64,000 nucleotides of DNA, from positions 865-64,864 of the forward strand of contig JAZNIK010000028.1 of assembly GCA_045577495.1 (NCBI GenBank). Reading direction: 5' to 3'. The stretch is from Acutalibacteraceae bacterium (GTDB lineage Bacteria > Bacillota > Clostridia > Oscillospirales > Acutalibacteraceae). Of the stretch, positions 1-64,000 are shown piece after piece. The number at the start of each line of letters is the position of its first letter. Position 1 is the stretch's first letter. The notes below the pieces were generated by a model. It made no database searches, had not been told where the DNA came from, and worked only from the letters and a program-made list of their open reading frames with translations. The translations under genes were made by a program, and so were the position numbers.

Positions 1-3000
1 CATGCAAATTGGTCATATGAACCCTCATAACAAACAACTGGTTTTGATTTTGGATTATTCCAATAATTTTTAAGAAATTCCCAATATTCAGAAGTAACAC
101 CAAATATTTTATTACCATACCACGGGTCGCCGTCTAACTTAAAGCCTTGTAATTGTGCGGCATAAAGGTCGTAGTGCTCACTGTCATCAAATATTGATTC
201 AGCTCTTGCTGTTGAACCGTCATCAGTAGCAACAACTCCTGTAATACTTTCTTGATGGGCAGTATTTGGATGATTATAAGGGTCATATTCGGCAATATAT
301 TCCATTACATCATACCACGGATTATGAAGATTCTCATCAAACTGGCAGACAGTAGAATGTGTACAACCGTCTACTAAACCATCGCTGCCTTCTGTGCCAT
401 CGCTGTTGTTTATTAAATCTTTATTGTGATAATTGCCGTAGTTATCATCACATTCTTGCGCAGTTGTCCAAATAACAGGATAAGCGCTGTATCTTGCAAC
501 CCAATATCTGCAAAGCTTTTTCAGTTGCTCATCAGTAATTGTATTATGCCTGTATTCTTTTATAAGCTCCTCGGGATATGAGAATTGCGTGTTAGCGTGA
601 ACAAAACCAAGTTCAGCAATATAAGCGAAATATTTATCCAAGGTTTTAAACTTTTCAAGTATAAAATCATTTACACCATATGTGAAAATGTTGCCCTCGT
701 TGTCTGCCATCCAGCTATTGCCTTTATGACCACTACCAAAAATATCAAGCTGTTGTGATTGAATAACTGTAAAGCCTTGACTTGCGCGATAATCCATAAC
801 AAATTCAAATTGTGGTTTGGTTCCAAGTCCTGTGGTATCTTTGTCTAAGGCTGAATATTTTTCTTTTAATGCTGCCATCTCAGCATCAGTTAAAGCGCCG
901 TATGTGTAATTTGAACCTACATTTGTATACTCATTGCCTTTAGGGTCGGTAAGACTTTCCATTGGTAAACTCCAATGGGTATCGCCTAGATAGAAGAAAG
1001 GCTCACCGTTTGCGTAGGATAAATATCTGTTACCATCTTCAACAGTAAGAAAACCTTTTTTGTAAATATCCAAACTGCCCGAATATTCTACGCAGAACAA
1101 AGAACCGCTAATGTTATGTAGACCTTCATTTTCGGTATCGTCAGTGCAACTTGTTTTATATTCCCAAGTGCCCGGTTCAGTAAGAGCATAGCGTACCTTC
1201 CACTCTGTTCCGCCATTCCAAAAGGCAGGTACTTTTATTAAAGTGCCTGTATCTTGATTTGTGAAAGAAACATCAACCTCAACATCATAAACGGGATTTT
1301 CATATTCTGTTGTACTGTTGAAGGTGATTTCATTTGCAACATATGTTTGCTTTGCGGTAAAATGATCGCTTATAGTTTTGTTATTTTTATCTAATAAAGT
1401 ATTATTGTTTAATATCGTTTGAACGGCGCCATAATCATTAAAAAGTTGAGAACTTTCATCGGGAGGTGTGGTTTGGCTAGAAAATTCTTCAATTATTTTT
1501 CTCATCACAGTAAAAACAGAAGATGAATATTCGTTTTCATCATAAACATAGAAATCGTTATAACCGTCATTTAAAATCATATAGCAACGTGCTGTATAAG
1601 CATAAGCGTAAGCGGAAAAATCTACAGTTCCTGTAGACTTATTATATCCGATGTTATAAAGTACCGCAGATGCAATATTATCATCTGTAAGCTTATTTAT
1701 ATTATTATCTTTATCAAAAAATATGCCACATGATGGAGAACGACCAGAGTATGAAGTGTTGGCAACAAGTTCTTCATTATTTAGATAAACATTTTTTATC
1801 GCTAAAACACCAATTTGTTTTACGGTATATTGTTCTTGGACTTTTGTATAGTCAGAGCCCTCGGCTGTATCGAATTGATATTTAAATCTTAAACCTTGTT
1901 CGCCCTTACTTGTTGTGTTTCTTATTGCATTACCGATAAATTGCGTAAAATTTCCGGTTTTATTATTCCAATAGAAGTTATCACTAATAAATTGAACTAG
2001 CTCTTCAGCCATAACTTCATGCGCTGTATAGTAGGGGTGTTCGTTGCCGCCCGAATTGTCTTGTGTTAGTTCTAATGAATAATATCCGTTTTTACTTCCG
2101 CCTGCTTCATTTATTATTTGAACAATAGCATCATTAGCCCAATCGTGCATCATATTATAAATCCAAATGATTTTTGCGTTGGGGTTTTTTGCTCTTGCTA
2201 GGGTAAGCATATCTTTAAAGCCCTGAATAACATCTGCTTCTGTCAAACCATTGGCTTCATAAGTATCATAATCGTTGGTGCCTAAACCAATAACAATAAA
2301 ATTCGGTTGTTTTGCAAAATTATATTCAGTATCATCTTTTGAATAGCGTTGTTTTACATACATTTCTTGCATTGAACCAGTCTGGCCAACACTAGCGCCT
2401 ATACCACTACTTGCTACTAAAGAAAAGTCCATATTAAGTGCTTGAGCAGTAAGATAAGCAAAACCTTTGGTTGCATCCTGATAAATCGGTTTGTTGGCAA
2501 CAGAAGCATCAATGTCGCTATCTTTGGCAAGGTTACCGTATCCGGTTGTGATTGAATCACCAATAAACTCTATAAATAATTCGTTATCATTAGGCGGAGA
2601 GATTAAAACACCCTTAAGAGAAATTGAACTAACACCAACAGTGCCGCAAGATAATTCAGTTTGTCGATAGATTTTAAAATTATGATAGCCACTTGATAAA
2701 TCTTCTGCCAGAGTCATTTTTGTTATGCCTGTTTGTGTAACATGGCACATTGTTCTATCCTGTGTAATATCATCGACAATTACCGTAAAGTATATACCAC
2801 CAAGTTCATCTTCAATCAAATCAGAAACTTCAAAGGATATAGAAACGGTACCAGAGCAATATGCATTAAATTCCAGTCCGCTTGCACTATAATCCAGCAT
2901 TAGCGCATTATCGACGATGCTTGTTCTGCCCTGTGTTTTGTATTTACCTGTTAATTCGGATATGTTATATGTTTTTATAACTTCAAAGTCTGATGGGTCA

Positions 3001-3137
3001 ATATCAACATCACTTCCGCCATAATAATAATCAAGAACAGAGGCGTTGATATCAACATCGGCACCTTGTGAGCTAACATTAAAAATAAGCATAAATAACA
3101 TTATAAATACCATAAAAATGGAAACGATTTTTTTCAA
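1..3137 (-). CDS. Secreted multidomain carbohydrate-active enzyme with an intact N-terminus and the C-terminus cut by the window edge. Layout: signal peptide, CE2-like beta-sandwich plus SGNH/GDSL esterase, middle domain, then a DUF5060/DUF4038 (GH140-like) module
   Basis: Absent from the ORF track because there is no stop inside the window. My minus-strand translation from TTG 3137 stays open to position 1 (about 1045 codons). An in-frame TGA lies just upstream at 3146-3144, and GAGGTG at 3145-3150 gives a 7-nt spacer. Sequence begins MKKIVSIFMVFIMLFMLIFNVSSQGADV. SGNH blocks seen: FIEFIGDSITTGYGN, VIGLGTNDY, GGNEHPYY. Later segments: VPAFWNGGTEWKVRYALTEPGTWEYKT, GEPFFYLGDTHWSLP, YWVARYSAYPVIWTTAQE. 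Confidence 0.8.
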   Translation of the reverse strand, partial: MKKIVSIFMVFIMLFMLIFNVSSQGADVDINASVLDYYYGGSDVDIDPSDFEVIKTYNISELTGKYKTQGRTSIVDNALMLDYSASGLEFNAYCSGTVSISFEVSDLIEDELGGIYFTVIVDDITQDRTMCHVTQTGITKMTLAEDLSSGYHNFKIYRQTELSCGTVGVSSISLKGVLISPPNDNELFIEFIGDSITTGYGNLAKDSDIDASVANKPIYQDATKGFAYLTAQALNMDFSLVASSGIGASVGQTGSMQEMYVKQRYSKDDTEYNFAKQPNFIVIGLGTNDYDTYEANGLTEADVIQGFKDMLTLARAKNPNAKIIWIYNMMHDWANDAIVQIINEAGGSKNGYYSLELTQDNSGGNEHPYYTAHEVMAEELVQFISDNFYWNNKTGNFTQFIGNAIRNTTSKGEQGLRFKYQFDTAEGSDYTKVQEQYTVKQIGVLAIKNVYLNNEELVANTSYSGRSPSCGIFFDKDNNINKLTDDNIASAVLYNIGYNKSTGTVDFSAYAYAYTARCYMILNDGYNDFYVYDENEYSSSVFTVMRKIIEEFSSQTTPPDESSQLFNDYGAVQTILNNNTLLDKNNKTISDHFTAKQTYVANEITFNSTTEYENPVYDVEVDVSFTNQDTGTLIKVPAFWNGGTEWKVRYALTEPGTWEYKTSCTDDTENEGLHNISGSLFCVEYSGSLDIYKKGFLTVEDGNRYLSYANGEPFFYLGDTHWSLPMESLTDPKGNEYTNVGSNYTYGALTDAEMAALKEKYSALDKDTTGLGTKPQFEFVMDYRASQGFTVIQSQQLDIFGSGHKGNSWMADNEGNIFTYGVNDFILEKFKTLDKYFAYIAELGFVHANTQFSYPEELIKEYRHNTITDEQLKKLCRYWVARYSAYPVIWTTAQECDDNYGNYHNKDLINNSDGTEGSDGLVDGCTHSTVCQFDENLHNPWYDVMEYIAEYDPYNHPNTAHQESITGVVATDDGSTARAESIFDDSEHYDLYAAQLQGFKLDGDPWYGNKIFGVTSEYWEFLKNYWNNPKSKPVVCYEGSYDQFA

Positions 3138-3170
3138 AGCAAATCACCTCATAAAAGTTTAAAATCGATT

Positions 3171-3314
3171 TTATTCTCCAACATCTACGCCAGCATCTTC
3201 ATCAAATAGGTCTGATAATATATCTAAATTTAATTCTATTTTTTTAATTCCATCCATAATTTTAATATGTTTAATATTCACCATATCCAAACTAGGCTTT
3301 ATATATTCCCTCAT
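3171..3314 (-). CDS. Unannotated small ORF of 47 aa, an acidic peptide of unknown function, directly upstream of and co-oriented with the secreted CAZyme gene
   Basis: GGAGGG (3320-3325 on the minus strand), a 5-nt spacer, ATG at 3314, TAA at 3173-3171. Translation: MREYIKPSLDMVNIKHIKIMDGIKKIELNLDILSDLFDEDAGVDVGE. It falls below the 60-aa cutoff of the track. Confidence 0.45.
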   Translation of the reverse strand: MREYIKPSLDMVNIKHIKIMDGIKKIELNLDILSDLFDEDAGVDVGE

Positions 3315-3482
3315 AAAAACCCTCCAAAAAAATAGTTCATATGTTTTTTGAATAAAATTATTCTGTTTCTAATGTTTATTTTATCAATGGGTCTGGATTT
3401 ATTCAAGGTTGATTTCTATAAAAAAAAGGCTCTTTTCTCTCGTTTTGGTAATACATATTAATCTGATTTTAAGGTGTAAATT

Positions 3483-3526
3483 AAAAAAGCACTGCAGATT
3501 GTATACCGAAACTGCAGTACTTTTTG
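3483..3526 (-). terminator. Rho-independent terminator downstream of rbsK
   Basis: Stem ACTGCAG / CTGCAGT (3491-3497 / 3511-3517, extendable), flanked by an A-run at 3483-3488 and a T-run at 3521-3525. Read on the minus strand, the hairpin is followed by a U-run. Confidence 0.6.
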
Positions 3527-3538
3527 TTTATATAACTA

Positions 3539-4414
3539 TTATATTTGAACTTCATCGAGTGCTGGGATACAAGATGCAGCACCCATTCTTGAAACGGCTA
3601 TAGATGAGGCTTTAGAGGCAATTTTTAGTGCTTCTGCGGGTGTTTTGCCTACCACTATTGAACTTAAAAAGTAGCCTGTAAATGTATCACCGGCGGCAGT
3701 AGTATCAACTGCATTAACCTCAAAAATGGGTTGTTTAACTGTTTGATTGCAGTTTTTAAAAATGCTGCCATTTTTACCTAAGGTTAAAATCAGATTGCTA
3801 TCGGGATATTGTTTAGAAAAATTATCTATAATTTTATCGGGATTTTCACTCCCAAAAAGACATGCGCCTTCAATTTCGTTGCAGAACCACCATTTTACCT
3901 GTTTTAGTGGCAAATCTTTTATTTTTTCATTAAAGGGAGATGGATTAAAAGCAATTTGCAGTTTTTTGTGTTTTGCAATTTCAAAAATAATATCTAACGC
4001 GTTGGTTTCGTTTTGCAAAAGGATGATATCGCTTTCCTCAGCATCAGATAAAAATCCTTCAATATAATTTTTATTTAACATATGGTTTGTACCGGGAAAA
4101 AGCAGTATACAGTTTTGGCCGCTTCTATCTACTTGGATAATGGCGTGGCCACAACTACCATTAGTTTTTTTAATTCTGCTAATATCGACGTTGGCAGATG
4201 ATAAAGTATCTAATAAAAACTGTCCATTATCTCCAATATAGGCGCCGTGCAAAACCGTAGCACCCGCTTTAGCGGCAGCAATAGATTGGTTTAAGCCTTT
4301 TCCACCGGGAAAAACCTCCATTTTTTCAGAAGATAAAGTTTCACCAGCTGAAACAAAATGGTCAACCGAATAGACATAATCGATATTAAGAGAACCAAGA
4401 CTATAAATTTTCAT
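3539..4414 (-). CDS. rbsK: Ribokinase (PfkB family)
   Basis: Motifs GGKGLNQ and DTTAAGDTFTG, length about 291 aa. The likely start is ATG 4414 (MKIYSLGSLNIDY) with AAGGTG 6 nt upstream. The track start at 4423 is a GTG with no RBS. Confidence 0.85.
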   Translation of the reverse strand: MKIYSLGSLNIDYVYSVDHFVSAGETLSSEKMEVFPGGKGLNQSIAAAKAGATVLHGAYIGDNGQFLLDTLSSANVDISRIKKTNGSCGHAIIQVDRSGQNCILLFPGTNHMLNKNYIEGFLSDAEESDIILLQNETNALDIIFEIAKHKKLQIAFNPSPFNEKIKDLPLKQVKWWFCNEIEGACLFGSENPDKIIDNFSKQYPDSNLILTLGKNGSIFKNCNQTVKQPIFEVNAVDTTAAGDTFTGYFLSSIVVGKTPAEALKIASKASSIAVSRMGAASCIPALDEVQI

Positions 4415-4432
4415 AAAAATCACCTTTAATAA

Positions 4433-4472
4433 AAAAGTAGCAAGTTTTGTTTAGTAAAAAATTGCTACTTTT
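4433..4472 (-). terminator. Hairpin terminator/attenuator between the small membrane-protein gene and rbsK
   Basis: 11-bp stem AAAAGTAGCAA / TTGCTACTTTT (4433-4443 / 4462-4472). On the minus strand it is followed by TTTTTTATT. Confidence 0.5.
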
Positions 4473-4478
4473 AAAATG

Positions 4479-4715
4479 TTAATTCAATTCATCGTCTTTA
4501 GGAATAGTATCAATATCCTCTAACAAAGTTTGGTCGGTTTCGTCAACATCTTCATCAGTTACTGTAACAACTGTAGTAACAATTTTATTGTTTTTACGAT
4601 TTAATAAAATAGTCCAGATTAAGCATCCGATAACAATAACCGAGCAAACAACTATTAAAACAATGATAATAGGGGATAAACCAACATCACCCGTCATGGG
4701 ATTAGAAGTTAACAT
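4479..4715 (-). CDS. Small single-pass membrane protein with an acidic C-terminal tail (hypothetical)
   Basis: 78 aa with one hydrophobic segment (SPIIIVLIVVCSVIVIGCLIWTILL) and the tail DEDVDETDQTLLEDIDTIPKDDELN. GGAG lies 9 nt upstream of ATG 4715. Confidence 0.5.
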   Translation of the reverse strand: MLTSNPMTGDVGLSPIIIVLIVVCSVIVIGCLIWTILLNRKNNKIVTTVVTVTDEDVDETDQTLLEDIDTIPKDDELN

Positions 4716-4938
4716 AAAAAATACTCCTATTCATAATAAATACATTCATATTTTAAAGTATTATAGCATATTTTATTTATTTAGTCAATTTTATTTTGTA
4801 GTTTAAAAAATGCACAGATAAAGGAATGAATTTGTACGAAAACTTTATCGCAAGATAGTTTATTTTGTCGATAAATATTGTATTTTTTGTAGGAACCTCT
4901 AAATATCAAACAATTTACAAATTTTACCATTTTAACTA

Positions 4939-4967
4939 TTGCATTATTTTGGTATATATGGTAAAAT
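4939..4967 (+). promoter_or_regulatory. Sigma-A type promoter upstream of spo0A
   Basis: TTGCAT (4939-4944), 17-nt spacer, TAAAAT (4962-4967), with an extended -10 TG at 4959-4960. AAGGAG RBS at 4982-4987. Confidence 0.5.
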
Positions 4968-4997
4968 ATACCAAGAAAATGCAAGGAGAAAAATAAA

Positions 4998-5774
4998 ATG
5001 GATAAAAAATTAAAAATTGTTATTGCAGATGATTCAACTGAATTTGGTGTAAATTGCGCTAATATGTTGAAAACCTATGGTATGGAGGTAGCACTGTGTG
5101 AGAAGGACGGGCAAAAGCTTTTGCATCGAATCAAAATTTTAAAGCCTGATGTAGCTATTGCAGATGTGTTTATGCCCAATCTTGATATTTTAAGTCTTTT
5201 AAATGAAGTAAATGAACTTCCCAAAAATGAAAGACCGATGGTTTTAGCTATGTCATCGTTTGATAACCCAAGGCTTGAAAAAGAAACTCTTAACGCCGGC
5301 GCCGCCTATTATTTTATGAAACCCTTTGATATAAATATGATGGCGGAACGTATTATTCAACTTTCGGGTTGGAAAAACGAGAAACCTGTTTTGGTGGGTA
5401 AGGAAAATGCGATATCGGATGTTGATTTGGAAATGATGATAACCGAAATTATACATCAAATCGGGGTTCCCGCACATATTAAGGGCTACCATTATTTAAG
5501 AGAAGCAATCGTATTATCAATTAAGGATAGCGAAATTATAAATTCTGTTACAAAGCTTTTATATCCAACCGTTGCAAAGCGTTTTTCTACTACTTCATCA
5601 AGGGTTGAAAGAGCTATAAGACACGCAATTGAGGTTGCATGGGATAGAGGAGATGTGAATGTTTTAAATTCATATTTCGGCTATACCATACACGTTGGCA
5701 GGGGAAAACCAACTAATAGTGAATTTATTGCAATGATTGCCGATAAACTACGTTTGCGTTTAAAAATTGGTTAA
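4998..5774 (+). CDS. spo0A: Sporulation master response regulator Spo0A
   Basis: Receiver domain ([19 protein letters not shown]) plus the Spo0A-specific C-terminal domain: [36 protein letters not shown]. Confidence 0.95.
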
Positions 5775-5777
5775 AAA

Positions 5778-5810
5778 AACAGGTCATTTCATTGATTGAA
5801 ATGACCTGTT
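5778..5810. terminator. Strong hairpin between the convergent spo0A and histidine-phosphatase genes
   Basis: 14-bp perfect stem AACAGGTCATTTCA / TGAAATGACCTGTT with a 5-nt loop. The U-run is present only when read on the minus strand (A-run 5773-5779), so it is a clear terminator for the minus-strand gene and a possible one for spo0A. Confidence 0.7.
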
Positions 5811-5815
5811 AAAAT

Positions 5816-6535
5816 TTATAACTTAATTGTGTTGTTATATTCAAAAGGTAGCCTGTCTGCATATATGTGAGAGAGGTCGGATAGTGATATGCAGCGGGGA
5901 ACAGTAATACCATTTTCAACATTTGCAAAATCAAGAATAGTTACGCTGGAATGAGAAATGTCAAAGCTACTCCAAAATAGATGCGGTGGTATGCCAAGCA
6001 AGTGAGAAAGCCAGGTAGTTCCAAAGCCTTGATGACAAAATACGGCAATTCTTTCGTTGTTAGGTTGTGTTATCTTATATATGCTACCATCACGCTTGTA
6101 TCCGTGCCTAGCTAAAAACTCATCTGATGCATCTGTAATCCGTTTGTATCCCGCTTTAAAATCATTAGAATAGTTTTTAAAAATGTCTGCCTCATACCAA
6201 TTTTCTGAGGTTAGATTAACCGTTTTATCGTTTTTAAGTTCTGTTTGATTATGGTGAAAAACCCAACCTTGTTTTCCGCTATCATATCGTGTAACAAAAA
6301 AATCTTTTGCGGCAAGACTTTCGCTTGTCCATTCTTCTGTGATAATTGGAATACCCAAAAGTTCGCTGGTTGGCATTGCAGTTTGTTGTGCACGAATTAG
6401 GGGAGATGCATAAATTTTATCAAGTCCGTGAAGCGCCAAACGTTTTGCAAGTGCTTTTGCCTGAAGATGTCCTTTGGGTGTTAACGAATCGGGATTGTAT
6501 ATTGGGTCACCATGTCGAATAATAAAAAGTAACAT
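5816..6535 (-). CDS. Histidine phosphatase family protein (phosphoglycerate-mutase-like)
   Basis: N-terminal MLLFIIRHGDP (RHG motif), 239 aa. Confidence 0.75.
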   Translation of the reverse strand: MLLFIIRHGDPIYNPDSLTPKGHLQAKALAKRLALHGLDKIYASPLIRAQQTAMPTSELLGIPIITEEWTSESLAAKDFFVTRYDSGKQGWVFHHNQTELKNDKTVNLTSENWYEADIFKNYSNDFKAGYKRITDASDEFLARHGYKRDGSIYKITQPNNERIAVFCHQGFGTTWLSHLLGIPPHLFWSSFDISHSSVTILDFANVENGITVPRCISLSDLSHIYADRLPFEYNNTIKL

Positions 6536-6540
6536 TTATG

Positions 6541-7530
6541 TTAGTTTCCTTTCTTTTTGTTAAGATTGGCTAGGGGATTTGCCTCAAAAGCCTCTTTAAC
6601 AGTTTCGTTAGAAACGTGTGTATATATTTGCGTTGTATTAAGATTTGCGTGACCTAAAACTTCTTTAAGCGCTCTTATATCAACGTGCCCCTTTTGATAC
6701 ATAAGGGTGGCGGCAGTATGCCTAAGCTTGTGTGTTGATAAGCCCTTGTTACTAAGCCCCGCCTTATCTAAAAATGTATAAACGATATGTTGAACGGTTT
6801 TGTTAGAAATTCGCCGTTTGTTACGGCTAATAAATAAAGCGTTTTTGTGTTGTAAGGGAATATTATCTGCAGGTCTTACGCGCAAATAATCTGCTATAGA
6901 GTCAATACAGGCGTTGTTTAGATAAATAATTCTTTCCTTATTACCTTTACCTGTTACGCGAAGTTGACCTTCGTTTGAAATATCACTGAGATTGATGCCG
7001 CATAATTCAGAAAGACGCAAACCGCAGTTTAAAAACAAGGTTAATATACAGTAGTCACGCTCTTTGTTTGCACCATCGACCGCATCTAAAAGATTTAAAC
7101 TATCCTCTAATGTCAGGTGCTTTGGTAAAGAACGCGTAGTTTTTGGTGCCTCTAAAAGCTCTGCGGGATTGTTTTCTAGTTGGCGGGTATTAGAGGCTAG
7201 ATATTTAAAATAAATTTTAAGCACCGAGCATTTTCTGGCTCTTGTGTTGGCTGAGTTACTAAGTTCATTTTTGCAAAACACCAAAAATGCATACAAATCT
7301 TGCAAGGTAACGGTCTTTAGTAAATCAATATCTACAGAAGAAATATTGATTTCTTTAAATTCTTTTGCATCGTTTGCCAAACCGCGTATCATCAGTAAAT
7401 ATCTAAAAAAGGTTCTAAGATCGCTATAATACTCATTTACAGAGTTTGAAGATTTGTTTTTTATAGTTTCGCTGTATATCAAAAAATCTTTCACAACGGC
7501 AGGCGCAGAAAGTAAAATTTCGTGCTTCAC
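6541..7530 (-). CDS. Tyrosine site-specific recombinase, XerC/XerD family
   Basis: C-terminal catalytic region HKLRHTAATLMYQ...LGHANLNTTQIYTHV, with an N-terminal SAM-like domain. GTG start preceded by AAAGGAGTGG. Confidence 0.85.
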   Translation of the reverse strand: MKHEILLSAPAVVKDFLIYSETIKNKSSNSVNEYYSDLRTFFRYLLMIRGLANDAKEFKEINISSVDIDLLKTVTLQDLYAFLVFCKNELSNSANTRARKCSVLKIYFKYLASNTRQLENNPAELLEAPKTTRSLPKHLTLEDSLNLLDAVDGANKERDYCILTLFLNCGLRLSELCGINLSDISNEGQLRVTGKGNKERIIYLNNACIDSIADYLRVRPADNIPLQHKNALFISRNKRRISNKTVQHIVYTFLDKAGLSNKGLSTHKLRHTAATLMYQKGHVDIRALKEVLGHANLNTTQIYTHVSNETVKEAFEANPLANLNKKKGN

Positions 7531-7631
7531 AAAACCACTCCTTTATGCCAATTATATTATAAAAAATTATTAACTTCAAGTTGTTTTGCTTTAAAGTGTT
7601 AAATTTTTTTCAAAAAAGTTAAATTTTGCTA

Positions 7632-7660
7632 TTGACAATGTGGGTGAGGTGTGTTATACT
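7632..7660 (+). promoter_or_regulatory. Near-consensus sigma-A promoter of the ABC transporter operon
   Basis: TTGACA (7632-7637), 17 nt, TATACT (7655-7660), with TG at 7652-7653. Confidence 0.65.
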
Positions 7661-7726
7661 CGCTTTATCACATAAAAGCGTTAAAGCGATACAGTGCTTT
7701 AATAATTTAGAAAAGAGGACATAATT

Positions 7727-8698
7727 ATGAAAAAAATCTTAACAATTATGCTTGCTGTATGTATGATATTTGTATGTACTGCTTGCGGCGGTGGAGAAAA
7801 CGCCAAAAATGATGATACTTTAAAAATTGGTATTGTTCAGCTTGTTGAGCACGTTGCGCTTGATGCAGCAACCGAGGGCTTCAAACAGGCAATTATCGAT
7901 GAACTTGGTGAAGACGCTGTTGAATTTGACTTCCAAAATGGTCAGAACGACCCCAACACCTGTTCTACCATTGCTAATCAGTTTGTATCAAACAAGGTTG
8001 ATTTGATTATGGCAAACGCAACACCTGCACTTCAGGCAGCAGCTGCTGCAACCGGCGACATTCCGATTCTTGGTACTTCTGTAACCGAATATGGTGTTGC
8101 TCTTGAAATCGAAGATTTTAGCGGTACTGTTGGTGGAAACATTTCCGGTACATCCGACCTTGCTCCACTTGATAAGCAAGCCGAAATGATTACAGATTGG
8201 TGTCCCAATGCTAAAACAGTTGGACTTATTTATTGCTCTAAGGAAGCTAATAGCCAGTATCAAGTAGATTTTGTTAAGAAGGAACTTGAAAAGAAAGGCC
8301 TTACTGCTACACTTTATCCCTTCGCCGATTCTAATGATTTAGCTCAAATCTGCACAACTGCTGCTGATAAGTGCGACGTTATCTATGTTCCTACCGACAA
8401 TACCGTTGCAGAAAACACTGGTATTATTGATAACATCTGCGGACCCAAGAAAGTTCCCGTAATCGCTGGCGAAGAAGGTATCTGTGCTGTTTGTGGTATT
8501 TCTACACTTTCTATCAGCTACTATGACCTTGGTTATACCACAGGTAAGATGGCTGTTAAGATTCTTAAAGATGGAGCAGATATTTCTACAATGCCCATCG
8601 AATACGCAGAAAAGCAGACTCCTAAATATAATAAGCAGATATGCGAAAATTTGGGAATCACACCTCTTGAAGGTTACACCGCTATCGAAGCAAACTAA
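7727..8698 (+). CDS. ABC transporter substrate-binding lipoprotein (ABC_sub_bind / COG2984-type)
   Basis: Lipoprotein signal MKKILTIMLAVCMIFVCTACGG, followed in the operon by permease and ATPase genes. Confidence 0.8.
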   Translation: MKKILTIMLAVCMIFVCTACGGGENAKNDDTLKIGIVQLVEHVALDAATEGFKQAIIDELGEDAVEFDFQNGQNDPNTCSTIANQFVSNKVDLIMANATPALQAAAAATGDIPILGTSVTEYGVALEIEDFSGTVGGNISGTSDLAPLDKQAEMITDWCPNAKTVGLIYCSKEANSQYQVDFVKKELEKKGLTATLYPFADSNDLAQICTTAADKCDVIYVPTDNTVAENTGIIDNICGPKKVPVIAGEEGICAVCGISTLSISYYDLGYTTGKMAVKILKDGADISTMPIEYAEKQTPKYNKQICENLGITPLEGYTAIEAN

Positions 8699-8710
8699 TT
8701 TATAACACTC

Positions 8711-8738
8711 AGCCGGAGAGTATAACATCTCTCCGGCT
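8711..8738 (+). promoter_or_regulatory. GC-rich intra-operon stem-loop between the binding-protein and permease genes
   Basis: 10-bp stem AGCCGGAGAG / CTCTCCGGCT with an 8-nt loop and no U-run. It fits a partial terminator or mRNA-stabilising hairpin. Confidence 0.5.
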
Positions 8739-8778
8739 ATCTCCCTATTATATTATTATCTAAACAAAGGTGAACTAA

Positions 8779-9714
8779 ATGGAAATCTTCACTCAACTTA
8801 TGGGCGCTTTGCCCGGCTCCATTTCACAAGGCTTGATTTGGGGCATTATGGCAATCGGCGTTTATATTACTTATCGTATTCTTGATGTAGCCGACCTTAC
8901 GGTAGACGGCTCTTTCGCTACAGGCGGCGCCGTTGCTGTTGTACTAATTTTAAATGGTTGCAATTTGTGGCTTGCAATGATAGCTGCATTTGTTGCGGGT
9001 CTTTTGGCAGGTGCTATTACGGGACTTTTGCATACACTCATGGGAATCCCCGTTATTCTTGCCGGTATTTTAACACAACTTTCCCTTTATTCCATTAACC
9101 TTAAAATTATGGGTAAAGCAAACCAATCGGTCAATGTTAATCAAACCGATGTGCTTGTATCACTCCGTTGGGTAAAAGAATTTGCTTTTCACAATCCGCT
9201 TATCACCGTAGGCGTTGTGATAGTTGTTCTTATCATCCTTCTTTATTGGTTCTTTGGAACCGAAATGGGCTGCGCTATCCGTGCTACAGGTAGCAACCTA
9301 AATATGAGCCGAGCACAAGGCATAAACACCGGTTTTAATAAAGTTCTTGGTATTATGCTTTCTAACGGTCTTGTTGCATTCTCGGGTGCCTTTCTTGCTC
9401 AGTATCAAGGCTTTGCCGATGTTAAAATGGGTCAAGGCGCTATCGTTATTGGTCTTGCTGCGGTCATCATTGGTGAGGCATTATTCAGTAAGATTTTCAA
9501 GAACTTTGCACTTAAGCTTTTATCGGTTGCCTTTGGTTCAATTATTTATTATATTGTTATCCAAGCGGTTATTACGTTGGGGCTTGATGCTAACCTACTC
9601 AAGTTGCTTTCGGCGGCAATTGTTGCTATATTCCTTGCTGTTCCATATTGGAAAAGTCACTTTGCCGAAAAGCATATTAAAAAATCTAAAATAGGGGGTA
9701 AGGCAAATGCTTGA
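8779..9714 (+). CDS. ABC transporter permease (COG4120-type)
   Basis: 311 aa and highly hydrophobic throughout. It overlaps the ATPase gene by 8 nt. Confidence 0.8.
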   Translation: MEIFTQLMGALPGSISQGLIWGIMAIGVYITYRILDVADLTVDGSFATGGAVAVVLILNGCNLWLAMIAAFVAGLLAGAITGLLHTLMGIPVILAGILTQLSLYSINLKIMGKANQSVNVNQTDVLVSLRWVKEFAFHNPLITVGVVIVVLIILLYWFFGTEMGCAIRATGSNLNMSRAQGINTGFNKVLGIMLSNGLVAFSGAFLAQYQGFADVKMGQGAIVIGLAAVIIGEALFSKIFKNFALKLLSVAFGSIIYYIVIQAVITLGLDANLLKLLSAAIVAIFLAVPYWKSHFAEKHIKKSKIGGKANA

Positions 9715-10504
9715 TATTATAAACGTTGAGAAAACCTTTAACCCCGGAACTATCAATGAGAAAAAGGCTCTGAATGGTATCAATCTTCATCTCAATGAGG
9801 GAGATTTTGTAACCGTTATAGGTGGTAACGGTGCCGGTAAGTCCACAATGCTCAATATGATTGCCGGTGTTTATCCTGTAGATTGTGGTAGCATTATTAT
9901 TGATGGTATCGATGTTACCGATTTGCCTGAGTACAAACGTGCTAAGTATTTCGGTCGTGTGTTCCAAGACCCAATGACAGGTACGGCTGCAGATATGCAG
10001 ATTGAAGAAAACTTAGCTCTTGCCGCTCGTCGAGGAAAGAGAAGAACCTTACTTCCTGGTATTACTGCCAAGGAAAGAGCTGAATATAAAGAGTTGCTTA
10101 AAATTCTTGATTTAGGTCTTGAGGAAAGATTGACAGCAAAGGTAGGATTGCTTTCGGGTGGTCAGCGTCAGGCGCTTACACTTCTTATGGCAACTCTTAA
10201 AAAACCTAAGTTGCTGCTTCTTGATGAGCACACTGCTGCTCTTGACCCCAAAACTGCAAGGAAGGTTCTTGATATCACTGAAGAAATCGTTGCTAAAGAA
10301 AATCTTATTACTGTTATGATTACTCACAATATGTCAGATGCCATTAGAATTGGTAACCGCCTTATTATGATGAATGAAGGCAAAATCATTTATGAGGTTT
10401 CGGGTGAGGAGAAGAAAAATCTTCAGGTTTCAGACTTGCTTAAAAAGTTTTCTGATGCAAGTGAAGGCGAGTTTGCAAACGATAGAATGTTGCTTTCGCA
10501 GTAA
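9707..10504 (+). CDS. ABC transporter ATP-binding protein
   Basis: Walker A GGNGAGKST, signature LSGGQRQ, Walker B LLLLDEHT. Confidence 0.9.
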   Translation: MLDIINVEKTFNPGTINEKKALNGINLHLNEGDFVTVIGGNGAGKSTMLNMIAGVYPVDCGSIIIDGIDVTDLPEYKRAKYFGRVFQDPMTGTAADMQIEENLALAARRGKRRTLLPGITAKERAEYKELLKILDLGLEERLTAKVGLLSGGQRQALTLLMATLKKPKLLLLDEHTAALDPKTARKVLDITEEIVAKENLITVMITHNMSDAIRIGNRLIMMNEGKIIYEVSGEEKKNLQVSDLLKKFSDASEGEFANDRMLLSQ

Positions 10505-10516
10505 AATAGTTTTTTA

Positions 10517-10547
10517 AAACCGTTCACTTTTTAGTGGACGGTTTTTA
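10517..10547 (+). terminator. Rho-independent terminator after the ABC operon
   Basis: AAACCGTTCAC / GTGGACGGTTT (one G-U pair), followed by TTTTT. Confidence 0.7.
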
Positions 10548-10655
10548 CTTTAAAAATGTCAAGTTAATTTCAATATTTTCCTTTACTTTTTATGAGAATT
10601 GAGGTAAAATAATTATGTATAATGTGTTATTATGTCTAATTCTTTGGAGGGTAAA

Positions 10656-13493
10656 ATGGCAAGGGAATTTATCACTATTAGAGGTGCAAGAGAACACAAT
10701 TTAAAAAATGTTAATATTGATATTCCAAGAGATAAATTGGTTGTTTTTACCGGTCTTTCGGGTTCGGGTAAATCATCTCTTGCCTTTGATACAATTTATT
10801 CCGAAGGTCAAAGAAGATATATGGAGTCGCTATCTTCATATGCGCGTATGTTTTTAGGTCAGATGGAAAAGCCAAATGTTGATAGCATCGAGGGGCTTTC
10901 TCCTGCCATTTCTATTGACCAAAAAACCACCTCTAAAAACCCTCGCTCCACCGTTGGCACAGTAACCGAAATTTACGATTATTTACGTCTTTTGTTTGCT
11001 AGAGTTGGTGTTCCTCATTGTCCTGTATGCGGCAGAGAAATCCGTCAGCAGTCGGTTGATGAGATTGTTGATAAGGTGTTAGAACTTGATGAGGGAACTC
11101 GTATACAAATAATGGCACCGATTGCCCGAGGTAAAAAGGGCGAATTTTCAAAGGAGTTTGAAAAAGCAAAACGTTCGGGTTATGTTCGTGTTAGAGTTGA
11201 TGGCAATATTTATGATTTATCCGAAGAAATAAAGCTTGATAAAAATATTAAGCACAATATCGAAATTGTTGTTGACCGTTTAGTAGTTAAAAACGAAATT
11301 CGCAGTCGTTTGTCTGATAGTTTGGAAACTGCTTGTTCACTTTCTAACGGTCTTGTTGTAATTGATGTTGTGGGCGGCAAAGAACTAACATTTTCACAAA
11401 ATTATGCCTGTCCTGAGCATAATGTAAGTATTCCCGAACTTTCGCCAAGAATGTTCTCCTTTAATAATCCTTTTGGGGCGTGTTCTACCTGTACGGGACT
11501 TGGTATGTTTTTAAAGGTAGACCCTGAACTTTTAGTGCCCGACAAATCAAAATCGCTTATGCAATACGCAATTAAGGCAAGCGGTTGGGGAGTGCATCAA
11601 TTCAATGGCGGTGATGGAGAAACAATAGCCGTTATGTATTATAAAGGCTTGGCAGAGCATTTTGGCTTTGATGTAAATGCTCCGTTCGAAAAAATCCCTC
11701 CCAAAGCGCAAAAGGCTATTCTTTATGGAACGGGTAATAAAAAGATTAAGTTCCACCGTAATAGCGAGTGGGGCGGTGGAGAATATACAACAACCTTTGA
11801 GGGTGTTATTAACAACCTCGAAAGAAGGTATAAAGAAACAACAAGCGATTGGGCAAGAAGTGAAATTGAGCAGGTAATGAGTGAATGCGATTGCCCCGAT
11901 TGTAACGGCAAAAGATTAAAGCCCGAGGCTTTGGCAGTTACAGTAGCTGATAAAAATATCGATGATATTTGTAGAATGTCGGTTGAAGATTGCTTGGCTT
12001 TTTTTGAAGCTATTTCTTTCTCTAAAAGGGATGAGATTATTGCAAAACCTATCTGTAAAGAGATTTGCAACCGACTTTCTTTTTTAAAAAGCGTAGGACT
12101 TTCGTATTTAAATCTTATGCGTGCGGCAGGGTCACTCTCGGGTGGCGAAAGTCAACGCATAAGGTTGGCTACACAAATAGGCTCATCCTTGATGGGTGTT
12201 TTGTATATTCTTGATGAGCCAAGTATTGGTTTGCATCAACGCGATAATGAAAAACTCTTAAATACTTTAGAACATTTAAGAGATTTAGGAAACACCTTGA
12301 TTGTCGTTGAGCACGATGAAGAAACAATGCTTGCCGCAGATTATTTGGTGGATATTGGACCCGGTGCGGGTGTTCACGGTGGCTCTATAGTTTGCGCAGG
12401 TACGCCAAAAGAGGTTATGGAGTGCAAAGAGTCGATTACGGGCGATTACCTTTCGGGAAGACGAAAAATCGCTGTGCCCACCACTCGCCGCAAGGCAGAA
12501 AAAGGCTATTTAAAGGTAAAAGGCGCATACGAAAACAATCTTAAAAATATAAATGTTGATATTCCGCTTGGTTGTTTTGTTGCTGTTACGGGGGTTTCGG
12601 GTTCGGGTAAATCCTCGCTTGTTAATAGCATAATATATAAAAAGTTAGCGGCAGAGCTTATGGGTGCTCACCGCTTTGCAGGTAAACACAAAAAAATTGA
12701 GGGTATTAAACTTTTAGATAAGGTGATTGATATAAATCAGTCACCAATCGGTAGAACTCCTCGCTCAAATCCCGCCACCTATACAGGCGTTTTCAATGAT
12801 ATTAGAGAACTGTTTTCTAACACGAAGGATGCCAAAGCAAAAGGATATAATGCGGGTAGATTTTCCTTTAATGTTAAGGGGGGGCGGTGTGAGGCTTGTC
12901 AAGGCGATGGCATATTAAAGATAGAAATGCATTTCTTACCCGATGTTTATGTGCCTTGTGAGGTTTGCGGCGGCACAAGATATAACCGCGAAACTCTGGA
13001 GGTAAAATATAAGGATAAAAGCATTTATGATGTTTTAGAAATGACTATTGAAGAAGCAACCGAGTTTTTTAGTAGCATACCAAAAATTCATCGTAAATTA
13101 AAAACACTTTTAGATGTGGGGCTTGGATATGTTAAACTCGGTCAACCCGCAACAACCCTTTCGGGCGGTGAAGCACAGCGCGTAAAACTAGCAACAGAGC
13201 TTTCTAAAAAAGCAACAGGCTCAACTATCTATATTTTGGACGAGCCCACAACAGGACTTCACACCGCCGATGTGCACAGACTTTTAGAGGTTTTGCAAAA
13301 ATTGGTTGATACAGGCAACACCGTGCTTGTTATCGAGCACAATTTGGATGTTATTAAAACTGCCGACTATATTATCGATTTAGGTCCCGAGGGTGGAGAT
13401 AAGGGCGGCGAGGTTGTAGCAGTCGGCACTCCCGAACAAATAGCAGAATGTGAAAAATCTCATACGGGTCGGTTTCTTAAAAAAGTCCTTTAA
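10656..13493 (+). CDS. uvrA: Excinuclease ABC subunit A
   Basis: [10 protein letters not shown], two ABC ATPase modules (GLSGSGKSS and GVSGSGKSS), and Zn-finger Cys pairs. The likely start is ATG 10656 ([10 protein letters not shown]), 5 nt after GGAGG; the track start is 10632. Confidence 0.95.
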
Positions 13494-13560
13494 GATTTAC
13501 ACATTATTCAATAATTTTGTTTCTAAATAGTTTAGAATATTTTAAGCGGAGGTGTTAGAT

Positions 13561-14421
13561 GTGTTTGGATATGTTAAGGCATACAAGCCTGAGCTTAGAA
13601 TAAAAGAGTTTGAAATGTATAAAGCGGTTTATTGTTCGCTTTGTAAAAGCCTTGGTAAAAAGTATGGAATTGTATCACGCTTTTCACTAAGCTATGATTT
13701 TACTTTTTTATCACTTTTGTATTTGGCTTTAAGAGATGGATGTGTTTCGACCGAGCGTAAATGTTGCGTTTGTAATCCATTTAAAAAGTGCAATTATTTA
13801 AAACCGAACGACACACCTGATATGCCTTCTGCGGCGGCAGAGATAATGCTCTACTGCAAATTAGAGGATAACATTAAGGATGAAGGCTTTTTTAAATCTT
13901 GTTTTTATAGTGTGCTAAGAGCACTTTGTAAAAACGGGTATAATAAAGCGGTAAAAGAATTTCCCGAGTTAGATAATCTTTTTAAAGAATATATCGCAAA
14001 TCAAAACAAGATAGAAATAGAAAATCTGCAAAATATAGATGCGGCCGCCGACCCAACAGCAAAAATGCTTTCAAATTTATTTGCGTTTTGTGGGGTGGGG
14101 AATGAAACCCGCGCGCTAGAGCGTCTTGGCTATTGTATGGGCAGATGGATATATTTAATGGATGCCGCCGCCGATTTAAAGGATGATTTAAAAAAGGGTA
14201 GATATAATCCCTTAACATATGAGGCAAAAAAACAAACAGATTTAGATTTGTTTTTAAAACAAAGGCTTTTTGAGCAGTTAAATATATGTGTTAAAGAGGC
14301 TGCGGCGGCTTTTGAACTAATAGACATTATGAGATTTAAAAATATATTGGGCAATATAATTTATTTAGGTTTAGAGGATAGTCAAAACAACCTATTTTTA
14401 AAGGAGAAGGATAAAAAATGA
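13561..14421 (+). CDS. Conserved Clostridial protein of unknown function (I recall it as DUF5685-type) carrying squalene/phytoene-synthase-like Asp-rich motifs and N-terminal Cys clusters
   Basis: [13 protein letters not shown] and [29 protein letters not shown], plus CSLC and [10 protein letters not shown]. The track GTG at 13552 overlaps the GGAGG at 13548-13552, so GTG 13561 is the more plausible start. Confidence 0.6.
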
Positions 14422-15026
14422 GAGACCCATATTCAGTATTAGGTGTGGACAGAAATGCCACTGACGAGCAAATAAAAAACGCATATCGTGAACTTGCTAG
14501 AAAATATCATCCCGATAATTATGGTGATAATCCGCTTTCTGACTTGGCACAGGAAAAAATGCAAGAAATAAATGAGGCGTATGACCAAATTATGAATAGT
14601 CGTAGACATCGCAAGAGTAATAATGGCACAGGCTATTCGGGAAGCTCGAATTTTGCGGATGTAAGGTCACTTATATCAAATAACAAGATTGAAGAGGCTC
14701 AAGAACTTTTAGATGGTGTTCCAGTTGAAAAACGTGATGCAGAATGGTATTTTTTAAACGGAACTGTGCTATATCGTCGCGGTTGGTTTGATAATGCTTT
14801 TACAAGCTTTGCAACAGCCTGTCGTATGGACCCATCAAACCCCGAGTATCGTGAGGCTTTTGCACGTATGCAACGCACAAGAGGTAATGGCTTTGCTGGT
14901 AATCCATATCGTTCTGCAGGTAATATGGGTGGCGGCGGTTGTGACGCTTGCGATGTTTGTAATACCTTAATTTGTGCCGACTGTTGTTGTGAGTGTATGG
15001 GCGGCGATTTAATACGTTGTTGCTAA
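14418..15026 (+). CDS. J-domain protein with a C-terminal cysteine string
   Basis: J domain DPYSVLGV...[12 protein letters not shown] (HPD present). The tail [28 protein letters not shown] has 10 Cys in the last 28 aa. The start overlaps the upstream stop (ATGA) and follows AAGGAGAAGG. Confidence 0.85.
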
Positions 15027-15027
15027 T

Positions 15028-15552
15028 ATGAAAACAAAAAGATTAAGCTTCTCTGCAATGATGGCGGCGTTGGCTACTGTTTTAATGTTGGTTGGATATT
15101 TTCCGTATCTTACCTATGCGGTGCCTTGTGTTGCATCACTGCCGATAATGGTTGTTTTAATTGAATTTAATAAAAAATCTGCATTATATACTTATATAGC
15201 ATCAATTTTGCCTGTGTTTTTGTTTTGCGAGCCCGAATCAAAACTACTATATTTGTGCTTTGTTGGGTTTTACCCTGTTTTAAAGGCAATTTTAGAGGGT
15301 GTAAAAAGCAGAATAGTAGAATTTGTATTAAAGTTTGCTGCCTTTAACATAGGAGTTGCTATTATTTATTTGCTTAGCAGATTTGTTTTTGGAATAAGCT
15401 TTGATGATTTAGGTGAACTTGGTAAATATGGCTCTGTTATATTTGTAACACTAGCCAACCTTGTCTTTTTGGCTTATGATTTTTGCCTTTCAAAAATGGC
15501 GGTTTATTATATGTACCGTTTACATTCTTCGGTGCAAAAATTTCTGAAATGA
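15028..15552 (+). CDS. Small polytopic membrane protein (hypothetical; ECF S-component-like size and topology)
   Basis: 174 aa with about 5-6 hydrophobic segments. It starts 1 nt after the J-protein stop (TAATATG) with no separate strong RBS, which suggests translational coupling. Confidence 0.55.
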   Translation: MKTKRLSFSAMMAALATVLMLVGYFPYLTYAVPCVASLPIMVVLIEFNKKSALYTYIASILPVFLFCEPESKLLYLCFVGFYPVLKAILEGVKSRIVEFVLKFAAFNIGVAIIYLLSRFVFGISFDDLGELGKYGSVIFVTLANLVFLAYDFCLSKMAVYYMYRLHSSVQKFLK

Positions 15553-15562
15553 GGAAGAATAT

Positions 15563-16789
15563 ATGAAGAATTCGGTCGTTATAATAGGCGGCGGTGCTTC
15601 GGGTTTAATGGCGGCAGTTACTGCGGCAAGATGCGGTAAAAAGGTTATAGTAATTGAAAAAATGCCGCGCCCTGCCAGAAAAATTATGATCACCGGTAAA
15701 GGTCGATGCAATTTAACCAATAACACCGATTTGAATGGACTGATATCCAATACTTGCCGTAATGGTAGATTTTTATATTCGGCTTTTTCGGCGTTTTCTT
15801 CTGAGGATACAATGTCGTTTTTTGAAAACGAAGGTGTGCCTTTAAAAACAGAACGTGGTAATCGAGTTTTTCCCGTTTCGGATAAATCTGTTGATATTGT
15901 TGATGGTTTGGTAAAAGCGGTTAAAAAATCGGGTGTTATAATCACTCAAGGCGAGGTTTCAGATATAATCACCGAGGATGGTAGGGTAAAAGCCGTTACC
16001 TGCACTGATGGCAGATATTTTGATTCAGATAGCGTTTTAATCGCTACAGGCGGTTGTTCATACACCGCAACAGGCTCTACGGGTGATGGTTATAGATTTG
16101 CCAAAAAACTTGGTCATACAGTAACAGAAATCAGGCCGTCACTTGTTCCTTTTGAAGTATATGAAGGCTTTTGCAGTGCCCTTTCGGGACTGAGCCTAAA
16201 AAATGTAAAACTCACAGTTAAGGTTAATGACAAAGAAAATTATTCCGAGCAGGGAGAAATGCTTTTCACTCATTTTGGAATTTCAGGTCCTCTTGTTTTA
16301 AGTGCTTCTGCTGTGGTTGATTGCGATTTTAAAAACGACAAGTGCGAGGCATTTATTGATTTAAAACCCGCTCTTTCTAACGAACAGTTGGATAAACGAG
16401 TGCTCAGAGATTTTGAAATGTATAAAAATAAAGAACTGATTGGTGCTTTGGACGGATTGCTTCCTAAAAAGTTGATTTCAGTTGTTGTTTCCTCGGCGGG
16501 AATAAATCCTCATACCAAGGTTAACTCTTTAACAAGGGAGCAAAGAGGATCGCTTGTTAACACCCTAAAGGCGTTACCTTTAACTGTTACAGGTTTAAGA
16601 CCTTTCTCAGAGGCGGTAATTACACGCGGTGGCGTGTCGGTTAAAGAGGTTAATCCCAAAACGATGGAATCTAAGCTTGTAGAGGGACTTTATTTTTCGG
16701 GTGAGGTTTTGGATGTCGATGCATATACAGGTGGTTATAATTTGCAAATAGCTTTTTCTACAGGCTATTTAGCTGGAATAAATTTATAA
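15563..16789 (+). CDS. FAD-dependent oxidoreductase, HI0933/BaiN-like flavoprotein family
   Basis: N-terminal dinucleotide fold VVIIGGGASGLMAA, C-terminal GGYNLQ motif, 408 aa. Confidence 0.8.
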   Translation: MKNSVVIIGGGASGLMAAVTAARCGKKVIVIEKMPRPARKIMITGKGRCNLTNNTDLNGLISNTCRNGRFLYSAFSAFSSEDTMSFFENEGVPLKTERGNRVFPVSDKSVDIVDGLVKAVKKSGVIITQGEVSDIITEDGRVKAVTCTDGRYFDSDSVLIATGGCSYTATGSTGDGYRFAKKLGHTVTEIRPSLVPFEVYEGFCSALSGLSLKNVKLTVKVNDKENYSEQGEMLFTHFGISGPLVLSASAVVDCDFKNDKCEAFIDLKPALSNEQLDKRVLRDFEMYKNKELIGALDGLLPKKLISVVVSSAGINPHTKVNSLTREQRGSLVNTLKALPLTVTGLRPFSEAVITRGGVSVKEVNPKTMESKLVEGLYFSGEVLDVDAYTGGYNLQIAFSTGYLAGINL

Positions 16790-16818
16790 AAAGGAATTTA
16801 TAAAAAGGGGTTATACAT

Positions 16819-17493
16819 ATGATAGCAATAGCAATTGATGGTCCTGCAGGTGCGGGTAAAAGCACCTTGGCAAGAAGAGTTGCCAAGCATATGAATTTTA
16901 TTTATGTTGATACAGGTGCGCTTTATAGGGCAGTTGGCCTTAAAATGATTAGAATGGGTATTTCTTGTGATGAGATTTCCAAGGTTGAGGAAATGCTTAA
17001 ATCAACCGAACTTGATATTCGCTTTGAGGGTGGAGAACAGGTTGTTGTTTTAGATGGCGAGAATGTTAATTCGCTTATCAGAACTCCTGAGGTTTCTATG
17101 ATGGCATCATCAAGCTCTGCTTTGCCGATAGTACGCGCTTTTTTACTGGATATGCAAAGGGCTCTGGCAAAAAGAAATTCTGTTGTTATGGATGGCAGAG
17201 ATATCGGAACGGTCGTTTTGCCCGATGCCGAGGTTAAAATATTTTTAACTGCTTCACCCGTTGCTCGTGCAAAGCGCCGTTATAATGAGCTTATTGAAAA
17301 GGGTCAACAAGTAGATTTTGATTCGGTTTTAAAAGATATTGAGCAAAGAGATTATCAGGATTCGCATAGAGCAATTGCTCCTTTAAAACAGGCGGATGAT
17401 GCGGCTTTGGTAGACACTACCGAGGCTGATTTAGAGGGTTCCTTCAAGTTATTACTTTCAACTATTGAAAATAAAATTAAGGCTGGAAAATAA
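16819..17493 (+). CDS. cmk: Cytidylate kinase
   Basis: IAIDGPAGAGKST...YVDTGALYRA. Confidence 0.92.
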   Translation: MIAIAIDGPAGAGKSTLARRVAKHMNFIYVDTGALYRAVGLKMIRMGISCDEISKVEEMLKSTELDIRFEGGEQVVVLDGENVNSLIRTPEVSMMASSSSALPIVRAFLLDMQRALAKRNSVVMDGRDIGTVVLPDAEVKIFLTASPVARAKRRYNELIEKGQQVDFDSVLKDIEQRDYQDSHRAIAPLKQADDAALVDTTEADLEGSFKLLLSTIENKIKAGK

Positions 17494-17496
17494 TTT

Positions 17497-18090
17497 ATGT
17501 TTTATAGGGTTATGAGATGGATAGTCTATCCGTTTATCCGTCTGTTTATAAGGGTTAAATGCGTTGGCAGAGAAAATATTCCTAAAAATGAGGCATATAT
17601 GCTTTGCGCTAATCATACATCTATTGCGGATATGTTTGTAATAGCGGTGCCCTTTAAAAATCAAATTTGCTATATGGCGAAGGAAGAAATTTTTAAATTT
17701 TCCTTTTTAAAGTGGTTTTTTGAAGCGTTAGGCTGCTTTGCAGTAAAACGCGGAAAAGGGGATACAGGAGCTATCGATAGGGCTTGTAGCGTTATCAATG
17801 AGGGTAATGTACTTGGTATTTTCCCCGAGGGTACTCGCTCAAAAACGGGGGAGCTCGGCAAGGTTCGGTCGGGCGCGGCATTGATTGCTATAAAAACCAA
17901 AGCAACTATTTTGCCTGTTTCGATTCGTTACAGCACGAAAACCTTTAAACTGTTTTGTAAGGCAACCATTAGAATTGGCAAACCAATTTCTTATATAGAG
18001 CCCACAGAGGATGAAACTCAACGCGCTGAGATTCGCCGAGTTTCTGAGGGGATAATGAATAATATTAAAACTCTTTGGGAGATGGACTAA
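17497..18090 (+). CDS. plsC: 1-acyl-sn-glycerol-3-phosphate acyltransferase
   Basis: NHTSIAD (HX4D) and FPEGTRS motifs. Confidence 0.85.
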   Translation: MFYRVMRWIVYPFIRLFIRVKCVGRENIPKNEAYMLCANHTSIADMFVIAVPFKNQICYMAKEEIFKFSFLKWFFEALGCFAVKRGKGDTGAIDRACSVINEGNVLGIFPEGTRSKTGELGKVRSGAALIAIKTKATILPVSIRYSTKTFKLFCKATIRIGKPISYIEPTEDETQRAEIRRVSEGIMNNIKTLWEMD

Positions 18091-20157
18091 TTGAATATTA
18101 AATTGGCAAAAACAGCGGGATTTTGCTTTGGTGTTAATCGCGCTGTTGATATGGTCGAACAGTTTGTTGATAACGGCGAAAAGGTTTGCACTTTAGGACC
18201 CATAATTCATAATGCTCAGTTGGTTGATAGCTTAAAGAAAAAGGGTGTTAGAATTATTGATACCCCAGACCAAGTAAAAAGCGATGAAATTCTTGTTATT
18301 CGTTCACACGGTGTCGCTGCTGAGGTGTATGAGTTAAGCAAAAAGTTTGCAAAAAGGGTAGAGGATGCAACCTGTCCCTTTGTTTCTAAAATTCACAATA
18401 TCGTAAATCAGCGCTCAAATGAGGGTGATATAATTCTTATTGCGGGTGATGAAACTCATAATGAGGTAATAGGCATAAGAGGGCATATCAATGGTTTGTC
18501 ATATGTTTTTTCAAGTGAAGAAAATTTGATAGAACTATTAAAAAATCATCCCGAGCTTAAAAAAAATGCTGTATCTGTCGTTGCACAAACAACTTTTAAT
18601 GAAAAAACATTCAAAAAAACTGAAAAAATTTTAAAAAAGGTATGTACAAATGCAACGATTTTTGATACAATATGTAATGCGACTTCAAAAAGGCAGTCTG
18701 AGGCGGCTGACCTTTCTGCTGAGTCAGACACTATGATAGTGGTTGGCGGTAGGCATAGTTCAAATACCAATAAATTGTTTGCTATTTGCAAAGCAAATTG
18801 TGAGCATACATATCTTGTCGAAACGGCGGATGAGGTAAATGGGGTTTGGTTTAAAAATGCTAAGCAGGTTGGAGTTGTAGCGGGTGCATCAACACCTGCG
18901 GGTATTATAAAGGAGGTCATTTCAATTATGACAGAAACAATTAAAACCACTGATGAGCTTAATATCGGTGCAGAAATTTCGGACGATATGTCCTTTGAGG
19001 AGGCACTTGAACTTTCGCTCAGCAGTTTAAATACAGATCAGAAAGTGCATGGTGTAGTTCTTGCGGTTGGTCCTACCGAAATACAGGTAGATATCGGCCG
19101 TAAACAGACCGGTTATGTTCCGGCATCTGAGTTCTCTTATGACCCAAATGTAAAGCTTTTAGAAGCTGTAAAAATTGGCGATGAGTTAGACCTCATTGTT
19201 ATGAAAACTAATGATCAGGAAGGCACAATAATGCTTTCTAAACGCCGTTATGATAATATTGCCAACTGGGATAAGATTGTTGAGGCAAGTGAAAACGGCA
19301 CTGTTTTAGATGGTGTTGTTTCAGAGATTATTAAGGGTGGAATGATTGTAACTGCTTTGGGCTTCCGCGTATTTGTTCCTGCTTCTCAAGCAACTGTAAT
19401 TCGTGGTGAAGACCTTGAACCATTAAAGGGTCAAACAGTTTCCTTTAAGGTTTTAGAGATTGGCCGTCGTCGTCGTGTTATTGGTTCAGTTCGTGCAGTT
19501 CTTCAAGAGGCACGTAAGGAGCAAGAGGCAAAATTCTGGGAGAATGTTGCAGTAGGCGATGTATTTAGCGGTGTTGTTAAATCACTCACAGGCTACGGCG
19601 CTTTTGTTGACCTTGGCGGTGTTGATGGTATGGTTCATATTTCTGAACTTTCTTGGCAACGTATTAAGAATCCTGCTGAGGTTGTAAGCGTTGGCGATAC
19701 TATTGAGGTTTATATTAAGGATATTGATACCGATAAAAAGAAAATTTCTTTGGGCTATAAAAAACCTGAGGATAATCCGTGGACAATATTCAAAAACGAG
19801 TATGCAGATAAAGACGTTGTTAAGGCTACAATAGTTAATATGACAACCTATGGCGCATTTGCTCGTATTATTCCCGGTGTTGATGGTTTGATTCATATTT
19901 CTCAAATTGCTGACCGCAGAATTGAAAAACCTCAAGATGAGCTTAAAATCGGCCAAGAGGTTGATGTTAAGATTATCGGCATTGATGAGGATAAAAAGCG
20001 TATCAGTCTTTCAATAAGAGCTTTGCTTGACCCTAAAGCAGCAGAGGAAGAGGAAATCTTGAACGATACTGCAGAGTCAGTTGAGGCTACTGTTGAGGAA
20101 ACACAAGAAGCTCCAGCTACTGAGGAAGCTGCTCCTGAAGCTACCGAGGCTGAATAA
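18091..20157 (+). CDS. ispH: Fusion of 4-hydroxy-3-methylbut-2-enyl diphosphate reductase (IspH) with a ribosomal protein S1-like part carrying four S1 repeats
   Basis: TTG start. N-terminal IspH region (AKTAGFCFGVNRAV, HNEV, SSNT). From about residue 300 there are repeated S1 domains (GVV..., FVDLGGVDGMVHISE, FARIIPGVDGLIHISQ) and an acidic tail. Confidence 0.9.
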   Translation: MNIKLAKTAGFCFGVNRAVDMVEQFVDNGEKVCTLGPIIHNAQLVDSLKKKGVRIIDTPDQVKSDEILVIRSHGVAAEVYELSKKFAKRVEDATCPFVSKIHNIVNQRSNEGDIILIAGDETHNEVIGIRGHINGLSYVFSSEENLIELLKNHPELKKNAVSVVAQTTFNEKTFKKTEKILKKVCTNATIFDTICNATSKRQSEAADLSAESDTMIVVGGRHSSNTNKLFAICKANCEHTYLVETADEVNGVWFKNAKQVGVVAGASTPAGIIKEVISIMTETIKTTDELNIGAEISDDMSFEEALELSLSSLNTDQKVHGVVLAVGPTEIQVDIGRKQTGYVPASEFSYDPNVKLLEAVKIGDELDLIVMKTNDQEGTIMLSKRRYDNIANWDKIVEASENGTVLDGVVSEIIKGGMIVTALGFRVFVPASQATVIRGEDLEPLKGQTVSFKVLEIGRRRRVIGSVRAVLQEARKEQEAKFWENVAVGDVFSGVVKSLTGYGAFVDLGGVDGMVHISELSWQRIKNPAEVVSVGDTIEVYIKDIDTDKKKISLGYKKPEDNPWTIFKNEYADKDVVKATIVNMTTYGAFARIIPGVDGLIHISQIADRRIEKPQDELKIGQEVDVKIIGIDEDKKRISLSIRALLDPKAAEEEEILNDTAESVEATVEETQEAPATEEAAPEATEAE

Positions 20158-20181
20158 TTAGCAAATAATATTCAAACTTCT

Positions 20182-20218
20182 AAATCCGAGAGCTACTTTT
20201 GTAACTCTCGGATTTTTG
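20182..20218 (+). terminator. Rho-independent terminator after ispH-S1
   Basis: AAATCCGAGAG / CTCTCGGATTT followed by a T-run. Confidence 0.75.
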
Positions 20219-20225
20219 TGTATAC

Positions 20226-20260
20226 AAAAAAATCCCACTTTCCAAGGAGGAAAGTGGGAT
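20226..20260 (-). terminator. Rho-independent terminator of the minus-strand lipoprotein gene
   Basis: 12-bp stem ATCCCACTTTCC / GGAAAGTGGGAT with a 5-nt loop. The U-run on the minus strand corresponds to the A-run at 20226-20232. Confidence 0.75.
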
Positions 20261-20270
20261 AAAGTTTTTA

Positions 20271-21374
20271 TTATGCATTTTCTTCGGGATATACAATCTT
20301 TTTAACCTTAAAACGTTTAGTAGCAAATTTGTTGTTGTCAACCTTAAAATCGGTTGTTTTTTTAGTAACAAGCTTATCGAATTCTTCTTGTTTTAAAATA
20401 TAAAGAATAGAATCATTAAGGCTATTTAGATAATATTCATCCTCTGAGATATCAAGCTTAACATAAATGGTACAAGCGTTATCCTCGCCCTCGATAAGCT
20501 TAACTTCGCCCTTTTTCATATCATAAACAGTTTCAAAGTTTTCGTCAGCATAGTCGGTATTTTCGTCGCCAATAATGGAAGCATATCTGTCTTTTGGCAT
20601 TTCTTCAGTAGATTCTGCTTCTGTTTTTTCTTGTTCTTCTAACTGCTCTTGGGTGATTTGATTGTATTCAATGTAAATATCTTCAAAATCTTTGCCTTTT
20701 TCTAAGTCTTTTGCATACTCCTCAAATTTTGCTTTTGTTGCCTTTTTCTCATCATCTGTTGTTTCCTCTGTATAAGAGGTTGCAAGGGTGTAAACAAGAG
20801 CAAATTTTTCGGTCATTGTTTTTAGGATATCTTTTTTTGCAACTTCTTTTTCGCCGTCTTTACCATAGAGTGACATAAAGTATGCATTTGAATAGTAGCT
20901 GTATGTGAAGGCTTTTTTGTATGTATCTAACGATACGCCGTTTGCCTCGTATACAGAACTTGCACCATAACTCCAATAATATTCAGCGTAGCTTTCTGCC
21001 TCGGATTTTTCTTCATCGGTTAGCTTGATTTTTTTATCCTCAACAAGTTCCTGATAAAAAACATATTCTTTGCAACGCTCAATAGTTTTTGAGATAACAT
21101 AATCCTCATAGCTTAAGCCATCGATTTTTTGAGCGTAGTAATCGGTTTCTTCGGTGGTTTCGGTTTCGGAAGAGGTTTTATCATTTGCAATTTCTTCGTC
21201 AACTCGTTGCTTTGCTTCGGAATCACATTCTAATAATGCATTGAGGTAGAGAGCAGATTTAATTTGTGTATCATTGATGGTAAGGGCAACTTCATCCTTG
21301 CCGTGACAACCACACATTGATAACATTACGCAGCCGGAAAGTATGGCGGCGATAAATTTCTTTGTAATTTTCAT
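20271..21374 (-). CDS. Lipoprotein, SurA/PrsA N-terminal-domain-like (no obvious parvulin domain)
   Basis: MKITKKFIAAILSGCVMLSMCGC lipobox. The likely start is ATG 21374, 9 nt after GGAGGAG; the track start is 21416. Confidence 0.6.
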   Translation of the reverse strand: MKITKKFIAAILSGCVMLSMCGCHGKDEVALTINDTQIKSALYLNALLECDSEAKQRVDEEIANDKTSSETETTEETDYYAQKIDGLSYEDYVISKTIERCKEYVFYQELVEDKKIKLTDEEKSEAESYAEYYWSYGASSVYEANGVSLDTYKKAFTYSYYSNAYFMSLYGKDGEKEVAKKDILKTMTEKFALVYTLATSYTEETTDDEKKATKAKFEEYAKDLEKGKDFEDIYIEYNQITQEQLEEQEKTEAESTEEMPKDRYASIIGDENTDYADENFETVYDMKKGEVKLIEGEDNACTIYVKLDISEDEYYLNSLNDSILYILKQEEFDKLVTKKTTDFKVDNNKFATKRFKVKKIVYPEENA

Positions 21375-21592
21375 TGGTGAAAACTCCTCCTTATTGATGG
21401 AAAATAAATTACTCATATAATTATATCTTATTTAATTCTAAAAGTCTAGTGTTTTTTACAAATACGATAATAAAAAGTGTTGCAAGTTTGTAATTTTTTG
21501 TCACCAAATTGATATTAAAATGTAAACAAAATGAAAAGACTTTTGAGTTTGGTTTGTGTATAATAATAATATCGAAGAAATGAGGTGAGCAT

Positions 21593-22177
21593 ATGGCAAA
21601 AAGAATTTTATCATTTTTAGTTGTAATCGCAATATTATTTGTGTTTCCTGCATCTGCGCCCGTTGGTGTAAAAACAGATGTTGTTTCAAATAATGAAGTC
21701 GTAAGTAATGTTGAAGATGGTGTGATAAAAGTTCGTTTTGAAAATATGCTTAACCATAACTACGTTTATGACACCGACTTTGAATCCGATTTATTGATTA
21801 TTGAGAATTCAATTCTTGCTTTGTTGGATAAAGCAGAGGATGGTCAAATTGATAAATGCTTGGTTTTAGGCTTTATTGCAGGTATGTACGGTCGTCAGGT
21901 TGACCCAACCGCCGCTGAGTATGATTTTGCACCCGCTGATGATGGAAAATTTGTTGTATTACCAAGAGGTTACGATGATTATAAACACAACATAACCTCT
22001 ATTGAAGTAATTGATGGTGGATATAAAGTTGTATCAAATGTTACTGTATATCCTTGCGATGGTTTTGAGTATCTAGCAATGTGCGAAACTGTTTTTGTTG
22101 AAAACGATGGTAGTGCTTTTGGCTACAATATTGTTTCATCAAACTTGCTTGAACCCGATGATGCGTATACAGTTTAA
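21593..22177 (+). CDS. Secreted hypothetical protein
   Basis: Signal peptide MAKRILSFLVVIAILFVFPASA. I recognise no family motif. Confidence 0.55.
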   Translation: MAKRILSFLVVIAILFVFPASAPVGVKTDVVSNNEVVSNVEDGVIKVRFENMLNHNYVYDTDFESDLLIIENSILALLDKAEDGQIDKCLVLGFIAGMYGRQVDPTAAEYDFAPADDGKFVVLPRGYDDYKHNITSIEVIDGGYKVVSNVTVYPCDGFEYLAMCETVFVENDGSAFGYNIVSSNLLEPDDAYTV

Positions 22178-22305
22178 TTAGTTTATTTTAAAATGTGCCT
22201 TATGTTTTATGCATAGGGTATATTTTTTATTTATTTTGTTAGTTATATTGATTTTTTAAAAATAAAGTTTTATAATAATATAAACCTTTACAAAGGAGTA
22301 TTTTA

Positions 22306-22989
22306 ATGACAAAAATTTACATAGTGCGTCATTGCGAGGCTATGGGTAATCAAAATCGAACATTTCAAGGAATTTCTGATTGTGATGTAACAGAATTAGG
22401 CGAAAAACAGTTGTCTTGTGTTGCAGAGCGTTTTAAGGATATAAAGCTTGATGCTATATATTCAAGCCCCTTAAAAAGAGCTTTTAAAACTGCAGAGGCG
22501 GTTAATAAATATCACAATCTGCCGATTAAAATCAATAATAAACTAATTGAAATTGATGGTGGCGAAATTGAGGGTATTAGTTGGGTTGATTTTCCCAAAA
22601 CCAGACCTGAGCTGGAGTATAATTGGAGTGTTGAGCCACATAAGTTCCACGCAAAAGATGGCGAACCTATGACAAGCGTTTATAAACGCTCTTGGGAAGC
22701 CGTTATGGAAATCCTTTCCGAGAATGAGGGTAGAACAGTTGCTTTAGCATCACACGGATGCACAATAAGAAATATTATGTGTAACGCCCAGGGTAAGCCG
22801 ATTGAAGAGTTATATACAGTAAACTGGGCAGATAATACAGGTGTATTTTTACTTAGGTTTGAAGATGGCGAATTGCCCGAAATCGTTATGTTTAATGATA
22901 CTTCGCATCTTCCGGAGGGCTGTTTACCAAAAAGAAGCAGAATAACAAGCCTGTTTGCTAAAAAGCCCGATACAACTAAAAGAGATTAA
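22306..22989 (+). CDS. Histidine phosphatase family protein
   Basis: MTKIYIVRHCEAMGN (RH motif), SSPLKRA, SHG. Confidence 0.75.
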   Translation: MTKIYIVRHCEAMGNQNRTFQGISDCDVTELGEKQLSCVAERFKDIKLDAIYSSPLKRAFKTAEAVNKYHNLPIKINNKLIEIDGGEIEGISWVDFPKTRPELEYNWSVEPHKFHAKDGEPMTSVYKRSWEAVMEILSENEGRTVALASHGCTIRNIMCNAQGKPIEELYTVNWADNTGVFLLRFEDGELPEIVMFNDTSHLPEGCLPKRSRITSLFAKKPDTTKRD

Positions 22990-23001
22990 GGGTGAATTGT
23001 T

Positions 23002-23418
23002 ATGATTATTATGTCGGTTGACCTTGGGGACGCAAGAACGGGAATAGCCGCGTCGGATATTTCTGAAAGCTTTGCATTTCCTAAAACTGTTATCAATGAA
23101 TGGAATAAAGATAAGCTAATTCAAAAGATAATTGAACAAGCAGAACTACTGAATGCTGAAAAAATTGTTGTAGGGTTACCAAAAAATATGGATGGTTCAC
23201 TTGGCTTCAAAGCACAGGAATGTACTGAGATGGCAGAAAAACTTAAGGCTCTATTTACTAACGGTGAGGTCGTTATGTGGGACGAAAGATGCACCACAGT
23301 TTCGGCTCATCACGCGCTAAACGCTACTAATACAAGGGGTAAAAAGCGCAAGGCAGTTGTTGATGCCGTTGCGGCAACAATGATTTTAGAGGATTATTTA
23401 AACTATTTAAAAAGGTGA
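23002..23418 (+). CDS. ruvX: Holliday-junction resolvase-like RNase H-fold protein RuvX (YqgF)
   Basis: SVDLGDARTGIAASD, 138 aa. Confidence 0.85.
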   Translation: MIIMSVDLGDARTGIAASDISESFAFPKTVINEWNKDKLIQKIIEQAELLNAEKIVVGLPKNMDGSLGFKAQECTEMAEKLKALFTNGEVVMWDERCTTVSAHHALNATNTRGKKRKAVVDAVAATMILEDYLNYLKR

Positions 23419-23422
23419 TTTT

Positions 23423-24112
23423 ATGTTTAGATATGAGATGCATCTTCATTGTTGTGAGGTAAGTAAATGCGGTGTGTCTAAGGCAGAGGAGTTTGTTAAA
23501 AGGTATGCAGAACTAGGCTATGCCGGTGTTGTGTTTACTGACCATTTTATTCATGGTAATACGGCGATTTCTCGCTCACTTGAGTGGAAAGAAAGAATGT
23601 ATGCGTATTTTTCTCCGTACGATGAGGCAAAGCGCTTGGGCAAGGAGTTAGGCATCGATGTTATCATCGGTTTTGAACATGCTTATGGTAATGGTAAAGA
23701 GGTTTTAGTCTACGGTGATATTACACCCGAATTTTTAGCCGAACACCCCGAAATAGAAAGTATGGATATCAAACAATTTACAGAGTTTTGCCATAATAAT
23801 GAATGGTTTGTGGCACAAGCACACCCATATAGAAAGCGCGATTATATAGATATGTCTGTGCCGCCAATTCCCGAGTTGGTAGATGGAATAGAGGTTTATA
23901 ATTTTTATAACTCTGCAGATGAAAATCTTATGGCTACCGAGTTGTGTGAGCAAAACGGTTTAATCGCAATTTCGGGTTCTGATACGCACAACGCTTCTGT
24001 CTGTGGTAATGCCGGTGTGGCTTTTAATAAAAGAGTAACAAACGGAGAAGAACTTGCAAAGGCATTGTTTGAAAATGCTTTTAAGTTAATTGTAAATGGT
24101 GAAATTTTTTAA
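23423..24112 (+). CDS. PHP-domain metal-dependent phosphoesterase (paralog 1)
   Basis: EMHLHC, TDH, QAHPYR, GIEVYN and SGSDTH, which is the PHP His/Asp ligand pattern. Confidence 0.7.
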   Translation: MFRYEMHLHCCEVSKCGVSKAEEFVKRYAELGYAGVVFTDHFIHGNTAISRSLEWKERMYAYFSPYDEAKRLGKELGIDVIIGFEHAYGNGKEVLVYGDITPEFLAEHPEIESMDIKQFTEFCHNNEWFVAQAHPYRKRDYIDMSVPPIPELVDGIEVYNFYNSADENLMATELCEQNGLIAISGSDTHNASVCGNAGVAFNKRVTNGEELAKALFENAFKLIVNGEIF

Positions 24113-24144
24113 ATTTTTTTTTTTACAAAGGAGAGGACGTTGAA

Positions 24145-25224
24145 ATGAATTTAATAAAAAAATGGCTTAACAGAGTGTTTATTGATGGACTAAGCGGAAT
24201 GGCTTTAGGTTTGTTTTCAACACTAATTATTGGAACGATTATTGTTCAAATAGGCGATTTTGTTGGTGATTACATAAGCACTTCGGTTGGTGCTAGTATT
24301 ATTGCTATCGGCAAGGTTGCAACCGCTCTTACAGGCGCAGGTATTGGTGGCGGTGTTGCTTATAAATTTAAAGAATCACCCGCTGTTGTTATTTCTTCAA
24401 TGACGGCAGGTATGGTAGGTGGTTTTGCCACTAAAATTCTAGCAGGAACTGTATTTGCTAATGGTGTTATTACTTTTGCGGGTCCTGGTGAACCACTTGG
24501 TGCTTTTTTAGCGGCATATGTTGCTATTGAGGTTGGACATTTAATAGCAGGAAAAACAAAGATAGATATAATTTTAACACCTATTGTAACTATCGGTGCA
24601 GGCTCAGTTGCAGGTTTGTTATTAGGTCCTCCAATTTCATCTTTAATGACACAACTTGGTAATTTAATTAACTGGGGAACAGAGCAACAACCATTTATAA
24701 TGGGTATTGTTGTTTCGGTTTTGATGGGTATGATTTTAACACTGCCTATAAGTTCGGCAGCTATTGGAGTTATTTTAAATCTTGGCGGCATTGCCGCGGG
24801 TGCCGCAACTATCGGTTGTTGTGCAAATATGATAGGCTTTGCCTTTGCTAGTTATCGCGAAAATAAACTTGGCGGTGTTTTTGCACAAGGAATTGGTACA
24901 AGTATGTTGCAAGTTCCAAATATCGTTAAAAAGCCAATTATTTGGTTACCTGCAATTTTAACAAGTGCAATTTTAGGTCCTATTTCAACCTGTTTGCTAA
25001 AAATGACAAATAATGCAACGGGTTCAGGTATGGGAACTTGCGGTTTTGTGGGTCAGATTATGACCTATCAGACAATGACTTCTGCTGGTACTGCAAGTTG
25101 GGTAGTGCTTTTAGAGATGCTTGTTATGCATTTTGTTTTACCTGCACTTTTGGCAGTGGGAATTTCTTCTGCAATGCGAAAACTTGGTTGGATTAAAGAT
25201 GGGGATATGAAATTAGAATTGTAA
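24145..25224 (+). CDS. Stand-alone PTS EIIC-like membrane protein (PTS_EIIC_2-type)
   Basis: 359 aa, Gly/Ala-rich and polytopic, with no adjacent EIIA/EIIB. The family call is from memory of similar Firmicute proteins. Confidence 0.5.
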   Translation: MNLIKKWLNRVFIDGLSGMALGLFSTLIIGTIIVQIGDFVGDYISTSVGASIIAIGKVATALTGAGIGGGVAYKFKESPAVVISSMTAGMVGGFATKILAGTVFANGVITFAGPGEPLGAFLAAYVAIEVGHLIAGKTKIDIILTPIVTIGAGSVAGLLLGPPISSLMTQLGNLINWGTEQQPFIMGIVVSVLMGMILTLPISSAAIGVILNLGGIAAGAATIGCCANMIGFAFASYRENKLGGVFAQGIGTSMLQVPNIVKKPIIWLPAILTSAILGPISTCLLKMTNNATGSGMGTCGFVGQIMTYQTMTSAGTASWVVLLEMLVMHFVLPALLAVGISSAMRKLGWIKDGDMKLEL

Positions 25225-25272
25225 CCCAATTACAGCGAGTTACAATTCTAATGCAGATAAAAATATAAAATT

Positions 25273-26424
25273 TTATTTCTTGATTTTAAGTAAGTGTTCC
25301 TCAACTCCAAATCCACCCATTAAAAGACAGTAAAGCAAACCTGTTTGAACCCACATGAATGTTAAATCAATTAGTCCGTGGGCGGCAATCGCGGCGGTTA
25401 AGGCGATAGCGATTGAGGAAAAATAATATTTAGACTGTGCGTTTCTGCACACAAAAATTCGTTTGTAATATATAGCAAAAAATATTGCTAAAATTATTGT
25501 GCCAACTATACCAAAGCACATTATAAGCTCCATTGGTATGTTGTGAGCGTGTGTAGAAACGTAACTGTTTGGATAATCAGTATGAATATGAAAATAAGTT
25601 AAAAAACCGCGTCCAAAAATGGGCGTGTTTTTTATTGCATCAATACAAACAGTCCAAATACGGATTCTGTTATTTGTTGTTCCGCCTGCGTGTTCAATAC
25701 GGGGTAGGATATCAGGTATAAAATAAAGTACGATTGTTGCAGTTCCTGCAAGTAGCATAAGAATACTTAAAAGCTGTTGCTTTCTTGAAATCATTAAAAG
25801 CACCGCGCAACCAACAAAAACCTCTATCCAAACAAACATACTTCCTGTTAGATAAGCACCGAATGCGGTTATAAAGGCTGAGATAAAATATAGCGGAATT
25901 TTGCGCTTTTTTATAACAATTTTATAAGCGCAAATTATAATTACAGTTCCTAAAACGGTTGCAAGATAGTTACTGTTAAAGTAAAAAAGCTCACAACGCA
26001 ATTCCTCGTTTGCATCGGCATTAAATACAAGCTGTAAATATTCAATAAGGCACAATATACCTGTAATAGGTCCACAAATTGTGCAAATATCAAGCAGATT
26101 TTCAAAAGACTCTGCAGTATAAAATTTTCTGGCATATGCGGATATATAGATTAGCATAAAAAACGCTATCGAGCAAATTGCACCAATAAAATTGAGGTAG
26201 CAAAGTGCCACAACAATAGAGTAAACAGTGAATACTATAATTAGAGTTCTGCCGTTTTTCTTAAAATCATCTTTAAGCTTATTTGAAATTAAAACATAAC
26301 AAAATGCCGCAATCAAAGCTACTGCGGTTAAATAAAATGGCAAGAAAACAGATAAAGCCAGTAAATATAAAATTTTTTCATCGATAGAACTTTTAAAAAA
26401 AGCCTTAATAGAAATATTTTTCAT
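25273..26424 (-). CDS. O-antigen ligase / Wzy_C family polytopic membrane protein
   Basis: 383 aa with about 10 TM segments and a late loop THAHNIPMELIMCFGIVG. GGAGA lies 6 nt upstream of the ATG. Confidence 0.65.
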   Translation of the reverse strand: MKNISIKAFFKSSIDEKILYLLALSVFLPFYLTAVALIAAFCYVLISNKLKDDFKKNGRTLIIVFTVYSIVVALCYLNFIGAICSIAFFMLIYISAYARKFYTAESFENLLDICTICGPITGILCLIEYLQLVFNADANEELRCELFYFNSNYLATVLGTVIIICAYKIVIKKRKIPLYFISAFITAFGAYLTGSMFVWIEVFVGCAVLLMISRKQQLLSILMLLAGTATIVLYFIPDILPRIEHAGGTTNNRIRIWTVCIDAIKNTPIFGRGFLTYFHIHTDYPNSYVSTHAHNIPMELIMCFGIVGTIILAIFFAIYYKRIFVCRNAQSKYYFSSIAIALTAAIAAHGLIDLTFMWVQTGLLYCLLMGGFGVEEHLLKIKK

Positions 26425-26436
26425 ATTTTATCTCCA

Positions 26437-26470
26437 AAAAATGAGTCATAGTTAGGCTATGACTCATTTT
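26437..26470 (-). terminator. Rho-independent terminator ending the rlmB-containing operon
   Basis: 14-bp stem AAAATGAGTCATAG / CTATGACTCATTTT. The minus-strand reading is followed by TTTTTT. Confidence 0.8.
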
Positions 26471-26498
26471 AACATAAAACTCATTATATTTCAAGAAC

Positions 26499-29447
26499 TT
26501 ATGGTCTTTTAAAAAGCGGAGGCAAACAAACAATAAGTGTTGTTATAAGTTGAAAAACAATAGCAACAACTGAATTGATGCTTGATAGGGTTGGAGTGAA
26601 AATTAAAACCGCCAATGCAAATAAACCAAGCACAACAAACGCAACGTAAAGTGCTGTCATTACAGCAATAGAGCGCTTAATGTTGATAGATGCGGTTAAG
26701 TTTGCAAATAAACCGCAAACATTACCTTTATAAGCGGCACCTGCCGAAACATCCTTGCGAGTTTTTGAAATGTTTTCAAAGGCTAGAGAGCCCTGTTTAG
26801 ACATTACATAAACACTTTCGCTATACAGACCAAAATAGTCACATATCATTTGTTCGCTAATATTTGGGTCGCAGTTATGGATTAAAACGGTTGTGCCTGT
26901 ATTACATAGGCGCCTTAGTTCATATGCAATCTCTTCATCGGGTGCATATTTAACTATTAGTAGAGCACAAGGAACATTGTCGCTAACCAGATAAACGGGG
27001 AAGTAGCCTTTTCGCATTATTTTTTTGTCAAGCTCAATAGGTGGTAGGTTTGTAAAGCCGTGAGCTTCCATTAAAACGCGGTTACCAACAAAAACTCTTC
27101 TGTCATCAACCCAACCCGAAATACCCATTTTATCCTCGTATACAAATGAGTCAACCTTAAGGGGCTTTTGTGTGTATGATGAGGCAGTGCTAACCTGTTT
27201 AAAAATTCCCGCGATTGGACTGCCAATAGCATCTGCAAGGGCGGCGGCATCTATCATAGATTGGTCGATGGGATTAGGACTTAATAACTTCATATCAACT
27301 AATCTGATTGAGCCTTCGGGGAATAGGTCGGTACAGCTAACTGCAACACCGTTGCATAAATCTAATTCATCTGCAGCACGATAGCCTGTTAACATAGCAT
27401 CATATAATTTTAGTCTGCTGTTAGCAATTTTAAAGGGTAGTCTTGATGTTAAAAGTGTTACAGGTGAGGCAGTAATACAAAGTGAAATGCAGAAATATGA
27501 AAGTGCCAAAGCGATTTCTATATCTGTGAATAGCAATATTAAAATTAAAATGATAATGCTTAAAACAAGACCAAAAACAGTAACATTTTTGATTTTTTTA
27601 CTAGAAGGATTGTTGCAATAGGTATATTTTAAAAAGTTTTTAATATTTATAGTATCTGCACCACAGCACACAAGGGAGCCACCGTCAATAGAATTACCTA
27701 CAATAGACTCGGTTGCGGTTTTGTTTTTAATAATTGCAACTGCTTTTTTGCGGTTTGGATTTGCGATTAAATCAAAGTTATAAATTGCAACATTAAAATA
27801 ATTTCTATCAGAAAGAGAGTTGAATAAAAAGGAAATTAAAATAAGCGCAGAAAGGCTTATAAAATCTCTTTTTGAAATTAGTTGCACAACAGAAAATAGT
27901 AATACGCCCAAAATCGCAAAACCTGATGCAGCTTTTTCCTTTGGGTTATTATTGAAAACCGAAAGGATGCTTTTAACCGAGTCAAAGTTTGTAATCATAG
28001 CAATAACCAAAACAACAAACTCTAAAACAAAAGGGAAAATTGGGTTTATAGCGGTTAAAGAAGCCACTAACGGAGTTAAAAGTAAAATTGCAGGAATTAG
28101 TAACAAAAGATTTATAACAGATTTTATTGAGGCGTTTTTGCGTTTGGATATTAGTTCGCCCATAACTCTACTTTTGTCATCAATAGAATTGTAATCATCT
28201 ATTTGTGGGGTTTGTTGTTCTTCAATGGGTTTAGAAATATTTTCTTTTGGCTCAAAATTCTTAATATCAATTTTTTCTTCGGGCTTTGGTATATTAAGTG
28301 CATCAAAAATGCTTGTCTTTTCGCTTGAAATAGTAGAGGTGAGAGCAATTTTTTCAACATCAACATCACTCATAACGCGAGTTGCATCAACATCTGCCGT
28401 TTGATTTCGCTTTGGTTGCACGGGGGCAGTAAAGTAATGTTTAACAGGTTTTGGGTTATCATTTTGATTTAAATCCAACTCAACAACCTGAGTTTTATCG
28501 AGTTCTTCTTTGGTATCAATAGCAGAAAAAACAGTTGTCTTTTCAATATTTTGTTCTGTTTTTTGATTATCATTTAAAGTTGTTGCTTGGGGGATATCTG
28601 ACTTTGGCTTAGGAGTAGTTTGGTTAAAGGTTTTCATAGCACGTTGAGAAGCTCTTTCCTCAAAGTCTTTAAGGATTGATTCAACACTTTCTAGTTTATA
28701 TTTTTCTGTATCGATTTTAACAGTTCCAACTTCATCATCCTCTAAAAACGCGTTGCATCTTGCAAGTAGGGAGGTGCGGCGTTCTTCTGCTAATTTTGCT
28801 TTTTGCGGGTCAACAGCAGGTGGGATATCGGTATTGTTCTTAGTGTTTTCTAAAACAACCTTTGATTCTGTGGTGTGTGGTGATATTGTCTTATCATCAT
28901 TGGATAATGTGGTTTGAGGATTTTCTTTATCCAATTCGGAGTTTGTCATTTCTCGTAATGAACGAATCATCTCATCTATATTAAGTTCTTGACTCTTTTC
29001 AGGAATCTCTTGCGTAGGCGCGGTATCTGGCTTCTGTGCCTCACTAACCTGTGTTGCAGGCACAGAAATGTTTGATGTTTCTTGCTCTGGTTCAACAGTT
29101 ACAACAGTTTCTAATGATTGCTTACGCGCCTCAGTCATTTTCTTATATAAAAAGCTTGATGCAGATTCAGTTTCGGTAGTGGCAGACATAGGAATATTAT
29201 TAACCTTTACAGTTGCACCGGGTGTTTGGTTGGTAGCAGGGGGAGTAGCGCCATTTAATTCTTCTGCGGTAATTGTATGTGGTGCCGCTACATTACCCCT
29301 AATATTCCACGCAGAATCATCCCTCTGTGAAGACAGAGGAAGAGATAAATCTGAATCAGTATTAGTTCCATTCATTCTGTCTAGAGCCTCGCGCTCTAAT
29401 TGGATTTTAAAGGCCTCATCATCCTTGCGCCTTTTAAAAATTCCCAC
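26499..29447 (-). CDS. Large membrane protein: about 440 aa of low-complexity N-terminal region plus a degenerate P1B-type ATPase-like core lacking the catalytic signatures
   Basis: 982 aa. The order TM block, short A-like segment, TM pair, P/N-like domain, C-terminal TM pair is colinear with heavy-metal P-type ATPases. The signatures are substituted: CPC is ITASP (res 658-662), DKTGT is SCTDLF (704-709), HP is GSP (742-744), GDGxND is HNCDPN (857-862), and there is no TGES. The GTG start has a weak RBS. Confidence 0.7.
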   Translation of the reverse strand: MGIFKRRKDDEAFKIQLEREALDRMNGTNTDSDLSLPLSSQRDDSAWNIRGNVAAPHTITAEELNGATPPATNQTPGATVKVNNIPMSATTETESASSFLYKKMTEARKQSLETVVTVEPEQETSNISVPATQVSEAQKPDTAPTQEIPEKSQELNIDEMIRSLREMTNSELDKENPQTTLSNDDKTISPHTTESKVVLENTKNNTDIPPAVDPQKAKLAEERRTSLLARCNAFLEDDEVGTVKIDTEKYKLESVESILKDFEERASQRAMKTFNQTTPKPKSDIPQATTLNDNQKTEQNIEKTTVFSAIDTKEELDKTQVVELDLNQNDNPKPVKHYFTAPVQPKRNQTADVDATRVMSDVDVEKIALTSTISSEKTSIFDALNIPKPEEKIDIKNFEPKENISKPIEEQQTPQIDDYNSIDDKSRVMGELISKRKNASIKSVINLLLLIPAILLLTPLVASLTAINPIFPFVLEFVVLVIAMITNFDSVKSILSVFNNNPKEKAASGFAILGVLLFSVVQLISKRDFISLSALILISFLFNSLSDRNYFNVAIYNFDLIANPNRKKAVAIIKNKTATESIVGNSIDGGSLVCCGADTINIKNFLKYTYCNNPSSKKIKNVTVFGLVLSIIILILILLFTDIEIALALSYFCISLCITASPVTLLTSRLPFKIANSRLKLYDAMLTGYRAADELDLCNGVAVSCTDLFPEGSIRLVDMKLLSPNPIDQSMIDAAALADAIGSPIAGIFKQVSTASSYTQKPLKVDSFVYEDKMGISGWVDDRRVFVGNRVLMEAHGFTNLPPIELDKKIMRKGYFPVYLVSDNVPCALLIVKYAPDEEIAYELRRLCNTGTTVLIHNCDPNISEQMICDYFGLYSESVYVMSKQGSLAFENISKTRKDVSAGAAYKGNVCGLFANLTASINIKRSIAVMTALYVAFVVLGLFALAVLIFTPTLSSINSVVAIVFQLITTLIVCLPPLFKRP

Positions 29448-29471
29448 AAAAAATCCGTCCTATCTATATAA

Positions 29472-30239
29472 TTATTTTTTTAGTCTTTGTCGTGTAACCT
29501 CATACATTAAAACACCTGCTGCAACAGATGCGTTTAAAGAGTTGATTTTTCCACACATTGGCATTGAAACAATACCATCACACTTATCTTTAACAAGGCG
29601 ACTGATTCCGTTACCCTCAGAGCCAATTACGATAGCAACCTTACCCGAAAAATCGGGAGTGAACCAATTTTCGCCGTCCATATCGGCGCCATACACCCAA
29701 AATCCGTTTTCTTTAAGTTTATTAATTGCATTGGGGATATTTGTAACCTTGCATATGTTTACATATTCTAAAGCGCCACTTGCCGATTTAGCAACCGTAG
29801 CATTAACCGAAACACTACGATGCTTGGGTATGATAATACCATCAACACCCGTTGCTTCGGCGGTTCTGATAATTGCGCCAAGATTGTGTGGGTCTTCAAG
29901 GCCATCACAAATTATAACAAACGCAGAAGAACCCTTTTGCTCTGCAGATTTGTAGATATCTTCAAGAGTACAATAGCTTTTAGCCGCAACAGAGGCTACA
30001 ATACCTTGATGTGTGGCGTTACCTGTTATAAAATCAAGTTTTTGTGACGGAACCTCTTTTATTGGTATTTTCTTGGCTCTGCATTTTTCAATGATAGGAA
30101 CCAGAGCACCTGCTACGGTGCCTTTTATAATATAAACTCTATCAATTTCACGACCTGAACGAACAGCCTCTAAAACGGCATTTCTGCCAAAAACAAGACC
30201 ACGTTCTTCGGGTGTAATATTATTATCTGTTCTTTGCAC
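29472..30239 (-). CDS. rlmB: 23S rRNA 2-prime-O-methyltransferase RlmB (SpoU/TrmH family)
   Basis: 255 aa with an N-terminal L30e-like segment (GRNAVLEAV), EDPHNLGAIIRTA and GSEGNGIS. Confidence 0.88.
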   Translation of the reverse strand: MQRTDNNITPEERGLVFGRNAVLEAVRSGREIDRVYIIKGTVAGALVPIIEKCRAKKIPIKEVPSQKLDFITGNATHQGIVASVAAKSYCTLEDIYKSAEQKGSSAFVIICDGLEDPHNLGAIIRTAEATGVDGIIIPKHRSVSVNATVAKSASGALEYVNICKVTNIPNAINKLKENGFWVYGADMDGENWFTPDFSGKVAIVIGSEGNGISRLVKDKCDGIVSMPMCGKINSLNASVAAGVLMYEVTRQRLKK

Positions 30240-30256
30240 GATAAACCTCCATTTTA

Positions 30257-30472
30257 TTATAAAGCAAAATCATCATCGCTAAACTCGGGGAGCTGTGCGG
30301 ATGTTTTTGGAATTCTTTTAAGTGGGTCGTATATGTATTTTCTGCAAAAATCATTTTCGGATACGGGACCTTTATATTTGCAGAAAACTAGCTTTAAGGA
30401 AGTACTGATTTTGGCATTGGCACAATATACACAGCATGGCCTAATATTTTTGTTAAAGACTGATTTAGCCAC
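30257..30472 (-). CDS. Small Cys-rich protein (hypothetical, possible Zn-binding), first gene of the rlmB operon
   Basis: 71 aa with pattern CC-x2-C-x13-C-x11-C. GTG start preceded by GGGAGGAG with a 7-nt spacer. Confidence 0.6.
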   Translation of the reverse strand: MAKSVFNKNIRPCCVYCANAKISTSLKLVFCKYKGPVSENDFCRKYIYDPLKRIPKTSAQLPEFSDDDFAL

Positions 30473-30578
30473 AAAATTTCTCCTCCCAAAAGATAATTAA
30501 AGTTTTGCAAACCTATACATAATATATATTATCACAATTTGAGATAAATTTCTACATTTTTATTAAATAAAAAACAAA

Positions 30579-30606
30579 AAACACTCACAAATTTTGCAAG
30601 TGTTTT
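30579..30606 (-). terminator. Terminator after the sugar-transferase/nucleotidyltransferase pair
   Basis: Hairpin AACACT...AGTGTT with an inner CAAA/TTTG. The minus-strand reading is followed by a long U-run. Confidence 0.55.
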
Positions 30607-30626
30607 TTGTGTATTTATTGCTTTAT

Positions 30627-31511
30627 TTATATATTGTCATACAAACCGTCTTTAGTCATTTTATCGATTGCGGCCTTTAAAACAGGCTTATCTTCTTTAT
30701 AGGTCATACCGTACCACTTATCTTCGGCAACCAAAACCTTAACCTGTTTTTCACCCTTTTTAATAAGCTCATCAATTTGAAAAGGTAGAAAGTATTCAGA
30801 TTTTGGAACATTGATTTTTTCTTTTAAAAACTTTTCAAAGCCAGTTTCTAAATATCCAAACAAGTCGGGGGTAAAGCCCCACATATTCATTGAAACAACG
30901 GTGTTTGGGTCTAAAATGATTTTTTTACCGTCCTCATTTTCATATGAGCAATCAATAATATTAGTGATTTCGGTTATGTTGGTAAGATTTTGATTATCGT
31001 TAGTTACACATACACCACGAGAAACTGTGCCATTATCTGTTAGGGTGTTTTTAAGTCTAAATCCAACCATACAATAGTCGCCGTTTTGCTTAGCAAGATA
31101 GTTGTTTATCTGCTTATAGGCAGAGGCACCGTAAAAATCATCTGCATTTATTGCGGCAAATGGTTGGTTAACAAGGTCTTTGCAACACAAAATTGCATGA
31201 CCCGTGCCCCAAGGCTTTTCTCTTTCTTGAGGTAGCGTAAATCCACTTGGCAGTTTATCTAATTCCTGAAAAGCATAATCTACATCAATCTTTTTTTCAA
31301 TTCGTTTACCAACAAGCTCACGAAAATCTTTTTCGATGGCGTGTTTTATTACAAAAACAACCTTATTAAAACCTGCCTTTGCAGCATCATAAACCGAGTA
31401 GTCAAGCAAAACCTCGCCATTATTTCCAACCGGTTCAAGCTGTTTTAGACCACCAAATCTACTTCCCATACCTGCTGCCATAACAACTAATGTTGTGTTA
31501 AAATTACCCAT
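30627..31511 (-). CDS. Sugar-phosphate nucleotidyltransferase
   Basis: MGNFNTTLVVMAAGMGSRFGGLKQ (the G-x-G-[ST]-R NTP-transferase loop). ATG 31511 overlaps the upstream stop (ATGGGTAA) and follows AAGGAG; the track start is 31586. Confidence 0.8.
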   Translation of the reverse strand: MGNFNTTLVVMAAGMGSRFGGLKQLEPVGNNGEVLLDYSVYDAAKAGFNKVVFVIKHAIEKDFRELVGKRIEKKIDVDYAFQELDKLPSGFTLPQEREKPWGTGHAILCCKDLVNQPFAAINADDFYGASAYKQINNYLAKQNGDYCMVGFRLKNTLTDNGTVSRGVCVTNDNQNLTNITEITNIIDCSYENEDGKKIILDPNTVVSMNMWGFTPDLFGYLETGFEKFLKEKINVPKSEYFLPFQIDELIKKGEKQVKVLVAEDKWYGMTYKEDKPVLKAAIDKMTKDGLYDNI

Positions 31512-32883
31512 TATTTTTCTCCTTATTTGATTTTTCTTTATTGCCAATAAAGCTTTCTTCATCCGAAAAACCCTCTGTGCTTTCACGCATAAACAAAATT
31601 TTGATGGTTAGTACCAAAAGTTTAAGGTCTAAAAGCAGAGAATATCTTTCAATATAAATTAAGTCCATATTTAATTTATCTTGCGGAGAAGTATTGTATT
31701 TGCCATAAATCTGTGCATAACCCGTAAGACCTGTTTTAACGTGATGCCTAAGGTCGAATTCGGGCAACAACTGAGTATACTCAAAAACATTTTCGGTTCT
31801 TTCGGGGCGAGGACCAACAAGTGACATATCACCAATTAAGATGTTTATAAGCTGCGGTAATTCGTCTATTCTTAAAGGGCGAATGATTTTGCCAATAGGT
31901 GTGATTCTGTCGTCGTGGTCGGTGGCTTTTCTTCGTTTGATTTTATCCGCATCAACAATCATCGAACGGAATTTCAAAACATTGAATATTTTACCGTCCT
32001 TAGTAACTCGATTTTGTTTAAAGAAAATCGGGCCATTATCATAAAGTTTAATACAAAGTGCAGTTATAAACATAATTGGACTTGTTATAATTAAAATAAT
32101 TCCCGAAACAAGTATATCAAAACACCTTTTGATAATTTGTTGTTCAATAGTCAATCCGCGGTTTCTACATACTAATAGGGGAGTATCGAAAATCTGACTT
32201 TGGTAGCAGTTGTTAATAATTATATCGTTACTAGATGGCAACAGGTAAATTCGTTTACGCTCTTTATAACAATAATTTAAAATCTTGTTTTGTAAGGATT
32301 TTTCAATATCGCCGATTAAAACCGCCTCAAATGAGTTAATAGCATTAAAAATTTCTTCCTCACCGGAATCGGTTTTAACAACCTTTTCTATATTATAACG
32401 TTCCTTGATTTTGATCATTTTTTCAACTATATGAGTGCGGTCAATTTCTGGTTTGACAATCGCAATAATTTTTCTTGCCTTGTATAAGCAATAATATAGT
32501 GTGTTTGCGGCATAGCATCCAAAAAATACAATAAAAAACTGTAACACAACCGCACCTAAAAGAGCAACGGGTGACAAAAGCTCGCGGGCTATAAGGCAAA
32601 GCTCTAAATACATAACAAAATTAGTAAAAAACATTGAAAGCGAAAAACTGTAAATAACCTCGTGAAGCCTTAAAACGCCGATTTTCATACCACCGTACAA
32701 GGTGTTAAAAACAATAAGAATAATCAAATACGAAAAAACAACAACATAGTTTCCCTTGTTGCTGAACAGTGCAATTTGGTAATTACTTTTCCAACAATCA
32801 ATAAAAACAAAGGCCATTGCCAAAATTATTAAAATTCTAGCGATTAGCATTATTGATTTTCTAAATTTCATTAATATATCCAT
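31504..32883 (-). CDS. Polyprenyl-phosphate glycosyl-1-phosphate transferase (bacterial sugar transferase, WbaP/EpsL-like)
   Basis: N-terminal TM block plus a C-terminal Bac_transf region (PRPERT..., GLTGYAQI, DLIYIE). ATG 32883 lies 6 nt after AAGGAG; the track TTG is at 32904. Confidence 0.85.
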   Translation of the reverse strand: MDILMKFRKSIMLIARILIILAMAFVFIDCWKSNYQIALFSNKGNYVVVFSYLIILIVFNTLYGGMKIGVLRLHEVIYSFSLSMFFTNFVMYLELCLIARELLSPVALLGAVVLQFFIVFFGCYAANTLYYCLYKARKIIAIVKPEIDRTHIVEKMIKIKERYNIEKVVKTDSGEEEIFNAINSFEAVLIGDIEKSLQNKILNYCYKERKRIYLLPSSNDIIINNCYQSQIFDTPLLVCRNRGLTIEQQIIKRCFDILVSGIILIITSPIMFITALCIKLYDNGPIFFKQNRVTKDGKIFNVLKFRSMIVDADKIKRRKATDHDDRITPIGKIIRPLRIDELPQLINILIGDMSLVGPRPERTENVFEYTQLLPEFDLRHHVKTGLTGYAQIYGKYNTSPQDKLNMDLIYIERYSLLLDLKLLVLTIKILFMRESTEGFSDEESFIGNKEKSNKEKNNG

Positions 32884-33050
32884 AATACTCTCCTTATTAA
32901 ACAAACAAAAGAAAGCTTAATTCTATATTTTAACATTAAATATAGAATACTCCAAAAAGGTAAAAAAGTCAAGATTTACCTTTCAACCGTGTATATATAG
33001 TAAAAGGCAATCGCAAGGTGCCTCAAGGTAATTATATATGCACTTTTATA

Positions 33051-33079
33051 TTGACATAGTGCCCGATATACTATATCAT
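33051..33079 (+). promoter_or_regulatory. Sigma-A promoter of the LRR lipoprotein gene
   Basis: TTGACA (33051-33056), 17 nt, TATCAT (33074-33079). Confidence 0.55.
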
Positions 33080-33111
33080 ATACATTAAACTGTGGGATGG
33101 GGGATTGTTAT

Positions 33112-34491
33112 ATGGATAGAAAGAAAGCATGTTTAGCGGTTTTGTGTGCGATTATGTTGTGCTTATCTGGTTGTTCTAGTGCTGGTGTCGATGCTACTGA
33201 TATTCAATCTACTGTACAAACAGACAATTTGGTCAGTACAACGATTACTACCGAATCCGACTCGCCACTTGATGAATATATCAATTTTGATAGTCATGTC
33301 ACCTTTGATGTTGAAGTCCGCAATGCCGATCAAAACCTACCTTCCGAGATACCATCTTTGCCCGAAAAAAAGGAGATTGAAACAAAGTTTGATGCCGCTA
33401 CTGGCACACTAACTGTATCTGTAAGTCGACAATTAGTTGAATTGTATCCACGTAAAATCACTTATATTGCAAACAAGGATACCAAACTTTCTGTGATTAA
33501 GGTGGATAAGAAGGTAAAACACTTGGTTATAAGTGAAGGAGTCACAGGTATATATAATTCCTTTAATGATATGCACGCTTTAGAGAGCGTTTCTTTTCCT
33601 TCCTCTCTGTGCACCATACAGGATAGTTTTATCAATTGTGACCGATTAACCAAGGTGGTGTTTCCGGAAAAATTGGAGCTATTACGTAATGCCGCTTTCT
33701 TGGATTGTGATGGTATAACATCCTTGGAATTTAATAGCCCAGTGATAATGGATAACCCTAGAGCGGAGATTTGTCATATGTATGACGCGTGTATCGATTG
33801 CTCCTTAGAAATCTATGGTGTAGGTGCTACGCCTTTCAATAATTTGAACGCATTAGAAGAGGTATATATCCCTGGAGGCAGTGCATTATACAGTTCCTTT
33901 TTAAATTGTAAAAATCTACGAAAAGCCACTTTGGGAATTGATGGTGGACCTGTATTAATCAACGGTAATCCTTTTAGGGGAAGTCATAAGGACTTTTGTG
34001 TTTACACTCAAGCCTATTGTTTTATATCGATGCTAGATGAACCTATAAGTGAGAATAGATATTTTATTCAGGATTGGGCTATGGAGTGGAAACATAATCG
34101 TTATGACGATAAACGATATACGCGCATTCATTACCTCAAAACTGTGCCGGATATTTTGAAGTCAACTGTAACCACTGAGGCAGTCCAACTCACTTGGGAA
34201 CAAGCAGAAGACTCGGAACGTTATTATATATATCGACAGATAAAGGGAGAAGAAACATGGACATTGATAGGTGTTACTACTGAACTATCATATGTGGATA
34301 CTACAGTTAAATCTGGTGTATCTTATAGATATGCCTTGAAAGCGCCAGAATTTAGAGCAGTAAAATGGAAAGAATCTGATGAACGGATTAATCCCACACG
34401 AATAAACGAAGAAGATGGCGATATATGCGTGCTATATGATGAACGTATTCAGTCAAATGTTGTGGTTTCTGCTTACTGTGATGTTAAGTGA
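33112..34491 (+). CDS. Surface lipoprotein with BspA-type leucine-rich repeats and a C-terminal fibronectin type III domain
   Basis: Lipobox LCLSGCSS. Repeats of the form L.SV.FPSSL..I.D.SF..C..L (LRR_5-like). The C-terminal segment AVQLTWEQAEDSERYYIYRQ...SYRYALKA is Fn3-like. ATG 33112 lies 7 nt after GGGGGA. Confidence 0.7.
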   Translation: MDRKKACLAVLCAIMLCLSGCSSAGVDATDIQSTVQTDNLVSTTITTESDSPLDEYINFDSHVTFDVEVRNADQNLPSEIPSLPEKKEIETKFDAATGTLTVSVSRQLVELYPRKITYIANKDTKLSVIKVDKKVKHLVISEGVTGIYNSFNDMHALESVSFPSSLCTIQDSFINCDRLTKVVFPEKLELLRNAAFLDCDGITSLEFNSPVIMDNPRAEICHMYDACIDCSLEIYGVGATPFNNLNALEEVYIPGGSALYSSFLNCKNLRKATLGIDGGPVLINGNPFRGSHKDFCVYTQAYCFISMLDEPISENRYFIQDWAMEWKHNRYDDKRYTRIHYLKTVPDILKSTVTTEAVQLTWEQAEDSERYYIYRQIKGEETWTLIGVTTELSYVDTTVKSGVSYRYALKAPEFRAVKWKESDERINPTRINEEDGDICVLYDERIQSNVVVSAYCDVK

Positions 34492-34600
34492 AAATGAAGT
34501 TTTGGCAATTTAAAAAAGGCATAGTTGATTTATATATTTTAATTATTACCTATGATTTATGAGTTTTTATTTATAACCAAAACTTGCTGTTATATGAAAG

Positions 34601-34640
34601 AACTGGTCAAGTATAATTGTAGATACTTGACCAGTTTTTG
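34601..34640 (+). terminator. Strong rho-independent terminator
   Basis: 14-bp stem AACTGGTCAAGTAT / ATACTTGACCAGTT followed by TTTTTG. Confidence 0.8.
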
Positions 34641-34658
34641 TTTGTAAAAAGTTCTTAT

Positions 34659-35798
34659 TTATTTTTTCTTTAAATCTTTATTGTGTTTTTCCATCAATGC
34701 ATTGATACGGTCGGAAGGATTTAAAAGGTCGCTGATAGAATTATCATAGTTCAAAGTGTCGATAAGGTAGGCAATGTATTTTGACATATCAACATTACAA
34801 TACCACTCGCGTTTTAATAACTCCTCAGGTGTGTAAATGAGGTTGGTTGTGAAGATTTTATCAATAAGACCTTTTTCATAATATTCATCAAATTTATCTA
34901 AACCGTCAACAAAAAGACCAAAGGTAGTAAATACAAAAATTCTATTTGCGCCCTTGTCTTTAAGTTTAGCGGCGATATCTAAAATAGATTCACCCGAAGA
35001 AATCATATCATCAACGATAATCAAATCTTTACCGCCAATATCTTTGCCTAAAAACTCGTGAGCTTCGATAGGGTTGCGACCGTTAACCAAAACAGAATAG
35101 TTACGACGCTTATAGAACATACCGAGTTCCAAGCCTAAAACGGAGGAGAAGTAAATGCAACGGCTCATACCGCCCTCGTCAGGAGATACTATCATAGTGT
35201 GGTCGCGGTCAATAACAATGTCGGGAATCTGACGAACAAGTGCTTTAATCATCTGATAGGTTGGCTGAACATTATCAAAGCCGCCAAGCGGAATAGCGTT
35301 TTGAACGCGTGGGTCGTGTGCGTCAAAGGTGATTATATTGGTAACACCCATATTATGAAGTTCTTGAAGTGCTAAAGCACAGTCTAATGATTCTCTTGAT
35401 GAACGTCTGTGTTGTCTGCCCTCGTAGAGCATTGGCATAATAACAGTTATTCTTCTTGCCTTACCGCCTAAAGAAGCGATTACTCGTTTTAAATCTTGAT
35501 AATGGTCATCAGGACTCATAGGAACTGTTTGACCATACATTTTATATGTAACACCATAATTAAAGCAATCGCAGATGATATATGCATCTAAGCCACGTGC
35601 TGTATGATTAAAAACAGCCTTGCCTTCACCTGTACCAAATCTAGGGCAAACGGCGGGTACCACAAAGGAATAATCTTTTGGGGTTTCACGCCATTGTGAT
35701 AAATAATAATCAACCTTTTTTGAGATATCCTCGCAACCACGCATACTAATTAAAGCAAGGTCGCCATAGGGGGTGTGCTTGAATGTTATTGTCGCCAT
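34659..35798 (-). CDS. prs: Ribose-phosphate pyrophosphokinase (long-form Prs)
   Basis: PRPP-binding loop DLIIVDDMISSGES, the FDAHD motif, and MPMLYEGRQHRR. Confidence 0.8.
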   Translation of the reverse strand: MATITFKHTPYGDLALISMRGCEDISKKVDYYLSQWRETPKDYSFVVPAVCPRFGTGEGKAVFNHTARGLDAYIICDCFNYGVTYKMYGQTVPMSPDDHYQDLKRVIASLGGKARRITVIMPMLYEGRQHRRSSRESLDCALALQELHNMGVTNIITFDAHDPRVQNAIPLGGFDNVQPTYQMIKALVRQIPDIVIDRDHTMIVSPDEGGMSRCIYFSSVLGLELGMFYKRRNYSVLVNGRNPIEAHEFLGKDIGGKDLIIVDDMISSGESILDIAAKLKDKGANRIFVFTTFGLFVDGLDKFDEYYEKGLIDKIFTTNLIYTPEELLKREWYCNVDMSKYIAYLIDTLNYDNSISDLLNPSDRINALMEKHNKDLKKK

Positions 35799-35926
35799 TT
35801 TTTAAACCTCCGCTGCATTTTTTAAAAAACACAAATTTACTTCTATATAATAACACATAATTATTAAATTGAAAAGGGTATATTTATATATTTTTTTAAT
35901 TTTTGACAAATATCTACAATTTATAA

Positions 35927-35955
35927 TTGATATAATGAAAAATATTTGCTATAAT
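35927..35955 (+). promoter_or_regulatory. Sigma-A promoter upstream of thyX
   Basis: TTGATA (35927-35932), 17 nt, TATAAT (35950-35955), with an extended -10 TG at 35947-35948. Confidence 0.55.
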
Positions 35956-36034
35956 AAAACACAAGATTATGATGGTGATATTTTGTTTAAATTTAAAACA
36001 ATTCAAATTCGCCTATTGAAAGGATGTTAATTTT

Positions 36035-36823
36035 ATGGCAAAAGTAACCCTATTAACATACACTACAGACCCTGAGCGTACCGTTGCCTCGGCGGCAAAG
36101 CTTTGTTATTCTGCATCGGATATTGCATCTATTAAGGATGGTCTTACCGAGGAAAAAACTGCATCGTTTGTTGAAATGCTTTCCGAAATCGGTCACGAAA
36201 GCCCGATTGAACACGCCTCTTTTACATTTGGTATTGAGGGTGTTTCGCGTTCTTTGTTAGCACAAATCACAAGGCATAGAATTGCATCGTTTTCTGTTCA
36301 AAGCCAACGCTATGTAAAGGAAAATAATTTTTCTTTTGTGACACCTCCTGCCATTGCAGAGGATAGTGAGGCATTAATGCTTTATAACGACTCCATGAAA
36401 GCGGCGGAGGATGCTTATCATGCAATCGCAGATAAACTCGCATCACGCTATTTAAAGGAAATGCTTGATGAAGGTTTAGATGAAAAAACAGCTCGCAGAA
36501 ATTCCGAGAAAAAAGCAATTGAGGATGCCAGATTTGTTTTGCCAAACGCTTGTGAAACAAAGATGGTTATGACAATAAATGCAAGAAGTCTTATGAACTT
36601 TTTCCGTCATCGTTGCTGTAACCGCGCCCAGTGGGAGATTCGCGATGTTGCAGACCAAATGTTAGCACTAGTAAGCGAAATTGCACCTAATTTATTTAAA
36701 ACTGCGGGTCCACCTTGTGTTTGCGGTGGTTGTCCCGAGGGTAAAATGACCTGTGGTATGGCGGCAGAGGTTAGAGAAAGATATAAATCTATGCGCAAAA
36801 CTTTTGGTGGGAGCGATAAATAA
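36035..36823 (+). CDS. thyX: FAD-dependent thymidylate synthase
   Basis: ThyX motif RHRIASFSVQSQRY. Confidence 0.92.
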   Translation: MAKVTLLTYTTDPERTVASAAKLCYSASDIASIKDGLTEEKTASFVEMLSEIGHESPIEHASFTFGIEGVSRSLLAQITRHRIASFSVQSQRYVKENNFSFVTPPAIAEDSEALMLYNDSMKAAEDAYHAIADKLASRYLKEMLDEGLDEKTARRNSEKKAIEDARFVLPNACETKMVMTINARSLMNFFRHRCCNRAQWEIRDVADQMLALVSEIAPNLFKTAGPPCVCGGCPEGKMTCGMAAEVRERYKSMRKTFGGSDK

Positions 36824-36826
36824 AAA

Positions 36827-37492
36827 ATGGGTAGGTTAATCGTTTTAGAGGGACTTGATGGTTCCGGTAAATCAACTCAATTAGAACTTTTAGAAAAAAC
36901 TTTAAGTGATAAAGGCTTTGATTTTAAAACAGTATCATTTCCCGAATATACTTTACCATCCTGTGAACCCGTAAAAATGTATCTTTCGGGCGAGTTTGGT
37001 GATAAACCTAGCGATGTTAACGCATATGCTGCCTCGGTTTTGTATGCGGTTGATAGATTTGCAAGTTTTAAAAAGCATTGGGAAGAATTTTATAATAAAG
37101 GCGGTATAATTCTTGCAGGAAGATATACAACCTCTAATGCTATTCATCAAACCTCAAAACTTCCCGAATCTGAGTGGGATAGTTATTTGGATTGGTTATA
37201 TCAACTCGAGTTTGAGCGTATTGGTATTCCAAAGCCCGATAAGGTTATTTATTTGAATGTTCCTGTTGAGGCATCGCAACGCCTTTTGTCAAACAGATAT
37301 GAGGGTGATGAAACAAAAAAAGATATTCACGAGCGTGATGTTGAATATTTAATGCATTGTCACAAAGCGGCAGAATTTGCAGTAAAAAGACTTGGTTGGC
37401 AAAAGGTTGAGTGTTACTCCGATGGCTCAATGAGAACAAGAGAAAGTATAGCAGAAGAAATTTTAAATCTTGTTTTACCACTTTTTGATTAA
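36827..37492 (+). CDS. tmk: Thymidylate kinase
   Basis: LIVLEGLDGSGKSTQ P-loop, 221 aa, next to thyX. Confidence 0.85.
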   Translation: MGRLIVLEGLDGSGKSTQLELLEKTLSDKGFDFKTVSFPEYTLPSCEPVKMYLSGEFGDKPSDVNAYAASVLYAVDRFASFKKHWEEFYNKGGIILAGRYTTSNAIHQTSKLPESEWDSYLDWLYQLEFERIGIPKPDKVIYLNVPVEASQRLLSNRYEGDETKKDIHERDVEYLMHCHKAAEFAVKRLGWQKVECYSDGSMRTRESIAEEILNLVLPLFD

Positions 37493-37517
37493 ATTTTCAA
37501 ATATTTGGAGAAATGTT

Positions 37518-38063
37518 ATGATATATGTATTTTTGGCAGAAGGCTTTGAAGAAACTGAAGCAATCGCTCCGATAGATATACTTAGAAGAGCAGAATTAGA
37601 GGTAGCTATTGTAGGTGTAGGTCGTAAGGTTGTTACAGGTTCGCACGGAATTTCGGTTACTGCAGACGTAATCGACTGTGAAATTATGCCTGATGAAAAC
37701 TGCGATGCTATTATTTTACCAGGCGGTATGCCCGGTACTTTAAATTTAGAAAAAAGCGCAACAGTTCAAAAGTTTATTGACTATGCGGTAGAAAATAACC
37801 TTATTATTGGTGCTATTTGTGCCGCACCCTCTATTTTGGGGCATAAAGGAATATTACAAAATAAAAAAGCAGTTTGCTATGATGGTTTTGAAACTCAATT
37901 ATTTGGCGCCGAGGTTCCAAATAAACGAGTTTGCTGTGATGGTAATATAATAACTGCCATTGGCGCGGGCGCGGCGTTAGAGTTTGGTATTGCTTTAGCC
38001 GACGCTTTAGGTAATACTTCAGTGGCAAATAAAATAAAGGACTCTATGAAATGCATCCAATAG
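37518..38063 (+). CDS. DJ-1/PfpI family protein
   Basis: MIYVFLAEGFEETE... with nucleophile elbow AICAAP. ATG 37518 lies 7 nt after GGAG; the track start is 37470. Confidence 0.85.
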   Translation: MIYVFLAEGFEETEAIAPIDILRRAELEVAIVGVGRKVVTGSHGISVTADVIDCEIMPDENCDAIILPGGMPGTLNLEKSATVQKFIDYAVENNLIIGAICAAPSILGHKGILQNKKAVCYDGFETQLFGAEVPNKRVCCDGNIITAIGAGAALEFGIALADALGNTSVANKIKDSMKCIQ

Positions 38064-38665
38064 ATATAAGAAAGTATAAAATAGAGCTTAGAGAATATTG
38101 TCGAGCCTATCGTAAGGGGCTTAATCCCGAGGATAAAAAAGAAATGGATTTTCAAATCTCTGAGCGCGTTAAAAAACTCTATCAATATAGGGCGGCAAAA
38201 GTGATAATGGTTTATGTTTCAACTTCTATTGAGGTTGATACTATGCGTATAATTGAAAATGCCTGGAAAGATGGCAAACAGGTTGCAGTTCCAAGGTGTA
38301 TTCCTCAAACAAGGCAGATGGAATTTCACTATATAACTTCGTTTGACCAACTAACACCCGGCAGTTTTTCTGTGCTAGAGCCACCTGCACATTATCCTGT
38401 TGTTACCGATTTTAGTAATGCCTTGATGCTTGTACCAGGTTTTAATTTTGACTTTTTTGGTTACAGATTAGGTTATGGCAAGGGCTATTATGATCGCTAT
38501 ATGTCGCGTTATAATGGTGCCGCAGTTGGTCTTTGCTATTCTACAGAACTTAGACCGCATATGTATCACGGCAGATATGATAGAGCTGTTGATACCGTTG
38601 TTAGCGAAAAATGGATAAGAAGATGCAAAAAGCAGATATCTAAAAAGAGGGTAGGAGGAAGATAG
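38051..38665 (+). CDS. 5-formyltetrahydrofolate cyclo-ligase
   Basis: About 200 aa with a C-terminal GYGKGYYDR motif. It overlaps the upstream gene by 13 nt. Confidence 0.8.
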   Translation: MHPIDIRKYKIELREYCRAYRKGLNPEDKKEMDFQISERVKKLYQYRAAKVIMVYVSTSIEVDTMRIIENAWKDGKQVAVPRCIPQTRQMEFHYITSFDQLTPGSFSVLEPPAHYPVVTDFSNALMLVPGFNFDFFGYRLGYGKGYYDRYMSRYNGAAVGLCYSTELRPHMYHGRYDRAVDTVVSEKWIRRCKKQISKKRVGGR

Positions 38666-38666
38666 T

Positions 38667-39899
38667 ATGAGCGATGAAATTAAAATCAATGATAATTCTG
38701 AGCAAAATATCGCTGAGGCGAAAGATGTTTTTGCTAAAGTAAACGATGATTTTGATTATTTGCTTGGTGCCGAAAACGGCTTTTCGTTTCAAGAACCCGA
38801 AACCTCTGATGATTATACTGTGGCAACTAAAAGAAAAGCTAATCCAAAGGCAAAACATATAAAAAAAGCGGCAGTTCGTAGTGCCAAAACGGTTATTTGG
38901 TTTGTTACTATTTTAGTTATTTCTGTTGTTTTGGCATTTTCAATAATACTTTTTGCGGCGGAATATTTAGGTATTGGATTTAATAAAGGCAATGAGTGTA
39001 CCGTTGAGATTTCAAAGGGTATGTCTACTGCACAAATTGCTACTGAACTTAAAAATCAAAATGCCATTTCCAGCTCTTTTATGTTTAGGGTTTATAGCAG
39101 ACTTGCAGGCTTTGATGGCTCGTATGAGTATGGTGTTTATACCTTTACAAATGAGCTTGGTTATGAAGATTTAGCAAAAATGTTACAAACTGAGGGTGCA
39201 AAGGCATCATCGGTGAAGGTTACTATTCCTGAACAAGCAAACATTGATGATATTATGAATTTGCTTGAGAAAAACGGCGTTTGCACTAAATCTGATTTTA
39301 GAAACGCGGTTAGAAACGGAAAATATGATTTTGATTTTGTTAAGGAAATACCCACTCAAGAGGTTTATTATAAGTTTGAGGGCTATCTGTTCCCTGATAC
39401 CTACGAGTTCTATAATTATGATTCAAAAGAGTGTGCAGAACTTGCAATCAGAAAGATGCTTCAAAATACTGCAAATAGGCTTACAGATGAGGTTAGAGCA
39501 AAGATTAAACAAACTGGATATTCAATCCACGATATATTAACAATGGCATCAATAATTGAGCTTGAAGCAAGTGCAAAGCACGATGAAATGCCAAATGTAT
39601 CTGCTGTTTTTTATAATCGTTTGAATTGGGATGAACCAAAGTTTTTAGGCTCATCACCAACAATTGATTATCCTTATGGTAATGGCAGATATAACACAAA
39701 TATTCACGAGGGCTTACCGCCTGGACCACTTTGTTCTCCTAGTGAGGATGCTATTTTAGCGGCGGTTTCACCGTCTGAAAATTTTTCTGCAACATATTTT
39801 GTTACCGATAGCGAAATGAAATTCTATTATAATAATTCATTATCTGCTCATCAACAAACTATTGCAAAATTAAAACAACAAGGAAAATGGTTAGGTTAA
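38667..39899 (+). CDS. mltG: Endolytic murein transglycosylase MltG (YceG-like)
   Basis: Single N-terminal TM, FEGYLFPDTYEF, ASIIELEA, and YNTNIHEGLPPGPLCSPS. Confidence 0.88.
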   Translation: MSDEIKINDNSEQNIAEAKDVFAKVNDDFDYLLGAENGFSFQEPETSDDYTVATKRKANPKAKHIKKAAVRSAKTVIWFVTILVISVVLAFSIILFAAEYLGIGFNKGNECTVEISKGMSTAQIATELKNQNAISSSFMFRVYSRLAGFDGSYEYGVYTFTNELGYEDLAKMLQTEGAKASSVKVTIPEQANIDDIMNLLEKNGVCTKSDFRNAVRNGKYDFDFVKEIPTQEVYYKFEGYLFPDTYEFYNYDSKECAELAIRKMLQNTANRLTDEVRAKIKQTGYSIHDILTMASIIELEASAKHDEMPNVSAVFYNRLNWDEPKFLGSSPTIDYPYGNGRYNTNIHEGLPPGPLCSPSEDAILAAVSPSENFSATYFVTDSEMKFYYNNSLSAHQQTIAKLKQQGKWLG

Positions 39900-39924
39900 T
39901 CAAAAAAACGGGGGCAAATTTTCA

Positions 39925-41148
39925 ATGAAAAAAATTCCTGAGCTTCTTGCACCATCAGGAGATATCACAAGATTAAAGGCGGCAGTGTCATTCGGCGCTG
40001 ACGCCGTTTACCTTGCTGGGCAAGAATTTGGTATGCGGACTGCGGCATCTAACTTCTCAAAAGAGGATTTAATTGAGGGTGTAGAATACGCACATAAAAA
40101 TAATGTTAAAGTTCATGTAACCTGTAACACAATTCCCCATAACGACGAAATTAAACGTCTACCTGAGTATTTAGAGTATCTGAATTCTATCGGTGTAGAT
40201 GCGATTATCGCATCAGATTTGGGCACAATGAAGCTTGTTATAAAACATGCTCCTAACACCGAACTTCACGTATCGGTTCAGTCGGGCATTGTTAATTTTG
40301 ATACAGCAAATGCCTTTTTTGAAATGGGAGCAAAAAGGGTTGTGTTGGCTCGCGAACTTTCATTAGATGAGGTTGCAGAAATTCGCCAAAAGACCGACCC
40401 TAAACTTGAACTTGAAGCCTTTGCTCACGGTGCAATGTGTGTATCATTTTCTGCGCGGTGTCTTCTTTCAAGCTATATGACAGGTCGTGATGCAAATAGG
40501 GGAGACTGTGCTCAACCTTGTAGGTGGAGTTATGCTCTTGTTGAGGAAAAACGACCTGGTCAATATTTTCCCGTTGAGGAAACCGAAAAAGGTACATACA
40601 TTTTAAACGCTAATGATTTGTGTATGGCACCATATTTGGATAAAATGATTGAAGCAGGTATTGATAGCATTAAACTAGAGGGTAGAGCAAAATCTCATTA
40701 CTATACTGCGGCGGTCACAAACGCTTATAGAATGGCTTTAGATAGCATTAAAAACTGTAAAACAGATAATTGGGTTTTACCCGATTATGCGGCAGATGAA
40801 CTAAATAAAATTAGCCATAGAGGTTATTCTACAGGCTTTTATTTTGGCAAACCCGAAAACTCTCAAACCTATGAAAATGCAGGTTATGTTAGGGATTATG
40901 CCGTTGCGGCGGTTGTAACGGGTTATGAAGATGGCAATATTATCTGTGAAATGAAAAACAAATTTGCCCTTGGCACTAGACTTGATTGTTTGGAGCCTCG
41001 CGGTATTCCGTTCGAATTTACTGTTGATAAAATGTATGATGAAAAGGGTGAGTCAATCGAGGTTGCGCGTCACCCAACAATGATACTAAAAATACCTTTT
41101 GAGCGCGAGGTTAAATCAGGTGCGCTACTTCGTATGAAAAGCGACTAA
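39925..41148 (+). CDS. Peptidase U32 family protein (the family now linked to RNA hydroxylation)
   Basis: EAFAHGAMCVSFSARCLLS...RDANRGDCAQPCRW. The position downstream of mltG is the conserved Firmicute arrangement. Confidence 0.85.
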   Translation: MKKIPELLAPSGDITRLKAAVSFGADAVYLAGQEFGMRTAASNFSKEDLIEGVEYAHKNNVKVHVTCNTIPHNDEIKRLPEYLEYLNSIGVDAIIASDLGTMKLVIKHAPNTELHVSVQSGIVNFDTANAFFEMGAKRVVLARELSLDEVAEIRQKTDPKLELEAFAHGAMCVSFSARCLLSSYMTGRDANRGDCAQPCRWSYALVEEKRPGQYFPVEETEKGTYILNANDLCMAPYLDKMIEAGIDSIKLEGRAKSHYYTAAVTNAYRMALDSIKNCKTDNWVLPDYAADELNKISHRGYSTGFYFGKPENSQTYENAGYVRDYAVAAVVTGYEDGNIICEMKNKFALGTRLDCLEPRGIPFEFTVDKMYDEKGESIEVARHPTMILKIPFEREVKSGALLRMKSD

Positions 41149-41169
41149 TGATTAGCGTGGTGAGTATAA

Positions 41170-42672
41170 ATGGTTAAACTAAAAAAACGGTATTCTGCCG
41201 TATTGATGAGCATTTCCTCTTTACCATCAAAATATGGTATAGGTGGTTTTGGCGAGGAAACAGAGAAATTCATTAAATTTATAAAAGATGCTAACTTTTC
41301 TGCGTTGCAGGTTTTGCCCTTTAATCTACCCGATTATGGCAATTCACCATATGGAAGTTGCTCTGCATTTGCGGGAAACTATCTTTACATTGACCCAAAA
41401 AGATTATATGAGATAGGCTATTTAACTCTTGATGAGCTTCAGGCATGTGAGTATAATGGCTCGCCGTTTACTGTCGATTATGAATTTGTTTTAAAAACAA
41501 AAAAACAGATGCTTATAAAGGCTTTTGATAGAGCTATGCCGCTTATTGAAAATGATTTGCAAAAATTTGCAGATGATAATTCGTGGGCAGTTGATTATGC
41601 ACTGTTTATGGCAATAAAGGATAAAAATAAGGGTGCTTGTTGGCAGAATTGGTGTGAAGATGAAAGAGATTATAAGATTGCCTTTTCAAATTATGATAAA
41701 TATAAAAATATTGCTAGTTTCTACCTTTTTGAGCAATATATTTTTTCATTGCAATATAAAGCTATAAAAGACTATGCCGAACAATTAGGCATTGCAATAA
41801 TTGGCGATATACCTATATATGTTGCAGATGATAGCGTAGATGTTTGGAAAAACCCAAGACTATTTTCTCTAAATGAGGATTTTTCTAAAAAAGAGGTTGC
41901 AGGTGTTCCGCCTGATGATTTTTCAAAAGACGGTCAACTTTGGGGGAATCCTGTTTATGCATGGGATGAACATAAAAATGAGGGTTTTAGTTGGTGGCTA
42001 TCCCGTATGGAACGTACCTTAGAACTGTATGACATTGTTAGAATTGACCATTTTAGAGGCTTTGCATCATACTATTCAATTTCGGCAGATGCATTAGATG
42101 CTAAAAATGGTGTATGGAAAAAAGGCCCCGATACCGAGCTTTTTGATTTAATTTTACAAAAGTTTGATAAAGATAGAATTATCGCAGAGGATTTAGGAAC
42201 CTATTCAAAGGATGTTGCAGAACTATTAGAGGCTACGGGCATTAAAGGTATGCGTGTTGTTCAGTTTGGTTTTTCGGGTGGCGATAGCACCCATTTGCCA
42301 CATAATTATCCACAAAACTCTGTTGCTTATGTTGGAACGCACGATAATAACACTCTGCTTGGTTGGATATGGGATATGAACGATGCACAAAGAAAATACG
42401 CACTTGATTATTGTGGTTTTAAGGGTGCTGATTGGGGAGAGGGAGGATATTATAGCCAATCCTGCCGAGCAATAATTGAAACAGTATGGAAAACCTCCGC
42501 CAGTATCTCGGTTATTCCTTTTCAAGATTTGTGTGGATTTGGCTCTGATGCCAGAATGAATATTCCGGGTGTACCTAAGGATAATTGGCGTTATAGAACG
42601 ACATTTCAGACCATTGAACAAATTGATATTGAGTATTTTAAATACATAAACAAGTTATATTATAGAAACTAA
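41170..42672 (+). CDS. malQ: 4-alpha-glucanotransferase (GH77 amylomaltase)
   Basis: 500 aa. LPSKYGIGGFG, VRIDHFRGF, GDIPIYV, and GTHDNNT. Confidence 0.88.
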   Translation: MVKLKKRYSAVLMSISSLPSKYGIGGFGEETEKFIKFIKDANFSALQVLPFNLPDYGNSPYGSCSAFAGNYLYIDPKRLYEIGYLTLDELQACEYNGSPFTVDYEFVLKTKKQMLIKAFDRAMPLIENDLQKFADDNSWAVDYALFMAIKDKNKGACWQNWCEDERDYKIAFSNYDKYKNIASFYLFEQYIFSLQYKAIKDYAEQLGIAIIGDIPIYVADDSVDVWKNPRLFSLNEDFSKKEVAGVPPDDFSKDGQLWGNPVYAWDEHKNEGFSWWLSRMERTLELYDIVRIDHFRGFASYYSISADALDAKNGVWKKGPDTELFDLILQKFDKDRIIAEDLGTYSKDVAELLEATGIKGMRVVQFGFSGGDSTHLPHNYPQNSVAYVGTHDNNTLLGWIWDMNDAQRKYALDYCGFKGADWGEGGYYSQSCRAIIETVWKTSASISVIPFQDLCGFGSDARMNIPGVPKDNWRYRTTFQTIEQIDIEYFKYINKLYYRN

Positions 42673-42720
42673 TTTTGATTAAAGTTTCTCATTTAGTACA
42701 CACTAAAAAAGGTGATATAA

Positions 42721-44313
42721 ATGAGAAACTTTTTTTATACCTTTCAAATAAGGTGTATAATTTCTTTAAGCATTATAACCGCCATGATGCTTATTTGCAT
42801 CGTTAGGGTTATAAATATAAATTCTGATGAGAGGCTTGCGACAAACACTACTAACACAGTAACTGTTGATTTACAGAAAAAAAGGGGAGATATTTACTTT
42901 AGTAATGGAGAGAATATAACATCATCTGAGGAAAAGTATGCCACTGTTTTTTTGCCTACCGAATCTGCAATTATTGAGTTTTCAAAATTGGCGGTGGGTC
43001 AGCAGAAAAAATCAGGGCTTGAAAAACTAAGCAACAAAAAACCGACGGTTTTAATAAATAAAACACCTGTTGATGCGTTAGGTGTTTATAAATATAAAAT
43101 AAAAGAAAGATATTCGAATGTGTTTTCATTAGAGCATATTTTAGGATATGTTGATAATACAAATCACGGTTGTATGGGACTTGAAAAAGCGTATGATGAC
43201 CTGCTTTTTAGTGATGGTGATTTTAGCGTTTCTTTCGAGTGTGATGCTTCGGGAGAGTTCTTGTTAGGCGGTGAGCCTATTGTAAACAACGAGGCTAACG
43301 AAAACGGACTTTTTTTAACCATAGATAAAAAAATTCAAAGCATAGCAGAAAATGCTTTTGAAGATATAAAAAAAGGCGCGGTTGTAATAACAGAAGTAAA
43401 AAGTGGAAAAATTAAAGGTATGGTTAGCAAACCGAGTTTTGATATAAATAATCTATCAGAATATATAAATCAAAAAGATTCTCCATTTTTAAATAGAGTG
43501 TTGTCGGCATATAGTGTAGGCTCGGTTTTCAAACCACTTGTTGCGGCAACAATGCTTGAAACGGGTAATGGTAATTTTGTGCATAACTGTAGCGGATATA
43601 GTGAGTTTTTAGGCCTTAGGTTTTACTGTAACAATCATAACGGTCACGGAAAAATGAATTTAAATGAAGCGTTAAAACTGTCCTGTAACACCTATTTTTA
43701 TAATGGCGCACAAAGAGTAAAAAGTAGTGATTTAAGTACAATGGCGGCGGCATTTGGGTTTGGTAATAAACTAAAGATAGCGGATTCTATTTATACACAA
43801 GCGGGTAGTATAACGCCAAATGAACAGTTAAAAAAGTCCTCTGCCTCTGTTGCCAATTTTGCTATCGGGCAAGGCAATATTGCGTTATCACCACTTGTAA
43901 TAAGCAATCTTTATTCGGCAATCGCAAATGATGGAGCTTATTATGAGCCAACCATTATAGAGGGGATAAAAACAAATCAAGGGTACGAAAAAGGAGAACC
44001 GGGTCAAAAAAATATTGTTTTTTCAAAGGCAACGGCGGCGGTTTTAAAAGAGGCGTTGATAGATACGGTGGAAATGGGAACAGGTACATCCGCAAAGCCT
44101 GATTTTTATGGTGCGGGAGGAAAAACCGCAACCGCCCAAACAGGTCAATATGAAAAAGGAAAAGAGATTTTAAACGCTTGGTTTTGTGGCTTTTTTCCCG
44201 CAAAAGAGCCTAAATATGTTATTGTTATAATGCTTGAAAATGCATCTTCGGGCGGTAATGATTGTGCACCGATTTTTAAAAAAATCGCAGATAATATTTC
44301 ATTATTAGGGTGA
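42721..44313 (+). CDS. Class B penicillin-binding protein (PBP2/SpoVD-type transpeptidase)
   Basis: N-terminal TM, SxxK (SVFK), SxN (SCN), and a third motif that reads KTA instead of KTG. Confidence 0.8.
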   Translation: MRNFFYTFQIRCIISLSIITAMMLICIVRVININSDERLATNTTNTVTVDLQKKRGDIYFSNGENITSSEEKYATVFLPTESAIIEFSKLAVGQQKKSGLEKLSNKKPTVLINKTPVDALGVYKYKIKERYSNVFSLEHILGYVDNTNHGCMGLEKAYDDLLFSDGDFSVSFECDASGEFLLGGEPIVNNEANENGLFLTIDKKIQSIAENAFEDIKKGAVVITEVKSGKIKGMVSKPSFDINNLSEYINQKDSPFLNRVLSAYSVGSVFKPLVAATMLETGNGNFVHNCSGYSEFLGLRFYCNNHNGHGKMNLNEALKLSCNTYFYNGAQRVKSSDLSTMAAAFGFGNKLKIADSIYTQAGSITPNEQLKKSSASVANFAIGQGNIALSPLVISNLYSAIANDGAYYEPTIIEGIKTNQGYEKGEPGQKNIVFSKATAAVLKEALIDTVEMGTGTSAKPDFYGAGGKTATAQTGQYEKGKEILNAWFCGFFPAKEPKYVIVIMLENASSGGNDCAPIFKKIADNISLLG

Positions 44314-44338
44314 AAAATAATATTTTTCAAAAAAGTAC

Positions 44339-44367
44339 TTGCAAAAATTTTAAAACTATGGTATCAT
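44339..44367 (+). promoter_or_regulatory. Sigma-A promoter of secG
   Basis: TTGCAA (44339-44344), 17 nt, TATCAT (44362-44367), with TG at 44359-44360. Confidence 0.55.
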
Positions 44368-44402
44368 ATTTGCCGTGAAATGTTAAAAAAAGGAGCATTG
44401 TT

Positions 44403-44651
44403 ATGGCAGTATTAGAAATTGTTATCGGTGCAATTATTTTACTTCTTTCGTTAGTAATTATCTTTGTTGTTATTATGCAAGAGGGTCATCGTTCTGGTAT
44501 CAATGGCGCTATTTCCGGTGGTGCAGATACATTTTTGTCTAAAAATAAAGCTAGAACTGTTGATGCATTTTTGGCTCGTTGGACCAAATACATTGCTATT
44601 GCATTTTTTGTTTTAACAATTGTTGCTAACTTTATTGCACTTAAAAAGTAA
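44403..44651 (+). CDS. secG: Preprotein translocase subunit SecG
   Basis: 82 aa with two TM segments and the loop QEGHRSGINGAISGGADTF. Confidence 0.85.
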   Translation: MAVLEIVIGAIILLLSLVIIFVVIMQEGHRSGINGAISGGADTFLSKNKARTVDAFLARWTKYIAIAFFVLTIVANFIALKK

Positions 44652-44666
44652 AAAAGCTTATGTATA

Positions 44667-44703
44667 AAAAAAGCTCTCTACCGTTTTGGTAGAGAGCTTT
44701 TTG
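44667..44703. terminator. Bidirectional terminator between secG and tmcAL
   Basis: 13-bp stem AAAGCTCTCTACC / GGTAGAGAGCTTT with an A-run before and a T-run after. Confidence 0.85.
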
Positions 44704-44707
44704 ACAT

Positions 44708-45898
44708 TTAAAAGGTTTTAAAAAGTTTATTTGTATATTCTGTTTTACCGCCAACAGGTCGTTGAAGTGACAGGGAATATATATCTCCAGCTCTTACTTC
44801 AAGTCTTGCAAGCTCGGCTGCGCTTGAACTGATTTTTTCTGCCTCTTTTAATGAAGAAATTAGTGGGACTTTTGAAAGTTTTGCGGCGGTTGACAATACC
44901 TTTGCGCCTTTTTCAGTCATACCCAAAACTCTAATGTAGGGAACAGGTTGCTTTTGCAGGTTTGAGGTCACCCCCAAATATGAGGCTAAAATTATTCGTC
45001 TTAGTCTGGCATGAGTATAACGTTTTGATTTAACCGCACTTAAAATTTCTTCAAGAGTTGAAAATTCGTTAGCTGCCGAAATTATGCGGTTTTCAAGCCC
45101 CTCAGAAACATCGGGAACATCTCTTAATTTTTCTGCAGTTTGGGTTCTAAGATGTGCTACCATTGCTCTATCAAGTAAATACGTGCTTGAATAGTGCTTT
45201 TCGTTTACCTCTTGTGCAAAAATTTCAAACGCTTCTTTTGTCATATAATTTATTTTTCTGTCAAGCAAGGTGGGGGCTTTTCTAAGCTCTGATGCGCTAC
45301 AAAAAGTATCGGTTTTTACTGAACTATCATGACTCGTTCCAATGCGTTTAATTGCCTCAAAATCAACCGACATTTTAAGTCGCTCGGCGGCAAGAATATA
45401 CTCAACCGCAAGAGTATCATTAGGATTATTTAAAATACTTGTATTGTTTTGCAAGGATAATTTTTCTACGGCTGTTTGACGCGCTGCCGCAAAAGTTACA
45501 CCTTTTGCGAGTTCGGCTTTTAATATTGGGTGTAGATTTGGATTGCTTAATACTGCGGCAACTGATTTTAAAGAGGAGATTGAGCCACATTCACTACCAA
45601 AGCAGATGGTATCAACAACGCCAAGACTGTTTAAAATATCAACCGCACCTGATGCGAAATACATAGCAGTAGAAATACTATATGGCAACGGCAACTCTAA
45701 AACAAGGTCAACACCGCTAAGAATGGCTGCTTTGGTACGAGCAAATTTTGATATTATTGATGGCTCGCCGCGTTGAACAAAGTTGCCGCTCATAACTGCT
45801 ACAATTGCTGTATCATTTTTGGCTTTTACGGTATCTACTAAATGCTTGTGCCCGTTATGGAAAGGATTGAATTCGGCGATGGTGCCATAAATCTTCAA
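44708..45898 (-). CDS. tmcAL: tRNA(Met) cytidine acetate ligase (YlbM/UPF0348 nucleotidyltransferase)
   Basis: MKIYGTIAEFNPFHNGHKHLV, about 396 aa. Confidence 0.8.
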   Translation of the reverse strand: MKIYGTIAEFNPFHNGHKHLVDTVKAKNDTAIVAVMSGNFVQRGEPSIISKFARTKAAILSGVDLVLELPLPYSISTAMYFASGAVDILNSLGVVDTICFGSECGSISSLKSVAAVLSNPNLHPILKAELAKGVTFAAARQTAVEKLSLQNNTSILNNPNDTLAVEYILAAERLKMSVDFEAIKRIGTSHDSSVKTDTFCSASELRKAPTLLDRKINYMTKEAFEIFAQEVNEKHYSSTYLLDRAMVAHLRTQTAEKLRDVPDVSEGLENRIISAANEFSTLEEILSAVKSKRYTHARLRRIILASYLGVTSNLQKQPVPYIRVLGMTEKGAKVLSTAAKLSKVPLISSLKEAEKISSSAAELARLEVRAGDIYSLSLQRPVGGKTEYTNKLFKTF

Positions 45899-46085
45899 AA
45901 AATCACCTACTTTACGGTATTTTCGTTAAAATAACACTTGAAAAAATATGTAAAATATTGTATTATATTTTAATATAGGACCTGTATGTTTTTATAGTAT
46001 TATAATTATAATACAACACTTGTAAAAAAGGTTCAATAGTTTTTTAAAAATTTGTCACTTTAGTGGCGGAATGGAGTCGGATAAA

Positions 46086-47294
46086 ATGAAAGTATTAGTT
46101 GTAAACGCAGGTAGTTCATCACTTAAATATCAGCTTATTGATATGCAAAGTGAAACAATGATTGCTAAGGGTAATTGTGAGCGTATTGGTGGAGATGCAG
46201 TTTTAACACATAAGGCTGCAGACGGCAGAACAGTTGTTATTGAAGAAAAAATGCCTACCCATAGTGAAGCCTTAGATAACGTTATTTTAGCTTTAACAAA
46301 AAGCGAAGCGGCAGTTATCAGTTCTTTAGAAGAGATTTCTGCAGTTGGTCATCGCGTTGTTCAGGGCGGTTCTAAGTTCTGTCAATCCAGCATTATTACC
46401 GAAGAAGTTATTGCAGAGGTAGAAAAATTCAACCCTCTTGCACCGCTTCATAATCCTGCAAATATTCTTGGTATTCGCGCTTGTACAAAGGTGCTTGGCG
46501 AGGATATTCCTCAGGTTGCAGTATTTGATACTTCTTTCCATTCCGGTATGCCACAAAAGGCATATATGTATGGTGTTCCATATGAGTTTTATGAGAAATA
46601 CGGCATTCGTCGTTATGGCTTCCATGGTACTTCTCACCGTTTTGTAAGTCAGCGTGTTGCAGATTTGATGGGTAAGGATATTAAAGACCTTAAAATCATC
46701 ACCTGCCACCTTGGTAACGGCGCATCTATTGCGGCTGTTAACGGTGGTGTATCGGTAGATACAACAATGGGCTTTACTCCTCTTGATGGCTTTATTATGG
46801 GTACCCGTAGCGGTTCGTTAGACCCATCTGTTGTTACCTTTATTGCCGAAAAAGAGGGTATGTCATTTGCTGAGGTTGATAGTTTGCTCAATAAAAAATC
46901 AGGTGTTCTTGGCATTTCGGGTGTTTCTAACGATAACCGTGATGTTTGCGAGGCTGCGGCATCGGGTAACGAACGCGCTAAACTTGCTATTGAAATGCAA
47001 AACTATCAAATCATTAAATATATTGGTAGCTATGTTGCTGCTATGAACGGCGTTGACGCTATCGTATTTACAGGCGGTATCGGTGAAAATAACTACGATA
47101 TTCGTGAGAATGTTTGCGAGAGCCTTACCTACTTAGGTCTTGAAATTGATAAGGCATATAATAAAGAACACGCACACACCCGTGGCGGAGATATTAAAAT
47201 ATCTACCGACGCTTCAAAGGTTGCTGTTTTTGCAGTTTCTACCGATGAGGAAATGGTTATCGCACGCGATACAAAAGCTTTAATTTCTAAATAA
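46086..47294 (+). CDS. ackA: Acetate kinase
   Basis: MKVLVVNAGSSSLKYQL, HRVVQGG, and GFHGTSH. ATG 46086 lies 9 nt after GGAG; the track start is 46071. Confidence 0.93.
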   Translation: MKVLVVNAGSSSLKYQLIDMQSETMIAKGNCERIGGDAVLTHKAADGRTVVIEEKMPTHSEALDNVILALTKSEAAVISSLEEISAVGHRVVQGGSKFCQSSIITEEVIAEVEKFNPLAPLHNPANILGIRACTKVLGEDIPQVAVFDTSFHSGMPQKAYMYGVPYEFYEKYGIRRYGFHGTSHRFVSQRVADLMGKDIKDLKIITCHLGNGASIAAVNGGVSVDTTMGFTPLDGFIMGTRSGSLDPSVVTFIAEKEGMSFAEVDSLLNKKSGVLGISGVSNDNRDVCEAAASGNERAKLAIEMQNYQIIKYIGSYVAAMNGVDAIVFTGGIGENNYDIRENVCESLTYLGLEIDKAYNKEHAHTRGGDIKISTDASKVAVFAVSTDEEMVIARDTKALISK

Positions 47295-47319
47295 GTTTTG
47301 TCTGCCTTGGGGGATATAT

Positions 47320-48597
47320 ATGTCAGTTAAAGATATTTGTTCTATTATAAATAATGGTGGTTACGATAAAGATTTTGCTTTAATGTATCAATCTACCGAC
47401 CAACCGCGTAAGCGTTATTTAAATTCTGTTTTAGAGTTTGAAAAACTATATGGTGATGCTAATGAAATTAGATTATTTAGTGCGCCGGGAAGAACGGAGG
47501 TTGGCGGCAACCATACCGACCATCAACATGGCAGAGTTTTAGCGGGTAGCGTTGATTTAGACGTTATTGCAGTTGTTGCCAAAAATGATGATAATATTGT
47601 TCGTATTAAGTCTGAGGGCTATGATATGGACGTTATTGACCTAAATGAACTCGAACCGGTTGATAACGAAATTGGTCGAGCATCCGCTCTTATCCGCGGT
47701 ATGTGTGGCATCATTAAAAAACAAGGCTATAACATTGGCGGTTTTAACGCTTATACAACCTCTAATGTTTTAAAAGGCTCCGGTCTTTCTTCCTCGGCTG
47801 CATTTGAGGTTTTGGTTGGTGTTATTTTAAGCCACCTGTTTAATGATGGCAAAATCAACCCTGTTGATATAGCAAAATTTGCCCAAAAGGCAGAAAATAT
47901 TTATTTTGGTAAACCTTGCGGACTTATGGATCAGATGGCTAGTTCTGTTGGTGGCTTTACCGCCATTGATTTTAACAATCCAAATGAGCCTGTAATAGAA
48001 AAAATCGATTTTAATCTTTCGGAGCATAAGCATCGCCTTTGCATTGTTAATACAGGTGGTAATCACGCAGATTTAACAGATGATTATGCATCAATTACCA
48101 TAGAATGTAGCGAGATATCAAATGCTTTGGGTAAGAATTTCTTGCGCGAGGTTGGTGAAAACGATTTTTATTCTAAAGTCGGAGAACTTAGAAAGAACTT
48201 TGGCGATAGAGCCGTGCTTCGCGCAATACATTTCTTTGCAGATAACGCACGAGTAGTAAAAGAAAAGGAAGCATTACTTAATAATAAATTTGATGAATTT
48301 TTAAAAATCATCACTGATTCAGGCAATTCGTCGTTTAAATATTTGCAAAATGTTTTTTCGGTTTCTTCACCTAAAGAACAAGGCTTGTCTTTGGCTTTAG
48401 CCTTAACCGAGAGATTTTTAGCAGGTCGTGGTGGTTATAGAGTACACGGCGGTGGTTTTGCAGGTACTATTCAGGCATATATTCCTGATGATTTATTAGA
48501 AGAATATAAAAAACTTATTGAGTCGGTTTTTGGCGAGAGAAGTTGTTATGTTCTTAATATCCGCTCGGTTGGCGGTTATGCTTTAAGCGAAAAATAA
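47320..48597 (+). CDS. galK: Galactokinase (GHMP kinase family, long Clostridial type)
   Basis: SAPGRTEVGGNHTDHQ and the GHMP motif GSGLSSSAAFEV. galT lies in the same cluster. Confidence 0.8.
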   Translation: MSVKDICSIINNGGYDKDFALMYQSTDQPRKRYLNSVLEFEKLYGDANEIRLFSAPGRTEVGGNHTDHQHGRVLAGSVDLDVIAVVAKNDDNIVRIKSEGYDMDVIDLNELEPVDNEIGRASALIRGMCGIIKKQGYNIGGFNAYTTSNVLKGSGLSSSAAFEVLVGVILSHLFNDGKINPVDIAKFAQKAENIYFGKPCGLMDQMASSVGGFTAIDFNNPNEPVIEKIDFNLSEHKHRLCIVNTGGNHADLTDDYASITIECSEISNALGKNFLREVGENDFYSKVGELRKNFGDRAVLRAIHFFADNARVVKEKEALLNNKFDEFLKIITDSGNSSFKYLQNVFSVSSPKEQGLSLALALTERFLAGRGGYRVHGGGFAGTIQAYIPDDLLEEYKKLIESVFGERSCYVLNIRSVGGYALSEK

Positions 48598-48692
48598 GTA
48601 TATATAATCCGAAGTTATTTAATCGTATGGTTTGCGATTGCTCATGCTTCGGATTATATCTATTATTAGAAAGTTTTTTAGAAGGTTAAAAA

Positions 48693-49421
48693 ATGATTGG
48701 TTTAGGTACAATTATTAACGTTGTTGCAATCATTTTGGGTACACTTATTGGTGTTTTATTTCACAAATGCATACCTAAAAGATTAGAACAAACGGTCATT
48801 CACGGTATTGGTTTGTCGGTTTGCTTTATTGGTATTTCGGGCGTATTTTCCAAAATGCTCTTTTTACAAGAAGGTAATCTTGAAACAAAGGACACTATGC
48901 TTATGGTTGCTTCGCTTGTGTTTGGCGCGGTTATTGGAGAACTTATAAACATTGAAAAATGGCTAGAACTATTTGGCGATTTTTGCAAATCACGTCTAAC
49001 GTGTGGCAAAACAAATTCTCGTTTTACTGAAGGTTTTGTATCGTCTTCCTTGCTTTTTTGTGTCGGAGCTATGGCTATAGTAGGCTCTTTAGAAGATGGA
49101 CTTAGCGGAAATTCTTCTACCCTTTTTGCTAAATCCTTGATGGATGGCACAATGTCAATCTTTTTTGCATCAACTATGGGAATTGGTGTATGCTTTTCAA
49201 TAATTCCCGTTTTTGTTTATCAGGGTGGCATAACACTTCTAGCGGGGGTTATCGAGCCATATTTAAGCCAAACACTTATAAACCGAATTTCACTTGTTGG
49301 TTCTGTTTTAATTTTTGCTATAGGAATAAATTTGCTCGGCGAAAAAAGAATTAAAATAGGCAATCTTTTACCGGCTGTATTTGTTCCGGTACTTTACGAA
49401 ATTATTATTAACTTGATATAA
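48693..49421 (+). CDS. DUF554-family membrane protein (YdfK/YqgA-like)
   Basis: 242 aa, polytopic, beginning MIGLGTIINVVAIILGTLIG. The family call is from memory. Confidence 0.6.
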   Translation: MIGLGTIINVVAIILGTLIGVLFHKCIPKRLEQTVIHGIGLSVCFIGISGVFSKMLFLQEGNLETKDTMLMVASLVFGAVIGELINIEKWLELFGDFCKSRLTCGKTNSRFTEGFVSSSLLFCVGAMAIVGSLEDGLSGNSSTLFAKSLMDGTMSIFFASTMGIGVCFSIIPVFVYQGGITLLAGVIEPYLSQTLINRISLVGSVLIFAIGINLLGEKRIKIGNLLPAVFVPVLYEIIINLI

Positions 49422-49434
49422 ATGGGTGTGTAAA

Positions 49435-50814
49435 ATGATTAACAAATACTTATCAGAACTTTTAGATTATGCAGAGAACAACGGTTTGATTAAAGAGGTT
49501 GATAGGATATATGCTGTTAACCGCGTGTTAAATCTTATTGGTGCCGATTCGTTTGAATATGAAAAATATGATGCACATAAAAATATTGAGGAATTACTAG
49601 GCGATATTTTAGATTATGCGGTAGAGCAGGGTAAACTCGAAATTAATACAACAACCTATAGAGATATTCTTTCTGCTGATATTATGGATGTTTTTACACC
49701 AATCCCATCATCCTTGTATGATACTTTTTTCAGTAAATATAATGAATCACCCAAGGAAGCGACAGATTATTTTTATGCTCTTTCAAAAGCCAATAACTAC
49801 ATAATGACCGAAAGAATAAATAAAAATATCATTTGGAAAACCAAAACCGAAAAATATGGTGATATCGATTTAACAATTAACCTCTCAAAACCCGAGAAAG
49901 ACCCTAAGGAAATCACCTTGGCAAAGCTTTCTAAACAATCGGGATATCCAAAATGTCTGCTATGTAAAGAAAATATGGGCTTTGAGGGTACGGCAACCCA
50001 TCCGCCAAGAGCAAATCACAGAATTATACCTGTTAAGCTTGGTGAAGAACAATGGTATTTTCAGTATTCTCCCTATGGATATTTTAATGAGCATTGTATT
50101 TTGTTCCACGGCGAACACGAGCCAATGAAAATCACAAGACGTACCTTTGAAAGACTTATAACTTTTGTTGAGCAATATCCGCATTATTTTATGGGCTCAA
50201 ATGCGGGACTTCCGATAGTTGGTGGTTCAATTCTAACCCACGACCATTACCAAGGTGGTAATTATGAATTCCCGATGGCAAAGTGTGGCTTTAGATTTGA
50301 GACCACTTTTGAGGGATTCGAAGATATTAAAGCGGGTGTTGTTGATTGGGCGTTATCTACAATCCGTTTGATTGGCAAGGATAAGGATAGGGTTGTTGAA
50401 CTTGCTGATAGAATAAATAAAGCATGGCAAGAATTTACCGATGAGGAAAATGATGTTTATGCATATACCGATGCACCACATAACGCCATTACCCCTATTG
50501 CGAGAAAACGAAATGGTGTGTTTGAGTTTGATTTAATATTAAGAAATAATCGAACTAGTGATGAGCACCCTTATGGTATTTTCCACGCTCATGAGGAATA
50601 CCATCATATTAAAAAAGAAAATATCGGTCTTATCGAGGCAATGGGACTTGCAGTTTTGCCACCTAGATTAACCACACAGTTTGGTGAGCTAAATGATAGT
50701 ATTAAAGAGGATATTGGTAACGTGTTTGAAAAAATACTTGAAAATTGCGCGGTATTTAAGAATAATGATATCGGCAATAAGGGTATTTTGAAATTTATAA
50801 ATACTGTAAAATAA
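49435..50814 (+). CDS. galT: UDP-glucose--hexose-1-phosphate uridylyltransferase (type 2 GalT)
   Basis: About 460 aa with CLLCKEN, the HPPRANHRIIPV region, and HDHYQGG. ATG 49435 is preferred over the track GTG 49426. Confidence 0.8.
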   Translation: MINKYLSELLDYAENNGLIKEVDRIYAVNRVLNLIGADSFEYEKYDAHKNIEELLGDILDYAVEQGKLEINTTTYRDILSADIMDVFTPIPSSLYDTFFSKYNESPKEATDYFYALSKANNYIMTERINKNIIWKTKTEKYGDIDLTINLSKPEKDPKEITLAKLSKQSGYPKCLLCKENMGFEGTATHPPRANHRIIPVKLGEEQWYFQYSPYGYFNEHCILFHGEHEPMKITRRTFERLITFVEQYPHYFMGSNAGLPIVGGSILTHDHYQGGNYEFPMAKCGFRFETTFEGFEDIKAGVVDWALSTIRLIGKDKDRVVELADRINKAWQEFTDEENDVYAYTDAPHNAITPIARKRNGVFEFDLILRNNRTSDEHPYGIFHAHEEYHHIKKENIGLIEAMGLAVLPPRLTTQFGELNDSIKEDIGNVFEKILENCAVFKNNDIGNKGILKFINTVK

Positions 50815-50831
50815 TTAATAGGTGTATGGAA

Positions 50832-51956
50832 ATGGCAAATTATATTACATATTCATTTGAAACTCTAACAAACTTCTGTAATGATGTTTTTGAAAAATTT
50901 GGCTTTTCTAAAGAAGAAAGTAAAATTATTTCGGATGTTTTGTTGATGTCGGATTTATATGGCATTGAGTCACATGGTATGCAACGTCTTGCAAGATATC
51001 ATAAGGGTATCGAAAAAGGACTTATTAAGGTAGATGCAAAGCCTGAAATTGTTTTCGAAACACCCGTTTCTGCAGTTATTGAGGGTAATGATGGTATGGG
51101 TCAATTAGTTGGTCATTTTGCTATGCAGACCGCTATTGAAAAGGCATCAAAAACAGGTATGGCTGTAGTTTCTTGCCGTAACTCAAACCATTATGGTATT
51201 GCAGGTTATTATGCTAAAATGGCATCTGATAAAGGCTTTTTGGGTATGTCTATGACCAACTCAGAGGCTATTATGGTTCCAACCTTTGGTAGACTTGCTA
51301 TGCTTGGTAGTAACCCGATTGCTGTTGCTATGCCTGCCGAACCATATGATTTCTTCTTTGATGCATCAACAACCGTTGTTACTAGAGGTAAATTAGAAAT
51401 TTATAATAAGCTTTCAAAGCCTCTGCCTGAGGGTTGGGCTCTTGATGCTAGTGGCAAACCAAGTAGTGATGCAGAGGATGTTCTTAAAAATATTGTGGCT
51501 AAAAATGGTGGCGGTATAATGCCTCTTGGTGGTTCTACCGAACAACTCGGAAGCCATAAAGGTTATGGATATGGTATGTTCTGCGAAATATTCACTTCTA
51601 TTTTTTCTATGGGTCTTACTTCTAATCATACCCACACAGGTGGCAAGGGTGGCACATGTCATGGATTTATGGTAATCGACCCCAACGTGTTTGGAAATGC
51701 AAATGAAATCAAAGAGCACCTGTCAACCTTCCTTGAGGAACTTCGTAATTCACCTAAGAGTGAGGGACAGGATAGAATTTACACTCACGGCGAAAAAGAA
51801 ATTATCGCAAGTGCAGACCGCCTTAAAAATGGTGTTGCAGTTAATATCAATACTGTGTATGAGATGGCAGAAATGTGTAAATTTGTTGGTATAGATTATA
51901 AAAAATATCTTGGTGACGTTGATTTTAGTGAGACTAAATCTGGCTCATATCAATAA
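50832..51956 (+). CDS. Ldh_2 family NAD(P)H-dependent 2-oxoacid/hydroxyacid dehydrogenase
   Basis: YGIESHGMQRL, NSNHYGIAGYY, and HKGYGYG, typical of the malate/L-lactate dehydrogenase type-2 family. ATG 50832 lies 7 nt after AGGTG. Confidence 0.8.
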   Translation: MANYITYSFETLTNFCNDVFEKFGFSKEESKIISDVLLMSDLYGIESHGMQRLARYHKGIEKGLIKVDAKPEIVFETPVSAVIEGNDGMGQLVGHFAMQTAIEKASKTGMAVVSCRNSNHYGIAGYYAKMASDKGFLGMSMTNSEAIMVPTFGRLAMLGSNPIAVAMPAEPYDFFFDASTTVVTRGKLEIYNKLSKPLPEGWALDASGKPSSDAEDVLKNIVAKNGGGIMPLGGSTEQLGSHKGYGYGMFCEIFTSIFSMGLTSNHTHTGGKGGTCHGFMVIDPNVFGNANEIKEHLSTFLEELRNSPKSEGQDRIYTHGEKEIIASADRLKNGVAVNINTVYEMAEMCKFVGIDYKKYLGDVDFSETKSGSYQ

Positions 51957-52666
51957 TGCAGACAAACAATATGAAAATAAATACTCATACCCATTGTAAA
52001 CCGGTTAGTCTATGCGCTCATCACGAACCCGAGCTTTTACCACAAATGTTCAAAAACAAAGAGATTGATGCAATTGTTTTAACGAATCATTGCTATCCCA
52101 ACCATTGTGATAAATTAAGTGAGGATTTGAAAGAACAAGCAAAACTTTATGTTGATACTTTTCATCGCTGTAAAAAAGCGGGAGATATAATAGGTGTAAA
52201 AGTCTTTTTTGGGTGTGAACTAAAACTTATATATGAGCCAAATAAACCCGAGTTTTTGTTATACGGAATCTCTGAAGAAGATTTTATAAGTTCTTATCCG
52301 CTGTATAATATAACTCAAAAAGAGTTGTTTGATTTTTGTAATGAGCATAATATTTTAATGATTCAGGCGCATCCATTAAGAACAGAGCAAGGTTATACCC
52401 CTGCTGATATGAGCCTTGTTCACGGTGTTGAGATTTATAATCCGCATCCGCATTTTGACCCTAGAGTTAATGACTGTTTAAAATTAGCGGAGGATAATGG
52501 TTTGCTTAAAACTTCGGGTAGCGATTTTCATGTTGAATTTCAGGCCGATGTTGCGGGTATGATTGTTCCTGATGATATAAATGACCAGTTTATGCTACGT
52601 GATTATTTGCGTAAGGGTAAATGTGTTATTTATGATGAAAATGGTATTTTTTATAGTAATAAATAA
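51956..52666 (+). CDS. PHP-domain metal-dependent phosphoesterase (paralog 2)
   Basis: NTHTHC, TNH, QAHPLR, GVEIYN, and SGSDFH. The start overlaps the upstream stop (TAATG). Confidence 0.7.
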   Translation: MQTNNMKINTHTHCKPVSLCAHHEPELLPQMFKNKEIDAIVLTNHCYPNHCDKLSEDLKEQAKLYVDTFHRCKKAGDIIGVKVFFGCELKLIYEPNKPEFLLYGISEEDFISSYPLYNITQKELFDFCNEHNILMIQAHPLRTEQGYTPADMSLVHGVEIYNPHPHFDPRVNDCLKLAEDNGLLKTSGSDFHVEFQADVAGMIVPDDINDQFMLRDYLRKGKCVIYDENGIFYSNK

Positions 52667-52686
52667 TTTTTGGCAGATGATTTTAA

Positions 52687-53865
52687 ATGAATTATAATTT
52701 TTCAAAACCAATAGAAAATTTAAAGCCGTCGGCAATCAGAGAGATTTTAAAACGCTCTTCTGAGATAGGTATTATTCCTTTTTCTGCGGGTAATCCGTCG
52801 GTTGAGGCTTTTCCCTCTAAAGAGATTGCCGAGATTTCAGCAAAGCTTTTAGAAAATGAACCTAACCTTGCGCTTCAGTACTCGGTAACCGAGGGTTATC
52901 AACCGCTCAGAGACCTTATTTTAAAGTATATGAGGGATAAATATTCTGTTGGCGGTACAGATGATGATATTTTAATAACATCGGGCGCTCAACAGGTAAT
53001 GAGCCTTACTGCAAAGGTTTTTTGCGGCGCTGGGGATACTGTTATTTGTGAGGACCCTAGCTTTATTGGCTCACTGAATACATTTCGTTCTATGGGCTTA
53101 AATTTGGTGGGTGTACCTCTTGAAGAGGATGGCATAAATTTAACTGTACTTGAGGATGCCTTAAAAAGCAATAATAATGTGCGTTTTATTTATGTTATAC
53201 CAAACTTTCAAAACCCAAGCGGTGTAACAATGTCGCTTAAAAAACGAAAAGAAGTTTATAGACTTGCAAGGCAGTATGATGTATTAATTTTAGAGGATAA
53301 TCCATATGGTGAAATTCGCTTTAAGGGAGAAGATATACCCTCTATAAAATCCTTTGATACTGATGGTCGAGTTGTTTATGCGGGTTCTTTTTCTAAGGTG
53401 CTTTCACCAGGTATGAGATTAGGCTATGCTATTGCAAATAAAACGGTTATTTCTAAAATGACGGTTAGTAAGCAAACTGATGATGTGCATACATCAATGT
53501 GGTCACAACTTGTTGCATATCATTTTATGAAGGATTATGATTTTGAAGAACATTTGCAAAAAATAAGAGGAATATATCGCAAAAAAGCAGAGCTTTGTAT
53601 GTCTTTGGCAGATGAGTTTTTAAAACCAATGGTTGATTATATTAGTGTTGAGGGCGGTTTATTTTTGTGGTGTAAGTTGCCCGAAAATTTAGATATGCTA
53701 GATTTTTGTAATAAAGCTATTGAAAATAAAGTTGCAGTGGTTCCGGGAACCGCTTTCTCGGTTGATACAAACGCAAAAAGTGATAGATTTAGAATAAATT
53801 ATTCAACCCCAACAAACGAGCAAATTACCAATGGAATAAAGATTCTTAGTGGTTTATTAAAATAA
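52687..53865 (+). CDS. PLP-dependent aminotransferase, class I/II
   Basis: 392 aa. YVIPNFQNPSG, the SFSKVLSPGMRLGY segment (Lys for PLP), and the RINYS C-terminal motif. Confidence 0.82.
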   Translation: MNYNFSKPIENLKPSAIREILKRSSEIGIIPFSAGNPSVEAFPSKEIAEISAKLLENEPNLALQYSVTEGYQPLRDLILKYMRDKYSVGGTDDDILITSGAQQVMSLTAKVFCGAGDTVICEDPSFIGSLNTFRSMGLNLVGVPLEEDGINLTVLEDALKSNNNVRFIYVIPNFQNPSGVTMSLKKRKEVYRLARQYDVLILEDNPYGEIRFKGEDIPSIKSFDTDGRVVYAGSFSKVLSPGMRLGYAIANKTVISKMTVSKQTDDVHTSMWSQLVAYHFMKDYDFEEHLQKIRGIYRKKAELCMSLADEFLKPMVDYISVEGGLFLWCKLPENLDMLDFCNKAIENKVAVVPGTAFSVDTNAKSDRFRINYSTPTNEQITNGIKILSGLLK

Positions 53866-53880
53866 TTTCGGAGGCAAATT

Positions 53881-54882
53881 ATGTTAGAACAAGAAAACAA
53901 AAAAAGAGTTTTTAGTGCTATTCAACCTAGTGGCATGTTAACACTTGGTAATTATTTGGGTGCGCTTAAAAATTGGAAGGCTATGACCGAGGAGTTTGAA
54001 TGTATTTATTCGGTAGCTGATTTACATGCTATTACTGTAAGGCAAGACCCTGCCGCTTTTCGTAAGCAGATATATACAACCTGTGCTATTTTACTTGCAA
54101 TTGGCTTAGACCCCAAGGATGTAATTTTATTTACACAATCGCACGTTGCAGAGCATTCAAAGCTTTCTTGGCTTCTTAGCTGTTATACACAATTTGGTGA
54201 GCTTTCAAGAATGACACAGTTTAAGGATAAATCTGCAAAACACGCCGATAATGTTAACCTTGGTTTGTTTGGTTATCCAACACTTATGGCAGCAGATATT
54301 TTGCTTTATCAACCCGATTTTGTGCCTGTTGGTGCGGACCAGAAGCAACACTTAGAATTAACAAGGGATATTGCTACTCGCTTTAATCATATCTATGGTG
54401 ATGTGTTTAAAATTCCCGAGCCTTATATTGCAAAGGTGGGTGCTAGGGTAATGTCACTTCAAGACCCAACCTCTAAAATGTCTAAGTCGGATGAAAATGT
54501 AAATGCTTGGGTTGCCATTTTGGATAAACCTGAAGATATTATGCGAAAATTCAAAAAAGCCGTAACCGATAGCGAAAACAAGGTTTGTGTTGGCGAGGGT
54601 AGAGATGGCATAAACAATCTTATTGGTATTTATTCTGCAGTTACGGGTAAAACCTATGATGAGATTGCAAATGAATTTGTTGGTAAGGGTTATGGTCAGT
54701 TCAAAATGGCAGTAGGTGAGGCAGTTTGCGAAGAATTGCGACCTATAAGAGAGCGTTTTGATACCTTTATCTCGGATAAAAAGCAGTTAGAGGATATTTA
54801 CCACGAGGGTGCCGAGAAGGCAGAATATATTGCTCGTAGAACCGTATCAAAAGTTATGAAAAAGATAGGATTTGTTAAATAA
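53881..54882 (+). CDS. trpS: Tryptophan--tRNA ligase
   Basis: SAIQPSGMLTLGNYLGA, the HIGH-like region, GADQKQHLELTRD, and KMSKS. Confidence 0.93.
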   Translation: MLEQENKKRVFSAIQPSGMLTLGNYLGALKNWKAMTEEFECIYSVADLHAITVRQDPAAFRKQIYTTCAILLAIGLDPKDVILFTQSHVAEHSKLSWLLSCYTQFGELSRMTQFKDKSAKHADNVNLGLFGYPTLMAADILLYQPDFVPVGADQKQHLELTRDIATRFNHIYGDVFKIPEPYIAKVGARVMSLQDPTSKMSKSDENVNAWVAILDKPEDIMRKFKKAVTDSENKVCVGEGRDGINNLIGIYSAVTGKTYDEIANEFVGKGYGQFKMAVGEAVCEELRPIRERFDTFISDKKQLEDIYHEGAEKAEYIARRTVSKVMKKIGFVK

Positions 54883-54883
54883 A

Positions 54884-55807
54884 ATGGCAATGTCGCTTAT
54901 TGGTAACAAAAGAACCTGCAATTTAATCTCTTCTATGATAAAAAATCATAAAATCCCTCACGCTATGATAATTGAGGGGGAAGAGGGTCTTGGTAAAAAA
55001 ACTTTAGCAAAATATATTGCTAAGGCCTGTCTTTGTGTTGCCGATAATCGCCCTTGTTTATCCTGTAAAACCTGTCATTTAATAGATGTTGGTAGTCATC
55101 CCGACTATCAAGTTGTTTCGCCTGATGGTGCAAACATTAAGGTTGACCAAATAAGAGCACTTAGAAGTGAGGCATATTTTTCGCCGCTTTCGGCAGATGG
55201 GCGAGTTTTTGTTGTTGATATGGCTCATACTATGAACCAAAATGCTCAAAATGCTCTATTAAAGGTATTAGAAGAACCGCCGAAGGGTGTAACCTTTATT
55301 TTACTTGCCAAAAGCGCATCACTTCTTTTAGAAACAATTCGTTCGCGTAGTGTTATATTAACCCTTTCGCCTGTACCACTCGAGCAAGAAGCTTTTGAAC
55401 TTGTTTCGAGACTTGCCAATGTTTCTTTGAGTGAGGCAGAGGTGTTATTAACCGCAACCGATGGCAATATTGGTATAGCAGTTGATTCGGCGGGTGGTGA
55501 GGTTAAATCGTTATCATCAGTTGCTAATGAATTACTAACATTTGCTTCAGTTGGTGATAGATTTAAGATCATTTCACTTCTTCAGCCTTTTGTTAAGCAA
55601 CGTGATAAGGTTAAAGAGCTTATTGTTTGTTTAAAGGCTTCGCTTTCTAATGAGTTAAAGAAAAAAGCGGTAAAGGAATATTCTTCCTTTACCGTCGATA
55701 AGCTAAATTATTGTTATTCAGAACTTAATGATATTCAAAATTTGTTGGAATTTAATCCATCGTTGCCCTTGGTGTTTTGCAGAATTGCCGCAATCTTAAC
55801 GGCTTAA
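54884..55807 (+). CDS. holB: DNA polymerase III subunit delta-prime
   Basis: HAMIIEGEEGLGKKTLA, Cys cluster C-x2-C-x..C, and SRS (IRSRS). The start is uncertain: TTG 54872 in the track, ATG 54884 preferred. Confidence 0.8.
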   Translation: MAMSLIGNKRTCNLISSMIKNHKIPHAMIIEGEEGLGKKTLAKYIAKACLCVADNRPCLSCKTCHLIDVGSHPDYQVVSPDGANIKVDQIRALRSEAYFSPLSADGRVFVVDMAHTMNQNAQNALLKVLEEPPKGVTFILLAKSASLLLETIRSRSVILTLSPVPLEQEAFELVSRLANVSLSEAEVLLTATDGNIGIAVDSAGGEVKSLSSVANELLTFASVGDRFKIISLLQPFVKQRDKVKELIVCLKASLSNELKKKAVKEYSSFTVDKLNYCYSELNDIQNLLEFNPSLPLVFCRIAAILTA

Positions 55808-56442
55808 ATTCTTGTGACAATAGCAACTACCGCATCAGGAATGCTATAATCATAGGTTAGTTTTACCTTTTGATTTTTTGGTACAAGCTTGCCGTTTTGC
55901 ACCTCAAGGGATAAAGATTTAATACCACAGCTAAGACCTGTGCCAATGTATTTAATATATGCCTCTTTCGCAGTCCAAACCTCAAAAAAGCATTGTTGCA
56001 TTAGTGATTTTCGGCGAGCAGGGTCGTTACCTGCTATATAGGACAACTCCTCTTCGGTAAACAGCTTTCTGGCAGTTATTGCAGAAAATTTGCGTATTTC
56101 TTCAACATCAACGCCGATTGGTTCATCGCTAATTGCTAAAACAGTGTATTTGCCACTGTGAGAAATATTAAAATGTGCAGGCAGATTAACAACATATGGT
56201 TTGCCGTGTTCACCTTTTGCAAAAACAAGTTTTTCTGGTTGAACTCCATAAAGCTTGCTTAGATATTTTTTAACAAGCATATCACCCGCCAAACTGAGTT
56301 TGCGGTCTTTGATATCAGTCTTTTTTAAAATTTCCTTCTGCCTTATTAAAGGTAGTAAGCTAAGCTCTTTTTCAAAAAGAAAATCGCTAAAATTTGTAAT
56401 ATCATAATAAAATAAGTTATACAAGATTTCACCTTCTCGCAT
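55804..56442 (-). CDS. 4-prime-phosphopantetheinyl transferase, Sfp type
   Basis: 212 aa with GVDVEEI and WTAKEAYIK. It overlaps the holB stop convergently by 4 nt. Confidence 0.8.
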   Translation of the reverse strand: MREGEILYNLFYYDITNFSDFLFEKELSLLPLIRQKEILKKTDIKDRKLSLAGDMLVKKYLSKLYGVQPEKLVFAKGEHGKPYVVNLPAHFNISHSGKYTVLAISDEPIGVDVEEIRKFSAITARKLFTEEELSYIAGNDPARRKSLMQQCFFEVWTAKEAYIKYIGTGLSCGIKSLSLEVQNGKLVPKNQKVKLTYDYSIPDAVVAIVTRI

Positions 56443-56495
56443 TTATTCTAACATAGATTTTTATAAAACACAAGCAGAAAGTATGAGGAAATCCT

Positions 56496-58784
56496 ATGAA
56501 AAACGGATACAAAACCATCTCATCAATTAAAAATGAATGTACTACATTTGCTGCATCAGTTTTGGCTAGAAATCACTCTATGCTTGATGATGCGGCTTTG
56601 AAATCTGCCTTTTTATCGACTAATGAACCGGTTGAAATTGCCGCTATTGTTAGCGAGGTTATATTTAGAAAAAAAGGTTTAAAACTTTTTGCTTGTCAAA
56701 TTGAAACCGCTTATGCCTTATATAAAGGTCACATTGCAGAGCTTCCAACAGGCGAGGGTAAAACCCTTGCCGCAGTTATTGCCGCCGCATTGTATGTAAA
56801 GGCAGAGCGTAGCGTTCAAATTTTGGTGTTTAATGATTATTTAGCAAATCGTGATGCTTTAGATAATAAAGAAATATTTGATTTTTTGGATATTTCCACA
56901 GCATTTATTGTTGAGGGAACACCTATTAAAGAAAGATTAACCGCTTATAATGCAGATGTGCTTTATATTTCCGCAAGAGAGGCGGGTTATGATTCTATCC
57001 GCAATTTTGTTGCTTTTTCTTCTGATGAACTTTTAGGCGGCAAGTATGATGTTGCAATAGTTGACGAGGCGGATTCGATTTTAATTGATGAGGCATCTAT
57101 TCCGCTTGTACTTGCCGGTAAAGCAGAAAATAGGGCGGCAGATGAATTAAAAATTATAGATGCTGTTTATCATCTTTTAGCAGAAGATTTTGAAATTGAT
57201 GAGCAGAATAATCAAATTTGGCTCAATGATAACGGAATAAAAAAGATTGAAAATCAGTTTGAAATTGATAATCTTTATGATAATCAAAATGTATCCTTGC
57301 TTTCGGGCGTAAATACCGCCTTACAAGCCGTTCATTTGCTTAAAAAGGATACTGATTATATTGTTCGTGAAGGTAAAATCGCGGTTATTGATGAGGCAAC
57401 CGGCAGAATAGCCTCAAACAGAAAATTCCCAAACACTTTGCATCGTTTTGTTGAGGCAAAAGAGGGAATTACCGATAATATTAACACGCAGATTTATTGC
57501 TCTATGACAATCGGCGCTTTTATGGAGCAGTATAAAACAATCTGCGGTATGACGGGTACTGCGGCAACCTCTGCTAATGAGCTCGAAACCACATACGAGC
57601 TTAGGACTATTGTTATGGAGCCTCATACACCTTGCATTAGAAACGACCATAAGGATATTGTCTTTTTAACCGACAAAGAGCGCGATGAGGCAGTTTTAAC
57701 TGAGATTGTTAAGGCAAATAAAGTAGGACAACCTGTTTTAATTGGCACCGCTAGTGTTATGGAGTCGGAAAAACTTTCTGCCAAACTTAGCGAGTTGGGT
57801 ATAAAGCATCAGGTTCTAAATGCCAAAAACGACCAAAAAGAAGCAGAAATAATCGCCGATGCGGGTAAGCCTTATTCTGTTACTGTTTCAACCAATATGG
57901 CGGGTAGAGGCGTTGATATTAAACTTGGCGGCAAGGATGAGGCGGATAAGCAGTTTGTTGCTGAGCGTGGCGGTCTATATGTTATAAGCACCACCATAAA
58001 TCGTAGCCGTAGAATTGATAATCAGTTAAAGGGTAGAGCCGGTAGACAGGGTGACCCGGGAGAAAGCAGATTTTTTATCAGTCTTGAGGATGAAACCATT
58101 TCTGCATTTTTTGAGCAAGAGGAGGGCGTTAAACCTCTAACCGAGAAAGAAAAATTTGCAATGGTTAGAACGGCACAACAAACCTTAGAGGGTAATGAGG
58201 CTGAAGCACGTTATACCCTTAAAAAATACTCATATATTATTGAGCGTCAACGCCGAGTTATGAGCAAATATCGTTCGCAACTTTTAAATGGTGAAAAAAC
58301 ACCCGAAATTTTAAGAAAAAACGATTTTGATGGTTATTTAGAACTTCAAAAACAGGTTGGCGATGATGAGATAAATCGTGCAGAAACTCTGCTACTTCTT
58401 CATTATATCAATCAGCACTTTTCAAATTATTTAGAGGCAATGGAAGAAGTTAAAAGTGGTATTCATTTAACAATCGTTGGTGGTAAAAATCCATTTGATG
58501 AATTCAATCGAGCCGCAATTGATTCTTTTCAAGAAATGAATCAGGATATATGCTTTGACGTTTTAAATAAAATGCAAACCTGCACTGTTGTTAATGGTAA
58601 AATCGACCTAGAAAACTTTAATTTATCAAAATCAACGGGTACTTGGACATATATGGTTGACGATTCAACAGGTCAGTTTAATCATTTACCTGCGCTTATG
58701 AATATGGTTAGTAAAAAAATTAAAAAGAGTTTATCTCTTGGCGACAGACTTGATAATTTTTTAAATCGTTTTAAAAATAAATAA
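56496..58784 (+). CDS. Divergent SecA-family ATPase (SecA2-like paralog)
   Basis: 762 aa. ELPTGEGKTL, VFNDYLANRD, VDEADSILIDEA, MTGTA, TNMAGRGVDIKLGG, and RRIDNQLKGRAGRQGDPGESRF are present. The normally invariant TNNEFGFDYLRDN region reads SAREAGYDSIRNF, and there is no C-terminal Zn-finger tail. Confidence 0.75.
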   Translation: MKNGYKTISSIKNECTTFAASVLARNHSMLDDAALKSAFLSTNEPVEIAAIVSEVIFRKKGLKLFACQIETAYALYKGHIAELPTGEGKTLAAVIAAALYVKAERSVQILVFNDYLANRDALDNKEIFDFLDISTAFIVEGTPIKERLTAYNADVLYISAREAGYDSIRNFVAFSSDELLGGKYDVAIVDEADSILIDEASIPLVLAGKAENRAADELKIIDAVYHLLAEDFEIDEQNNQIWLNDNGIKKIENQFEIDNLYDNQNVSLLSGVNTALQAVHLLKKDTDYIVREGKIAVIDEATGRIASNRKFPNTLHRFVEAKEGITDNINTQIYCSMTIGAFMEQYKTICGMTGTAATSANELETTYELRTIVMEPHTPCIRNDHKDIVFLTDKERDEAVLTEIVKANKVGQPVLIGTASVMESEKLSAKLSELGIKHQVLNAKNDQKEAEIIADAGKPYSVTVSTNMAGRGVDIKLGGKDEADKQFVAERGGLYVISTTINRSRRIDNQLKGRAGRQGDPGESRFFISLEDETISAFFEQEEGVKPLTEKEKFAMVRTAQQTLEGNEAEARYTLKKYSYIIERQRRVMSKYRSQLLNGEKTPEILRKNDFDGYLELQKQVGDDEINRAETLLLLHYINQHFSNYLEAMEEVKSGIHLTIVGGKNPFDEFNRAAIDSFQEMNQDICFDVLNKMQTCTVVNGKIDLENFNLSKSTGTWTYMVDDSTGQFNHLPALMNMVSKKIKKSLSLGDRLDNFLNRFKNK

Positions 58785-58800
58785 AGTTTCTAGCAATGTA

Positions 58801-58831
58801 AAAACGGAAGAAGTTTTGCTTCTTCCGTTTT
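58801..58831. terminator. Bidirectional terminator between the SecA-like gene and nth
   Basis: 13-bp stem AAAACGGAAGAAG / CTTCTTCCGTTTT with a 5-nt loop. Confidence 0.85.
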
Positions 58832-58835
58832 AAAA

Positions 58836-59471
58836 TTATATTCTTTTATCACAAATATCTTTAATACAGCAGTTATAACATTTAGGGGAACGTGCGGTAC
58901 AAGTTGCTCTGCCGTGTAAAACGGCTCTGTGGCAAAAATCACTTGATTTTTCGGGTGGCAAGAGTTTACGCATAGCATCCTCAACCTTACGAGGCTCCTT
59001 AGTTTTAACAAACCCCATTCTGTTGCACAGTCTTATAAAATGTGTATCTGTAACTACTGCAGGTTTACCATAAACGTCACCTAAAATAAGGTTGGCGGTT
59101 TTTCTGCCAATACCCGGTAGTGATATAAGGGCTTCCATGCTATCGGGCACCTCACCGTTATATTCCGCCTCAAGCACCTTGCCAAGCGCTATTAGGTCCT
59201 TAGCCTTTGTGTGATAAAGACCACATGTTTTTATAAGTTTTTCAACCTTTTCAAGAGGTGCGTTTGCAAAATCCTTTGGTGTGGGTAGCTCGTTGAATAG
59301 GGCAGGGGTAATTAAATTTACTCTGGCATCGGTGCACTGTGCTGATAAACGAGTTGCAACAAGTAATTGAAAAGGCGTGTTTGCCTCAAGAGAGCATTTA
59401 GCATCGGGATATTCCGCCTCAAACAAGGCAATTATATTAAGAAGTTTGTCTTTTTTATCTCTTGTTGTCAT
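58836..59471 (-). CDS. nth: Endonuclease III
   Basis: HhH-GPD (LPGIGRKTANL) and a 4Fe-4S cluster loop C-x6-C-x2-C-x5-C at the C-terminus. ATG 59471 gives the usual N-terminus; the track GTG is at 59510. Confidence 0.9.
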   Translation of the reverse strand: MTTRDKKDKLLNIIALFEAEYPDAKCSLEANTPFQLLVATRLSAQCTDARVNLITPALFNELPTPKDFANAPLEKVEKLIKTCGLYHTKAKDLIALGKVLEAEYNGEVPDSMEALISLPGIGRKTANLILGDVYGKPAVVTDTHFIRLCNRMGFVKTKEPRKVEDAMRKLLPPEKSSDFCHRAVLHGRATCTARSPKCYNCCIKDICDKRI

Positions 59472-59519
59472 AAAAACTAATTTTCCTTTGCTTTTTGCTA
59501 AGTATAACACATTTATATA

Positions 59520-59557
59520 TTAAAAAGCAAGCAATAGAAAAAACTACTGCTTGCTTT
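59520..59557 (-). terminator. Terminator downstream of the GH3 gene
   Basis: AAGCAAGCA / TGCTTGCTT stem. The minus-strand reading is followed by TTTTTAAT. Confidence 0.55.
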
Positions 59558-59568
59558 CTTTTTTGAAA

Positions 59569-61722
59569 TTAAATTAAGGTAAATTCAAGATTAGTTGTAT
59601 TTCTGCAATTTGTACCTACCATTGCCTCAAAATCACCTTTTTCTGAGCCAAAGGTCATATCCTTGCGCCAGAATTTTAGCATTTCTTCGGTTATTTCAAA
59701 AGTAACAACAGTTTCTTCACCCGGTGATAGTTTAACCTTTTTAAATGCTTTGAGTTCGCCCATAGGCCGCACAACACTTCCTACTAAATCCCTGATATAA
59801 AGTTGCACTACCTCGCTTGATTTAAAATCACCGCTATTTTTAATGGTTACACTAAGAGTTATTGGTTTATCTTTTGTTATTGTGTTACAGGAAAGGGTCG
59901 CGTTAGAATACTCAAACTTTGTATACGAAAGTCCATAACCAAAAGGATACAAGGGATATGTATATTCATCAATATAATTTGAGGTCATTGAACGGATTTT
60001 TTCCTGCTCAGGAGTTTTGCAATATCTGCCCGTTCTTGTGTTTGTGTAGTAAATAGGGCATTGACCAACAGAATAAGGCCAAGACATTGTGAGTCTTCCT
60101 TCAGGAACCGAATCACCACATATAAGCGATGCAGCCGCATCGCCGCCTGCGGTACCCGGTTGCCACATACAAAGAATTGCAGGTGCAATCTCATCAAGCT
60201 CGGGAATTGCAAGAGGTCTGCCACAGAAGAGTACAACAGCGGTATTTTTATTTGCTTTGCATACCGCTTTTGCAAGTTCTATTTGGGCTTTTGGTATTGT
60301 TATATCTGCGCGGCAGGTTGCTTCGCCACTGTATTTCATATGCTCACCAATGCAAAGAACAACCGCGTCTGCTGACTTTGCTGCTCTAACAGCTTTAGAA
60401 AAATTAGTAGTATTGTCATCAAGTTCAAAACTGCAAGCAGGTATGTGTGTGATTTTAGAGTTACTAAATTGTTTTTCAATTCCGCTTTTAATTGTTGAGA
60501 TTGTGCTTTTGCCGTATTGCTTATCGCCAAAGCAACTCCAACTACCAATAATTTCTTCTGTATCTGCAAATGGACCGATTAAAGCGATTTTTTTAGTTGC
60601 TTTTGAAATGGGTAAAACATTTTCGTTTTTAAGCAAAACTGCAGATTTCTCAGCGCATTTTTTAGCATATGCTATGTGATTTGCATCTAGTGTAAAATCG
60701 GTTGGTTTCTTTGAATCTTGGTTATATGGCGATTCAAATAAGCCTTTGGATTCTTTTAAGGATAAAACTCTAAGACATGCTTCATCAATATCTTTTTCTT
60801 TAATTTTACCTTCGTCATAAAGCTCTTTTAAATATTTTATGTAGCAGTGCGATGACATATCCATATCAACACCTGCGTTAAAAGCCAAAAGCGCAGCCTC
60901 TTTTCCATCCTTTGCAACACCATGACCAACCGTCTCCCAAATGGCGTTGGAATCAGAAATTACCACACCCTTAAAGCCCATTTCTTTACGGAGAGTACCT
61001 TTAATTAAATCTTTATCTATTGTGGATGGAATATCATTGACAGAACTGTAGGAGGTCATCATCATATCTACTCCAGCATCAACAACAGCTTTATAAGGAG
61101 GTAAAACTCGTTCTTTAAAAAATCTGTCATTAAGGCGCGTATGGTTGTATTCGCGACCTGATTCTACAAAGCCATATCCTGCAAAGTGTTTTGCACAACA
61201 CATAACACCTGCTTTATGAAATCCCTCAACAGTTGCTTTACCCATAAGCGAGTTTATTAAAACATCTTCGCCGTAAGATTCCATAACTCTGCCCCAGCGT
61301 GCATCTTGCAACAAATCAACCATTGGAGCAAAGGTAACGTGTATATCGCGGTCGGCTGCCTCTTTACCCGCAATGTATGAACTTTCGCGAACCAATTCAT
61401 CATCAAATGAACAAGCAAGACCTAACGCGATTGGGAACAATGTATCACAACCGTGGATTACATCGTGCATTGCAATTAACGGAACCTTGCCACCAATTTC
61501 ATCTGAGAGGTATTCTTTTAAAACATGTGTAACATTTGAAACGCGCGCATTATTAAGCACACTGCCAACAATAGCGCGTTCATTATCAGTCATATTTAGT
61601 TCATCTTCTTCAAAAATATTGGTTTCAGGGTCTTTTCTAATAATAAATTTACCATATGTTTGAACAAGTTGACCTAGTTTTTCTTCAACAGTTAAGGTTT
61701 TTAATAATTTTTTTGCATTCAT
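59569..61722 (-). CDS. Glycoside hydrolase family 3 beta-glucosidase/xylosidase-like (BglX-type), cytoplasmic (no signal peptide)
   Basis: LTVEEKLGQL, KHFAGYG, and GVVISDS (nucleophile Asp region), with a C-terminal Fn3-like domain. The start is uncertain: ATG 61722 lies 11 nt after AGGTGG, and the track GTG is at 61737. Confidence 0.85.
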   Translation of the reverse strand: MNAKKLLKTLTVEEKLGQLVQTYGKFIIRKDPETNIFEEDELNMTDNERAIVGSVLNNARVSNVTHVLKEYLSDEIGGKVPLIAMHDVIHGCDTLFPIALGLACSFDDELVRESSYIAGKEAADRDIHVTFAPMVDLLQDARWGRVMESYGEDVLINSLMGKATVEGFHKAGVMCCAKHFAGYGFVESGREYNHTRLNDRFFKERVLPPYKAVVDAGVDMMMTSYSSVNDIPSTIDKDLIKGTLRKEMGFKGVVISDSNAIWETVGHGVAKDGKEAALLAFNAGVDMDMSSHCYIKYLKELYDEGKIKEKDIDEACLRVLSLKESKGLFESPYNQDSKKPTDFTLDANHIAYAKKCAEKSAVLLKNENVLPISKATKKIALIGPFADTEEIIGSWSCFGDKQYGKSTISTIKSGIEKQFSNSKITHIPACSFELDDNTTNFSKAVRAAKSADAVVLCIGEHMKYSGEATCRADITIPKAQIELAKAVCKANKNTAVVLFCGRPLAIPELDEIAPAILCMWQPGTAGGDAAASLICGDSVPEGRLTMSWPYSVGQCPIYYTNTRTGRYCKTPEQEKIRSMTSNYIDEYTYPLYPFGYGLSYTKFEYSNATLSCNTITKDKPITLSVTIKNSGDFKSSEVVQLYIRDLVGSVVRPMGELKAFKKVKLSPGEETVVTFEITEEMLKFWRKDMTFGSEKGDFEAMVGTNCRNTTNLEFTLI

Positions 61723-61742
61723 TTTTTTGCTTACCACCTAGC

Positions 61743-61762
61743 AACAATATATATATATTGTT
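61743..61762. promoter_or_regulatory. Perfect 20-bp palindrome immediately upstream of the GH3 RBS (candidate operator)
   Basis: AACAATATAT|ATATATTGTT, read directly from the sequence. Confidence 0.4.
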
Positions 61763-61818
61763 TTTATTATAAATTTTTCATCATATTAAGTCAAACGGTT
61801 ATAAGCATATTGCTTAAA

Positions 61819-61866
61819 ATTGTCTGCTTTTTTTCAAGAATTGTCTGCTTTTTTTCAAGAATTGTC
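61819..61866. repeat. Tandem direct repeat: two perfect 21-bp units plus a 6-bp partial third unit
   Basis: ATTGTCTGCTTTTTTTCAAGA at 61819-61839 and 61840-61860, then ATTGTC at 61861-61866. Confidence 0.9.
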
Positions 61867-61908
61867 CACAAATTAAATCGTATTTGTTATTTAACTTTAT
61901 TTTACATA

Positions 61909-61937
61909 TTGCAGTATTAAAAATAGTGTGTTATAAT
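61909..61937 (+). promoter_or_regulatory. Sigma-A promoter of dinB
   Basis: TTGCAG (61909-61914), 17 nt, TATAAT (61932-61937), with TG at 61929-61930. Confidence 0.55.
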
Positions 61938-61943
61938 ATAAAC

Positions 61944-61957
61944 AGAACAAGTGTTCG
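61944..61957 (+). promoter_or_regulatory. LexA (SOS/Cheo) box
   Basis: AGAACAAGTGTTCG matches the Gram-positive GAAC-N4-GTTC core. It lies between the -10 element and the dinB RBS. Confidence 0.7.
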
Positions 61958-61977
61958 AATGTTTTGGAGGCGTAAAA

Positions 61978-63198
61978 ATGCAAAGAATAATACTTCATTG
62001 TGATTTAAATAATTTTTTCGCATCTGCAACACTCTCAAAAAATCCAACACTTAAAAACCTACCGGTTGCGGTATGCGGCGATGCCGAAAAACGTCACGGT
62101 ATAATTTTAGCAAAAAACACCATAGCTAAAAACTATGGTGTTAAAACTGCCGAAACAATTTGGGAGGCAAAACGAAAGTGCGCTAATCTTGTTTTGCTTA
62201 AGCCGGATTATAATTTATATGAAACTCTTTCTAAAAAGGTGCAACAAATTTATTTAAGATATTCCGATTTGGTTGAGCCTTTTGGTATTGATGAATGTTG
62301 GGTTGAGATAACAAATCCAATGGTTGATTTTAAAAAAGGCGAGCAGATAGCAAACGATATGCGTGAAAATATAAAAAGGGAATTAGGGCTTACAATATCT
62401 GTTGGCGTTAGTTTTACAAAAACTCTTGCAAAGCTCGGCTCTGATATGAAAAAACCCGATGCGGTTACAGTTATAACCCCTGAAGTTTTACAAAATAAAG
62501 TTTGGCCACTTGATTGCAGAGAACTTTTAATGGTTGGCAAGGCTACGGCAAACAATCTGCGTTCTATGGGTATTTTTACTATTGGAGATTTAGCAAAAGC
62601 TGATGTAAATGCCCTTAAAAACCGTATTGGCAAAAACGGAGTAATGCTTAAAAAAGTCGCCTTAGGGGAGGAAAATTCTAAGGTAAAACCTTATTATTTA
62701 CACGAAAAACCAAAGAGCATTAGCCATTCAGCAACAGCAGAGCGTGATTTAACAACCTTAGAAGAAGTATTTGCAGCTTTTTTAGAATTTGCTGAAAGTA
62801 TTTCGGATAAACTTAAAAAAGAGCGCCTTTTAGCAAAAGGTATTGTGGTTAAAACAACAACCTTTGATTTTCACACTAAAGAGTATAGAACAAAGTTTAA
62901 ACAACCTACAGACTTATCCTTTACTATTGCTAATGAGGCTATTGAGGTTTTTAAGAAAAATAATTGCTTAGAAAAACCGCTGCGCGCAGTTGGTATAGCG
63001 GCAATTAACCTTATCGAACCAAATTCTACCTTAAACCAATTAAGCCTCTTTGATGAGGAAGAAAACACTACTTTAGAACAGTTAGAAAAAAATATGAGAA
63101 GTATTAGAAAAAAGTATGGTAATGATTCGGTAAAAAGGGCAATTTGTATGGATAATATTGCAAAGCCATCTTCACCAGGATTTCATAAAAATAAGTAA
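61978..63198 (+). CDS. dinB: DNA polymerase IV (Y-family)
   Basis: MQRIILHCDLNNFFASA, SIDECW-like GIDECWVE, and little-finger domain length. ATG 61978 lies 7 nt after GGAGG; the track GTG is at 61951. Confidence 0.92.
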   Translation: MQRIILHCDLNNFFASATLSKNPTLKNLPVAVCGDAEKRHGIILAKNTIAKNYGVKTAETIWEAKRKCANLVLLKPDYNLYETLSKKVQQIYLRYSDLVEPFGIDECWVEITNPMVDFKKGEQIANDMRENIKRELGLTISVGVSFTKTLAKLGSDMKKPDAVTVITPEVLQNKVWPLDCRELLMVGKATANNLRSMGIFTIGDLAKADVNALKNRIGKNGVMLKKVALGEENSKVKPYYLHEKPKSISHSATAERDLTTLEEVFAAFLEFAESISDKLKKERLLAKGIVVKTTTFDFHTKEYRTKFKQPTDLSFTIANEAIEVFKKNNCLEKPLRAVGIAAINLIEPNSTLNQLSLFDEEENTTLEQLEKNMRSIRKKYGNDSVKRAICMDNIAKPSSPGFHKNK

Positions 63199-63228
63199 AT
63201 TTTTGCTAATTTTTAAGAAGATAATGTA

Positions 63229-63257
63229 TTGACAATAAAAATTGTAAATTATATAAT
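63229..63257 (+). promoter_or_regulatory. Consensus sigma-A promoter of the GH2 gene
   Basis: TTGACA (63229-63234), 17 nt, TATAAT (63252-63257). Confidence 0.7.
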
Positions 63258-63288
63258 GAAACGAATATATATGTTTGTAGGTGATTTT

Positions 63289-64000
63289 ATGAAATCAACA
63301 TTGTCTTGGTGTTTGGGATATTGTGATAACGCAGATTCAAGACCACTGGAAACCTTTTCAGCCACCGTTCCGGGAGCTGTTCAATTAGATTATGCAAAGG
63401 CATATAATTTGCCGGATTATAATTTTGAAAAAGGTTATGAAGAATATCGTTGGATGGAGGATAAATATTGGGTTTATTCTGCAGAATATGATGCAACTTC
63501 GGTTAATTCTCCATATTTAAGATTTATAGCAGAGGGAATAGACTATAAGTATGATGTATTTGTTAATTCTAAAAAGCTTCTTTCTTATGAGGGAATGTAT
63601 AGAAAAAACATTGTTGATTTAACAGAATATATAGGTCAAAAAATCTCTTTGGAGGTTTTGGTGCATCCTGTTCCCAAAAGCACAGTCGGTGAGGTTAATC
63701 CAAATTCAAGAGATGAACAAAAACAATCCTGTAAGCCTGGTGTAAGCTATGGTTGGGATTTTCATCCTCGTTTAATTCCTCTAGGTATTTGGAAGGATGC
63801 ATACATAGAATTATCCGAACATAATGAACCTATCAAACCTATAGTTAATTATACCATTACCGAAAATCGCGATAAGGCAAACGTTACATTTAATGTTAAT
63901 GTTGATAATATCATAGGCTGGAAAATGTTCGCACCAAATGGTGATGAGATATTTAATAGCAAAAATTCTTTTGATACTTTTGAAATTAACAATCCAAAGC
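63289..64000 (+). CDS. Glycoside hydrolase family 2, beta-mannosidase-like, N-terminal 237 codons (truncated by the window edge)
   Basis: Absent from the ORF track because there is no stop in the window. ATG 63289 follows GTAGGTGA. The translation MKSTLSWCLGY...ATVPGAVQLDY...YLRFIAEGIDYKYDVFVNSKKL...SYGWDFHPRLIPLGIWKDAYIE is open to position 64000. Confidence 0.65.
   Translation, partial: MKSTLSWCLGYCDNADSRPLETFSATVPGAVQLDYAKAYNLPDYNFEKGYEEYRWMEDKYWVYSAEYDATSVNSPYLRFIAEGIDYKYDVFVNSKKLLSYEGMYRKNIVDLTEYIGQKISLEVLVHPVPKSTVGEVNPNSRDEQKQSCKPGVSYGWDFHPRLIPLGIWKDAYIELSEHNEPIKPIVNYTITENRDKANVTFNVNVDNIIGWKMFAPNGDEIFNSKNSFDTFEINNPK

Follow-up and report, generated by a model that had tools for sequence, protein, structure and literature searches.

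Three adjacent genes on the forward strand of the window, the whole 64,000-nt stretch of DNA that was analysed, appear from the sequence to form a self-contained operon, present in Clostridia and served by a promoter and an operator of its own. Gene 1 encodes a soluble DUF5685 protein, gene 2 a J-domain protein with a Cys-rich tail, and gene 3 a polytopic membrane protein. Their shared arrangement is far beyond chance. Our best guess, with a probability of roughly 35%, is that gene 1 acts on the Cys tail of gene 2, by alkylating or loading it, and docks this co-chaperone at the membrane. A tail that binds a metal or an Fe-S cluster is about equally likely and is at least as consistent with the fixed spacing of the Cys residues. 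The DUF5685 module is a large one that has not been studied. Literature searches on DUF5685, PF18937 and bacterial Cys-string or TPR J proteins yielded no functional description, which agrees with the first-pass annotation, where none was known for the trio.

Organization and conservation of the gene trio

Gene 1 (286 aa) lies at 13561..14421. Gene 2 (14418..15026, 202 aa) overlaps the stop codon of gene 1 through an ATGA, and gene 3 (15028..15552, 174 aa) starts 1 nt past the stop codon of gene 2 (TAA-T-ATG); all three are on the plus strand. The mechanical reading frame of gene 1 runs from 13552 to 14421 (289 aa). Its real start is the GTG at 13561, 8 nt after a GGAGG; the resulting N-terminus, MFGYVK, matches that of all homologues, and the database protein has 286 aa. 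The trio of coupled reading frames described in the first-pass annotation is real, and all its statements about the sequence held when checked, with residue numbers shifted to the 286-aa protein. The 13-residue first Asp-rich segment of gene 1 comprises residues 96-108 (99-111 in the 289-aa frame), the 29-residue second segment comprises residues 189-217 (192-220 in that frame), CSLC occupies residues 25-28, and the 10-residue second Cys cluster spans residues 68-77. The ATGA overlap, the J domain with HPD and the 10 Cys in the last 28 residues of gene 2 were confirmed, as were the 1-nt gap, the length and the polytopic character of gene 3, which has several hydrophobic 19-mers. No segment resembling a TM helix is present in gene 1 or gene 2. 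PADLOC gave no defence-system match.

The order gene 1-gene 2-gene 3 is found in all 88 related loci with at least 1300 nt of downstream sequence, and also in three further contigs, where the trio lies beside unrelated genes (flagellar, cdaA/yicC and ilv/leu). These results bear out the proposed synteny. The loci were sampled with gene 1 as the sole starting point, down to about 34% identity, and all sampled genomes are Clostridia; according to the contig titles, DUF5685 carriers are Clostridia from animal or human gut and fermentation metagenomes. The flanking genes uvrA, HI0933, cmk and plsC vary among the loci. Weak contextual support for a lipid or isoprenoid connection had been drawn from the neighbouring FAD oxidoreductase, plsC and ispH, but the plsC/ispH context is mostly confined to the set of closer relatives, with other neighbours elsewhere. 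Since the flanking genes vary, this lipid context is incidental, and plsC, ispH and HI0933 were discarded as functional support. No polyprenyl or squalene synthase gene occurs within the window or the loci.

An operator-like 15-bp quasi-palindrome, TTTACACATTATTCA, is located at 13496..13510 on the plus strand, 3 nt past the uvrA stop codon, and is unique in the window. The family consensus of the site is TTAACA-N3-TGTTAA, and perfect palindromes occur in three loci (L015, L085 and L094). In 48 of 73 distinct loci, gene 1 is preceded by a strict version at a distance of 58-105 nt, and the density of the site is 6.6 per kb upstream of gene 1 as against 0.033 per kb elsewhere. Alignment of the loci anchored on the operator places tAAaAt at +37..+42. 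In the window, a -10-like hexamer, TAGAAT (13533..13538, plus strand), is present at this fixed distance (+37) with no canonical -35, and transcription would start near 13545. The conserved operator-like site with a -10 box suggests that the trio has its own promoter, and the site precedes gene 1 whatever the upstream gene may be. No Crp/Fnr-type regulator is encoded within the window or the loci. The site offers a handle for finding the inducing condition.

Predicted properties of the three proteins

The only Pfam match of gene 1 at E<=1 is PF18937 (DUF5685; E 2e-76), a family of 4483 clusters at 50% identity. The AF2 model is of high confidence (pLDDT 96.6, pTM 0.93), and in a Foldseek comparison with the PDB all matches at probability 1.00 are enzymes of the class-I isoprenoid-synthase fold, namely trans-prenyl diphosphate synthases, MoeN5 and a CrtM-like enzyme. 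The best of these, polyprenyl synthases and MoeN5, have TM scores of about 0.55-0.64, with a best E of 5e-4. This model predicts that gene 1, a soluble protein, has the class-I isoprenoid-synthase fold and is a strongly diverged representative of it. The first-pass annotation had called it squalene/phytoene-synthase-like and had proposed Foldseek and profile comparisons; the fold part of this assignment is upheld by Foldseek, but membership in PF00494 is not upheld by the profile methods. When 120 homologues were scanned singly at E<=1, PF00494 was absent from the families listed (25 of the 64 matched), none of which except DUF5685 matches more than 2 of the 120, and no polyprenyl_synt match is listed for gene 1 or these homologues at the same threshold. 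In hhalign, the comparison of the DUF5685 alignment was non-significant with CrtM alone (E 0.054), with a 9-member SQS/PSY alignment of CrtM and eight annotated phytoene, squalene or presqualene synthases (E 0.15, probability below 1%), and with the GGPP synthase CrtE (E 0.11); the global mode was uninformative for the SQS/PSY alignment. Because the second Asp-rich motif of a GGPP synthase is an equally weak match for the same gene 1 helix, the resemblance is one of superfamily and not of the PF00494 family. Membership of gene 1 in the squalene/phytoene synthase family was therefore rejected, there being no HMM match and no significant profile comparison.

Several other leads on gene 1 were set aside. 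PDB sequence searches with gene 1 alone and with its profile returned only designed helical repeats, which were treated as noise, and so was a weak NCBIfam match to the PapB radical-SAM family (E 0.009; 15 bits against a cut-off of 340). No fusion of gene 1 with a J domain is present in the best 150 representatives. One sequence, P0211, joins DUF5685 residues 1-210 to an UppS C-terminus and is truncated on both sides; it was judged to be an assembly artefact.

Residue conservation in gene 1 was assessed in the 120 diverse homologues, at 34-67% identity. The protein has two Asp-rich DxxxD motifs in the colinear order that PF00494 membership demands. The first, D103-x3-D107 (13867..13881, plus strand), is at the C-terminal end of helix 87-107, and the second, D201-x3-D205-x3-D209 (14161..14187, plus strand), is at the end of helix 183-204. 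In the model the two motifs thus occupy the C-terminal ends of two long helices, as in the class-I isoprenoid-synthase fold. Every Asp of both motifs is invariant, which settles the conservation test proposed for them in their favour. In hhalign, the second motif was placed on N168/D172/D176 of CrtM and on the second Asp-rich motif of CrtE, although all of these alignments are non-significant. D46, C25, C28 and C69 are invariant as well, and conservation reaches at least 99% for E152, D160 and N216. Conserved basic residues are few (K100 in 93%, R40 and K129 in 82%). C25-x2-C28 together with C69 and C77 (13633..13791, plus strand) forms a putative metal site. By DSSP of the model, C25 and C28 are on the first long helix and C69 and C77 are on a beta hairpin of residues 64-80, in which a further Cys besides C69 is present in 108 of the 120 homologues.

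Gene 2 appears from its sequence to encode a cytosolic class-C J-domain co-chaperone with a TPR-like domain, a flexible Gly-rich linker and a Cys tail of fixed spacing. The J domain (residues 1-63; 14418..14606, plus strand) matches PF00226 with 65.8 bits against a cut-off of 27.8 and carries HPD at residues 31-33. This motif is kept in 75 of 81 distinct homologues and is degenerate in about five. DnaJ_CXXCXGXG and DnaJ_C gave no match in Pfam at E<=1. The TPR-like helical domain (residues 78-152; 14649..14873, plus strand) rests on several sub-threshold TPR matches, the best with E 2e-4, and has a mean column conservation of 0.64 versus 0.36-0.40 in the flanking linkers. The Cys-rich tail (residues 175-202; 14940..15023, plus strand), with 10 Cys in 28 residues, follows the variable Gly-rich linker. 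Its conservation of 0.75 equals that of the J domain, and that of the linker is 0.40. The tail has a core spacing of C-x2-C-x4-C-x2-C-x-C-x-C, conserved to at least 90%. Ten Cys is the modal count, found in 50 of 69 distinct tails (range 7-14), and where a Cys is lost another takes its place at a neighbouring position. Conservation extends to non-Cys residues of the tail (D, AD, E, GGDLI). The terminal -CC that had been singled out as a feature is the majority ending but is not conserved, as other lineages end in -GC, -CR, -CRC or -LTC; no CaaX, -CC or -CXC prenylation acceptor end is conserved among the tails. Three tail variants had no Pfam match, and the tail had no match in the PDB. The more than 8000 database matches of gene 2 are named only 'J domain-containing protein' or 'CbpA'.

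The structure of gene 3 was predicted with database homologues (AF2 pLDDT 89.5). Its five top Foldseek matches are all RibU (probability 0.99-1.00, TM 0.50-0.58, E 0.02-0.13), while the next match has a probability of 0.20 and none further down exceeds 0.28. The model therefore points to a membrane protein with the six-helix fold of an ECF-transporter S component. At the sequence level, DUF2232 matches are sub-threshold (22.6 bits against a cut-off of 27.8) and occur in 31 of 66 homologues. Gene 3 is below threshold for every Pfam S-component family, and has no NCBIfam match and, in a search with its profile, no PDB sequence match. No EcfT/EcfA module is seen beside the trio in the loci. Its invariant residues are polar or charged (E46, E70, K86, K102 and D151). 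A Rce1/CPBP-like CaaX protease was considered and rejected; gene 3 lacks both a conserved His and an EExxxR motif, and its model has the S-component fold.

Lipidation, metal binding and other readings

In the mechanism that we favour, the three products would be made in coupled amounts and would act as one membrane-associated unit. Gene 1 would bind a prenyl (or other allylic) diphosphate via Mg2+ held by the Asp motifs and would move the lipid onto at least one thiol of the gene 2 tail, whose lipidation we infer. Zinc in the Cys3 site of gene 1 could activate the incoming thiolate, as it does in thiol-alkylating zinc enzymes such as protein farnesyltransferase. The lipidated tail, with gene 3 as the docking partner, would keep the J protein at the membrane, where it would recruit DnaK. 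An enzyme gene overlapping the gene of its substrate would copy the arrangement of ComQ-ComX. A more specific form of this proposal, which we regard as rather doubtful, is that DUF5685 founds a new class of class-I-fold protein prenyltransferases that S-prenylate Cys, making the J protein a lipid-anchored 'cysteine-string' Hsp70 co-chaperone docked at gene 3.

The confident isoprenoid-synthase fold of gene 1, with its invariant catalytic-type Asp and Cys residues and its Asp motifs at helix ends, is in keeping with lipidation and docking. The ATGA overlap, the 1-nt gap and the persistence of the trio despite changing flanks point the same way. The tail is the most nucleophile-rich, highly conserved element of gene 2 and is carried behind a variable linker, and genes 1 and 2 have no TM segments while gene 3 is polytopic. 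Lipidated J proteins are known: Ydj1/DNAJA proteins carry a farnesyl group, and the Cys string of DNAJC5 is palmitoylated. There is also a precedent in trans-IDS-like enzymes that prenylate peptides encoded beside them, but all those characterised target Trp, and Cys S-prenylation has been described only for eukaryotes (PMC13290415). Further evidence weighs against lipidation and docking. The tails have no conserved prenylation end, gene 1 has few conserved basic residues to hold a diphosphate, and an S-component-like partner suggests a small polar ligand and not a lipid anchor. The loss of HPD in about 5 of 81 homologues, though the tail is kept, implies that recruitment of DnaK is not always needed. 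In addition, the strict Cys spacing, the compensation and the count of about 10 are what a metal or Fe-S site would show.

This last point leads to the reading that we consider about as probable, in which the tail is a metal- or Fe-S-binding or redox-sensing module and not a lipidation site. Gene 1 would then act on a small-molecule diphosphate, possibly the ligand that gene 3 binds or imports, with Zn or a [4Fe-4S] cluster on C25/C28/C69, and the J protein would be a dedicated co-chaperone or metallochaperone that matures, assembles or regulates a membrane-associated complex with DnaK. The fixed core of the tail, its compensated Cys count and its conserved non-Cys residues all suit such a module, and three invariant Cys with a variable fourth in gene 1 are the pattern of a cluster or zinc site. 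The closeness of gene 3 to riboflavin-binding RibU and its polar or charged invariant residues are consistent with a small ligand, and the hosts are presumably anaerobes with many Fe-S proteins. Some J proteins do bind Zn or Fe through Cys motifs, as in the zinc fingers of DnaJ and in Dph4. On the other hand, the tail found no match among known metal-binding families or solved structures and departs from the ferredoxin motif C-x2-C-x2-C-x3-C-P, and no candidate for the small-molecule substrate can be named. Metal binding also fails to account for the constant pairing and translational coupling of an enzyme of prenyl-synthase fold with a J protein. It is unlikely that gene 1 is a non-catalytic or lipid-binding scaffold that has kept the isoprenoid-synthase fold, within a station for membrane-protein assembly or quality control in which DnaK is supplied by the J protein and gene 3 serves as anchor or client. 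NDUFAF6, a squalene/phytoene-synthase-like assembly factor of complex I, is a comparable case. Synteny and translational coupling suit a stoichiometric complex, and the scaffold role accords with the paucity of basic residues for diphosphate binding and with the lack of significant sequence or profile similarity to any catalytic family. Against it, some lineages lose HPD and keep the rest, and eight acidic residues of gene 1, including both Asp motifs, are invariant or nearly so at 34-67% identity, which is hard to explain without metal or substrate binding. A gene order simply inherited within one clade, with unrelated functions, is very improbable. The confinement of the sample to Clostridia found from gene 1 would allow it, but the trio is kept in 88/88 and 3/3 loci while both flanks change completely, its start and stop codons overlap or abut, and the operator/promoter precedes gene 1 regardless of the upstream gene.

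Either of the two leading readings would give a testable assignment to three families, DUF5685, the Cys tail and the DUF2232-like protein. If lipidation is true, Cys-prenylation of proteins would extend to bacteria, the class-I isoprenoid fold would gain a new acceptor chemistry, and the trio would reveal how DnaK activity is brought to the membrane in a Gram-positive anaerobe. S-prenylation in particular would make the trio the first endogenous bacterial system of protein Cys-prenylation, and a convergent counterpart of CSP-alpha and farnesylated Ydj1. A tail that binds a metal or an Fe-S cluster would be a new J-protein metallo-module tied to an isoprenoid-fold enzyme.

Comparison with known systems

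Gene 1 shares the isoprenoid-synthase fold and the retention of Asp-rich motifs with ComQ (of ComQ-ComX), PalQ and the P domain of ChrPC. A ComQ-type enzyme gene is directly upstream of, and overlaps, the gene of the polypeptide that it modifies; gene 1 is placed likewise before gene 2, the putative acceptor, and this adjacency with overlap is universal in the loci examined. However, ComQ, PalQ and the P domain are recognisable relatives of polyprenyl synthases, whereas no sequence relation between them and gene 1 could be detected, and gene 1 carries a Cys3-4 site in addition. ComQ-type enzymes modify Trp of small secreted peptides (PMC13290415), whereas the putative acceptor of gene 1 is a Cys tail on a 202-aa cytosolic co-chaperone. 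The PF00494 enzymes (CrtM, CrtB and HpnD) have the same overall alpha-fold as gene 1 and two DxxxD-type motifs each, and LGRWxYLxDAxxDxxxDxxxGxYNP of gene 1 resembles their LGxAxQLxNIxRDxxEDxxxGRxYLP. Yet a CrtM-like structure ranks only 28th in Foldseek (TM 0.44), below polyprenyl synthases and MoeN5, and the Asp motifs are 98 residues apart in gene 1 compared with about 124 in CrtM. MoeN5 and the trans-prenyl diphosphate synthases (GGPPS, OPPS and SPS) are the best structural matches, at 10-14% identity. They differ from gene 1 in having DDxxD in place of DxxxD motifs and a biosynthetic gene context, and gene 1 has an inserted N-terminal CxxC and Cys hairpin.

Gene 2 resembles DNAJC5/CSP-alpha and Ydj1/DNAJA in combining a J domain that contains HPD with a Cys-dense segment as a potential membrane anchor. 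There is no homology beyond the J domain, and the Cys string of gene 2, a putative anchor only, differs from the segments of DNAJC5 and Ydj1 in forming the very C-terminus, with a fixed spacing and without a CaaX. The trio also differs from the systems of these proteins in having neither a DHHC enzyme nor an alpha/beta prenyltransferase. Gene 3 shares a small six-helix fold with RibU-type S components and a weak similarity with DUF2232/YybS, but its genetic partners are a J protein and an enzyme and not a vitamin pathway. Among bacterial class-C J proteins, the membrane-anchored DjlA is credited with recruiting DnaK to the membrane. It is anchored by a TM helix of its own at the N-terminus and carries its J domain at the C-terminus, whereas gene 2 has an N-terminal J domain and would be anchored, if at all, through the Cys tail and its partners.

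A translationally coupled trio

The trio consists of three co-directional genes, identified from the ORF list and by direct reading of the sequence. Gene 1 (13561-14421, + strand) starts with GTG, with GGAGG 8 nt upstream, and has the N-terminus MFGYVK found in all homologues. The start codon of gene 2 (14418-15026, +) lies within an ATGA, and gene 3 (15028-15552, +) joins gene 2 at TAA-T-ATG. All peptides quoted in the first-pass annotation were found in the trio proteins by direct reads; its gene 1 numbering came from a longer mechanical ORF at 13552 and is offset by 3.

Related loci were sampled with gene 1 as the seed, reaching down to ~34% identity, from 31 genome loci, 80 metagenome loci, and three contigs found via protein. 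The synteny expected of a module held: gene 1, the J/Cys-tail gene, and a ~175-aa membrane protein gene follow each other in each of the 88 loci whose sequence extends 1300 nt or more beyond gene 1. As a rule, genes 1 and 2 overlap by 4 nt. Four seeming exceptions to the order are ORF-start artefacts, and one locus is frameshifted. In the latter, on a human-gut contig (L109:2678-4888), the trio is frameshifted or truncated: gene 1 breaks off near residue 218 and the J gene is divided between two ORFs, through either sequencing error or decay of this copy. The trio is inseparable and translationally coupled.

The first-pass annotation took plsC and ispH nearby as weak support for a lipid or isoprenoid link, a reading that did not survive the wider sample. 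uvrA lies directly upstream of the trio in 34/77 loci and an HI0933-type flavoprotein downstream in 30/70, and cmk and plsC occur in 19/31 genome loci versus 5/80 and 2/80 metagenome loci, respectively. Three contigs place the trio beside flagellar genes, cdaA/ybbR and yicC/remA/gmk, or ilv/leu genes. Since the flanks are not conserved, the plsC and ispH-rpsA neighbors in the window are incidental housekeeping genes.

Further features of the surroundings were recorded. After cmk and a PlsC-type acyltransferase, one 688-aa ORF (18091-20157, +) combines IspH/LytB (PF02401) with four S1 domains, as in ribosomal protein S1. It converges with the gene for a 381-aa acidic protein (20271-21416, -), which has an N-terminal hydrophobic/Cys lipoprotein-like start and no Pfam match at E<=1e-5, at a bidirectional terminator-like hairpin with a 12-bp stem (20232-20260). 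In five more distant loci (L082:6484-7365, L083:6297-7181, L092:6474-7355, L107:6733-7593, and L025:7065-7937), a ~290-aa protein starting ...LTARIxxKMPEFSKGQRxIAxYI... lies between gene 3 and the HI0933-type flavoprotein; by eye, its sequence looks like that of an RpiR/MurR-type regulator.

A 15-bp quasi-palindrome (consensus aAATTTACAcaTTATTaAc; perfect versions TTAACA-N3-TGTTAA) precedes gene 1. Its strict form lies 58-105 nt upstream in 48 of 73 distinct loci, an enrichment of ~200-fold over the remainder of ~1.2 Mb, and a -10-like tAAaAt follows at a constant +37. In the window, the site TTTACACATTATTCA (13496-13510) lies just past the uvrA stop, the -10-like box occupies 13533-13538, and the 64 kb hold no second copy; locus L041 has an additional copy upstream of uvrA. 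Because of these two elements, the trio is considered its own operon. Measured from the inferred start of transcription, the quasi-palindrome is centered near -42; a canonical -35 is absent, and class-II activator sites occupy this position. The PrfA box (TTAACAnnTGTTAA) resembles this motif, but its spacer is 2 nt.

A distant class-I-fold family

Gene 1 belongs to DUF5685 (PF18937, E 2e-76) and matches no other Pfam family at E<=1. PF00494 and polyprenyl_synt were also absent among the matches listed in single Pfam scans of 120 gene 1 homologues. The family comprises 4483 clusters at 50% identity (E<=1e-3), and the sources give its members no name beyond 'DUF5685 family protein' or 'hypothetical'. 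Across 120 aligned members with 34-67% identity, G3, Y24, C25, C28, D46, C69, G194, and Y198 are invariant, as are the Asp motifs to which attention had been drawn (D103/D107 and D201/D205/D209); conservation is 96% or higher at Q148, E152, D160, N216, N265, and G270. A fourth Cys occurs near C69 in 108/120 homologues at a variable position.

The AlphaFold2 model built from this alignment (pLDDT 96.6, pTM 0.93) is all-alpha with a single beta hairpin (residues 64-80) bearing C69 and C77. Foldseek against the PDB returned isoprenoid-synthase-fold enzymes exclusively at probability 1.00, including solanesyl, geranylgeranyl, hexaprenyl, and octaprenyl diphosphate synthases (TM up to 0.62, best E 5e-4) and MoeN5 (TM 0.60/0.64), with a CrtM-like enzyme lower in the list (rank 28, TM 0.44). 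D103/D107 lie at the C-terminal end of helix 87-107 and D201/D205/D209 at that of helix 183-204, in the model the same helix-end position as the metal-binding motifs of the class-I fold. Profiles were compared by hhalign with CrtM (checked against PDB 4e9u_A), with CrtM plus eight annotated phytoene, squalene, or presqualene synthases from plasmid records, and with one GGPP synthase from the same source; all scores were non-significant (E 0.054, 0.15, and 0.11, respectively). At these non-significant scores, each comparison gave a single local alignment, of the helix with G190-Y191-x2-G194-x3-Y198-x2-D201, placed on CrtM N168/D172/D176 and on the second Asp-rich motif of GGPPS. The first-pass assignment to squalene/phytoene synthases picked up a genuine signature of the superfamily. 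Gene 1 itself forms a family of its own, very remote within the class-I fold, and is not a squalene/phytoene synthase.

A 282-aa database protein (P0211) carries DUF5685 residues 1-210 followed by the C-terminal ~70 residues of UppS (undecaprenyl diphosphate synthase). It is probably an assembly chimera because both parts are truncated; if real, it would tie DUF5685 to polyprenyl metabolism.

The J protein and the membrane protein

The gene 2 J domain scores 65.8 bits in Pfam, with HPD at residues 31-33; modules of class A or B are missing, which puts the protein among the class-C J proteins. Several TPR matches, all sub-threshold, fall on residues 78-152. Mean column conservation across 81 distinct homologues is 0.76 in the J domain, 0.64 in the TPR-like domain, 0.36-0.40 in the two linkers, and 0.75 in the Cys tail. 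The tail has 10 Cys in 28 residues, as first described, and matches no Pfam family or PDB sequence. Its core is spaced C-x2-C-x4-C-x2-C-x-C-x-C, a pattern conserved to 90% or more; the Cys number has a mode of 10 (50/69 distinct tails; range 7-14), and Cys loss is offset by gain at an adjacent position. The -CC ending emphasized earlier is the majority form and not universal, -GC, -CR, -CRC, and -LTC also occurring among homologues. HPD is degenerate (HLD, QPE, SPD, HSS, and one deletion) in about five of the 81 homologues (L027:5851-6444, L061:4927-5622, L076:4902-5561, L081:2383-3024, and L104:1839-2456), which retain the TPR-like domain and Cys tail. Some lineages may be able to do without DnaK stimulation.

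Gene 3 matches only DUF2232 in Pfam, sub-threshold, as do 31/66 homologues. The top five Foldseek matches of its AlphaFold model (pLDDT 89.5) are all RibU, the riboflavin S component of ECF transporters (probability 0.99-1.00, TM 0.50-0.58; the rest <=0.28). Its invariant residues, T29, Y30, E46, E70, Y82, K86, K102, D151, and Y161, are mostly polar or aromatic.

Possible functions of the trio

The products of the trio are a class-I-fold protein that has its acidic motifs intact and carries a Cys site, a J protein whose conserved Cys tail is tethered by a linker, and a membrane protein resembling an S component. To our knowledge, the established substrates of the class-I isoprenoid-synthase fold are allylic or prenyl diphosphates only. 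Polypeptides are known as substrates of this fold only in the ComQ/PalQ group, in which the substrate gene adjoins the enzyme gene (PMC13290415). On these two grounds we rank first, tentatively and with a probability of roughly 0.35, a model in which gene 1 would alkylate the thiols of the gene 2 tail, keeping the J protein at the membrane together with gene 3. Zinc bound by three Cys of gene 1 could activate the thiolate, as zinc does in farnesyltransferase and in further zinc enzymes that alkylate thiols.

Several observations hold the alkylation model to this level. The fixed spacing, constant count, and neighbor compensation of the tail Cys are as expected of a metal or Fe-S site, a reading of almost equal probability that stands second. 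In addition, the tail has no conserved prenyl acceptor motif, all known relatives modify Trp, and a partner resembling an S component suggests a small, polar ligand. That gene 1 serves as a non-catalytic scaffold is unlikely, and coincidental adjacency of the three genes is highly improbable.

As the first-pass annotation supposed, literature searches on DUF5685 and PF18937 yielded no functional description of the trio: DUF5685 appears in a single paper, as a list entry only, and no mention of PF18937 was found. The architecture of gene 2 is not described in a large survey of J-domain architectures. The trio resembles the ComQ-ComX logic, lipid-anchored J proteins, and S components, but is a member of none of these.
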